From contig NC_135264.1 in the NCBI RefSeq assembly GCF_964204865.1, forward strand, positions 10,230,001 to 10,294,000: a DNA stretch of 64,000 bases, written 5' to 3'. The DNA is from Styela clava. Its lineage: Eukaryota. Below the pieces are notes generated by a model. The model searched no databases. It was given only the letters and a program-made list of their open reading frames with translations, and had not been told where the DNA came from. Numbering within the stretch: position 1 is the first letter of the stretch; the number at the start of each line of letters is the position of its first letter. The position numbers were made by a program, and so were the translations under genes. This document shows, piece after piece, positions 1 through 64,000 of this stretch.

Positions 1-1372
1 GAAGTGCAAAAGGTACAGGCCTGGGAGGGAAGAATTTAGGTATGGCGCCCTTTTTCAAAACCAGTTTAGCTTTTGTCCCTTTTATACAGCCTACGTCATC
101 AGAAAATACATCACTGTACTTTTTTAACAAATATTTCAATCGAGTTTTGGTTTCGGGGGAACAGACTGGTTCTGTTGCCTCACGTATATTGAAAATCGTT
201 CTCCAGTCCAATTGAATTTGATGTAACCAATCACGCCCAAACAAACTAGGACCGTTTGTGCTTGCCACGTACAATCTGGATTTACAACTTTGGCCATTAA
301 TTTCTATATTGACTTTAAGGACACCCAATGGATATATCTTTTCCCCGGAATAAGTCTTCAAGCAAATTTTTGTATTATTCAAACGAATATGAGACAAATG
401 TGAATCGTAAACATTTTTAGAAATGATAGACACAGCCGATCCGGTATCTAGTTCCATTCTTAGTGTTTTCCCACTGATAATCGGAAAAAGCCAAATTGCA
501 CCATTTTTGTTTCTAAGTACGCTATTTATACGTAAATTACCAACCTCTATAGACGACGAATCCGACGAATTCTCCAAGTTTGGACTATCACTGCTGTCGT
601 TCTCCATAACATTTGCACTTCGTGCTTTATCATTATCGCGTCTGTCATTCCCCGTCCTTTCTCTGGACAGCACTGGCTTACGTCGTGTGCAAACCTGTTG
701 AATATGACCTCGGCGGCCGCAGTTAAAACACTGGAAGTTTTTATAACGACAATTTTTGAAATCGTGTGCAGTTTTACCACAGTGCTTACATTTTAAGGTA
801 TTAAACCGTTGCTTTCTAGAAAAATATTGCTCCTTCACCATTGGCATAACACTGCCACTTGATATTTCGGCCACATCCTTGTTGGCCAATTCCATTGACG
901 TTGCAATTTGAAATGCCCTTTGAAGATCTAATTTTTCCCCATCTTTTGCCATTAACCTTTTTCTAGTAGCCTCATCGAGTATACCAAAGATTAATCGATC
1001 GCGTATGAAATCATCCCTCAATGGACCGAATTTACACCCCTCAGACAATTTTCTTAGCTCTGCTGCATATTCACGAACCCCCTCAGAAAACTTCTGATCT
1101 CTTCTGTGAAATGCGAACCTTTCTACAAAAACGGAACGTTTCGGTTTTAAATGATCTTGCAAGGTTTTCTTTATAACATCATATGTTTTGGAACTAGGCA
1201 AGTCGGGTGCCAAAAGATTGTGAAGTATTTGGTAGGTTTTAGTAGGCAAGTTTGCAATTAACGTTGGTACCTTTTTCTCATCGGCCATATCATTTGCAAT
1301 AAAATACTGTTCTAATTGCTCACAATAAAGTGGCCAATCACTCCCATCATATTGGATCATATTCTTAGCCAT
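1..1372 (-). CDS. Gag-Pol polyprotein (5' part) of a Ty3/Gypsy Mag-like (K02A2.6-like) LTR retrotransposon; ORF continues off the window start
   Basis: ATG at 1372; frame open to the window edge. Translation includes MAKNMIQYDGSDWPLYCEQLEQYFIAND...ERFAFHRRDQ...IRDRLIFGI (gag), two CCHC knuckles (CKHCGKTAHDFKNC, CFNCGRRGHIQQVC), an aspartic protease (MELDTGSAVSII...SLFGRDWL) and pre-RT PKFFPPRPVPFAL. Confidence 0.92.
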   Translation of the reverse strand, partial: MAKNMIQYDGSDWPLYCEQLEQYFIANDMADEKKVPTLIANLPTKTYQILHNLLAPDLPSSKTYDVIKKTLQDHLKPKRSVFVERFAFHRRDQKFSEGVREYAAELRKLSEGCKFGPLRDDFIRDRLIFGILDEATRKRLMAKDGEKLDLQRAFQIATSMELANKDVAEISSGSVMPMVKEQYFSRKQRFNTLKCKHCGKTAHDFKNCRYKNFQCFNCGRRGHIQQVCTRRKPVLSRERTGNDRRDNDKARSANVMENDSSDSPNLENSSDSSSIEVGNLRINSVLRNKNGAIWLFPIISGKTLRMELDTGSAVSIISKNVYDSHLSHIRLNNTKICLKTYSGEKIYPLGVLKVNIEINGQSCKSRLYVASTNGPSLFGRDWLHQIQLDWRTIFNIREATEPVCSPETKTRLKYLLKKYSDVFSDDVGCIKGTKAKLVLKKGAIPKFFPPRPVPFAL

Positions 1373-1408
1373 TTCTTTGATTTACAGGGAATTTGTTGCG
1401 CGGTCCCG

Positions 1409-1484
1409 CATATAAACAATAACAGTGTCTCACCAACGTCTTTGCACATATAAACAATAACAGTGTCTCACCAACGTCTTTGCA
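1409..1484. repeat. Perfect 38-bp tandem duplication in the retroelement leader
   Basis: catataaacaataacagtgtctcaccaacgtctttgca occurs at 1409-1446 and 1447-1484. Confidence 0.95.
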
Positions 1485-1519
1485 ATCGCTCTAAATTTAC
1501 GATTCATCAACCTGTGTGT

Positions 1520-1537
1520 ATCCCATCTTCGTCGCCA
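1520..1537 (-). promoter_or_regulatory. Primer binding site complementary to the tRNA-Ser(GCU) 3' end
   Basis: Minus strand TGGCGACGAAGATGGGAT. The plus strand ATCCCATCTTCGTCGCCA matches the conserved tRNA-Ser 3' end ATCCCATCCTCGTCGCCA (from memory) with 1 mismatch. Confidence 0.8.
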
Positions 1538-1540
1538 GTT

Positions 1541-1717
1541 TGTTGTGTTCTTAAGTCCATTTTATTTGTCAGAAATACACGAGTATAGACGTTGTAGCAA
1601 CACCCTTTATTGACCAACTCAACCCATCGACTGCCCGGGAACTCCGGCCAAGGACATAACGTGTTAAGTAAATCGCATGAGCAGTCATGCGATTTATGAC
1701 GTAATAAATACACCACA
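1541..1717 (-). mobile_element. 5' LTR (~177 bp) of the Gypsy/Mag element
   Basis: On the minus strand it begins TGTGGTGTAT (1717) and ends AACACAACA (1541), i.e. TG...CA with imperfect terminal inverted repeats. The PBS follows after a 3-nt spacer. Confidence 0.75.
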
Positions 1718-4200
1718 ATTTATATTACTAATGTTTAATCCGTGGGAATGACTATATTTTATTCGTTTCATTTTCAACCGCATTGGAAATTTTGTGGCAA
1801 TAGTTTTGAAATTGTATATAGAAGTTGTATAGATATCTTTAGAGCGAAGTCACGTTTTTGTTGGTCGTATTTTTTTTCTACAAAAAAACAGGATGTTTTG
1901 ACACCGCGTGATTGTAACTCAGAAGAATTTGTTCTGAGATGAAAAATTTTAATCCTTGGGTGCTATTTATGGAAGTGAGATGTAACTTTTGCGCTCAAAA
2001 CTAGATTAGATATTATTTGACGATGATTCGAGATAATTGGTCTATATAGTATACTCTTAGAAACTCCTTATTCAAAGCCTTGTGATATGAAAAGTGGTCA
2101 ACTGGATAAATGCGTTTTAGGATACCACCAGCACCATTGCGTTTGCACGAAACTCCTTACGAGCCTAACCTATTTTCTCTTTTTTATTGAAAGTAAAAGA
2201 AACATATGAATGTTGAACCGTCCTTCTCACTTCTTTCCACTGTTTTAACATTGGATATAAATGTAACTGAATTACTCTTATTTTTTTTTTATGAAAATAG
2301 GAGATTTTAGACACAATTTTTGATATGCCTACAAAATGAACAAACCAAACTGAAATATTACGGAATTTGTGGCCATTTTCAAACTCCAGACCTACGATGG
2401 ATTTATTTATGTTTATATTCGAATACTAGGGTATTTGAAATTCTTCTCTACAACCGAAGTCCAATTTGAGTATTCCAAACTGGTGCGGTAATAATAATGG
2501 TTCTAAAATATGCCAAACTTTGCAGCGAACTTCATTAAAATTAACTTTATTCGAAATTCTGCAGTAGAAACATTTTTCACAACAAATAACAGTAAAATTT
2601 GATTGCCTTTTTGAATGTATTTTATTCCGAAAATTACTGAATTATTACTGAACTGAATTATCAGAGCAGCCATATAGCAGTATCTCAAGTAGGGCTGTGG
2701 AGCCGAAAGGATTATATGTTTAAAAGTTTATTCCAAAATTTTAAACCAGTTTATCAGTTTTTAGTCCCACATCTACAAACCTGCATCCCGGATGGTGTTT
2801 CATGTTTGTGGTCAAGCTCGAAAACCGCAATGGCTATTGAATATAATGTCCTTTCGAACCTGATCCCCAGCCTGATCGTCAAGGTAATGTGGCGGTTTTT
2901 GTTTGTTCCAATTCGAGATTGATTATCCTTCTCACATGGAGTTTGCTCCAATTGAAAATTTGAAAGATGTCGTATTATCCATCTGTTAGAAAGAATCAAT
3001 TTGATAAGATAAGTGACGTGTGCTGCGAAGTGTCTGACCCAGCGGCCTAATTAGATGTACAAATACATGCGAGTATATTCACAAAAGTTGAACTTAAACG
3101 AACATTGCTTACAATTACTAAAATATGGAGACCAACCGTATATAAATATTGCAGAAGTATTTGATTCATTTAGTGCTAATTACGTCGACTAATCTAAAAA
3201 TGTTGTACAATTATTTGTCTTCGCTAGAATCTGAATTTGGAATGAGTACATGAATAAAACAATAGTACAATCCTAAAATAATGAACTTGAAGGTTGAATA
3301 TCTAAACTTAGTTCCCATCCATAAAAAAAAACAGCAAAATTTTGAATGAAATATCAGGCGCTGTACGACTCAGAAAAATTGAAACATGATAAAAATAATA
3401 GGCCCCCGGCGTCTTTTTCTATATTTAGGTACTGAAAAATTGAAAATTTGCGTATACCTTTTCCCAAAAACAACAATCTCAAACAAAACAAAAAACAAAT
3501 GAGAACGTGTGCTTATTAATATATTTGTTTGAGTTATAAATTTTTTAGTTGAGGAAATAAATCTGGCACATATCGAGTTCAGTCATATTTACCGTGTTCT
3601 AATAAAACTGAAAATATATCAACAGATGGCCTATTCGCTTTGTAGGTGTACATAAGTATTTATTGCTCTTAGCACTAAGCAAACAATCTTCATCAAATTA
3701 TTACTCAGAGCGTTAATATTGCACAAAAGTGGTGTAAAACACTTCCTATCATTTCACAAGCACGTATTGTGAATCTCCTAACTGTGATTTTAACTGTTGA
3801 TGCATTTGAGTTTACAGCTCAATTCGATTTTATGGAAATGAAAACAAAATTGAGTCGTGGCTTATTAGTATTAAGTCATGGGACGTTGTGATACAGAAAA
3901 GTTCCGATGTTTCTATAATCACAAATGATTAAAATGGATATATCCGGATTGCGATATTTATTGATTGATATTTTACGTGAAAAACTGCTCTTCTATCTGA
4001 CTGTTGGATCAAAAACTTTCAATAGAAGGCTGTCTATTTTAGTTGTTCTTTGAGCTTCTCGGGCGGTTGTTTTACTAAAAATTATACTGATTATCTCCAG
4101 TATATTTACCGAAGATGGAAATTGCAAGCTTGTTTGAATTTATTGGTGTATGTTAACATTTTCCGTAACGTATCTTTGTATTCATATATTTGCTCATTGG

Positions 4201-4451
4201 TTTATTGGACACGTTTAGTGGACATAACGATCGTTTCAATATTATGTTGTTATTGTTAAAATTTGTCTCCATCATTTTTAAAAAATCGCTTTTCTCTTCG
4301 AATACTGGACCAATTGCTTTGAATTTTTCAGTGGTTAAAGATAAAATTTTTCTCCAGAAGGCTATTACTTTTTTTTTTGCAATGACGTCATCAAAATTAT
4401 TGCCATTGGGTGGCGCTACGTGTCTATATATTTGAGCATAGCTCTCTTGTT
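4201..4451 (+). mobile_element. Non-autonomous Helentron-like (HINE) element, family 1
   Basis: Starts ttattggacacgt, has a subterminal inverted copy acgtgtct near the 3' end, a 3' hairpin gagcatagctc and a ttgtt terminus. Shares the core aatcgcttttctcttcgaatactggaccaattgcttt with copies at 5261 and 28545. Confidence 0.55.
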
Positions 4452-5260
4452 TATTGAACAGGACGTGGACCAATGAATCGTTTTGTTATTACGTTGTTGT
4501 TGTTGATATTCCTCGTCTTGTTTCTGTTAAACAATCACTTTTCATTTTAACCACTGAACCAATTACTTTTAAAAAAAATATTCAGTGGTTAATAATTGTT
4601 GTAGTCACAAGAATGTCATTACTTTTATTTATTTCAATATTTCTGTGGGCTCTATGGAATCTTTTTTGTGCGATAACGTCATCAAAATTGAATATTGCGC
4701 ACCGTGTGGCTGACCCACGTTTGCATCTCAGCAATTCTCGTCTTTGATTTATTTATAAATCAATCATGTGATTTTAAATAAACGAAACAAAATGAATTTA
4801 TAAGTTAGCAATATCAAGTCATGTAGCGCTTCCTAACATTTTCCAAATAACAACCGATATTACTATTACTAATTATTGTTAATACTTTACAAAAATAATT
4901 CCGCGCTCGGGGTCTTTATAAATTGAAATGGCTGTAAACTAAACGTCCATATTTCTCTAATAAACAATTTCACTATGGTGTGTTTCCGCAATTTCTCCTC
5001 TTTTTGAAATAATTTGCAGTTTTCAACCCAGAATGTTGTATCTTTATACTATATTTTAAATGAAGAAATAGTTTGATAATATTCTCCGAAACCACCACAA
5101 TTGTTGACTACAATAAATGTTTATAGTTTGGAATTAGTTTCCCGAAATTAGGTAAAATTAGGAAAACGGTAAAATGCCAATGAAGCGATGAACTATCTCA
5201 CAGTGTTATTGCTCGATTTTTATTGTTTTGGTACATTATAACGTGCACTACCAAAGATTG

Positions 5261-5674
5261 TTATTGGACACGTAGTGGACATAGCGATCGTTTCAATATT
5301 ATGTTGTTGTTCTTGTTCTTGTTATTATTATTCTCATTCGTCACGATGAAATCGCTTTTCTCTTCGAATACTGGACCAATTGCTTTGAAAATTTCAGTAG
5401 TTGAAGATTGATTTTTTTGCCAGAAGGCTATTGCTCTATTTATTTCAAAAATTTCTGTGAACTTTAAGAGATTCGTTTTTTGAGTGCGAAGATATGATCA
5501 GACTAAAAAATAGCGTGGCGATTCCGGACAGCTGAAAGGCGAACATAATTCTCGCTTCGCTACGATTTGTTTGTGGGGAACGGTGAACTGCGCGGTACAG
5601 GTAACTGGTGTTATAGTATGGTGTGACTCGGATCGCTTGTGTTACTACATTTATGAGTTAGACGTGTCCTTGTT
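5261..5674 (+). mobile_element. HINE-like element, family 1 (longer copy)
   Basis: Same 5' end and core as 4201-4451, with a (TTG/TTC)n tract. The 3' half is the reverse complement of 28560-28800. Confidence 0.55.
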
Positions 5675-7541
5675 CTTAGAATTAACCCATGAGACAGATG
5701 ATGGGTAAAAATCATCACGGACTGCGTACTTATATGTATTCTACGTAAAAGCGATCAATGGGTCTACTGAATTTTTTATTATTATAATTTCTGCTAGTGC
5801 GACTTTTAGAAGTGATTTTAATAAATTTGAATATCCTTATGTTTATTTTAAAATTACTCAATAAATAAACAAAAAACGCCATTTTGTATTGCGGAACGTC
5901 ATGTGACTTAATGCCCATAACATAAGACGCGTGGCGTTCATATTTTATCAAAAATTGTCAAGGTTATGAAAGGTGAATGATTCATTTTGCATTCACAAAT
6001 CTAAAATTTTATTTGTAGATTCAGTAATGACATGAATCACTTTTGTGTTTTAAAACTCAAATTTCCATTGGAAGCATTTGAATAAAATTTTTGTTGGAAG
6101 TGTTTGTTTCTAGAAATATAATATATGTACCTAAAGAAAATTTCGAAGCTTGTTTTTATATTTATTTATCGCAAATTAAATATTTTGAATTAACTAGGAT
6201 TAACTATATTATATATTTATATTCTCCATATCATCAATTTAAACTCCTTCCATAAGTCGAACCACATTTACTTGTTTCAATATACGATCCTATTCCTAAC
6301 CTGGTTTATTCTTGAAAAGAGACCACACAGAATGATTCACATGTGTTCACATATATTTCAACGTGTAGTTTAGAAATAAATAAATAAGACAATTAATTTG
6401 AGGGTTGGCTTTTGCTATGGACAATTCTATTTCTTTTTGTATCTTCTTGGAATATTCAATCACAGTCCAACACATTTGCATTCTTCAGCCTGAAATAAAA
6501 CAAGTATATTTTGGTAGTATATTTTATACCAGATTTTTCAGAGAAATTTTATTTAATTCCAATATGCTCCGGAGTACAATAACTCCACAACAGGCCAAAT
6601 ACATCAAATAAAAACTGATTTGTAATAAAAACATTGCGTACAGGAATATCGGTCTTGTCCGTTTGTATAATGTTTACAGGAGTATCAAATTTAAGAAAAC
6701 ACCACACCTCAACTTCGACCTCCAAATATGCAAGTTTTATCGGTTTCTTTATAACAATCATCCACAGTTTTCTTTTTGATCCAGTTTTGGAACGGTATGA
6801 CAAATCTTGCTACATAAGAATTCTCCTTGGCATCTTTCGTGTTCATATCTGAAATTATTCAACAGACGTTACCAGGTTATTATAGCAGAAAAAGAAATAT
6901 ATATTTAATCAAAATTTGTAAACACTTTTCCACTATGAAATGTGAATTTCCCTGCTTATTGAGACTTACTTGCACTTGTTTGATGGTGCGTATTGGTTGA
7001 ATATGCCCTGATATACATCGAGTGTGTAGACTGAACATCCAAACCATGGGTGGCAACAAGTATATTCTCTTGTTTTTGGCATGACTGGGAAAGAAGCGTT
7101 GTCACATTTGTTTCTGATCTCCAAATTTTTACAACCATGAAATCCAGGCCTGCAGAAACAAAACATAGCTTTATAAAAACACAAAAATATTGAAAATAAT
7201 AGGGTGGAATTATCTTTCATTCATAAGTTTATGTGTAATTATTCGAAAGATGTTTTGATATAACAATATAGTGCCGGACATGTTACCATAAACCATTCCT
7301 GAAAATTCCTACTGGGGTGCGAGCTTAGTGCAGTGTATACTTACTTAGTGCAAAGAGATGATTTTGATTCATTTTCCATTTTTGATGCTGCTATGCGGAA
7401 TGGTGCTCCGCGTATTCTTGTCAACTCTTCTGGAGTCTAAATGTGTTCATATAATTGTATTCGGAGAACTTTTCTGGTTAAACAGATTTTTGTGTGATAT
7501 AAATTTGTGATAAACTACATTACTGAAGTCCACATACCCTT

Positions 7542-8499
7542 CGGTTTTTTCTTTTCTTTTTATTAATAAAAACATCACATTATATAGATACAATATCACA
7601 TAATACATTTATATAAACACAATACTAATTGCAATTCAAAAAAACGAGCACATAATAGTTTTCCACTTCTTCTTATGGATTGACAGTTTACCATTTTTAG
7701 TTTCAATAATCTTCACAGTTTATAGCATTTTTTATCATATATAAAAATTGGCAAAATTGAAGCCTTTCATTACGCAGTTTACATTTGTATATAAAATATC
7801 TGGCACACAATAAAAGACAATTTATACACTGGTTTTGCCCTACCCCCAATAACATTTCTCTGTGTCAAATTAAGGTTTAATCCATACTCAACGGTTAGCC
7901 AAGCGTTAACTATTTCCCAAAATTGCTGCATAAAATCACAGAGATAAAATAAATGTAACACAGTTTCAACTTGCATATTACAAAATGTACATTTTGGACT
8001 TTGTGTTTTATTTTTTCTATATAGCAGGTCATTAGTGGGCACTGCTCGCAAAGCAAATTTGACATGGAGTGAACGAAGTCTGGATTCAATAGAGCAAGAA
8101 AAAACTTTTTCATACAATGTCAACCAATTATCTAAGTTCCTGCACAATTCTTTTGACTATTTTTCTATTTTTTCAATTGGCTGCAAAATTTTTACATTAC
8201 AAAGCTTATCATATATGTAACGAGAGGTTTTTTTAATGCTTCTAATATCTTCGATCAGACTAAGATGCGGATTGACTTGTGAAGTTTTTGATAATTCAGT
8301 TTTCCAATCCTGGGATTGACATGATATAATTTTTAAATACGCTAGCATGTCGTCATAAAAACTAGAAAAACAATGATGATGAAAAATATACGGAAATATT
8401 GCAATTTGCTGTTTAGAATCACAAATATCTTCAACGAATCAAATATTTTTACTATTCCAATTATTCATATATAAAAGTTTTCCTTGACAAGATATATGG
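7542..8499 (-). mobile_element. 5'-truncated L1/Tx1-type non-LTR retrotransposon (3' end, zf-RVT region)
   Basis: ORF 7779-8147 reads ...RSLHVKFALRAVPTNDLLYR...SPKCTFCNMQVETVLHLFYLC..FW (CCHC zf-RVT motif). A-rich tail at ~7545-7567 on the minus strand. Flanked by the 10-bp TSD acataccctt at 7532-7541 and 8546-8555. Confidence 0.85.
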
Positions 8500-8605
8500 T
8501 CTACAGCAAAGACCTGCCGCCACAAGCTCTCGGGGACTTGACAGAACATACCCTTTAGCTCTGTCAAGTCCCCGAGAGCTTGTGGTGGCAGGTCTTTGCT
8601 GTAGA
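8500..8605. repeat. 46-bp inverted repeat (hairpin) with 14-nt loop
   Basis: Arms 8500-8545 and 8560-8605 are reverse complements with a single G/T mismatch. The right arm is exon-1 coding sequence of paralog A. Confidence 0.95.
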
Positions 8606-8894
8606 TCATGTTCAAGTTCAACACAAAAAAAATAACGAGAAAGAACACTTTGGCCATTTTTTTTTGACTTTGTGTTATACGAGTACTTTTCAACTTTCTT
8701 TATTGTAGTCGTCAGATGAAAATATGAATGATTGCACTTACGCCACCGTAATTATATTCAATTTCACCCCTGATATTTTCAGTTATTTTTTATACACGAA
8801 AACATTACCTAATTCCCATAGAGCGAGTAAGTAGTAATTATATATAGCAAGTAGTGAATAGATTTATGCAATATAGTCAAATAATCAAAAAAGA

Positions 8895-9315
8895 GAGGCT
8901 GATGGAAGGTCGCGTCAGGCGTACTGGCGAGGGCAGCTCCTCTGATTTTTTTTTTTTTATATATATATATAATGTATAGTTCATTTCATTCGTACACAGT
9001 GAGGATTGACATATTGAGTATTTAGTAAGTAATGTTCATATTTTTTATCGCTGCTGTATATATTCAATTCGTACATATTCATATTATATTCATATAGGTA
9101 GTATTAATGGTGTAGCCCGACGCGAACGGACAGCCTCGAGAAGCTGGTTTGTTAGGATTGGTTTTATACAGTACAATATCCAGTAACCTCATGAGTATGG
9201 TGGCTTTAAATATTATTGTAATTGAGAGGTGTGTCTAAGGTATGAAAGTGAACTCAGTAAAGCATAGTCGTTTTAATGAACAATACCCATTTAAACCTAT
9301 TGTCATTATGTGATG
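8895..9315 (+). repeat. Dispersed repeat, copy 1 (unclassified)
   Basis: Shares gaggctga...cgtcaggcgtact, ggtgtagcccgacg...cggacagcctcgagaa and tacaatatccagtaacct with 12287-12700. Confidence 0.7.
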
Positions 9316-10999
9316 GAACACAGTACACAGTGAAACAGCCATAATAGAAGAAACGGGTTGCTAAACTCGCCCTCAAATAGGACCCTCGACCATCTATCCA
9401 TAATTCTCATATTTGCAAGGTTTTTATCTAAAAGTAATACACTCGTTTCTCAAACATGTGAATTTCAATTTTGGTATTTATTATTTACACATTAGGCGGA
9501 GACCGGGAGAAAGACTTCAATCCTTGCGAGCACAAAAATAGAATGTTTCAAACTGCTCGATTTAATTTTATATGTCTTTATCTTTATCAGCCACTAAAAT
9601 TGGCGGAGCTAGTTCAATCTCAGCTAATTTTAACATTGTCATAGTTTTTGTCATGCTTGATCATAGTATCTAATGTATCAAAAATACTTCTGGGTAGAGT
9701 CATGTATATTTTTAAGGTGTAGTCTTGAGTATGTTTTTGAATCTTATATAAAGTGAAGCAGAGATTGTTGTCATATAAGTTATATCGTTTGATCATAACT
9801 GGTCTTGGAAAATTGAGTAAATATAATACGTTTTGACAAAATTCCCATCATAGTTATTAATTACCCTCAAACTAGTAGGAGAAAACTTCAAGAAGTCAAT
9901 CCAGTGACTAAGAAGAAACGCAATGTGCGTGAAGAAAGTATCAATTTTCATGCAAAATGGGAATTGCAGAATTTCTGCATTGGTCAAAATTCTAAAGCAC
10001 ACTCTTCAATTGATAGATTGATACAGATAGATTCAAGTAAATTGGGGTTATGCTGTATTTTCCTTCATTTTGAATCTATGTGTTAAAATTATGTCATTTT
10101 TTAAGCATATTTTTCATTTTTTTGTTCGTAATTGTTCTGGATAATTGAACATACTGATTAATGAGTTAATTGATGATAATAAATACAGTGGTTTGACCTG
10201 ATAATAAAATGCAAGAAATTTGCATGTGAATGCCATTGGTATTTAAAAAAAATAACAACACCTCGTCCAGCTCATAAATTCACGTCGCAATATATATTGC
10301 AAACTCCCCCTAACAAAATATACCATATCGCATTGCGAGCGCGTTTTAGAGGTTCAACACAAGATTTTCAACAAGATGGCGTTCATGAGTAGTTTGAGCC
10401 AATGAAGTAATATTACTCAATACAAATAACATACGACACTACGCCTGCCTTTCTTATTTTTGAGCAATAGTATGATGATAACATTCCAGCACTCAAAATT
10501 CCAAATTCCCAATGCTCTAAAATTAAAGTTAATATAATCAAATATGTGATTCCTTTTACGTTTCCAATTTTAAAATTTATTCCTAGTTTCATCCAAATAC
10601 TGAATTATTTTGCGTTTTTGTGATTATTTTAAAAGAAGCACAGGTAATAATGAATGAGCAATACAATATTTCAATTTTTACGTTTTTTGTGCGATATAAT
10701 TTGAATATTGCTTTAACTCACAATGCCGCTTGACAATATGTAGTCTTCTTTTGCGATCACTTTTTATGGTGGCTATTGGCAAGTGTGCTCGGGTAGACAG
10801 CTAAAGCCTTACTGTACCTTTATTCATGCGCGGCTTTCGTGCCCAGATGTTGAACATTGCTCATGCCAATGAAGATTCTTCAGATTAGTATTTATGTAAT
10901 ATTTGAATGCTTCATGCAACCAACATTATTTAAACCGTAATATTTAATTATATTTAAACACTATACTTATATTAATATTGACTCTTGGGTTTGAATGTA

Positions 11000-11900
11000 A
11001 TGCAACAGTACGACTTAACCGGAATACCGGTAGGTGCTCGCCACTTATACAGTCTGATAATACTGTAATAATTAGTTCAGAAGATCCAGTGTGCTGCAAA
11101 GACACACAAATAGGTTCGAAGTTCACGATGCAAACGAAGAGACTTTATTAAAATGGTGTAAAACCCACTCTTGAGGCAGATAAAATAAGAGCGACAAAAT
11201 ACGGTAATCATCCAGCGACAGCAGAAGCAAGAAGAGACTGACACTGTGAATCCGCAGCACAGTTCACATATGCAGTGGTGGTTGGAGTCGAGTAACTGGA
11301 TCTAACTGTCGGACGAATTAGGGATCAGTCTCCACACACCAATGCATATGCAATAACTAGACACGAAATATAAATAAAATACAAAACAATAAAAAAATAG
11401 GACAATTCCAGTCCCGCCACAGTAAACTTACGGAACCCTTGGCATGTGCGCTACTGCCTGAATCCTACAGGAATCCAGATAGAAATCACTGCTGTGTTAT
11501 ATTCTATAATTATATAAATATCATTAATATTCTTCCGTCATAGTTATGTGCAATGCCCCCATTCCACAAATGAGGGGACCGGTACGTCTGGTATTTTATA
11601 TGGAGAAACAATTATCATTGAGCTGTTACTAATTCCAGTAAGTTAAGGGTACAGTCAGAACCGCTCTCCCTTAATTATAATTTATTCCGTATACATTTGT
11701 GGTGCTGTTATCATATAGCACTTATTGCTTTTCTCATAACAACACACATGGCGGTGATTATTTGTTGGTCATGTGGAATTAATAGAGACAACATTTTGTC
11801 CCTATTATTAAGGATTTCCAAATCCTTTGTAAATTTTTCCAATTGAATCAGCTGGAGGATTTTGGAATTTCGATCAATGGATGGGAAAAAGTTAGGACTG
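11000..11900 (-). mobile_element. Possible highly decayed LINE APE-endonuclease relic
   Basis: Minus-strand fragments MIIVSPYKIPD and VLSDCISGEHLPVF resemble the IIVGVIYRPP and ISDHLPVF motifs of CR1/L2 endonucleases. No continuous ORF. Confidence 0.3.
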
Positions 11901-12286
11901 ACGCAATGCCAAGATGTTTCTAGCCCCTAGTCAAGTAAACCTTCTGTTTACTGGTTTAATATTCCCCAAACTCGTAGAACTCAAAACGCTAACTACGGGC
12001 CAAATGTGAAAACTGAAGTAAACTATAATTTTTACCTCTTGTAGGAAATTTATTTCACCTTATTGTTTGTTTACTTTGAATCAAGGTATCACAATTGACT
12101 CAGATCCAGGTACGTGGACTCACTCGGATTCTCATCATGAAGTTCGGTTAATTATAACAGGATGAATTTGTTCTGACTCCATGTTGATTTTTAGGGTGAC
12201 AACTGGCAATGCTCTAACAACGTTTTTAAAAAAAGATTACACCAAATAGCAAAGGGAGTGGGGCGGTTTGGGGTGGGGGATAGGGG

Positions 12287-12700
12287 AGGAGGCTGACTGA
12301 GGGTCACGTCAGGCGTACTACCGACTGTTTTGCGCAATCTTTTTCTTTTCGAAGACAGCCTGCTTCATTTCCCATGCATTTTTCGTGTATCGTCAGATCA
12401 TATATAGTTCAATTCATTCGTACATAGATTTGATTGGCATACAAGTAGAGTTTGTAGTAATTATTGAGAAGGGTTCATATGTTCATCGCAGCTTGTATTC
12501 ATGATTTCGTACATAGTCACACGTGATTATCGAAGGTATTTTGTAAGGTGTAGCCCGACGAGGACGGACAGCCTCGAGAAACTGGCTTGTAGGGATTGGT
12601 TTTATACATTACAATATCCAGTAACCTAATGTGTGTGGTGGCTTTGAATATTATCGTAAATGAGAGGTGTGTCAAAGGTGTGAAAGTGAATTCAATAACG
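12287..12700 (+). repeat. Dispersed repeat, copy 2 (unclassified)
   Basis: Direct homolog of 8895-9315. Confidence 0.7.
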
Positions 12701-13273
12701 CAGAAGCATTTCGACAAACAGGACCTATACGATATATCCATTGTCATGTGGCGACGCGATGGGTACACATTACACTGTAACACGGTCAGACCAGACGTCA
12801 CGTATACCATATAAAAACCAGTGTGAGATTTTATACATAGAGAATAGAGACTCGTGTCATAGTTTTTTCGGTGTAAAAAAACTAATCCAAGAAAATAATT
12901 TCAATCAAGAAAATAGTTTAGCATAGGGCAAATTTATAAAATTTCATCCCAAATTGCTCAGAACAATAGGCCAGTATTTCAGAGCTCTAATGCTCTAGCA
13001 TCAATTAAAAACTTTTGACAAGAAGAATACCGGTATATCTCGTCAACCGTGTTAGCGACATGATTTTATGAATCTACTGACAAAAAAGCCGCTGGTACTG
13101 ACAATTGTTACAAATACTGACGTGCCGAAAAGTTGTGTTTCAGTTTCTAACAGACCCTATGACCCGCCCTGATCAACAAACTGATATTTTGTATGCATTG
13201 ATAATTTGATATATCTTTTCAACAATAGGAAATTACAACATCATCTTTAGGATTTCGTTGTAGCTTTCGTCTG

Positions 13274-14892
13274 TTACTTGTAATTCTTTGCGAGCTGCGT
13301 GCACGTGTATTGATCGACCTAGAATTAAAAACAAATTAATTCATCAAATATGAAACCATCGGAAATCAAATTCAGATCTTTCGTGAATTAGCGAACAAAA
13401 AATACCATTTCAAATAATTTAAAATTTCGGAGCATTTGAATAGAATCATAGAAACAAGGACAAGACTCACTTTCACTACGACGTCCAATTTTGCAAGTTT
13501 AGTCGGATAGTTTTGTACGACAACCCAAAGCTGTGTTTCCTGATATATTTTGTTTGTTGCAGTAATATCCATTGTTGCATTTTCTGTCTTCATATCTAAA
13601 ATCATTAAAAGCAAAATTAGCGTTTCCTTGTTAGTGAATACTATTGTATCTAGCATTAAATGGATTATGTTAAGTTAATCAATTGATTCATCATAACATG
13701 ATATCTTAGTTGACAACTTCCACTGCAGTTGTGGTCCTGTGGAATACACTCGAGCTGTTTCCAACTTTTAAAAATGAATTGCAAATGCGATCGTATCAAA
13801 TGACTCAAAATGGCAAAATTTATATCTCCAAATCACTAGAAACGAATTGATTTCATAGGTTTGGCAAAATAAACTAAGTCATATTTAATACAGTGAAATA
13901 TGGGAAATACTCACGTTCATCTGTACGAATCTACATACTGGTTGAAACAACCTTGATAAACTTCAAGTTCATAGATGTTACATCCATAAATATGATGGCA
14001 CCACATGAATTTTGCGGTGTCAGGTATGGAAGGGCAATAGGACTTGTCGCATTCAAACCATGCACCCTTGTTCTGGCAAGCGTGATTACCAGGCCTGGTA
14101 ATACAAGTAACAGAATAAGTATAAAACTATGACACGGTTATATATAAATTTCTCATATTAGTCTAAATGCGTTTCGTTTCGCTAAATTCTTGATGTTGCT
14201 TTTGGTAAATCGTAATTGAAAATAAGCTCACAGGTATGTAACTTGTCTAATTGAACACTCCTATAATTTCTAGGATGATACTTAATATTGTTTGCAGTTC
14301 AAACTTACTTAGAGCAGTGTCTTGGCATTGACGACTCAGCTTGGGATGCAGCAGCACGAAGTTGTTGAACAGACGGCTTTTTTCTCAGCTCTTCTGGTGT
14401 TTTTATTATTAATTTGGTGGATTATTTATCTATAAATATTTATACCATATCGCAGTTACATTGTTTGAAGGAGACATTGTTGGGGTATGCAACTGGAGCC
14501 GGAATGTCCTGCTTCAATTGACAGAGGTCTCTTGTAAAGGGGCTTTTTTCGGAGTGGGATAGTTACCCATGTCACGCGTAGCATGGAAATTGTATTCAAT
14601 GTTGCCAGGTTTACAATTTGTCTCAACATTTTCGTGTTATTTCCTGATATATATTTATCGTTTTCTTTTCTTACGTTACATGAATATTGAAAAAGAATAT
14701 AATGTATGGGGAATGAAATCTCATCTTGTAGGTTGGAATGAACTATAAAATTAATGATTGATTTAACGAACTATGTTTTCCACTTACCTTGACATCAGAA
14801 AAGTCTTCGAGTGCTTTCTTTGGAAGTTCCAATGCGTAGTTCACGCTGAGGTTTAACACACAAGCCAAAACGAAAACAAAGAGCTTGGCCAT
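13274..14892 (-). pseudogene. Spaetzle/neurotrophin-like cystine-knot gene, paralog B (pseudogene)
   Basis: Exon 1 14892-14788 (MAKLFVFVLACVLNLSVNYALELPKKALEDFSDVK); exon ~14400-14309 (TPEELRKK...RHCSK); exon ~14094-13915 (PGNHACQN...FNQYVDSYR*, with TGA replacing the conserved Cys at 13917-13919); exon ~13585-13471 frameshifted; last exon 13318-13274 (VDQYTCTQ, first Cys of CxC lost). Confidence 0.8.
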
Positions 14893-17800
14893 GTTTTGCC
14901 GTCGTTGTACTACGTCTTTATCTTGGGAGTATGTTGAAGTTGAATGAATGGTTGTAATTTTTTATGACTTTTATAGGAACTTCTTGTCTACGTTGTTTTT
15001 AAAAAAGACCTGATTCCCGTTCCCGCAAGCTGTTCGAGTTACTAGTCATCGGGCGTTCCAACACAATATGTTACTCAACGAAACTCATGAATTACTAATA
15101 AATAACTTATATCGTTGCATCTTCTCTAATATTTGGTATACATATATCAACATTTACAGAATATTATGTATACTAAATAACTAAATGTGTACTATTGCTG
15201 TACCAAAAACAATTCGACTGGAAATGAGTGCTTCCCAAAAAGATCAAAGATTTAGAATCCATGCAAAGTAAAATGCTGTAGATTAAATTACGGTATATTA
15301 CATTTACTAATGACAACTCATATAGGCTTATGTTATAGTTACAAATACGATATTTTCCATAGAATAACCTCAGAAGGACTTTGAATATACGATCTATTTA
15401 TATTATACTCAACACTTAATGATGTCGTAACTGTAACTCGTTATATATAAACAGACCCCAGTGTTAATCTGGAGTCAATATCAACACGCTTTCTGGTTTA
15501 AGATCCGGTGTTGCAATATGGTTAGTTACCAGATAACTGAAATTGAGTATTTTATGTGTAAATGTAGATTTTAGAATATATTCTAGGAATTAGTTAAGAA
15601 AATGTCCAATTGGAATCAGAGTGTCTAATGTGCTTTATTTTCCTTAAATCATTTTGCAATTATCGTTATGTATTATCTCACTTGCATCAACTTGAGGGGA
15701 AATACTCCGTATAAATACGATGAACATGAAAGTATTTCCAGTTGAAAACATTTTTTACATTTAGGTAAAAACACGACAGAACGTATGTATTTTGTTGAAA
15801 CCATGAATAAATTGCGATACAGAATGAATCACCTGGTTTTGTATAATTTCGTTTTCTATAAATTAAACATTTCATTTGTGTTCAACAGTTCATTTGACAT
15901 TATATACAATATAAAATAAAAAAACGAAATTTTGTGTTACCATTATTCGATCTCATTGAGTCATACAACGTTGGAAATTGAAAAATACATTGCGGTCCCT
16001 GATTCTTGAGAAATTTAATAAAATTCAAATCAGCTAACGCATTAGCCTGAAAGCTAAATCGACTGTTATTTTGTTCCAATTTTAATTAAAACCTGTAATG
16101 TAAAAAACGTCGCCAGAAATAATTTTCTACTTTTTCTTGAGTTTTATATGTTCTATTAGCTAATATTCATATTGTCACAGTTTGTTCTGTGAACCGTGGT
16201 TCGTTAAATCACCGGACCAAGGGTTCCGGATTGGTTAGCTATTGTAAAAGCCAACTCGACACAATCACAAAAATTACAGATGAAGCAAAAAACATAGAAA
16301 TATATTTCCACTCGCACTTTTTTGGGGTGATCGGAGTCTTATAATACAGATTAGAATTCGGATGTACATACAATTTTTATGCCCGGCACAAATGATCGGT
16401 GTCCATAACAATATACAAATCATAAATATATTTATACAACATACACACCTATTGTGGTCCGGAACAATACTTGACCCAGAGTGCAGACTAGATTGGACGG
16501 GAGACATTTGACGTAAAATCAGGTCGCAATATTTGCTTCCTTGAGATAAATATTTAACTCAAATTTACTCAACATCAAATATACTCAAAGATTTTTCGAA
16601 AAAAAAAATGGAAAACAGAAAATAATCGATTTTTTAGGGCAAAAATAAAAATTTTAGATTCCTGAACCTAAAAGAATCACTCGTCTGATTTTATTTACTT
16701 TTCTTCTAAAATATTAATATATTCTAAGCAAAAATTGTTCAATATTTGCATGTATATAAAAATAACCTAAAAAAGAGAGTCAAAGCGCCCTATTGAGTCA
16801 GATGACGTTACGAAATATTGTGCAATTCACTGGATAATTCAATAACAAACATAAAGATAGAATTATTCAAATTGTTAATCTCACACCTAAAATTCCCACG
16901 AAATATACTAATAGTAAAAATATCAGGTATTTTATTGATTTTGCATTTATTTATAACCCACAAATAGATCATCAAGAATTGATCAGGGATGATTTCGAAC
17001 AACCTGACAAAAACTACCGTCACTCAAAAAGATTTTCGTCCCCGAGGCAATACACGTAATAATATCAGGAAAGAAAAATAATTGAGCAATAGCATTGCGC
17101 TAAAAGTGGGAATTTATTTAGAAAACCAATCAATCAATTTTATTCGGTCACTCTGATACAAACAAAACACAAACCAACACATGCCAAATGACGAAGTAAA
17201 TGATCAAATGAATCACAATATGGCTGAAAATTCATTTCATGCTTTGTTCACAAATGATGCAAAAGAGCTAACATACCTATTCCTTGGTATAAATCCGTGA
17301 GAAGTTTTTGAATGCAGTTGCTATGTTAGCCTATTTCTGGGCGTTTTCAAGGCTTCGTCTCACGGCCCATATCCGTGGTAAGGATCTACAAGTGTTTAAT
17401 AACTTACTTATACATTTTTCAACAACGTCTTAGCATAACTTAACTAATAATAACTAAACAGGACTATGGAAAGGCTGCCCAACTCAACGCAAGGTTGAGC
17501 AGTAATAATTAATATTCATCCGCTCGCTAACAGCTGATTCGATTCAATTGTTACGTCTTGCAGAAGTCATTGTTCATTGCCGAAATGTAGAGAATATAGG
17601 ACAGATCGTAGCACATATTTCTTGTAGTAAAAGCGTCTTTTCCGTAAAACGTGCAACTTTTGGAAGTGGGAACATGATGTGCGCTACGAGACTCACTTTC
17701 TACGCGTTTTTCAGGGCCTCGGCTCGCGGCCTATTACCTTGACATCAGAAAAGTCTTCGATTGCTTCCTTTGGAAGTTCCAATGCGTAGTTCACGCTGAG

Positions 17801-20252
17801 GTTTAACACACAAGCCAAAACGAAAACAAAGAGCTTGGCCATGTTTTGCCGTCGTTGTACTACGTCTTTATCTTGGGAGTATGTTGAAGTTGAATGAATG
17901 AATGAAAAGTTGTAATTTTTTATGACTTTTATAGGAATTTCTTGTCCTCGTTGTTTTTAAAAAAGTCCTGATTCCCGTTCCTGCAAGCTGTTCGAGTTAC
18001 CAGTCATCGGGCGTTCCAACACAATATGTTACTCAACGAAACTCATGAATTACTAATAAATAACTTATATCGTTGCATCTTCTCTAATTTTTGGTATACA
18101 TATATCAACATTTACAGAATATTATGTATACTAAATAACTAAATGTGTACTATTGCTGTACCAAAAACAATTCGACTGGAAATGAGTGCTTCCCAAAAAG
18201 ATCAAAGATTTAGAATCCATGCAAAGTAAAATGCTGTAGATTGAATTACGGTATATTACATTTACTAATGACAACTCATATAGGCTTATGTTATAGTTAC
18301 AAATACGATATTTTCCATAGAATAACCTCAGAAGAACTTTGAATATACGATCTATTTATATTATACTCAACACTTAATGATGTCGTAACTTAACTCGTTA
18401 TATATAAACAGACCCCAGTGTTAATCTGGAGTCAATATCAACACGCTTTCTGGTTTAAGATCCGGTGTTGCAATATGGTTAGTTACCAAATAACTGAGTT
18501 GAGTATTTTATGTGTAAATGTAGATTTTAGAATATATTCTAGGAATTAGTTAAGAAAATGTCCAATTGAAATCAGAGTGTGCTAATGTGCTTCATTTTTC
18601 TTAAATCATTTTGCAATTATCGTTATGTATTATCTCACTTGCATTAACTTGAGGGGAAATACTCCGTATAAATACGATGAACATGAAAGTATTTCCAGTT
18701 GAAAACATTCTTTACATTTAGTTAAAAACACGACAGAACGTATGTATTTTGTTGAAACCATGAATAAATTGCGATACAGAATGAATCACCTGGTTTTGTA
18801 TAATTTCGTTTTCTATAAATTAAACATTTCATTTTTCAACAGTTCATTTGACATTATATACAATAAAAAATATAAAATAAAAAAACGAAATTTTGTGTTA
18901 CCATTATTTGATCTCATTGAGTCATACAACGTTGGAAATTGAAAAATACATTGCGGTCGCTGATTCTTGAGAAATTTAATAAAATTCAAATCAGCTAACG
19001 CAATGACCTGAAAGCTAAATCGACTGTTATTTTGTTCCAATTTTAATTAAAACCTGTAATGTAAAAAACGTCGCCGGAAATAATTTTCTACTTTTTCTTG
19101 AGTTTTATATGTTCTATTAGCTAATATTCATATTGTCACAGTTTGTTCTGTAAACCGTGGTTCGTTAAATCACCGGACCAAGGGTTCCGGATTGGTTAGC
19201 TATTGTAAAAGCCAACTCGACACAATCACAAAAATTACAGATGAAGCAAAAAACATAGAAATATATTTCCACTCGCACTTTTTTGGGGTGATCAGAGTCT
19301 TATAATAGATTAGAATTCGAATGTACATACAGTTTTTATGCCCGGCACAAATGAACGGTGTCCATAACAATATACAAATCATAAATATATTTATACAACA
19401 TACACACCTACTGTGGTCCGGAACAATACTTGACCCAGAGTGCAGACTAGATTGGACGGGAGACATTTGACGTAAAATCAGGTCGCAATATTTGCTTCCT
19501 TGAGATAAATATTTAACTCAAATTTACTCAATATCAAATATACTCAAAGTTTTTTCGAAAAAAAAAATGGAAAACAGAAAATAATCGATTTTTTAAGGCA
19601 AAAATAAAATTTTAGATTCCTGAACCTAAAAGAATCACTCGTCTGATTTTATTTACTTTTCTTCTAAAATATTAATATATTCTAAGCAAAAATTGTTCAT
19701 TATTTAGATGTATATAAAAATAACCTAAAAAAGAGAGTCAAAGCGCGCTATTGAGTCAGATGACGTTACGAAATAGAAAATGGCGGTATTGTGCAATTCA
19801 CTGGATAATTCAATAACAAACATAAAGATAGAATTATTCAAATTGTTAATCTCACACCTAAAATTCCCACGAAATATACTATTAGTAAAAATATCACGTA
19901 TTTTATTGATTTTGCATTTATTTATAACCCACAAATAGATCATCAAGAATGGATCAGGGATGATTTCGAACAACCTGACAAAAACTACCGTCACTCAAAA
20001 AGATTTTCGTCCCCGAGGCAATACACGTAATAATATCAGGAAAGAAAAATAATTGAGCAATAGCATTGAGCTGAAAGTGGGAATTTATTTAGAAAACCAC
20101 ATGCCAAATGACGAAGTAAATGATCAAATGAATCACAATATGGCTGAAAATTCATTTCATGCTTTGTTCACAAATGATGCAAAAGAGCTAACGTACATAT
20201 TCCTTAGTATACCCGTGAGAAGTTTTTAAATGCAGTTGCTATGTTAGCCTAT
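14785..20252. repeat. Recent tandem duplication (~2.55-kb unit, offset 2950 bp) of paralog B exon 1 plus its upstream region
   Basis: 14785-~17335 and 17735-~20252 are nearly identical (e.g. ORF-track twins 16274/19200 and 16808/19725), separated by a ~400-bp spacer. Confidence 0.93.
17738..17842 (-). other. Orphan duplicate of paralog B signal-peptide exon 1
   Basis: MAKLFVFVLACVLNLSVNYALELPKEAIEDFSDVK followed by a GTAAT donor; homology to intron 1 stops just after the donor. Confidence 0.85.
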
Positions 20253-21018
20253 ATATGTAGCCTATTTACTTTCACACAAATCAGTCGAAATCTTATAAAC
20301 ATTTGCCAAATAATAAATAAAACGGTTGCCACACACACACACACAGATCAGGGTTTTTTAAACGAAGTTTTGACTTCTTTCATTGAAGTCGAAGTCGTAA
20401 GATTAGAATTATTGAAATATTAGACCTTCAATGGTGATGAAATAAATGATTTTTTTTAATCCAATGGGTTTACTGTGAGTTCTTAACAATTTAATAAAAA
20501 GCTTTGCATACCCTAAACTTCTTACTATCAAGATTTAATTTTCTCGAGGTTTGGAGGGTGGTCAAAATTTATTACAACTCGTAGCAGGGTTCGAAATTTT
20601 TTTCAAGTTGGGATATGGAGTCTTGAGCCCCGATGTATAGCCTGCGATGGCCTCACTATATTTTCCCCCAAAAAAATTATTTATTAAACCGATTTTGGAA
20701 AATGAAAAGCTGAAATTTTTTACACCTCTTACAAGCAACGTTTTCTCATTTTGTGATGATAGGCAGACATAGTGATCGCAAGCGATTACGCTAAAATGTA
20801 AAAGTACTCATATCGAAACTACGGCACGGCAACCGTAATTTAAAATAACCGCAATAATTTTTCATGTTCAAAAAGAAAAAAGAGCAAAAATAAAAAAGAT
20901 CAACGGTCAAATTTAGTATAAAATGGGCTTCTGAATTGCAATTATTCACAATTTCATTCAACAACTCCAGAAGAAGAGAGAAAACAAAACGTCTTCAACG
21001 ATATAAAAATCGAAAAAC

Positions 21019-22358
21019 ATGGCAAAATTATTCTTTCTCGTTATTTTTTGTGTGTTGAACTTGAACATGATCTACAGCGTAGACCTGCCAGCAAAAGCTC
21101 TAGAAGACTTGTCAAAAGAACTAAAGGTATGCTGACTTCAGTAATGTACTATATCAAAAATTTATACCACACCAAAATCTGTTCAACTAAAAAAGTCCTC
21201 TGAATTTATTTATATAAACACATTTAGACTCCAGAAGAGTTGACTAGAACACGTGGGCAACAATTCCGTGTAGCAGCATCAAAAATGGAAAAAGAATCAA
21301 AATCATCGCTTTGCACAGCGTAAGTATATATTGTACAAATCGGGTACCTCGGTAGGAATAGTCACGCATAGTTTATAGTAATATTGTCCGGCACTATATT
21401 GTTATATCAAAACATCATTTGAAAAATTCCACGTAAACATTTGAATAAAAAATAGTTCCACCTTTTTAATGTTTTTAATATTTTTTTGTTGTGACAATGA
21501 ATGATGATAAAAGATAGAATTTAATTCTGCAGGCCTGGAATTCATGATTGTAAAAATATGGGCTCATCCATAAAATGTGACAAAGCGTCTTGTCCAGTAA
21601 TTCCGAAAACAGGAGAATATACTTGGTGCCACCCATGGTTTGGATGTTCGAACTACACAATCGAGGTTTATCAGGGCCTATTCAAACAATACGTACCATC
21701 GAACAAGTGCAAGTAAGACTATAAATCATAATTCGTTTTGAAAAAGGTTTTTTTATGTACATTCATATAAGTTTTTTAATCACATGGTAGAGTAACACGC
21801 TTTATAAATCATTTCAGATATGAAAACGAATTATGCCAAGGAGGATTCTTTTGTAGCAAGATTTGTAGTACCAAAACAAAACAGGAACTAGCAAAACTCT
21901 GGATGGTTGTTTTAGAGAAACCAATAAAACTTGCACAGTTGGATGTCGAAGTTAAGGTAAGTACTTGGACGTGTACTGTCTAATAACTAAGTATCGTTTT
22001 GAAAGGTCTCATATCCAACAAACCTATTTACACCTAATACGTGCCAATCAAAATTTCATAAGAATTTTCACTTTATAGATTCAATTTCAATACCAGGTTC
22101 GCCCGGTTCAGTTTAGACCTTAACCTTTATTTACATTTATTTAATTTTTTTTTATTTTCTAGAGAAAATTCTATGAGCTCCATATTTATTATCCGACTTT
22201 CTAGATTACTATGCATGTATTTAAATTTGACACAATTAGAAGCATTTACCTTGCAAATAAGACATATATATTATTGATTCTAATTTTTTTTTATTCAATT
22301 TCAGGTCAAGGAATGCGAATGTGTTGGTCTCGAATGGAACCCACTAATGGATGTATAA
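21019..22358 (+). CDS. Secreted cystine-knot protein, Spaetzle/neurotrophin-like (paralog C, intact, 190 aa)
   Basis: GT-AG exons 21019-21126, 21228-21319, 21533-21712, 21818-21956 and 22305-22358 (573 nt, phases 0/2/2/0). Protein: MAKLFFLVIFCVLNLNMIYSVDLPAKALEDLSKELKTPEELTRTRGQQFRVAASKMEKESKSSLCTAPGIHDCKNMGSSIKCDKASCPVIPKTGEYTWCHPWFGCSNYTIEVYQGLFKQYVPSNKCKYENELCQGGFFCSKICSTKTKQELAKLWMVVLEKPIKLAQLDVEVKVKECECVGLEWNPLMDV. Hydrophobic signal peptide, 12 Cys after the signal, terminal CxC. The gene model is solid; the family call rests on motif resemblance. Confidence 0.8.
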
Positions 22359-22859
22359 CCTGATGATGGCAAAATTTCGGAAAAATATCATTTCATTTAT
22401 TTTATTTGTGAGCTCATTAAAACTTAACCAGCATTAACACTTGTGAATTTGTTGTTATGTGTTTTAAAGGGGAACATTTACAAGCAGATTTTGGACGTTG
22501 TTACTTTCAACAAACTTTGATGATGTAGAGCTTTTCCCCAGCTTTGAATTTAAAAGATTATCTTGAACCTTTGGTTTTGTGCACAGAAGTTATCCCAATT
22601 CAGCAAGACGGTTCAAATTCAGGGTAAAAAGATATTTGGTTATTGTCAAACAATAGTACCCGGTTTAGATATTGCAGTTGTAAATAAAGGAGGGTCACAG
22701 GTCACAGCACTGGCATGTATATAATATTATTATTAAAAATGAACGGTTTACAAAGCTAAAACCGATATACAGTATATCCATATATCAAAAGATGCAAGAG
22801 GAATTCTGAGTGGCTATATATATTAGAAAAAACGTATTCATTGTTGTGTAGCAGTCCAT

Positions 22860-23400
22860 AAACCCCGATTTAACTCATCCGATTTTCGAGTCGAGTCAGT
22901 GTTCATACAGTCGAGTCACACTGTCGGTTAGTCCGAATCATTTGATATGAAAGACTCGAGTCATTTAAAATCTTCGATAAATGATCACACTCGAGTCCAA
23001 GCCAGGTCGATTCAATGACTTGAGCCTCCGCAACACTGACTACGTTGTTTTTATGGGACAAGAGGATGTTTAAGTTATTGCAATTTGGATTTAACGTTGA
23101 GAGGGCCAGCAGGCCGAAAGCATATTAGTTGGATACCTATTTATATGGATTGGCTTTATTCGTATATAAGTACATTGGTAGACCGTGTTGGGGAAACACG
23201 AGTCTGTGACTTGACCCGAGTCACTTTATTTGAAAACTCGTAGTGACTGGACTCCAAATCGGACTCCACTCACCGCGAGGAATCAAGTCGGCGGTGATTA
23301 TACCTCAGACTCCAAATTTGAAATAGCTTTGGGACTCGTTTGTCTCGTGACTCGATTTGTGTCGATGCCGATGAAATGCTGAAAACCTCATTCAGTTTCA
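22860..23400. mobile_element. GACTCGAGTC-rich degenerate MITE-like element (related copies ~36190-36545 and ~47050-47390)
   Basis: Dense gactc/gagtc motifs recur at the same position downstream of collectin copies L1, L3 and L5. Confidence 0.45.
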
Positions 23401-24036
23401 TCTCAGTCAGAAATGTAGAGAATATTCTGTTGATAACATGCTTATCGATCAAAATCGAATCAAAATCTTCACTCCCCAGTACTACATGGCTGACGCATTT
23501 AAGTGATGTAAACGAGACTTGATAATAAAGCAAACACGATAAACATAAAAAAAAACGATTTAACTACCTGCTTGTTACTGTTGTTTGTGAATTTCAAAAT
23601 TGCTGAACGGAAAAGACAAAATTCGTTGTTTTTTTCATTTTTAATACCGGATATTACAATACTAGATGCGTGCTAATGAATAATGTTAAAGATTGTAATA
23701 TTGTATCGTAAAGGGCGCGTTATTTTTTTTTTTAACTTTCTGTACAAATTTTTGAACATTGTTCTCTTGGCGACAAAAAATCATAAAATTGCCAAGAAAT
23801 TTAAAATGCACTTAAACACAGAATTTAAAATTTAAAAAAAATTAGGTTTATGTATTAGGGTGGCGACGATTATTACGATTGTCCTAGTAACTTATCACAA
23901 TAATGCCATGCATTATTGTGATAAGTTACTTTTCAAATTATTTGTCGCCCGATCCTTGATTGGTGGTGATGTTTACTGTTTGTAATTAGAATAAATTTTT
24001 TTGTTATCCTTTATCAGAAAACTTCGAGTTTTATGT

Positions 24037-27000
24037 TTACTTTCACAAATGACTCCATTCCTTGGACCGCTTCAGGCCAGTTGTGCATTCCTTGTAAATT
24101 TTTTGGATCGCGGTCAGAGTGTATGCTAATTAGTGTTCAGACGGGTGCCCAGGAAACCATTTCATATCTCCAATATTCCATCTTGCTTTCATCCCGTTAT
24201 TTATGGTAATGATTTTGTTCTGAATAAAAGCAGTGCTGAATAGGGCTAGGAGACATTTTAAGATTGCATTCGTTACGACCTAATTTTTTAATCGAACTCA
24301 AGGGTTTTTTCCCCCACGTTTAAAACAGCGGAATATGATTCCCTTATCTACTGTATGATTTTGTATGTAAAGAGGTAAATTACAAATTGGTTTCTCGGTT
24401 TTGGCAGTCTGTCAGTTCCGACTCTCTATCGAATATCTTCGTTTTCGTCTGGCTCTGAGCACTTCATGATTTCGCAAAAATGACTCTAATCGAGTAAATA
24501 TTTGCTAATCCTTACTTTACACCTATAAGTCAGAAATTATTTTACAACATAGAATTTGATTAACAATCATTACTGTTTTGACGATAATGCAATCAACGTA
24601 AAAATGGTCATTCCAGTGAAAAACGTTTTATGCTGGGCGATCGAATCCACGTACGCATCTATCGCATCAAAATGATTTCTTCCATAGATATCTGCCGGCT
24701 CTCCTCCTTCTTATGCACAAAGTTCGTTAATTTGAGAATACGTGGCAGACCCCAAATTAGGATAAGCAATCCAGAAACATTTGCCACCATAGAACACCTT
24801 GCACAAATTTGTAAAACAAATGACAGATTTGTATATACGTTACTAGTGCTCTTTCTCTCAATGTTGAATGACACCCGTGCCGTCTGGAAATTTTATTGGA
24901 TCTCCGCTTTATAGGAGACCCTTATTATCAGTCGTTCTGTCTGTCTGTCTGTCTGTCTGTTTAGATGTAGCGTCTTAATGGCTGGACCAATCTGGATGAA
25001 ATTTTTCACATGGGTTATCCTGTCACCCTAGTAATGTGCGTTTTATAGAAAGTCCAGATAAATGTTTCGTTTCCATGGTAACAACGAAAAACGCTCCGAT
25101 CGTTATGAAATTTCTATTTTTTTCACAGTTTATCGCCGTTTTCTCGCCAACCAAGTCGAAAATTAAAATTCTAAGAGCGCTTCCTTCCGCATGGCAAAGT
25201 ACTCTTTCCAATAAGTCGTCTTTGGTCTCGATACTTCATAAACTGGAGAAGCCTTAGGGATTTCAGTGAACATAATTTCAGTCACGTGAGTTATGTCAAC
25301 GGAACGCGCAGCGTTTAAAATGAACTCAACGGAACTGGTGAGCCGGTGCAGGTGTTCTTGATATACGGAATTATTATTTGCTTGAGATTTGATGTACTTC
25401 TCGCTGTTAGTGGGTGGTTCACCTAAACGCTGGCTACAGTTTCTTTAACTATTTAAGTCTATAAATTAGGGTTGCTATATCCGAATCAAACTGGTAAGCA
25501 GACATCGTTGTATAAATATGATAAATAAATAATCCTATTAAACCGTAAAGTACCGGGAAAATGTTGAGTCTTGCATGTATATATATTCCTTAAGCTTAAG
25601 TTGTAATCATAATGCCTAGGGGATTTCAGTGAACATCATTTTCTCATTCAGTCACAGTATATCAGTCACGTGAGTATGTCAACGGAACGCGCAGCGTTCG
25701 AAATGAACTCAACGGAACTGGTGAGCCGGTGCAGGTGTTCTTGATATACGGAATTATTATTTGCTTGAGATTTGATGTACTTCTCGCTGTTAGTGGGTGG
25801 TTCACCTAAACGCTGGCTACAGTTTTTTTTAACTATTCAAGTCTATAAATTGGGATTGCTATATCCGAATCAAACTGGTAAGCAGATATCGTTGTATAAA
25901 TATGATAAATAAATAATCCTATTAAACCGTGAAGTACCGGGAAAAATGTTGAGTCTTGCATGTATATATGTTCCTTCAGCTTAAGTTGTAATCATAATGC
26001 CTAGGCGAAAGAAAACTATTAAGCGATTATTGGAAGCACAAACAAGCCAAAATTTGGACGAATGTTGCAGCAGCAGTCAGATTGAAGATGACCCGCATAG
26101 CGTACAGTCTACTAGCCATTCCATTGTACCGAAAACCATTCTTGTGAGGAAGTATTCAAAGGTACGACGGGGAGGTGTTTCGCAGCGACTAGCCAGACCG
26201 CAACAAATAATCGTCAGCTAGTGCAAAACCTACTCGCCTCTCGCCTATTTCTTGCGAGGAAATTTTCATGAATTCACTTCCAAGCGCACAAATTAAAGAG
26301 ATTTAAATCTGAACGAAGTTAGGCCGACCACTAAAGTGCTACAGAGACTAAAATGAATTGGATCCTCGCGATATACTGTATGCCGCGGGCCTGGGTGTCA
26401 GCGGAGATCCTGGACGCCTACCGGCTTGTACTTCTGTTTGTTACTAAAAACATAACATTTTATGATTCGGTGATTCCCACCTTGTCGATGTTTCACATTG
26501 CTAACTTCCTCTTGTAATTCCGTAACTGTTGAGCCATATTCTGTCATTGATTCCAGCACTTCACTATAACATTACTATAAATGGAGAGCAATGGCGCCAA
26601 AACGTCTTACACATGGAAACTTAACCAGGGACGCACACACCCCTAACAAATGCAGGAACTGTCTAAAGGATGGACGATGGATATGCTATTGTAAAAAAAA
26701 TTTTAAAAACTACATGGCGATCTACAACATAGCACAGGAACAACTGCAGGAATCGCCGTTCCTTCTAATTTAGATGAGGCACCGTGAATCACTAATGCAT
26801 CGATGCAATTTATTTATAATCAGCCAAATAGATATTTTTTTTGAAGCGTGGTTGTGTTCAGGCTTGTTGGCAATGTCAAGGCAACATTTTGGTGCTGACG
26901 AAATAGCTTGTTTCTGTAATCAATGAATCAGTCTGTTTTAATATTTTAGTTTAAAAATGAAAGTAGTCGACAGAAGAGTACAACTTTTATTAGCATTTCA

Positions 27001-27340
27001 TGTCGACTTATTTAGTATATAAATGTGACGTGAGGTAATTTGGACATTACAAAAACTGACTTTGATGAACTTTGTTTTCTAGTTTCAAATCGACAGCTTC
27101 ATAATTCACATTTCCCGGTGGTCATATCTCTTCTTTCATTCCTTGTATTTTTCTTTTCCCTGGCCTCCCTTGAATGTGCTCTATGGTAGAGTAACTCAAA
27201 ATATATCTACTGCCAACTTGACTTTCCGATTCAAACGCCTCTTCAATTGTTTTGCGAATAAAATGGTTTGTTCCATCAATTCCAAATGGCTTCACCAAGA
27301 TCATCAAATAGAGAAAGATGAATGTAATTGAAAACTCTAT
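24037..27340 (-). pseudogene. Collectin-like gene L1 (type A), pseudogene
   Basis: Start codon is ATA (27338-27340); exon-2 acceptor altered; exon-3 donor deleted (~24600); deletions and frameshift in exon 4; 1.5-kb HINE in intron 2. The collagen segment GRPGKRKIQG has lost a Gly. Confidence 0.85.
24892..26430 (+). mobile_element. Helentron-associated (HINE/DINE-like) element, family 2, inserted in L1 intron 2
   Basis: 11-bp subterminal inverted repeats ggatctccgct (24898-24908) and agcggagatcc (26400-26410), (TCTG)n microsatellite at 24936-24960, internal ~380-bp tandem repeat (~25253-25620 and ~25615-26005), T-rich insertion site. Absent from the homologous introns of L3 and L4. Confidence 0.8.
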
Positions 27341-28544
27341 ATTTGATTTCGTTTATCTATGAAAGTTTAGTGTAGATATGAAATACGTGAATTATGTTAT
27401 ATTTATATATTCCTCGACCAAGATTATTTTTAAAGAGAACAGTGAATTGACAAATGAGCAAGTTTGATGCCAAATTTCGCAAAGGATTTTGTGTTTTTCT
27501 GACTATAGTGATTTCCCTAAAACGCTTCCAATAAATTACGTTGTTTGTATCCATGAAACTGCAAATAATATTTCTTACATGTTACTGTACTAGGATCGAC
27601 TTTTCTGAACTTTAAACGTTTTTTAATATTGAAAGTATAAATTGGTCTAACAATTAACATTAAATGACAATTTTAGATTGACCATTGTTCTTCTTGTAAT
27701 GTAGAAAATCGGATAAAAAGGCTGAAAAAGTCAGTTCAAATTTGTTTTGTGAAAATCAATAGTACACTTCTACAGTTGGCCAGCTGTTTACTCAATTTCT
27801 GCGTACACGTGCAAGTGCTGATCAGAAGTATAATATAGCAAACTTGTTATGAATTTATGGCTATTTATACTGACGATACCAGTTTGTACTCGAACTATAT
27901 TATCCAACGTTGTGGTTATAACGAACGACTAATCGTTATATTAATAAATAATTTAAGAACAAAGGAAGTTTTCCTAAACTAAATCTAAGAGGAATTTCTC
28001 AGAATTAGCTCAGAAGCAAAGATAAAAACTTCTTTATTCATTTTTTTTATTGAAATCATGCTAGAAATATAATCTTTCAATCTATGGATTTTGCTCATTG
28101 TAAAATTAGGATAGAACGTGGAGGTGATGGGAGATCAAATACTTGGTCTTTATTTCTTGGTCAATAAATGTAGTTTTGTCATGATTTAATTTAGATTAAT
28201 ATGTAAGTATGTTTCCTAAAACGTTTTTGACCTTATACTTAAGTACATACTACGCACTCCTGGATTATCAAATACGATTTACATTCTAATAATATAGTTA
28301 TTTATCATATTACAGGTTATGTTAAGAGGTTCAAGAACAGAAAGATGAAATCCGTTCAATCTAATTCTAAGAATTTATTTTGTAGTAAACATGATTTTTA
28401 AAGCAATGCAGATAACATTCAAACTGAAAAATGGGTTCAATAATTTGATGTCTTTTCAGAGTAATGAATTAATGCTCGCACGCTGTTCCCACAAATGCCT
28501 TTCTTAGCAATAAATTTTCAAGGGATGCAAGGAAAGACAATAAT

Positions 28545-28968
28545 AACAAGAGAGCTATGCTCGAATGTAGTAACACAAGCGATCCGAGTCACCACTATAT
28601 TATAACACCAGGTACCGGTACCGCGCAGTTCACCATTCCCCGCAAACAAATCTTAGCGGAGCGAGTTTTACGTTCGCTTGTCAGCTGATATGCCTTCGCG
28701 GAATCGCCGCAAGGGGCCGCTATTTTTTTATTCCGATCACATCTTCGCACACCAAAAACGAATCTCTCAAAGTTCACAGAAATTTTTGAAATAAATGAAA
28801 GTAATAGCTTTCTGGCAAAAAAAACAATCTTTAACCACTGAACTTTTCAAAGCAATTGGTCCAATCAAATAGAAAAGCGAATTTTTAAAAACGTATCAGA
28901 GAACAAGAAGAAGAAGAGTGCCAGCATAAATTGCAAAACGATCGTTATGTCCACTGACGTATCCCAAA
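28545..28968 (-). mobile_element. HINE-like element, family 1 (reverse copy)
   Basis: Reverse complement of 5261-5655 and of the 4433-4451 terminus (aacaagagagctatgctc). Confidence 0.6.
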
Positions 28969-29587
28969 AGGAGATTACACGAATTACACGATTATACGAA
29001 TCTTTTTATAAGTTTAAGAGAGATGTTCTTAACTTGATCAGACTTATGTTATGATGTCTTTGTCGTAAATTGAAATCAACATACCTGAAGATTGTTAGAT
29101 TTCATTCACGATATCGTTTGTAAATGTTATTAATACACAATAACAGTCTAATTGAATTTAATGGCCAAACTTTTTTAATTGCTGAGACTCAAAACTTAAT
29201 TTGAGCGTAGAATGAAAGAAATTGGCACCTCTAGTCTGGGTTAATGTACTCCTGCCAACTCAAGTACTTGCTTTAGTATTAAGAAAGTTTAGTTATTTTT
29301 TACATTTCCATGCGTATCAATTATGATAATAATCATATGTACTCCACAAACAGCAATGGCACGATAAAAAATGAAAAGTTTACAACCTACTGGATATATA
29401 AAAATACGTACTGATGGAACAATTTTAATAAGATGATATATGATACATATAAGCATGAATGTAATCTATCACTTCTAATTTTATTATATATAAAGGCCTC
29501 AATTTTAAATTTTGGCTTTCATCTTCTTGTAGCGGTAGAATACATTTAAGTGTCTTCATTTATCGGAAATTTCCAGGCGTTGCATGG

Positions 29588-32124
29588 TTACTTTTCACAA
29601 AGGACTCCATGCCTCGTATAGTGTTTAGGAAAGTTGTGCATTCCTTGTGAATCCCCTGTATCGCGGCCACTGCGTATAGCAAGATCAGTCCAGTCGGCAT
29701 TGTTAGACGGGTATCCGGGAAACCATATCATATCTCCAACAGTCCAACTTGCTCTAATCCCGTTATTCATTGTCACGATTTTTTTCTAGAAAATAGCAGA
29801 TCTATATCATGCCAGAGAACTTGTCAAGCTGATAGACGTAACAAATCATTTATATAACAGAGAATTGACAACGTGTTCAAAAAAGGGAATAAAATTTTAA
29901 TATCCACCGCATTATTTACAAGTGGTTTCCGGTAACAAATATTTACACTCTTTTTCTGCCTCCTTGAGATATTTAGATATTTGATGAAACAATTGTTGGA
30001 TTTTTTCCTGAAAACTCAATCAGAATTATTTTTGATTCACAAGTCTTTATTAAACCGCCTCTGCGTCGAATCACTCCTTTTCGTTTGGCTCAGAGCAGTT
30101 CATGATTTTGCAAAAGTTACTCGAGTCAATTGCTAATAACAATATAAGATATTTGCTAATTCTTACTATACTCCATAAATCAGAAATTATGTTAAAACAC
30201 GGCATTTGATTGACAACCATCACTGTTTTAACGACAATCCACTCAACATAAAAGTGGCCAATAGCGATAGGACTGTAATATATTACCGAATTAATGGTCA
30301 TTCCAGTCCAAAATGTTTTAACCGGGAAGATTGAATCCACATATGCATCTATCTCTTCAAAATGATTTTTTCCATATATATTTGCCGGCGTTCCTCCTTC
30401 TTGAGCACAAACTTTGTCTATTTGAGAAGCTGTTACATCTTCGATCCTATGAAGAATAAACCAGAAACATTTGTCAGCGTAGGACACCTTGCACAAATCT
30501 GTAAAAGGGAAAAATCATACAAAAACATATTTGTTCATACATTAAATTTTCAGGCCACATATTATATTGCAGTCTTTATTTGATGTTATCGTAGAAAATG
30601 ATAATTGTACAGTATGTTTAAGGGCATTAACAAAAACAGGTAGATGAAGCCATAACGATATGATTCGAACACTATGGTTAAAATACCTTATATTTTAGAC
30701 TTATCCCCTACATAGTCGCCTGTAATGTCATAAAATGCTATCAAGGTTATAAATTTTAACTTTTTCGATTAAAATACCCAGTTTTTAAATTCAAGTTTAC
30801 TGTTCAGATTGTTTTTTTTTCATTTTGCCTCATTGATTTATTACGAAGATTGTACTAAGATTCAATGAATAGGGTTTTGTTCTTTATCAGTTCTAAAAAA
30901 GAAAACATTCTGTTTTAAACCGAGGGCTTGTTTTAAAACATTTTTTTTCTGTATATTTTGCATTTTTTATTGAAATACCCCTTGCATCGCCATGAAACTG
31001 CGCCATAATTTTGCCGCACACGCTGCCGGAATATTAATTTCAAAAATGTAAGAAAAAATTCTTGCCTGACTTTTACTTTCATCGCGTAACGTAATTGCCA
31101 ACTTTATTATGGTAAAGACTGTTCAGTTAATTTAAGTTACTATACTTTTTTTCAGAGTTAAGGGGATATAGTTCAAAGTTATAAAAAATCCTTTTATTGG
31201 CCGTATTTCAATTTTTTTATCTCTTAAACAGTAAATATTTGGAATTATAAACCTGAACAAAAATACAAGATCTATAAAGTTTTGAACTAACATTATTCTG
31301 GATTGAGCCTCCACATTTTAGTAAAGTATGTAGAATTGATTGTGAAGGCCCTCGAGGTTTGAGCTTGAGAAGGCGAATATGGACAAGTCATCGATATTTG
31401 TGGCGTTTCGAAGGGTTTATTGCGAATAAAAACAATCGGCAAGTTTTTACATTTTTATTGTATTAGTTTCGAACTATTTGATACAAAAAATCAAATAATA
31501 CAGCTATTTTAAACGAAACAGGTAACAAAACTTGATTTAAAACAATTTCTTTTGAACAAATCCATATCGATGATGCGTTCTTACCTTGTCGTTGTTTCAA
31601 CTTTCCCACTTCTGCTTGCAATTCTGCAACTGATGAGCCATATTCTCCCATTGTTTCTTGCACTTCTGTAATGAGAGATAACATATTACAAATAGAGAAC
31701 AATTGCGGAGCAGACAATCTACTAACAATATAATCTATTTTATTATGTCAGGTTTTGTGAAGAAAAATCATTATTTCTATCAGCAATTTAGTAGCAATTG
31801 ATGTCGGCTTTTTTAGAATATGAATATATATGGCGTAAAAAAAAACTGACTTTGATTAACTTTGTTTTCCAATTTAAAATTGATAGCCTCAAAATTCACA
31901 TTTCCCGGTGGTCCTATCTCTCCTTTCATTCCTTGTATTCCTCTCTTTCCTGGCCTCCCTTGAATGTGCCTTATGGTAGAGTCAGTATCGCTACTGCCAA
32001 TTTGATTTTCCGATCCGAACGCTTCCGCAATTGTTTTGCAAATGAAATGGTTTGTTCCATCAATTCCAAAATACTTGGTGATAATCATCAACGAAAGAAA
32101 GGTAAATGTAACAGAAAACTCCAT
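29588..32124 (-). CDS. Collectin-like protein L2 (type B; signal peptide, short collagen, neck, C-type lectin-like domain), 254 aa
   Basis: Exons 32124-31851, 31665-31585, 30498-30287 and 29785-29588, all GT-AG and in frame. Motifs GRPGKRGIQGMKGEIGPPG, coiled coil SVAELQAEVGKLKQRQ, CTLD LCKV..DKCFW...CAQEGGTPANI...FWTGMT...WFPGYP...QGMHN...GVLCEK. Confidence 0.88.
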
Positions 32125-34944
32125 ATTTGATTTCGTTTATATCTATAATTACAATGTAAATATTAAATAGGTGAAATATATTATATTCCCCAAGACAATA
32201 GTTAATGACAATTTCATACATGATATAGGTAGAAAATGGACAAAAGAGTAAAAACTTATGTGTTGAAATGGCCATTCCTATATATTGCTGTACTATGCTC
32301 TGGATTTTCTTTTCTTTGAAGATCTGCCAGTTTATAAAAATAATTGAAAAGGGTGACCGATTCACATTAATCAAAAATGACGAGTGTTTTCATATTGATC
32401 ATTATTCCTATCGTAATGTAAAATTACATTTCAAATATTCACAAGATTCTATCTAATCTCCCAAAATTTTAATTTATTAACCACACGACTTTTGTCATGA
32501 ATGTGATTACAACGTTTTCTCGTTAATAACAAAACATTCTCAGCTAGGAAATCTCTCAATATTTTCCACTTGAAAATCAATAGAAGAGTCTCACAAACTC
32601 TGTAGATCCACTTGTTGCAAATATTGATGAACAGTATAACAAGCTTTCTCTGAATTCATGGATATTTAAACTGAAGACACCAGTTTGTACTCAAACTATA
32701 TTACCCCACGCTGTGGTTATAACGAGTGAATGACTAATCGTTAAAAAATCTATTCGTTAAATTACCTAACCTGCTAGATATAAAATTATGATAATACTGT
32801 TTATATTTCTTGCAATAATGATTCTTTGTTGAAAACAAATATTTACTTATAAGATGAAAATCCATGGTCTACATTCCTCGGTCTATGAATGTAGTTTTCC
32901 CACGTATTAACTCAAAGAAGCATTAACAAAAACCCCTAATGTTAGTAACCTTATACCTAAGTAGATAATTAGTATCTTGAGGGTAACTAAAGCAATTTAC
33001 ATGTTGATGATAAAAATATTTATCATATTTTACGTTATGATTTGTGATTTAGGAACAAAAAATAATATCCGTTCCTTCGAATTTTAAGAATTTATTTTGG
33101 GTTGAAGATAATTTACAAAGCGATACGGATGATATTTAAAGTGAAAAATGAGTTCAATATTTTGATATTCTTAAGTGTGTTCTTAACTTAAAGTGATATG
33201 ATTTTTATATAGTAAATTTAAATAATCATAAGTCAGGATTGTTATCTTTCACTTTCATTCACCATGTGGTGTAAGAAATGTTCCCTCATTTTGAATAAGA
33301 ACCTTAGGTTGTTTTCTCAAAAATTCTTCCGTAGTAGATTCATATTCGGTCGAATGTGTGGATTTCTTATACAAATATTATACCAATAATTAATTGCATG
33401 TAGTATTGCTATGATTTATAACACACGAGTCCCAGATATATTTAATTGTACCAACTTGGCTGTCCATTCCGGCCCATAATCTGGCATCCGTTAGTTCTAC
33501 CGCAGGTCGCTCTCTTCTTTTTGCGTTTTAAGTGAGCGCTGGTCATTTGTAAGTTATATTTTTCATGTTCGATTTTATTCATTTATGTAATATTTGTAGT
33601 GATGGTCATATAAATAGATTAAACTGTGGGTAACTGTCGGAATAAAGTGACCCACTGTTGATCATTACTGCAATAAATTCGAAGCAATAAAGGTTGGATG
33701 ATCTATTTGAGATCGGGCTTTTTGAGTATTTCTGGTGTTGCCGCGCATTGAATCACACAATATCACTCCGTATTCCTAGTTATTACCTACATGTGGTTTG
33801 TAAATGCTTTCAATACACAATAACAATCTAATTCGATTTTTAAAATACAGTAACGTTGGCAATGGAATTCTTACTGTCGATGTGGCTCATATTTTCACAA
33901 TTGCAAATTACTGTAGTACAGCTTCATTATTGATTATTAGCATGAACAAAGATGATTATGATATTGTGACTAGAGCATGGCATCTTCGAATACTTGATGA
34001 TTTCAGAATCGAATCGAATACTTTTTCTAATCAAATCTAGAATAGTTGAAAGATATGCAATTGTATGTAACTATTCATTCTTATGGGAATCTATCTTGCG
34101 TACACTTAGCCGAGTCTTAAAAAAAACCGTTCGGGGATAATGTACCAGGAAAACAAATCTATCTATCTCAGAAGTATATTTTAAAAAATATGGCTTCATA
34201 TGAATTCATTTTATCAAGGATTTTAGTATGAAGTGACAAAAATCAGTATATTATGATATCAAAGTATATACCTAAAATATCATTTCCATTTAATATTCGA
34301 TGACTACAGTTTTGTAAACAATTATTTCAAAAAATTCTTATTTAATGAAAAAAAACATTGATCTTGGGGAAAGGCCCATTTCCAGATCACCTCATCTTTC
34401 AAAATTTACATTTAGAAATGCATTTGTGGAAAACAATGCTTATACTTATTCTGAACTAATTATTCTGAATATACATACATTTAACAGATCCATCATCATA
34501 TATTTACAGCGTCGACGGACAAAAAGTATTTTGCGTCGAAGATAAGCCGTTTTATCATAGTTTTACAATGAACAGAAACGACTACCTTTCTTCAGGCAAT
34601 TTCAATCCAAAACATCATAAAGCTTTGTTCTTTGCTCCTGCGTTATTTTTGAAAAGTTTCTTCTAGATTCAGTCTAGAAGATTTTTCTTCGATTGAATCA
34701 TATTTCTTTATTTAACGATTAGTATTTTACTCGTTATAACTTGAATGTGATTTACGATAGTATAGTTTGAGGAGAGATTAAAAAGAGAGATAGGACCACC
34801 GGGGAATATGAATTAGGAAGCTATCGATTTGAAATGGGAAAACAAGCCAGTTTTTTTTTCTTTACCTTTATATCTTCTTGCGCCTTATCACAAAAATGCT
34901 TATTATTTACTAAGTATAACGTCTGTGACGTTGGAAGGAATTTA

Positions 34945-35300
34945 GGTTGGCGGGCCGCAAAAATTTTTGAGGATGTCTCGCGGGCCGCAGTTGGAGAAAA
35001 CCCAAAAGTGATCAAAACATCGCGATTTACTCACTTTAAAAATATTTAGGAATTGGAGTTTACGGTTCTGGTCGGTTGCAAGTTATGGAAGTTGTATAAA
35101 GCCTTTAGTTATTTTAAACTTGCTTTCCAAGAAATACCGTGGCATTTTCGGTATCTTTTCTCGTGTTTGGTTCCGTAATGTCGCCTAAAATTACATTTTT
35201 TCGTGACAGATATTTCTTGAAAACACACCAGACACTGTGGTTTAACGGTGTTGTGGGTAAGGAAATACTTTTTCCCCCCGTTTACTTTGGTCACCTCTTC
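34945..35300 (-). mobile_element. hAT (Charlie/Buster/SPIN-type, GTF2IRD2-like) transposon relic
   Basis: ORF 35109-35378 contains KYFLTHNTVKPQCLVCFQEISVTKKCNFRRHYGTKH, a zinc-finger-like N-terminus of these transposases. gcgggccgca terminal-type motifs at ~34950-34990. Confidence 0.65.
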
Positions 35301-37291
35301 TATTGCACTCATATATGATAAATTGTTATATTTGACTAATTTTATTACTCGTAGCGTGATCAGGCCTGGTGCTATCATCTAAGAACAACAATTTCCGTCC
35401 AAGTTGGGACTCCGGACCCAGCTAAGAAACTGAATCGCGCGGCGCTAAGTCAGATTTGTTTGTCACTGCTGTCACATGTCCGACACTTGAAAATGAAGGA
35501 GTGTGTTTACTGAAAAATGGCACAAAACGTCTCTCCAAATGAGGATTTACTTGACGGGAGCTTAAGGCACGAAATTTAGATAAAAAGCGCGACTCATCTC
35601 ATCGGCTTTGTCCTGACTGCACAAGACAATTCATTCTTCTTGTACCGATCACTGGACGTCATTTCCCTATTGGCATCCGCTTGACGTTTATAGATGTAAC
35701 ATTGAAATTCTGTGATTTTAATCAATCTCTACATCCCCGTTGAAATAGTTTGAAAATAACTCAAAAATGATCTGCCAATAAATATATACAATGATTTAGT
35801 ACACGCTAAAATTGTTCTGTGGGCGCTCGGAATGTGTCTGCGGTGTGGATCACCGTGATGTAAACAAATCGTGATTATTGCCAAGACTGTGGAACTTGGG
35901 ACGATTTAAACAAATAACAAAACTAACTTCAAGATTCATCTTCAATGTTTGTACGTAAAAAAAGTGAAAGTAATATTGTAGAAGAGACTGCTTAATTCCT
36001 ACGTCGTTGCAAGTTTTGAACGCAGTATATTATACAAAACTCGTGATGAATTCATGTCTGTGCTCAAACTATCCCAAATCACATAGGTATAATGAGTAAA
36101 ATACTAATCGTTAAATGAAGAAATATGTTTCAATCGAAAAACATTTTCTTTCAAGTTCAAGAAAAACATTCATGTCATCTAATCTCTGAGTCAAAGTCAC
36201 GTCACACCGTCGATTAGTACGAGTCCGAATCATTTGATATGGAAGACTCGATTCATTTAGAATATTCAATGAATGCCGGAAAGCCGAAGGCATATTAGTT
36301 GGGTACCTTTTTATACGGAATGAGTGTATACGCGCACATAGGTTGACCGTGTTGAGGAAACTCGACATTGTGACTGGACTCGAGGCATTTTTAAAGACTC
36401 GAAATGACCGGACTCGACACGTCGCAAAGAAAACCTAACTAGTTATTTGACTTGTGACTACAAAAGACAGTGACTCCACTCAGAACTCCGAATTCAAAAA
36501 TAGCTGAGATTTGCACTTGAATATTGACTCGGCCCGTGACTCACTACTCACTACTGGTTGTTTAGGAACTTGTCAAAAATATTACAAACATTATTCCCTC
36601 TTATCTCGTCAGAAATGTGGAGAATATTTGCTGATTACATGTTTTTGATAAAAACCAAAATCTCCACTCCCCAAAACTACATGGCTGACGCATTTAAACA
36701 AAGAAATGATTTACAACAAATGAGTTAATGCATTTCTATAAAAAATGATATATTTTCATATATATGGCACAATCGCTGTGGTGTCAACATGACCTGATCA
36801 TAAAACAAGCACCATATACATCCCAAAATACGATTTAACAACCGTGTTTGCTATTGTTGTTTGTGATTTCCAAACTTGCTGAACGATAAAGATAATATTC
36901 GGCCTTTTTCTTTTTTATATCGGATATTACAATACTGGATGCATGCTAATGAATTGATGTTAGAAGATCGTAATATTGGATTATTTAAGGCACGTTCGTT
37001 TTTTTTGGCCTTTCTGTCCAAATATTTAAACACTGTCTTCTTGGAGACTAAAAATCATAAATTTTAAGAATTAAAAATGTGCTCAAACAGAAAATTTAAA
37101 TTTAAAAAAACAGTTTCTTAAGGTGGCGTTCCGACTGTCCTAGAAATAAAATGCATATGACAAGGCATTAATGGGGTAGATGATTTTATCAGTTATTTGA
37201 TGCACGATCCCTGATTGGTGGTGATGTTCTCGGTTTCTGATTAGAAAATTTTTTATTGTTATCACTTATCAGAGAACTCCGAGTTTCATGG

Positions 37292-39569
37292 TTACTTTTC
37301 ACAAATGACTCCATGCCTTGAAGCACTTTTAGGCCAGTTGTGCATTCCTTGTGATTTTTCTGGATCGCGGTCAGAGTGTATGCCAATTAGTGTCCAGTCG
37401 GCGTTGCCAGACGGGTGCCCAGGAAACCATTTCATATCTCCAATATTCCATCTCACTTTCATCCCGTTATTCATGGTAATGATTTTGTTCTGAATAAAAA
37501 CAGTGCTAAATAGGGCTAGGAGACATTTTAAGATTTTATTCGTTACGACTTAATTTTTTAATCGAACTCAAGGGTGTTTACCCCGCGTTTAAAAAGCGAA
37601 ATATGATTCCCTTATCTATACTGTAATATTTTATGTGAAAAGAGATAAATTACAAATTGGTTTTCGGTTTTGGCAATTTATCAATTCGACTCTGTGTCGA
37701 ATATCTTCGTTTTCGTCTGGCTCTTAGCACTTCATGATTTTGCTTCATGATTTTTCAAAAAATGACTCTAATCGAGTAAATGTTTGCTAATCCTTACTTT
37801 ACACTTATAAATCAGAAATTATGTTAAAACACGGAAATTGATTGAAAAATATTACTGTTTTGACGATAATGCAGTCAACTTAAAAGTGGCCAGAAGCGAT
37901 AGGAATGTACTATATTACCGATTTATCAATGGTCATTCCAGTGAAAAACGTTTCATGCTGGGCGATCGAATCCAAATATGCATCTATTTCTTCAAAATGA
38001 TTTCTTCCATAGATATTTGCCGGCGATCCACCTTCTTGGGCACAAAGTTCGTCAATTTGAGAATACATGGCAGTCCCCGAATTAGGATAAGCAATCCAGA
38101 AACATTTTCCACCATAGAACACCTTGCACAAATCTGTAAAACAAATCACATATTTGTATGCATATACAGGTTTCACACTACGTAAGCTTGCAGTTTTATT
38201 TGATATAATCGCATACAGTGTTAATTGTGAATTTAGAGCCTCGAAAAAAAAGATCATCAAGGCATAATTTTTGTTTCGAACATCACGATGGAAATACAAA
38301 TTATTCCAGTCCCATTCCTAATCTTAGCCTGGAGGAAATGTGATGAAAGGACTAGAGATTTATAGATAGATTATAACTTTTCCTTTGCTAGTGTTCTTAT
38401 TCTTAATGTTGAATTACGCGCTTGCCGCCTGGAATCTTTCTCTTTTTGCTTGTTACTAAGAACCAAGAAAGTTAGGATATGGTGATGCATTCCTACCTTG
38501 TCGATGTTTCAGATTTCTAACTTCTTCTTGTAATTCCGTAATTGTTGAGCCGTATTCTGTCATTGATTCTTGCACTTGTGTAAAGATAGATAGGATAACA
38601 TAACGGAATCTTAACCATGGCTACACGCACCCCTAATAAATGCTTACTTAGGGACGATGGAAATGCTCAATTGTAAAGTTGTTTTTAAAACTACATGGCG
38701 AGCTACAACATAGCACAGAAACAACTGCAAAAATCACTGTTCCTCATGAGAAACCGTGAATACTTATGCATCGCTGCAATTTATTTATTATATAGAATGT
38801 TTTGCTAGAGCGGGGTTGTTTTGGTCTTGTTGTTGATGTCGAGGCGACATTTCGGTGCTGAAGAAATATTTTGTCTGAGTAAATAATGAATCAGTCTATT
38901 TCAATATTTTAGTTTAAAATGAGAGTAACCGCCAGAAGGGTACAACTTTTATTCGATTAACTTTTATTCCACCTAGCGTGAATTTAATGACTGTTTCATT
39001 GATTTTGCAAATTTGTTTCTAAGCCACATTGAAGTGTTCCAATATATTTGAGCATTGCTCTCTTGTTCGCTAATGTATTACCAATTTAATTTCAATATTT
39101 AGTTATTTTAGTGTCAAATACACTAGAAAAAAAAACACTAAAACACTGAAAATAACCCACTATTTTCCCGCTCTGTGAAGATATTAGAGAACAAAGCTTG
39201 ATTTTATTTTCAGTATAGTAGCATTTTATGTCGGCCTGTTCAGCATATGAATATGGCGTGAGAAAATTTAGACATTATAAAAAACTGACTCTGAATAACT
39301 TTGTTTTCCAATTTCAAGTCGATAGCTTCATAATTCACATCTCCCGGCGGTCCTATCTCTCCTTTCATTCCTTGTATTCCTCTCTTTCCTGGCCTCCCTT
39401 GAATGTGCTGTATGGTAGAATCACTTAAAATATCGGTACTACCCACTTGACTTTCCGGTATGTACGCCCCCTCAATTGTTTTGCAAATAAAATGATTTGT
39501 TCCATCGATTTCAAATGACTTCATCAAGATCATTAACGAGAGAAAAGTGAATGTTATTGAAAACTCCAT
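37292..39569 (-). CDS. Collectin-like protein L3 (type A), ~256 aa; exon-2 acceptor mutated
   Basis: Exons 39569-39290, ~38577/38574-38497, 38133-37919 and 37489-37292 are open. The normal exon-2 acceptor is AC, but an in-frame AAG lies 3 nt downstream. Confidence 0.78.
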
Positions 39570-40093
39570 ATTCGGTTTCGCCATATTTCTATGAAATTAT
39601 AGTGTAAATATAAAATAGGTGAATTATTTTATATTCCTTCGACGAAGATAATATTTGAAACCAACAGTGAATTAACAAATGCGCAAGTACAATAGCGCGA
39701 AATTATGCAAATGTTTTGGCGTTTTGGTGCATTAACATTTTCTCCAAAACGCCACCAATACGGTTCGAGTAAATTATGTGTATTGGATAAACTGCAATAG
39801 CTTTTTCCCATTTCTAGCTGAACTGGGGTCAAGTTTTCTGAGCCTCTATTTTTTTTCTTATGAAAATCGGTCTATTTAAAGGTGAACAATTAACACTAAA
39901 TGACAATTTTTGATTGACCATAGTCTTCTTGTAATGGGAAAATCTGATAAAATTTCCAGAATTTCTTTCAAAATGTTCTACTTGAAATTCAATAGTACAC
40001 TTCTACAGATTGCCAGCTATTTACTCAATTCTACGTACACGTGCAAGCGCTGATCAGCAGTATAATATAGCAAAGTTGTTTTGAATTCATGGC

Positions 40094-40101
40094 TATTTAT
40101 A
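40094..40101 (-). promoter_or_regulatory. Candidate TATA box (TATAAATA) of L3 within a conserved upstream block
   Basis: The block cagtataaatagccat(g/a)aattc recurs ~520-550 bp upstream of the start codon in L1 (27862-27869), L3 and L5 (50495-50502). It is degenerate in L2 (~32663), L4 (~43178, closer to the start) and L6 (~55339). A conserved ttcatag acceptor lies ~18 nt before each ATG, implying a 5'-UTR intron. Confidence 0.5.
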
Positions 40102-40656
40102 CTGACGATACCGGTTGTTCTCAGACGATAATGTCTCAGGCTAATCCTATAATGATAAAGCGTCTTATGATTGACGCACAATACTTTTCTTGTTGACGCA
40201 GTTAATACGTGCTGATTCGAAGTGAAGTACCTGGTCTTCATTTCTTGATAAATGCATGTTGTTTTGCCATGATTTCATTAAGATCAACATTTAAACTTAA
40301 TTCGAGCGTCGCATGTCAAATAGATCGTCTCGCTGATCTGGGTTAAGGTACTTTTACCAAAGCCGGACCTTGCACAGGTATTAAGTAGTATTTTTTACAT
40401 TTCCAAGCATATGAACTATGAAGATAATAATTTATACTTCACAAAGACCAATAAATGGAACGATAATCAGAAATTACTAAATACATAAAAAAAACGTACT
40501 GATAGAACAATTTTATTGCGTATTATATGATACATATAGGCATAAAGTTAATCTGTTACTTCTACCTTTCTACAATTTTGACTCCATTCTTCTTGTAGCT
40601 GCGAAAAGCACATTTAAATGTCTTCATTCATCAAAAAATTCCACAAGTTTTCATGA

Positions 40657-42903
40657 TTACTTTTCACAAATGACTCCTTGTACGACTTTTAGGAAAGTTG
40701 TGCATTCTTTGTGGATCCCCTGTATCGCGGCCAGTGTGTACAGCAAGTATAGTCCAGCCGGCATTTTTAGACGGGTATCCGGGATACCATTTCATATCTC
40801 CAACAGTCCAACTTGCTTTAATCCCGTTATTCATTATCACGATTTTGTTCTAAAAAATAACAGTTATATCTTAGACCAGAGAACTTGTCAGCCTGATAGG
40901 CGTAACAAATAATAATTTAATAAAGAATTGACAGCGAATTTTCCCTTATCATGTTTAAAATGAGAAATAAAATAATATCAGTATCTAATTAATTATTTTT
41001 AAGTGGTTTCCGGTAACAAATATTTACACACTTGTCTGCCTTCTTGAGATATTTAATGAAACAATTATTGTATATTTCAAATAAACTCGACCAGAATTAT
41101 TCTTGATTCTTAATTCAAGTCGCGTTGGCCCCTATCAATCCGACTCTGTGTTTTATCACTCCGTTTACGTTTGGCTCAGAGAATTTCATAATTTTGCAAA
41201 AATGAGTCAATTGCTAATAATAATATTAAATATTTGCTAATCCTCACTATAACACTTAAATCAGAAATTATGCTAAAACGCGACTTTTAATTAACAACCA
41301 CCACTATTTTGACGACAACCCAGTCAACCTAAAAGTGGCCAAAAGCGATAGTACTTTAACATATTACCGAGTTAATGGTCATTCTAGTCCAAATTGTTTT
41401 AATCGAGGAGATCGAATCCACATATGCATTTATCTCACCAAAATGATTTTTTCTGTAGATATTTGCCGGCGTTCCATCTTCTTGGGCCCAAAGTTCGTTA
41501 ATCTGAGAATACTAGGCAGACCCTGAATTAGGATAAGCAAGCCAGAAACATTTGCCACCATAGAACACCTTGCACAAATCTGTAAAACAGATAACAAAAT
41601 TTGAATTTATATACAGGTTTCACACTACGCCAGATTGCGGTTTCCATTTGATATAATCGCATACAAGGTTAATTGTGAATTTAGAACCTCGACTCAATGT
41701 AAAACAAATAACAAATTTGAATTTATATACAGGTTTCATACTACGTCAGATTGCGGTTTTCATTTGATATAATCGCATACAAGGTTAATTGTGAATTTAG
41801 AATCTCGACTTAATGTAAAACAAATAACAAATTTGACTTTATAGACAGGTTTCACACTACGTCAGATTGCGATTTTCATTTAATATAATCGCATACAAGA
41901 TTAATTGTGAACTTAGAACCTCGACAGAAACAGGTAGATAAAGCCATGAATTTTGTTTTGATCACCAAGGCTAATATGCACATCATTCCAGCCTCATTTC
42001 TATACTCTTAGTCTGAAAAAAATGTCATGAAAAGGCTAGAAATGTTTATAGATAGATTATAACTTTTTCATAACTAGTGTTCTTATTCCTAATGTTGAGT
42101 TACACATTTGCCGTCTGGAATACTTCTCATTTTGTTTGTTACGTAGAACAAAAAAATCAATGGATGATGCATTCCTACCTTGTCGATGTTTCAGATTTCT
42201 AATTTCTTCTTTTATTTCCGTAACTGCCGTATTCAGATATTGATTCTTGCACTTCTGTAAAGATAGATAACATTATTGTAAATGGAGAACAATAACGCCG
42301 TATTGCAATACTACACAAACTTTTAACTAGCAAGGTTTCACGTATCCCAATGAGAGAGAAAATTGTCTCCAGGGATGGTAGAAATGTTTGATCATAATCT
42401 AAACGACAATAAACCCCGAAGCGCGATGGGAACAACAGCATGAATCAACACTCTCCTCATTTTAGCGGGTACTATGAATAATTATGCATCACTGAAAATA
42501 ATTTTTTAATTAGCCATATAGATTGTTTCACTAACGCGTAATCGTTTTTAGTCTTGTTTTTGATGTCGAGGCGACATTTTGATGGCAACCAAATAGCTTG
42601 TTTTAACATTATAAAAACTGACTTTAATTAACTTTGTTTTCCAATTTCAAATCGATAGCTTCCTAATTCACATTTCCCGGTGGTCCTATCTTCCCTTTCA
42701 TTCATTGTATTCCTCTTTTTCCTGACCTTCTTTGAATGTGCTGTATGGTGAGTCACTTGAAATATAGCTACTGTCAAGTTGACTTTCCGATGTGAACGCC
42801 TCCTCAATTATTTTGCAAATAAAATGGTTTGTTCCGTCAATTCAAAATGACTTCGTCAAGATCATTAACGAGAGGAAGTTGAATAAAATAGAAAACGCTC
42901 TAT
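40657..42903 (-). pseudogene. Collectin-like gene L4 (type B exon 4), pseudogene
   Basis: Start codon lost; TGA in the collagen region (42702-42704); frameshifting deletion in exon 2; TAG in exon 3 (41512-41514); deletion in exon 4. Confidence 0.85.
41581..41925. repeat. Tandem triplication of a ~116-bp intronic unit in L4 intron 2
   Basis: tgtaaaaca..ataacaaa..tttga...tttagaacctcgac repeats at 41581, 41698 and 41814. Confidence 0.9.
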
Positions 42904-45900
42904 TTGTTTTTATTTATATTTATGAAATTATAGTGTAAATATGAAATAGGTGAATTATTTTATATTCCTTGACGAATATATTATTTGAAACCAACAGTGA
43001 ATTAACAAATGCGCAAGTACAATAGCGCGAAATTATGCTAATGCTTTGACGTTTTGGTGCATTAACATTTTCTCCAAAACGCCACTAATACGGTTCGAGT
43101 AAATCACGTTGTGTGTTTTTGATAAACACACTGCTAATGAGCAGTATAATATGGTAAACTTGTTATGAATTCATGGCTATTTAATTTGACGACAATATCC
43201 CACGTTGTAGTTATAACATCGACTTACTTTCGTTAAAAAAAGAAATATATTAAGGACAAAAGAAGTTTCCTTAGACTAAATCTAAGAGGAATTTCTAAAA
43301 ATCAGCGCCGAAGCAAAGATAAAAGCTTTATTGTTTTTACTTTTTTTAAGCGTTTTGGCAGGGTTAAATAACGGATCGGAGTTGAAGTACTCGGTCTTCA
43401 TTTCACTACTCGGTAAATAAATGTAATTTTGCCATGATTCAATTAGGATTAATATGTAAGGATATTTCCTAAAACGTCATTAGCCTTATACTAAAGTACA
43501 GACTACGCACTCCTTGATTATCAAATACGATTAACATTGTAATAAAATAGCTATGTATCATATTTTAGGTTATGTTGAGGGGTTCAGGAACAGAAAGATG
43601 AAATCCGTTCAATGCAATTCTAAGAGTTTACTTTGAAGTAAACATGAATTTTGAAGAAATACAGATAACATTCAAACTGAACGAATAGGTTCAATAATTT
43701 TATGTATTTCTCAGAGTAACTAAATTAATGCTTGCGTGGCATGACAGTAGATCGTCTCGCTGGTATGGGTTAAGGTACTTTTACCAAATCAAGACCTTTC
43801 ACTGCTATTAGATAAGTTTTTTTAGATATGTCCTCTATATTCATTTGAGCCAACTTGGCTGCCTATTCCGGACAATAATCTGGCATCCGTGAGTTCTCCA
43901 GCAGGTCGCTCTCCTCTTTCTGCGGTTTAGTGAGCGCACCTCTGTCAATGAGCTCTGGGAGCTTTTTTCATTTTTAAGTTCCATTTTTGGACACGTAGTG
44001 GACCAGTTAATGATTTAATTCACGTTGATACTGAATCACGAAGACCGGATCATTGTCACAGGACTTTGAAAAGCTACGAGAGTACCGTCACCGGTACCCT
44101 GTGTAGTCGAGTTGTCTCTCTGAGACTTGTCCATTTAGTCGAGTTGTCCGTGGGGTGTGGCGTAGTAGTCGGCTTCCGATAAAATGACGATAAAATATTA
44201 AGTTTTTCCCTTTGTGTTCACATATTTGACTATAGCTTTTTGTTTATGTTTGTTTTTATTCATTGGGTTAATATTTGGTGATGGTCCTATGAATAGATTT
44301 AAATTGATTGTAACTGTTGGAATAAACTGACACACTGATGTTTATTATTGCTGTGATAAAGCCAGAGCAACAAAGGTTGAATAGTCTATTTGCGAACGGG
44401 CTCTTTGAGTATTTCTGGTGTTACCGCACATTGGATCACACAATATCATTCCACAATCCTAATTAAACGATAGCACCAGGTATTAGCTACATGTGGCTTG
44501 TAAATGTTTCAATACCTGATAATCATCTACCGTATTTCTCGGCCATTAAGTCGCTTTTTTATAGACCCAATTTTTTAGCCTTGTTCAGGGAGGGGGGGGG
44601 TCGTCTTAATAGATGGCTTTCCTCTTTTTATTGTTTGTGGGGATTGCTTATTTTTCGCACTAGTCTTCTCAAACATGATTTATGTAAGCTTCATACCTGG
44701 GTTGATATATTTTATAATGTATTCACACAAGACTGTAAAACACAGCCTAAACCATGGACGTACAGTACATAGCAGTATTATTACACCCTATTCATAGGAT
44801 ATTTCAATGTTTCAGTTTATGGGTTGTTCAAAATGTTTAAAATTACCTATTTATTGTGAAGAATTAATGCTGGAGGATTATTCTACCTGAAACAAACATG
44901 ACCTGGTTCTAATCATATCAAGTTATTTATACATATTAGTGTTTAACTGACCAACAGAGAAGCAATTTTTCAGCCCGTCTTGAGGAAAAAAAAAATTTTC
45001 ACTGCTAAAAATATGCTTCGTTTCATTTGTCGTGTAGATCTATTCATCAGGAAATATGGTAATTCATTTTTAAAAATAACGTTTTAGATGGAATTTCTAG
45101 CGTCGATGTGACTCATATTTTTCCATTCCACAATTGCGGATTACTGTAGTTCAGCTTTATTATGTTCCATTATTAATCATTACCAAAGGTGACTAGAGCA
45201 GAGCATTTTTGAATGCCTGATGATTTTAGAATCGAACCAAATATTAACACATAAAAAGACACATGTTTCGCGATTAACGCACTAGGAAAAATAAACTTAT
45301 ATCAGAAGTATTTTTTAAAAATATGTCTTTATATAAAATTTACGGATTCATCAAGGATTCAAGTATGAATTGACAAAAATAAGTACATTATGATATCGAG
45401 GTATATACTTAAAATATCATTTATATTTAATATTTGATGAATACCATATGAATACAGTTTTGTAAACAATTATTTCAAAAAATTCTGATTAAATAAAAAA
45501 ACATCGATTTTGTGAAAAGGCCTATTTCCAGATCGCCTCATCTTCCAAAATTTAAATTTAGAAATGCATTTGTTGCCAACAATACCCAAACTTATAAACC
45601 TACCTAAACTAATTATAAATTTGGTTAGGGTGCGTCAAGGTTTCTACATCTTGTAACTTAAGTTAATTAATAAAAGCCTAGAAAACAATCTAAATGAGTT
45701 TTCCTCGAATGGTTTTACTACACTGAATACACGGACATTTAGTCCATAATCCCATTTTCAGTTTAAATATCATCAGAATCGCTTTATGAATTATCTTCAA
45801 TTCAAAATAAATTCTTACTATGATCGAACGAACTTGTAACGTGTAATAAATGCATAAGTGTGTTATCGAAATGCAAAGTTAGTAAGTTTTAGTTGCTCCA

Positions 45901-47972
45901 AAAATGCTTATTATTTCGGGTATAAAGTTCATGACGTTTGTTACATTACATATCTATCTAAATAAATCATAACAACACTGAATTTATTGGCAGATGAATG
46001 AAGACCGAGTAGTTCATCTCCATCAATAAATATTTACAGCGTTAACAGACAAAAAGTGTTTTGCGTCGAATACAAGCCGTTTTATCATAATTTTACAATG
46101 AGGAGAAACTATACATTAGCTTTCTCAGGAAATTTCCACCCAAAACATCATAAAGCTTTCTACTTTGCTCTAGAGTTATTTTTGAAAAGTTTCTTCTAGA
46201 TTTAGCTTAGAAATTTGTTTTCGATTGAAACATATTACTTCATTTCACGATTAGTATTTTACTCGTTATAACTTAAATGTGATTTAGGATAGTTTAAGTA
46301 CAGACATGAATTCATCACAAGTTTTGTGTATACTGCGCTCAAAACTTGCAACGACGTAGGAATAAGCAATCTCTGCAATTGATTTTTTACGTAGAAAATT
46401 TTGAAGATGAATCTTGAAGTTAGTTTTGTTACCTGTTTAATTCGCAAGTCCCACAGTATTGGCAATGGTCATGTAGACATTTTTTTAAATTTTGCTCAAA
46501 GTACTATTAAATTTTATGTATCATGTATATAAGATATATGATCAGAATTGGTCACTCTTATTGAGACTCATTTTTACAATCGAGTATTCCGTAAAAGTGC
46601 AGGAAGTTTGATCCTAGTACAGCAACATTTAGGAGAAAACAATTGTAGATTATCAAATACACACAACGTGATTTATGTTAAAGCTTATTAATGTGGTTTG
46701 GAGAGATTGCAACGTGGATCGAAATGTTATAATTTGCATAATTCACATTATTGTCCATACAGAGCAAGGAGGTATTGCATCTCCTTTCAGCAAGACGGTT
46801 TAAATTCGAGGTAAAAAGAGAATTTGAATATTGTCAAACGATAATACCAGGTTTGGGTATTGCAGTAAAAAATAGGAAGGGACTAACATATATATATATA
46901 CATATATATATGATATCAATATTAAAAATTAACGGTTTACATACCTAAAAACCAGTATACGGTATATCCATATATCAAAAGAATTCTGACTGTAGAATGT
47001 AAACTGTAGAATACCTGAAAAAAAAACGTATTCAGTGTTGGGTATCAGTCCATAAACCCCGATTCAAGCCATCCAACCCTCGAGTCCAAGCCAGGTCTTA
47101 TTTTGCTACATATGTGTTGGGTGTATTTTCATATAGGCCTACGCATACCGGTCGACGGTGTTGGGAAGAATCATGTTTGTGACTCGAGTCGGACTTTCGT
47201 CAGTTTTTCAAACTTAGAAGTGACTCGAGTGACTGAACTGAAATTACCGCAAATAATACTTGGCTTTGTGACTCGTAATTGCAGTGACCTTACTTGGGAA
47301 TCCAAATTTGAAATAACTTAAGTCCATATTCTTGATTCGGGACTCGTTTGTTTTTCGACTCGAATCGACTCACTATCCAATGTCCGAGTACCTTATAATG
47401 TCGATAAAATTCTGAAACCTTATACACTTCCAACTCAACATGTTTTTTGATATGAATCAAAACTTTACTGCCCAATACTACGTGACTGACTGACGCATTT
47501 AAACAAAGAAGTTATTTACAACAAATGGTTTAATGCAATTTAATAAAATTTGATATATTTTCATATATGTGGCACAATCACTGTGATGTCAACATGACCT
47601 AAAGAAAGCACTATATACATCCCAAAAAACGATTTAACTACCCTGTTTGCTACTGTTAATTGTGATTTCCAATATTCGGCTATTTCCATTTTTATACCAG
47701 ATATTACAAGACTAGATGCATGCTAATGAACTGATGTTAGAAGACCTTAATTATTGGATACGTAATGAATGGATCAATTTGCAAAATTTTTTTTTGCAAA
47801 TTTTTTTAAGGCGACGTTCCGACTGCCCTAGGAATAAAATGCATATGACAAGGCATTAACGTGACATTTCAAATTATTTGTCGCCCGATCCTTGATTGGT
47901 GGTGATGTTCTCTGTTTCTGATTAGAACAAATTTTATTGTTATCACTCATCAGACAACTTTGAGTTTCATGA

Positions 47973-49963
47973 TTACTTTTCACAAATGACTCCATGCCTT
48001 GAGCTACTTTTAGGCCAGTTGTGCATTCCTTGTGGTTTCTCTGGATCTCGGTCAGAATGTATGCCAATTAGTGTCCAGCCGGCGTTGCCAGACGGGTGCC
48101 CGGGAAACCATTTCATATCTCCAATATTCCATCTCGCTTTCATGCCGTTATTCATGGTAATGATTTTGTTCTGAAAAAAGCAGTGCTATTTAAGGCTGGG
48201 AAACTTTTTAAGATTGTACTCGTTACGAATTAATTTTTTATTCAAATCCTAAGTTTTTTCCCAGCGTTTAAAACAGGATTTCCTTGACTACTTTATTATT
48301 TTGTATGTAAAGAGGTAAATTACAAATTGGTTTTCGGTTTCGGCAGTTTTTCAATTCGACTTTGTGTCGAATAACTTCGTTTTCGTCTGGCTCTTAGCAC
48401 TTCATGATTTCGCAAACATGACTCTAATCGAGTAAATATTTGCTAATCCTTACTTCACACTTATAAATCAGAAATTATGTTAAAACACCAAATTTGATTG
48501 ACAAATATTACTATTTTTACGATAATGCAGTCAACTTAAAAGTGGCCAGAAGCGATAGGAATGTACTATATTACCGATTTATCAATGGTCATTCCAGTGA
48601 AAAACGTTTCATGCTGGGCGATCGAATCCACATATGCATCTATTTCTTCAAAATGATCTCTTCCATAAATATTTGCCGGCGTTCCACCTTCTTGGGCACA
48701 AAGATCGTCAATTTGAGTATACGTGGCAGCCCCCGAATTAGGATAAGCAATCCAGAAACATTTTCCACCATAGAACACCTTGCACAAATCTGTAAAACAA
48801 ATAACATATTTGTATGCATATACAGGTTTCACACTACGCCAGATTGAAAAATCATAAAACGTAGCTCACGGGCTTAGTAAAAGTTTTCCATAAAATAAAG
48901 GCTTTATTGCGGCAAAGTCTGTTCAATCAATTTAAATTGCCATACTTTGTTTTTAAGGTTGAAGGGATAGAGTTCAAAGTTATAAAAAAAATTCATTTAT
49001 TCGGCCATATTTCAATTTTTTTCAATTTGAATGGTAAATATTTGGAATTATAAACCTGAACAAAATATACGAGATCTATAAAGTTTTGAACTGACATTAT
49101 TCTGGATTGAGCTTTCACATTTTAGTAAAGTATGTAAAATTGATTGTGAAGACCCTCGAGGTTTGAGTTTGGGAAGACAAATATGGACAAGTCATCGATA
49201 TTTGTGGCGTTTCGGTTTATTGCGAATAAAAAGCAAATGGCAAGCTTTTATATCCATTTTTCTTGTTTCATTTTTGACCCATTTTATACGAAAAAATAAA
49301 ATAATTCAGCTATTTTAAACAAAACAGGCAAAAAAACTCGATTTAAAACAATTGTTTCAAAACAATTTCTTTTGAACAAATCCATATCGATGATGCGTTC
49401 TTACCTTGTCGTTGTTTCAACTTTTCCACTTCTGCTTGTAATTCTGCAACTGATGAGCCATATTCTGTCATTGATTCTTGCACTTCTGTAATGAGAGATA
49501 ACATATTACAAATAGAGAACAATTGCACAGCAGACAATCTACTAACAATATAATCTATTTTATAATGTCAAGTTTTGTGAAGAAAACTCGTGATTCCTAT
49601 CAGCAGTATAGTAGCAATTCATGTCCGGCTTTTTTAGAATATGAATGTGACGTAAAAAAATTTAGACATTGCATAAAACTGACTTTGATTGACTTTGTTT
49701 TCCAATTTCAAATCGATAGTCTCGTAATTCACATTTCCCGGTGGTCCTATCTCTCCTTTCATTCCTTGTATTCCTCTTTTCCCTGGCCTCCCTTGAGTAT
49801 GCTGTATTGTAGGGTTACTCGAAATATCGCTACTGCCAACTTGACTTTCCGATACCAACGCCCCATCCATCTTTTGGCAAATGAAATGGTTTGTTCCATC
49901 AATTCCAAATGACTTCGTCAAGATCATTAACGAGAGGAAGGTAAATGTAATAGAAAACTCCAT
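47973..49963 (-). CDS. Collectin-like protein L5 (type A CTLD, mosaic), 257 aa
   Basis: Exons 49963-49684, 49485-49405, 48789-48575 and 48170-47973; all GT-AG and in frame. Confidence 0.88.
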
Positions 49964-50574
49964 ATTTGATTTCGTTTATATCTATGAAAGTATAGTGTAA
50001 ATATGAAATAAGTGAATTATATTATATTTCTTCATCATCACATTATTTTGAGCGAACAGTGAATCAACAAATGCGCAATTACCATAGCGCGAAATTATGC
50101 AAATGCTTTGAAGTTTTGGTGCATTAACAATTTCTCCAAAACGCCACTAATGCGGTTCGAGTAAATCATGTTCTTTGTATTTGATAAAATGCAATGATTA
50201 TTTTCCGTATGTAGCTAAACTAGGATCGTCTTTTTTGAGCCATAACTTTTTTTTTGAAAAATCGGTCTCAATAAAGGTTTTCAAATGACATTAAATGGCA
50301 ATTCTAAATCTGCTATTGCTCTTCTTTCAATGTGGAAAATCTGATAAAATTACTTCAAGAATTCCTTTCAAAATTTTTTACGTGAAAATCTATAGCACAC
50401 TTCTACAGATTGTCAGCTATTTACTCAGTTTCTGCGTACACGTGCAAGTGCTGATCAGAAGTATAATATAGCAAACTTGTTATGAATTCATGGCTATTTA
50501 TACTGACCACATTATCTCACACCGTGGGGTATAACGATCGACCTACTTTTTGTTAAAGTAGGAAAAATGGTAAG

Positions 50575-52490
50575 GGCAAAGGAAGTTTTCCTATACTAAA
50601 TCTAAAAGAAATTTCTCAAAATCAGCGCAGAAGCAAAGATAAAAGCCTATGTATTTATTTTTGATTGAAATTATTTTAAAATATAATCTTATAATCTATG
50701 AATTTGCTCATTGTAACATTATGATAGAACGTGGAGGTGATGGGAGATCAAATACTCTATCTTCATTTCTTGGTCAATAAATGTTGTTTTGCCAAATGTT
50801 GTAATTTAGATTGATATGTAAGTTATTCCCTGAAACATCTTTGACCTTATACCTATGTACACACTACGTACTCCTGGATTATCGAAAACGATTTGCATTC
50901 TAATAATATACTTATTTATCATATTTTAGGTTATGTTGAGGGGTTCAGAAACAGAAAGATCAAATTCGTTCAATCTAATTCTTAGAATTTATTTTGAAGT
51001 AAACATGATTTTTGAACAAATACAGATAACATTCAAACTAAAAAAGGGTTAAATAATGTGATGTATTTTTAGAGTAATTAAATAATGCTTGTAACTCTGT
51101 AGCCACAAATGTGTTTCTTGGATGGAACTCTTACTGTCCATATGTATCTCATTTTTTTTTTCAATTCAATGGTGTTAATGAAATCTTTTACAACTCGGAA
51201 TGCGACTCGCTAAATCCACGCCCTGTCTTGTGAGTTCACTAATTCAACTCAACTTATTATTCAAACTTCAAAAATTTCTGGAACTGAAACCTAATTTGAG
51301 CGTGACATGACAGTAACTCGTTCGAGAATATGGCGTATATACTGGTACAAGATGGTCATCCGAATAGATAACACTTTCTTATAGGTTATAAATAGTGTTA
51401 CCTCCAATAACAGTATATGTATCACCCCCTAACTTTGAACCCGAGAAAATGCGAATATTTGATTGAGGTTCTTTTACCAACTCAAGAACTTGCACTGGTA
51501 TTAAGTGAGTTTTATAGACATTTCCAAGCATATCAATTATGAAAATATTAGTTTATACTTAACAAACACCAATGGTACGATAATCAATGAAAATTTCCAG
51601 AACTTACAGAATATATAAAAATATGCACTGATGATACAATTTTATTACGTGATATATGATACATATAAGCATAAAATAATCTATTACTTCTACTTTTCTA
51701 TTACATATAAAAGCCTCAAAGAGGGCAAGGGCAGTTTTCTCAGACTAAATCTAAAATGAATTTCTCAAAATCGGCGCAGAAGCATAAAGATAAAAGCTTA
51801 TTTACATACTTTTGATTGAAATTATTTTAAAATATAATCTTATAATCTATGAATTTTGCGCATTGTAAAATTATGATAGAACGTGGAGGTGATGAGAAGT
51901 GAAATACTCTATCTTCATTTCTCGGTCAATAACTGTAGTTTCGCCATGATTTAATTTAGATTAATGTGTAAGGTATTCCCTGAAACATCTTTGACCTTAT
52001 ACCTATGTACACACTACGTACTCCTGGATTATCGAAAACGATTTGCATTTTAATAATATACTTATTTATCATATTTTAGGTTATGTTGAGGGGTTCAGGA
52101 GCAGAAAGAATAAATTCGTTCAACCTAATTCTTAGAATTTATTTTGAAGTAAACATGATTTTTGGAGAAATACACATAAAATTCAAACTGAAAAATGGGT
52201 TCAATATTTTGATGACTCTCAGAGTAATTCAATAATGCTTCCACTCTGTGGCTACAAATGTATTCCTTGGATGGAAGTCTTACTGTCAATGTGACTCATG
52301 TTTTTCCATATCAATGGTATTTATGAAATCTTTTACAACTGAGAATGCGACTAGCGAAATCAACGAATCAATGTCTTGTGAGTGCACTAATTCAACTCAA
52401 TTTAATAAGCAAACATTAGAAATTCCTGGAGCTCAAACTCAATTCGAGCTTGGCATGACAGTAACTCGTTTCGCTGGTATGGGTTAAGGT
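50575..52490. repeat. Local direct duplication (~770-bp unit, offset ~1150 bp) between L5 and L6
   Basis: 50575-~51320 matches 51722-~52470 (gggcaa..gttttcct...ctaaatctaa, gaacgtggaggtgatg, ctacgtactcctggattatcgaaaacgatttgcat). Related to 27960-28490 and 43255-43730. Confidence 0.8.
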
Positions 52491-52830
52491 ACTTTCACCA
52501 AATCAAGACCTCGCACTGCTATTAAAATAGGTTGTCTTTACATTCCCAAGCATATCAATTATGGCAATAATAGTTTATACTTCACAAACACCAATGGTAC
52601 GATAATCAATGAACTGTATCGAAAGTTATTAAATACATCAAAATAAGTACTGGTGATACAATTTTATTACGATGATATATGATACATATAAACATAAAGT
52701 TAATCTGTTATTTCTATATTTCATTTTATGCATGAAAACCCCAATTGTAAAGTTTGACTTCATTCTTCTTGTAGCTGTTGAATACCTTTAGGTTCATTCA
52801 ATTATCAGTAGTTTTCACGAATTTTCATGA

Positions 52831-54787
52831 TTACTTTTCACAAATGACTCCATGCGCATGACTATTTTTAGACCAGCTGTGCATTCCTTGTGAAGCACCT
52901 GGAGCACGGACAGTGTATATAGCAAGTACAGTCCACTCGGCATGGTTAGACGGGTGCCCGGGATTCCATTTCATATCTCCAACAGTCCAACTTGCTTCAA
53001 TTCCATTATTCATTGTCACGATTTTGTTCTAGAAAATATCAGTTCTATAATAAGCTAATCAATTACTTAATAGAAAATTGACGACGATTTTATTCTCATC
53101 GTGTTTGAAAAGAAATATTGAAGTTTCACGATGTACTGCATTATTTCTGAGTGATTTCCAGTAACAAAATTCACACTCTTTCCTGCCTTCTTAAGATATT
53201 TAATGAAACAATTATTGAATTTTTCACCGAAAAGTCGACCAAAGTTATTTTTGATTCACAAGTCAAATCGCGCTGGCCTCTTGTCAAACTAACCCCGTGT
53301 CGAATCACTTCGTTTTCGTTTGGCTCAAAGCATTTCTAATTTCGCAAAAGTGACTCGAGTCAATTGCTAATAATGATATTAAATATTTGCTAATTCTTAC
53401 TAAACCCCATAAAACAAAATGACACAAATTCAAATGACAATCAAGTCACGTCAAGTCTAGCATATTACCGAATTAATGGTCATTCCAGTGAAAAATGTTT
53501 TACGCGGGGCGAAGGAGTACGATAATGTATCTATCTCTTCAAAATGATTTCTTCCATAGATGTTTGCCGGCGTTCCACCTTCTTGGGCACAAAGTTCGTC
53601 AATTAGAGAATACGGGGCATAACCCCGACTAGGATAAGCAAGCCAGAAACATTTGCCACCGTAGAACACCTTGCACAAATCTGTAGACAGATACAAAATG
53701 TGAATGCATATACAAGTTTTACACTACGTCAGCTTGCGCTTTTTATCTGATATAATCGCGTATACAATGTTAATTGTGAATTTAGAGCCTTGAAAGATTC
53801 AGCCATAAATTTGGTTTTCAACACCAAGGCTGAAATACGTATTATTTCAGCCACATTCCTAATCTTAATTCGGAGAAAAAGTCATGGAATGGCTAGAATG
53901 ATTTATAGATAGATTTGAGTTACACCCTTGCCTATGGAAAGTGTCTATTTTATTTGTTACTAAGAACATAAAATGTTATTCATACCTTGTCGATGTTTTA
54001 GATTTCTAACTTCTTCTTGTAATTCCGCAACTGTTGAGCCATATTCTGTCATTGATTCTTGCACTTCTGTAAAGATAAATAACATTATTGTAAATGTTGA
54101 ACAATAACGCCGTAATGCAATTCTACACAACAAATTTCACATATCCTAATGAGTGCAAAAATTGTCTCCCGGGATGGCAAAAATGTTCGATCAAAACTAA
54201 ACGACGATCAGTCACATTGGAATTACAGCATCAATCACCGTTTCAGCTCATTTTAGTGTACATTATAAATAATTATGCATTACTGTGAATGTTCCAATAT
54301 TGAGCCATGTAGATTGTTTTTAGTTTTGTTTCTGATGTCGAGGCGACATCTTGGTACTAAATAAATAGCTTTTCTATTTCAATATTTTGCATTCAAAGAT
54401 GAAATTAGTCGACCGACAGAAGTGCACAACTTTTAATAATATTTCATGTCGACTCTCTCAGGACATGAATGTGACATGAGAAAATTTGGCCATTACAAAA
54501 AACTGACTTTGATTAACTTTGTTTTCCAATTTCAAATCGATAGTTTCGTAATTCACATTTCCCGGTGGTCCTATCTCTCCTTTCATTCCTTGTATTCCTC
54601 TTTTCCCTGGCCTCCCTTGAATATGCTGTATTGTAGGGTTACTCGAAATATCGCTACTGCCAACTTGACTTTCCGATACCAACGCCCCATCCATCTTTTG
54701 GCAAATGAAATGGTTTGTTCCATCAATTCCAAATGACTTGTTCAGAATCATCAACGAGAGAAAGGTGAATGTAATAGAAAACTCCAT
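52831..54787 (-). CDS. Collectin-like protein L6 (type B exon 4), 256 aa
   Basis: Exons 54787-54508, 54066-53986, 53680-53469 and 53028-52831; all GT-AG and in frame. Confidence 0.88.

Positions 54788-64000: not shown

What the first reader, a model, noticed from the sequence alone, without database searches (positions are those of the whole stretch)
21019..22358. Intact secreted Spaetzle/neurotrophin-like cystine-knot gene invisible to the ORF track
Seen: a 5-exon, 190-aa protein with signal peptide, a low-Cys pro-region containing basic residues (TRTRG, FRVA) and a Cys-rich C-terminus ...IEVYQGLFKQYVPSNKC-x6-C-x9-C-x~33-CEC. Known (recalled sequences): NGF has VFKQYFFETKC...C...NSYCTTT...ACVC; Drosophila Spaetzle C106 has IVNNDEYKQAIQIEEC-x6-C...C...CCKC. 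The FKQY-x5-C motif, the C-x6-C spacing and the terminal CxC all line up. Inference: this is a lineage-specific Spz/neurotrophin-fold cytokine with 6 extra Cys, mostly in an N-terminal insertion. Ascidians are generally described as lacking canonical neurotrophin/Trk and Spaetzle, so if the host is a tunicate this may be an undescribed ligand family.
Basis: partly seen in the sequence, partly recalled or inferred. Interest (0 to 1): 0.85.

Follow-up and report, generated by a model that had tools for sequence, protein, structure and literature searches.

The report
Secreted cysteine-rich orphan gene, knot-like
It encodes a small secreted 12-cysteine protein from a Styela-only tandem family that looks like a cystine-knot signalling molecule, but no test could show that it is a Spaetzle or nerve-growth-factor relative.

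Summary
Five GT..AG exons (21019-22358, +) give a 190-aa protein with a signal peptide and 12 cysteines. RNA-derived contigs from four runs in two studies carry all four splice joints.

The gene is not undiscovered. It is RefSeq LOC120334313, "uncharacterized protein", Styela clava. The RefSeq isoforms take a 5' exon about 30 kb upstream and so lack the signal peptide.

It belongs to a local tandem family on C19 (10.196-10.252 Mb): three intact genes, three pseudogenes and an orphan exon 1. No relative was found outside S. clava in 1.8 and 5.8 billion-protein libraries.

The Spaetzle/NGF reading is only partly supported:
- Language-model features place two family members next to Spaetzle, NGF, IL-17 and Noggin clusters (0.88-0.90), all growth-factor families recalled as cystine-knot types.
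- The cysteine spacing C-x6-C ... C-x-C at the end of a predicted long beta hairpin fits a knot.
- Pfam, PDB sequence searches and profile comparison with Styela IL-17 and Noggin all gave nothing.
- Two AlphaFold runs (pLDDT 38-42) and the dimer test gave no usable model.
- There is no furin or dibasic site, so the "pro-region" is unsupported.

The scan noted similar "Spaetzle-like" families elsewhere in this genome. The one I sampled is not detectably related.

The parts
20917..20922 (+). TATAAA box about 100 nt upstream of the ATG. RNA contigs of the exon-1 isoform begin at 20876-20983.
21019..21126 (+). Coding exon 1 (36 aa): signal peptide MAKLFFLVIFCVLNLNMIYS plus the start of the low-Cys N-terminal region. 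An internal AG acceptor at 21075/21076 is the one used by RefSeq isoform X2.
   Evidence: covered in all 4 runs; joint to exon 2 in X3; 19 of 20 residues identical to the signal peptide of paralog P0001
21228..21319 (+). Coding exon 2 (TPEELTRTRGQQFRVAASKMEKESKSSLCTA). Low-Cys, predicted helical, ends in phase 2. Holds the first Cys (C65).
   Evidence: (joint 21319>21533 in 4 runs)
21533..21712 (+). Coding exon 3 (60 codons). N-terminal Cys module C73, C82, C87, C99, C105; the NYT sequon; the strand ...VYQGLFKQYVPSNKC ending in C126, the proposed knot Cys 2.
21818..21956 (+). Coding exon 4. C133, C139, C143 and the predicted long beta hairpin KLWMVVLEKPIKLAQLDVEVK.
   Evidence: (joint 21712>21818 in 3 runs)
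22305..22358 (+). Coding exon 5 (VKECECVGLEWNPLMDV, then stop): the terminal C177-x-C179.
   Evidence: joint 21956>22305 in 2 runs
22359..22428 (+). 3' UTR with the ATTAAA signal at 22416-22421. The longest RNA contig ends at 22428.
6463..8657 (-). Paralog pseudogene A: same five exons, frameshift in exon 4, conserved Cys87 changed to Phe, retroelement (zf-RVT) fragment in intron 1.
13468..14892 (-). Paralog pseudogene B: the codon of the proposed knot Cys 2 is TGA instead of TGC, and exon 4 is frameshifted.
17768..17842 (-). Orphan copy of the signal-peptide exon (the first 25 codons are the same as exon 1 of pseudogene B).

Best explanation
The locus is an expressed protein-coding gene (RefSeq LOC120334313, Styela clava). 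Its family-typical transcript starts at the exon in the window and encodes a 190-aa precursor: a cleavable signal peptide, about 45 low-Cys residues predicted to be helical, and a 126-residue domain with 12 invariant cysteines.

Shown:
- The splicing and the transcription.
- The signal-peptide-like N-terminus.
- A tandem family restricted to C19 10.196-10.252 Mb, evolving by birth and death.
- Purifying but relaxed selection.

Inferred:
- The last ~90 residues fold as a cystine-knot cytokine-like module. C126-x6-C133 and C177-x-C179 would form the ring. A Cys from the N-terminal module and C139 or C143 would thread it. Two long beta hairpins flank the knot.
- The other cysteines form extra disulfides.
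- The protein is secreted without convertase processing and acts as an extracellular ligand, probably in defence or cell signalling.

It cannot be assigned to the Spaetzle, NGF, IL-17 or Noggin families. It is a sequence orphan within, at most, that superfamily.
For: - Gene model and frame.
- All four introns joined in RNA contigs of 4 runs from 2 studies, with no depth in introns or flanks.
- Identity to RefSeq XP_039257726.2 from residue 20 on.
- Paralogs P0001 and P0002 share the signal peptide, and P0001 has the same five-exon layout and intron phases (P0002 mapped as six pieces).
- All 12 Cys are invariant in the intact copies.
- dN/dS is 0.52 against P0001 and 0.15 against P0002.
- Language-model features put P0006 31-201 and P0001 85-182 closest to Spaetzle/IL-17/NGF/Noggin-labelled clusters (0.88 and 0.90; 188 and 187 shared features; ten of ten best named hits share a family or clan with the best).
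- Both AlphaFold runs, although of low confidence, give an all-beta C-terminal half with a long hairpin ending at the CxC.
- The non-significant Foldseek list is dominated by IL-17A and also holds Spaetzle and several other chains I recall as cystine-knot factors (Gremlin, Norrin, activin).
Against: - No Pfam family at E<=10 on the exons or on paralogs P0001/P0002, and none at E<=0.1 on P0006.
- No PF16077, PF00243, PF06083 or PF05806 match at the locus in six-frame search.
- No relevant PDB sequence hit.
- hhalign against 16 Styela IL-17 domains gave probability 0.3%, and against Styela Noggin 0.2%.
- AlphaFold pLDDT was 38.5 and 41.6, so the knot topology is untested. VIA-align found nothing at Z>=2.
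- The homodimer job gave no verdict.
- The tool itself rates language-model hits under 0.9 as leads only, and Cys-rich composition may bias them.
- In three of four runs the assembled contigs join exon 2 to the distant 5' exon, out of frame, so the secreted isoform may be a minor product.
Confidence: 0.55

Rival explanations
1. The family descends from the neurotrophin/Spaetzle lineage and works like Spaetzle or NGF, as a dimeric cystine-knot ligand released from a pro-protein that engages a Toll-like or Trk/p75-type receptor.
For: - The top language-model hits carry PF16077 Spaetzle and PF00243 NGF labels.
- From recalled sequences only: the C-x6-C ring spacing equals that of Spaetzle, and F-K-Q-Y-x5-C has the same spacing as in NGF.
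- The genome has TIR-domain genes that could serve as receptors.
Against: - The Pfam Spaetzle and NGF models do not match the protein or the locus.
- NGF and Spaetzle chains in the PDB are not hit even at E<=10.
- The NGF PROSITE-type signature, recalled from memory, is absent.
- There is no RxxR or dibasic site, and the 'TRTRG' stretch is deleted in paralog P0002.
- The dimer is untested.
- Ciona was reported to lack the neurotrophin/Trk/p75NTR system (PMC2772990).
Confidence: 0.2
2. It is a highly diverged IL-17-type ligand that keeps or regained a full six-Cys knot and signals through IL-17 receptors.
For: - IL-17-labelled clusters are among the nearest by language-model features (0.83-0.90).
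- IL-17A dominates the non-significant Foldseek list.
- The only hhalign stretch puts FKQYVPSNKC on the IL-17 strand RFPQW...C just before the first knot Cys.
- IL-17s are known to share little sequence (PMC11087794).
- The genome has a large IL-17 expansion.
Against: - PF06083 finds about 32 single-exon IL-17 domains in this genome, but none in this cluster.
- hhalign probability is 0.3%.
- The spacing is C-x6-C, not the C-x-C-x2-C / C-x4-C of the Styela IL-17s.
- The domain is split over three exons here.
- Full-knot IL-17 types are reported as lost in tunicates (PMC11087794).
Confidence: 0.12
3. It is a lineage-specific secreted Cys-rich protein with a fold unrelated to cystine-knot cytokines, for example a defence, toxin-like or matrix/tunic protein. 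On this view the CxC ending and the language-model neighbours reflect composition only.
For: - No sequence, profile or structure method gave a significant link to any knot family.
- By the tool's own calibration, language-model scores of 0.88-0.90 are reached by a few percent of shuffled proteins.
- The fast, birth-and-death evolution, and the fact that five of six RNA variants change an amino acid, fit defence-type effectors as well as they fit cytokines.
Against: - Two different family members and two different ranges gave the same set of neighbours, each with more than 170 shared features.
- The predicted secondary structure is the beta-hairpin pattern expected of knot cytokines.
Confidence: 0.3
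4. The locus is a decaying or non-coding member of a dying family, and its transcripts are mostly non-productive.
For: - Three of the six full-length copies in the cluster are pseudogenes.
- Contigs in three runs join the distant 5' exon to exon 2 out of frame.
Against: - The open frame is intact across five exons and all 12 Cys are kept.
- dN/dS is below 1.
- Transcripts containing exon 1 are present in all four runs, and the exon 1-exon 2 joint is seen.
Confidence: 0.05

Closest known systems
Spaetzle (Pfam PF16077) and Drosophila neurotrophins
   Same: - Secreted, with a C-terminal Cys-rich module ending in C-x-C.
- C-x6-C spacing of the proposed ring (Spaetzle spacing from memory).
- Nearest language-model clusters carry this label.
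   Different: - No HMM match.
- 12 instead of 7 Cys, with an extra N-terminal disulfide module.
- No protease or convertase site.
- Dimer and Toll binding untested.
NGF/neurotrophin family (Pfam PF00243)
   Same: - The F-K-Q-Y-x5-C strand before the second knot Cys, and the alternating hydrophobic strand before C-x-C, resemble NGF (recalled sequence, not a tool result).
- NGF clusters are among the language-model neighbours.
   Different: - No HMM or PDB sequence hit.
- Ring spacing is x6, not x9.
- The NGF signature is absent and there is no furin site.
- The domain is split over three exons.
IL-17 family (Pfam PF06083), abundant in this genome
   Same: - Small secreted knot-type cytokines in tandem, fast-evolving clusters.
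- The terminal strand ends in C-x-C-V.
- IL-17A tops the non-significant Foldseek list.
   Different: - hhalign probability 0.3%.
- The Styela IL-17 domains are single-exon and have a different Cys spacing.
- This family has candidates for all six knot Cys.
Noggin (Pfam PF05806)
   Same: - Similar length and layout: signal peptide, low-Cys N-terminal part, Cys-rich C-terminal half ending in C-x-C.
- Language-model neighbour at 0.86-0.87.
   Different: - Styela has a canonical single-exon Noggin on C14 (E 1e-71).
- This family shows no similarity to it (hhalign 0.2%).

Membership tests
Spaetzle (PF16077) | Match to the family HMM at or near the gathering score | tested here: not met
   No hit at E<=10 on the exons or on paralogs P0001/P0002, and none at E<=0.1 on P0006. 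No six-frame hit anywhere in the genome (exon splitting makes this a weak test).
Spaetzle (PF16077) | Six knot cysteines forming a ring (C2-C5, C3-C6) threaded by C1-C4 | tested here: inconclusive
   Candidate cysteines with suitable spacing exist. The models have pLDDT 38-42, so the topology cannot be read.
Spaetzle (PF16077) | Pro-domain removed by a specific protease to release the C-terminal ligand | tested here: not met
   No RxxR and no dibasic pair. The 'TRTRG' stretch is not conserved in P0002. A single-Arg site for a clip protease cannot be excluded.
Spaetzle (PF16077) | Disulfide-linked or tight homodimer | tested here: inconclusive
   The complex-prediction job gave no verdict (ipSAE 0.00, fold uncertain).
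NGF/neurotrophin (PF00243) | Match to the family HMM or to solved neurotrophin sequences | tested here: not met
   Pfam; PDB sequences, E<=10.
NGF/neurotrophin (PF00243) | NGF signature around the third and fourth knot Cys (PROSITE-type pattern, recalled from memory) | tested here: not met
   The regex gave no match. The stretch here reads LCQGGFFCSKIC.
NGF/neurotrophin (PF00243) | Furin-type cleavage of a pro-neurotrophin | tested here: not met
   No RxxR in the protein.
IL-17 (PF06083) | Match to the family HMM, or profile similarity to the host's own IL-17s | tested here: not met
   PF06083 finds 32 loci over the cut-off, none in this cluster. No Pfam hit on the proteins. hhalign probability 0.3%.
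Noggin (PF05806) | Match to the family HMM, or similarity to the host's Noggin | tested here: not met
Cystine-knot cytokine superfamily (fold level) | Two long beta hairpins tied by a six-Cys knot, with C5-x-C6 at the end of the last strand | tested here: inconclusive
   For:
- Cys spacing and a terminal CxC after an alternating hydrophobic strand.
- Beta-hairpin secondary structure in both low-confidence models.
- Language-model neighbours that share a family or clan.

Against or missing:
- No significant Foldseek or VIA-align match.

The most novel reading that the evidence does not exclude
Tunicates are described as lacking neurotrophin/Spaetzle-type ligands. On this reading they carry a lineage-specific branch of that superfamily. 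The knot is fused to an extra N-terminal three-disulfide module, the protein is made without convertase processing, and it serves as an endogenous ligand for tunicate Toll-like (or other) receptors.
Probability: 0.2. Interest if true: 0.7.

Novelty: new variant of a known kind. Interest (0 to 1): 0.4.

Why it matters
If the knot fold and a receptor were shown, this family would add an endogenous cytokine-type ligand to a chordate group whose Toll-like receptors have no known protein ligand. That group is also described as having lost neurotrophin signalling (PMC2772990).

As it stands, the work has three practical results:
- The RefSeq models of LOC120334313 should gain the signal-peptide first exon.
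- The gene belongs to a small Styela-restricted birth-and-death family.
- Sequence methods and single-family AlphaFold runs cannot classify it.

Tried and rejected
- Pfam on each exon and on P0001, P0002 and P0006: nothing relevant.
- Full HMMER scan of 1.84 billion representatives with exon 3: only the two paralogs plus noise.
- Word-indexed searches with P0001 and with the family alignment: only the three S. clava proteins.
- PDB sequence searches with the profile and with single sequences: nothing relevant.
- AlphaFold2 on a 7-row and a 15-row alignment, the second with pseudogene exon fragments added by reference: pLDDT 38.5 and 41.6.
- Foldseek and VIA-align on the better model: no significant match.
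- Complex prediction homodimer of residues 72-201: no verdict, so it is not evidence either way.
- hhalign against Styela IL-17 domains and Styela Noggin: no relation.
- Link to the other 'Spaetzle-like' cluster at C19 12.46-12.59 Mb: I sampled 66 kb. Family-HMM hits there have E>=0.39 and the Cys pattern is different, so I rejected it as the same family.
- I did not hand my own joined five-exon translation to any search tool. Searches used exon references and RefSeq's own products. Exons were joined only inside local scripts, to check frame, Cys spacing and dN/dS.

Full report
**Observation.** The stretch 21019-22358 (+) holds five exons: 21019-21126, 21228-21319, 21533-21712, 21818-21956 and 22305-22358. 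Every intron starts GT and ends AG. The exons join to 573 nt, giving 190 codons plus TAA. No plain ORF over the locus exceeds 52 aa, so it is indeed invisible to an ORF list.

The product starts M-A-K followed by a strongly hydrophobic core (mean Kyte-Doolittle 2.9 over residues 5-15). Its mature part is about 170 aa, with pI about 8 and one NYT sequon. It has twelve cysteines at 65, 73, 82, 87, 99, 105, 126, 133, 139, 143, 177 and 179.

**Transcription.** Five runs hold 22-30% of the words of the locus, about the exonic share. Four of them, from two studies, were laid on 17600-23500.
- Joint 21319>21533 is in contigs of all four runs.
- Joint 21712>21818 is in three runs.
- Joint 21956>22305 is in two runs.
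- Joint 21126>21228 is in one run (X3).
- All four joints are GT..AG.
- Depth is zero in the introns, from 18191 to 20751 apart from a small X3 contig at about 19116-19419, and beyond 22525, so these runs are RNA-derived.

Exon 1 with its 5' UTR (from 20876-20983) is covered in all four runs. The transcript ends near 22428, after an ATTAAA at 22416.

**Identity.** A full HMMER scan with exon 3 found two full-length relatives. Word-indexed searches added the gene's own product. All are NCBI 'uncharacterized protein' entries of Styela clava:
- LOC120334313, the window gene (P0006/P0007).
- LOC120334644 (P0001).
- LOC120334557 (P0002).

Model residues 20-190 are identical to XP_039257726.2 residues 31-201. 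The RefSeq isoforms replace the signal peptide with 30 residues from an exon that is not in the window. That exon lies at C19:10220923, about 30 kb upstream.

RNA contigs of three runs join this distal exon directly to exon 2 (loose ends at 21226). By my reading of the sequence, that junction is out of frame with RefSeq's start codon.

The in-window exon 1 is the family-typical start. P0001 has the same signal peptide with one change, and P0001 also has the same five-exon layout and intron phases. How much of the mRNA uses it is open.

**Family.** Exon and profile searches of the whole genome find relatives only on C19 between 10.196 and 10.252 Mb.
- Three copies are intact.
- Three are pseudogenes:
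  - Window 6463-8657 (-): frameshift in exon 4, Cys87 changed to Phe, and a zf-RVT retroelement piece in intron 1.
  - Window 13468-14892 (-): TGC changed to TGA at the Cys126 codon, plus a frameshift.
  - L006: a TAG in exon 3, plus a frameshift.
- An orphan exon-1 copy sits at 17768-17842.

All 12 Cys are invariant in the intact copies. dN/dS is 0.52 against the closest paralog and about 0.15 against the distant one, where dS is saturated. Five of the six variants seen in RNA contigs change an amino acid, and one removes the sequon. This is a young, fast-evolving, birth-and-death family.

No relative outside S. clava appeared among 1.84 billion representatives or 5.8 billion clusters.

**What fold?**

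*Sequence methods are blank.*
- No Pfam family at E<=10 for the exons or for P0001/P0002, and none at E<=0.1 for P0006.
- No relevant PDB sequence hit.
- The Pfam Spaetzle and NGF models find nothing significant anywhere in the genome.
- The IL-17 model finds 32 single-exon domains elsewhere but none in this cluster.
- Noggin finds one canonical gene on C14.
- Profile-profile comparison with 16 Styela IL-17 domains and with Styela Noggin is null, at probability 0.3% and 0.2%.

*Structure prediction failed.*
- AlphaFold2 gave pLDDT 38.5 and 41.6.
- Foldseek's best E-value was 0.64. VIA-align found nothing at Z>=2.
- The ESMFold2 homodimer job gave no verdict.

*Three weaker lines speak for a cystine-knot cytokine-like module.*
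- Language-model features of P0006 31-201 and of P0001 85-182 both rank clusters labelled Spaetzle, NGF, IL-17 and Noggin first. Scores are 0.88 and 0.90 with 188 and 187 shared features, and ten of ten best named hits share a family or clan with the best. The tool rates this as a lead.
- The Cys spacing, and a terminal C-x-C after an alternating hydrophobic strand that closes a predicted long hairpin, fit a knot.
- The non-significant Foldseek list is led by IL-17A and also holds Spaetzle and other chains I recall as knot-type factors.

The resemblance of FKQY-x5-C to NGF, and of C-x6-C to Spaetzle, rests on recalled sequences. No tool reproduced either.

**Pro-region.** The protein has no RxxR and no dibasic pair. 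The 'TRTRG' stretch is missing in P0002. Convertase processing is therefore unsupported. The N-terminal 45 residues are predicted helical and may stay on the mature protein.

**Context from papers.**
- Ciona was reported to lack neurotrophin, Trk and p75NTR (PMC2772990).
- IL-17s are said to share little sequence. Full-knot IL-17 types are reported as lost in tunicates and vertebrates (PMC11087794).
- I found no paper that describes this family.
- The genome has TIR-domain genes on C10, which are possible receptors.

**Other notes of this scan.** Earlier AI notes call several other Styela loci 'Spaetzle-like', including a ten-gene cluster 2.2 Mb away. I sampled that region. Its genes have a different Cys pattern and no profile link to this family.

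**Verdict.** The gene and its anatomy are confirmed, and the RefSeq 5' end can be improved. I rate a secreted cystine-knot-like ligand as the most likely reading, at about 0.55. Assignment to Spaetzle/NGF specifically is about 0.2. A non-knot Cys-rich secreted protein remains a serious rival, at about 0.3.

Noticed in passing
window 6463-8657 (-): Paralog pseudogene with a frameshift in exon 4 and Cys87 changed to Phe. Intron 1 is swollen by a retroelement fragment (zf-RVT, E 1e-9, at 7782-8147).
   Followed up: partly
window 13468-14892 (-) and 17768-17842 (-): A second paralog pseudogene: the codon of the proposed knot Cys 2 is TGA, and exon 4 is frameshifted. A lone copy of its signal-peptide exon lies 3 kb away.
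   Followed up: partly
window 62948-63184 (+): An exon-like piece (…PECKKRESGEAVGCPKITC…YKKFFTAKMCRY) that resembles exon 3 only weakly (family HMM E 0.57). It is the subject of another first-reader note (s1-817731). I did not build a gene model.
   Followed up: partly
window 17600-17674: Very deep RNA contigs in both orientations, with many different continuations beyond 17674. There is no second copy in the window and no Rfam family. Unexplained.
   Followed up: partly
L030 (G000:C19:10220923, about 30 kb upstream of the gene, outside the window): The distal 5' exon used by the RefSeq isoforms of LOC120334313. In RNA contigs of three runs it is joined straight to exon 2, which by my reading is out of frame with RefSeq's start codon.
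   Followed up: partly
G000 C3 2.19-2.23 Mb and 14.84-14.87 Mb, C5 14.72-15.08 Mb, C2 18.35-18.38 Mb and others: At least 32 single-exon IL-17 (PF06083) domains over the Pfam cut-off, mostly in tandem clusters. This is a large IL-17 expansion in this genome.
   Followed up: partly
L007-L013 (G000:C19 12.46-12.59 Mb): A separate tandem family of small secreted Cys-rich genes (…DEC[KE] then …C-x(4-6)-C-x-C…), noted earlier in the scan as NGF/Spaetzle-like. It has no detectable profile link to the family studied here.
   Followed up: partly
window 21652, 21868, 21891, 22353: RNA contigs carry the allelic changes N107T/I (which removes the only N-glycosylation sequon), S144N, A152T and V190L. Five of six variants change an amino acid.
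   Followed up: no
L031 (G000:C14:16602752-16603390, -): A canonical single-exon Noggin gene (PF05806, E 1e-71).
   Followed up: no
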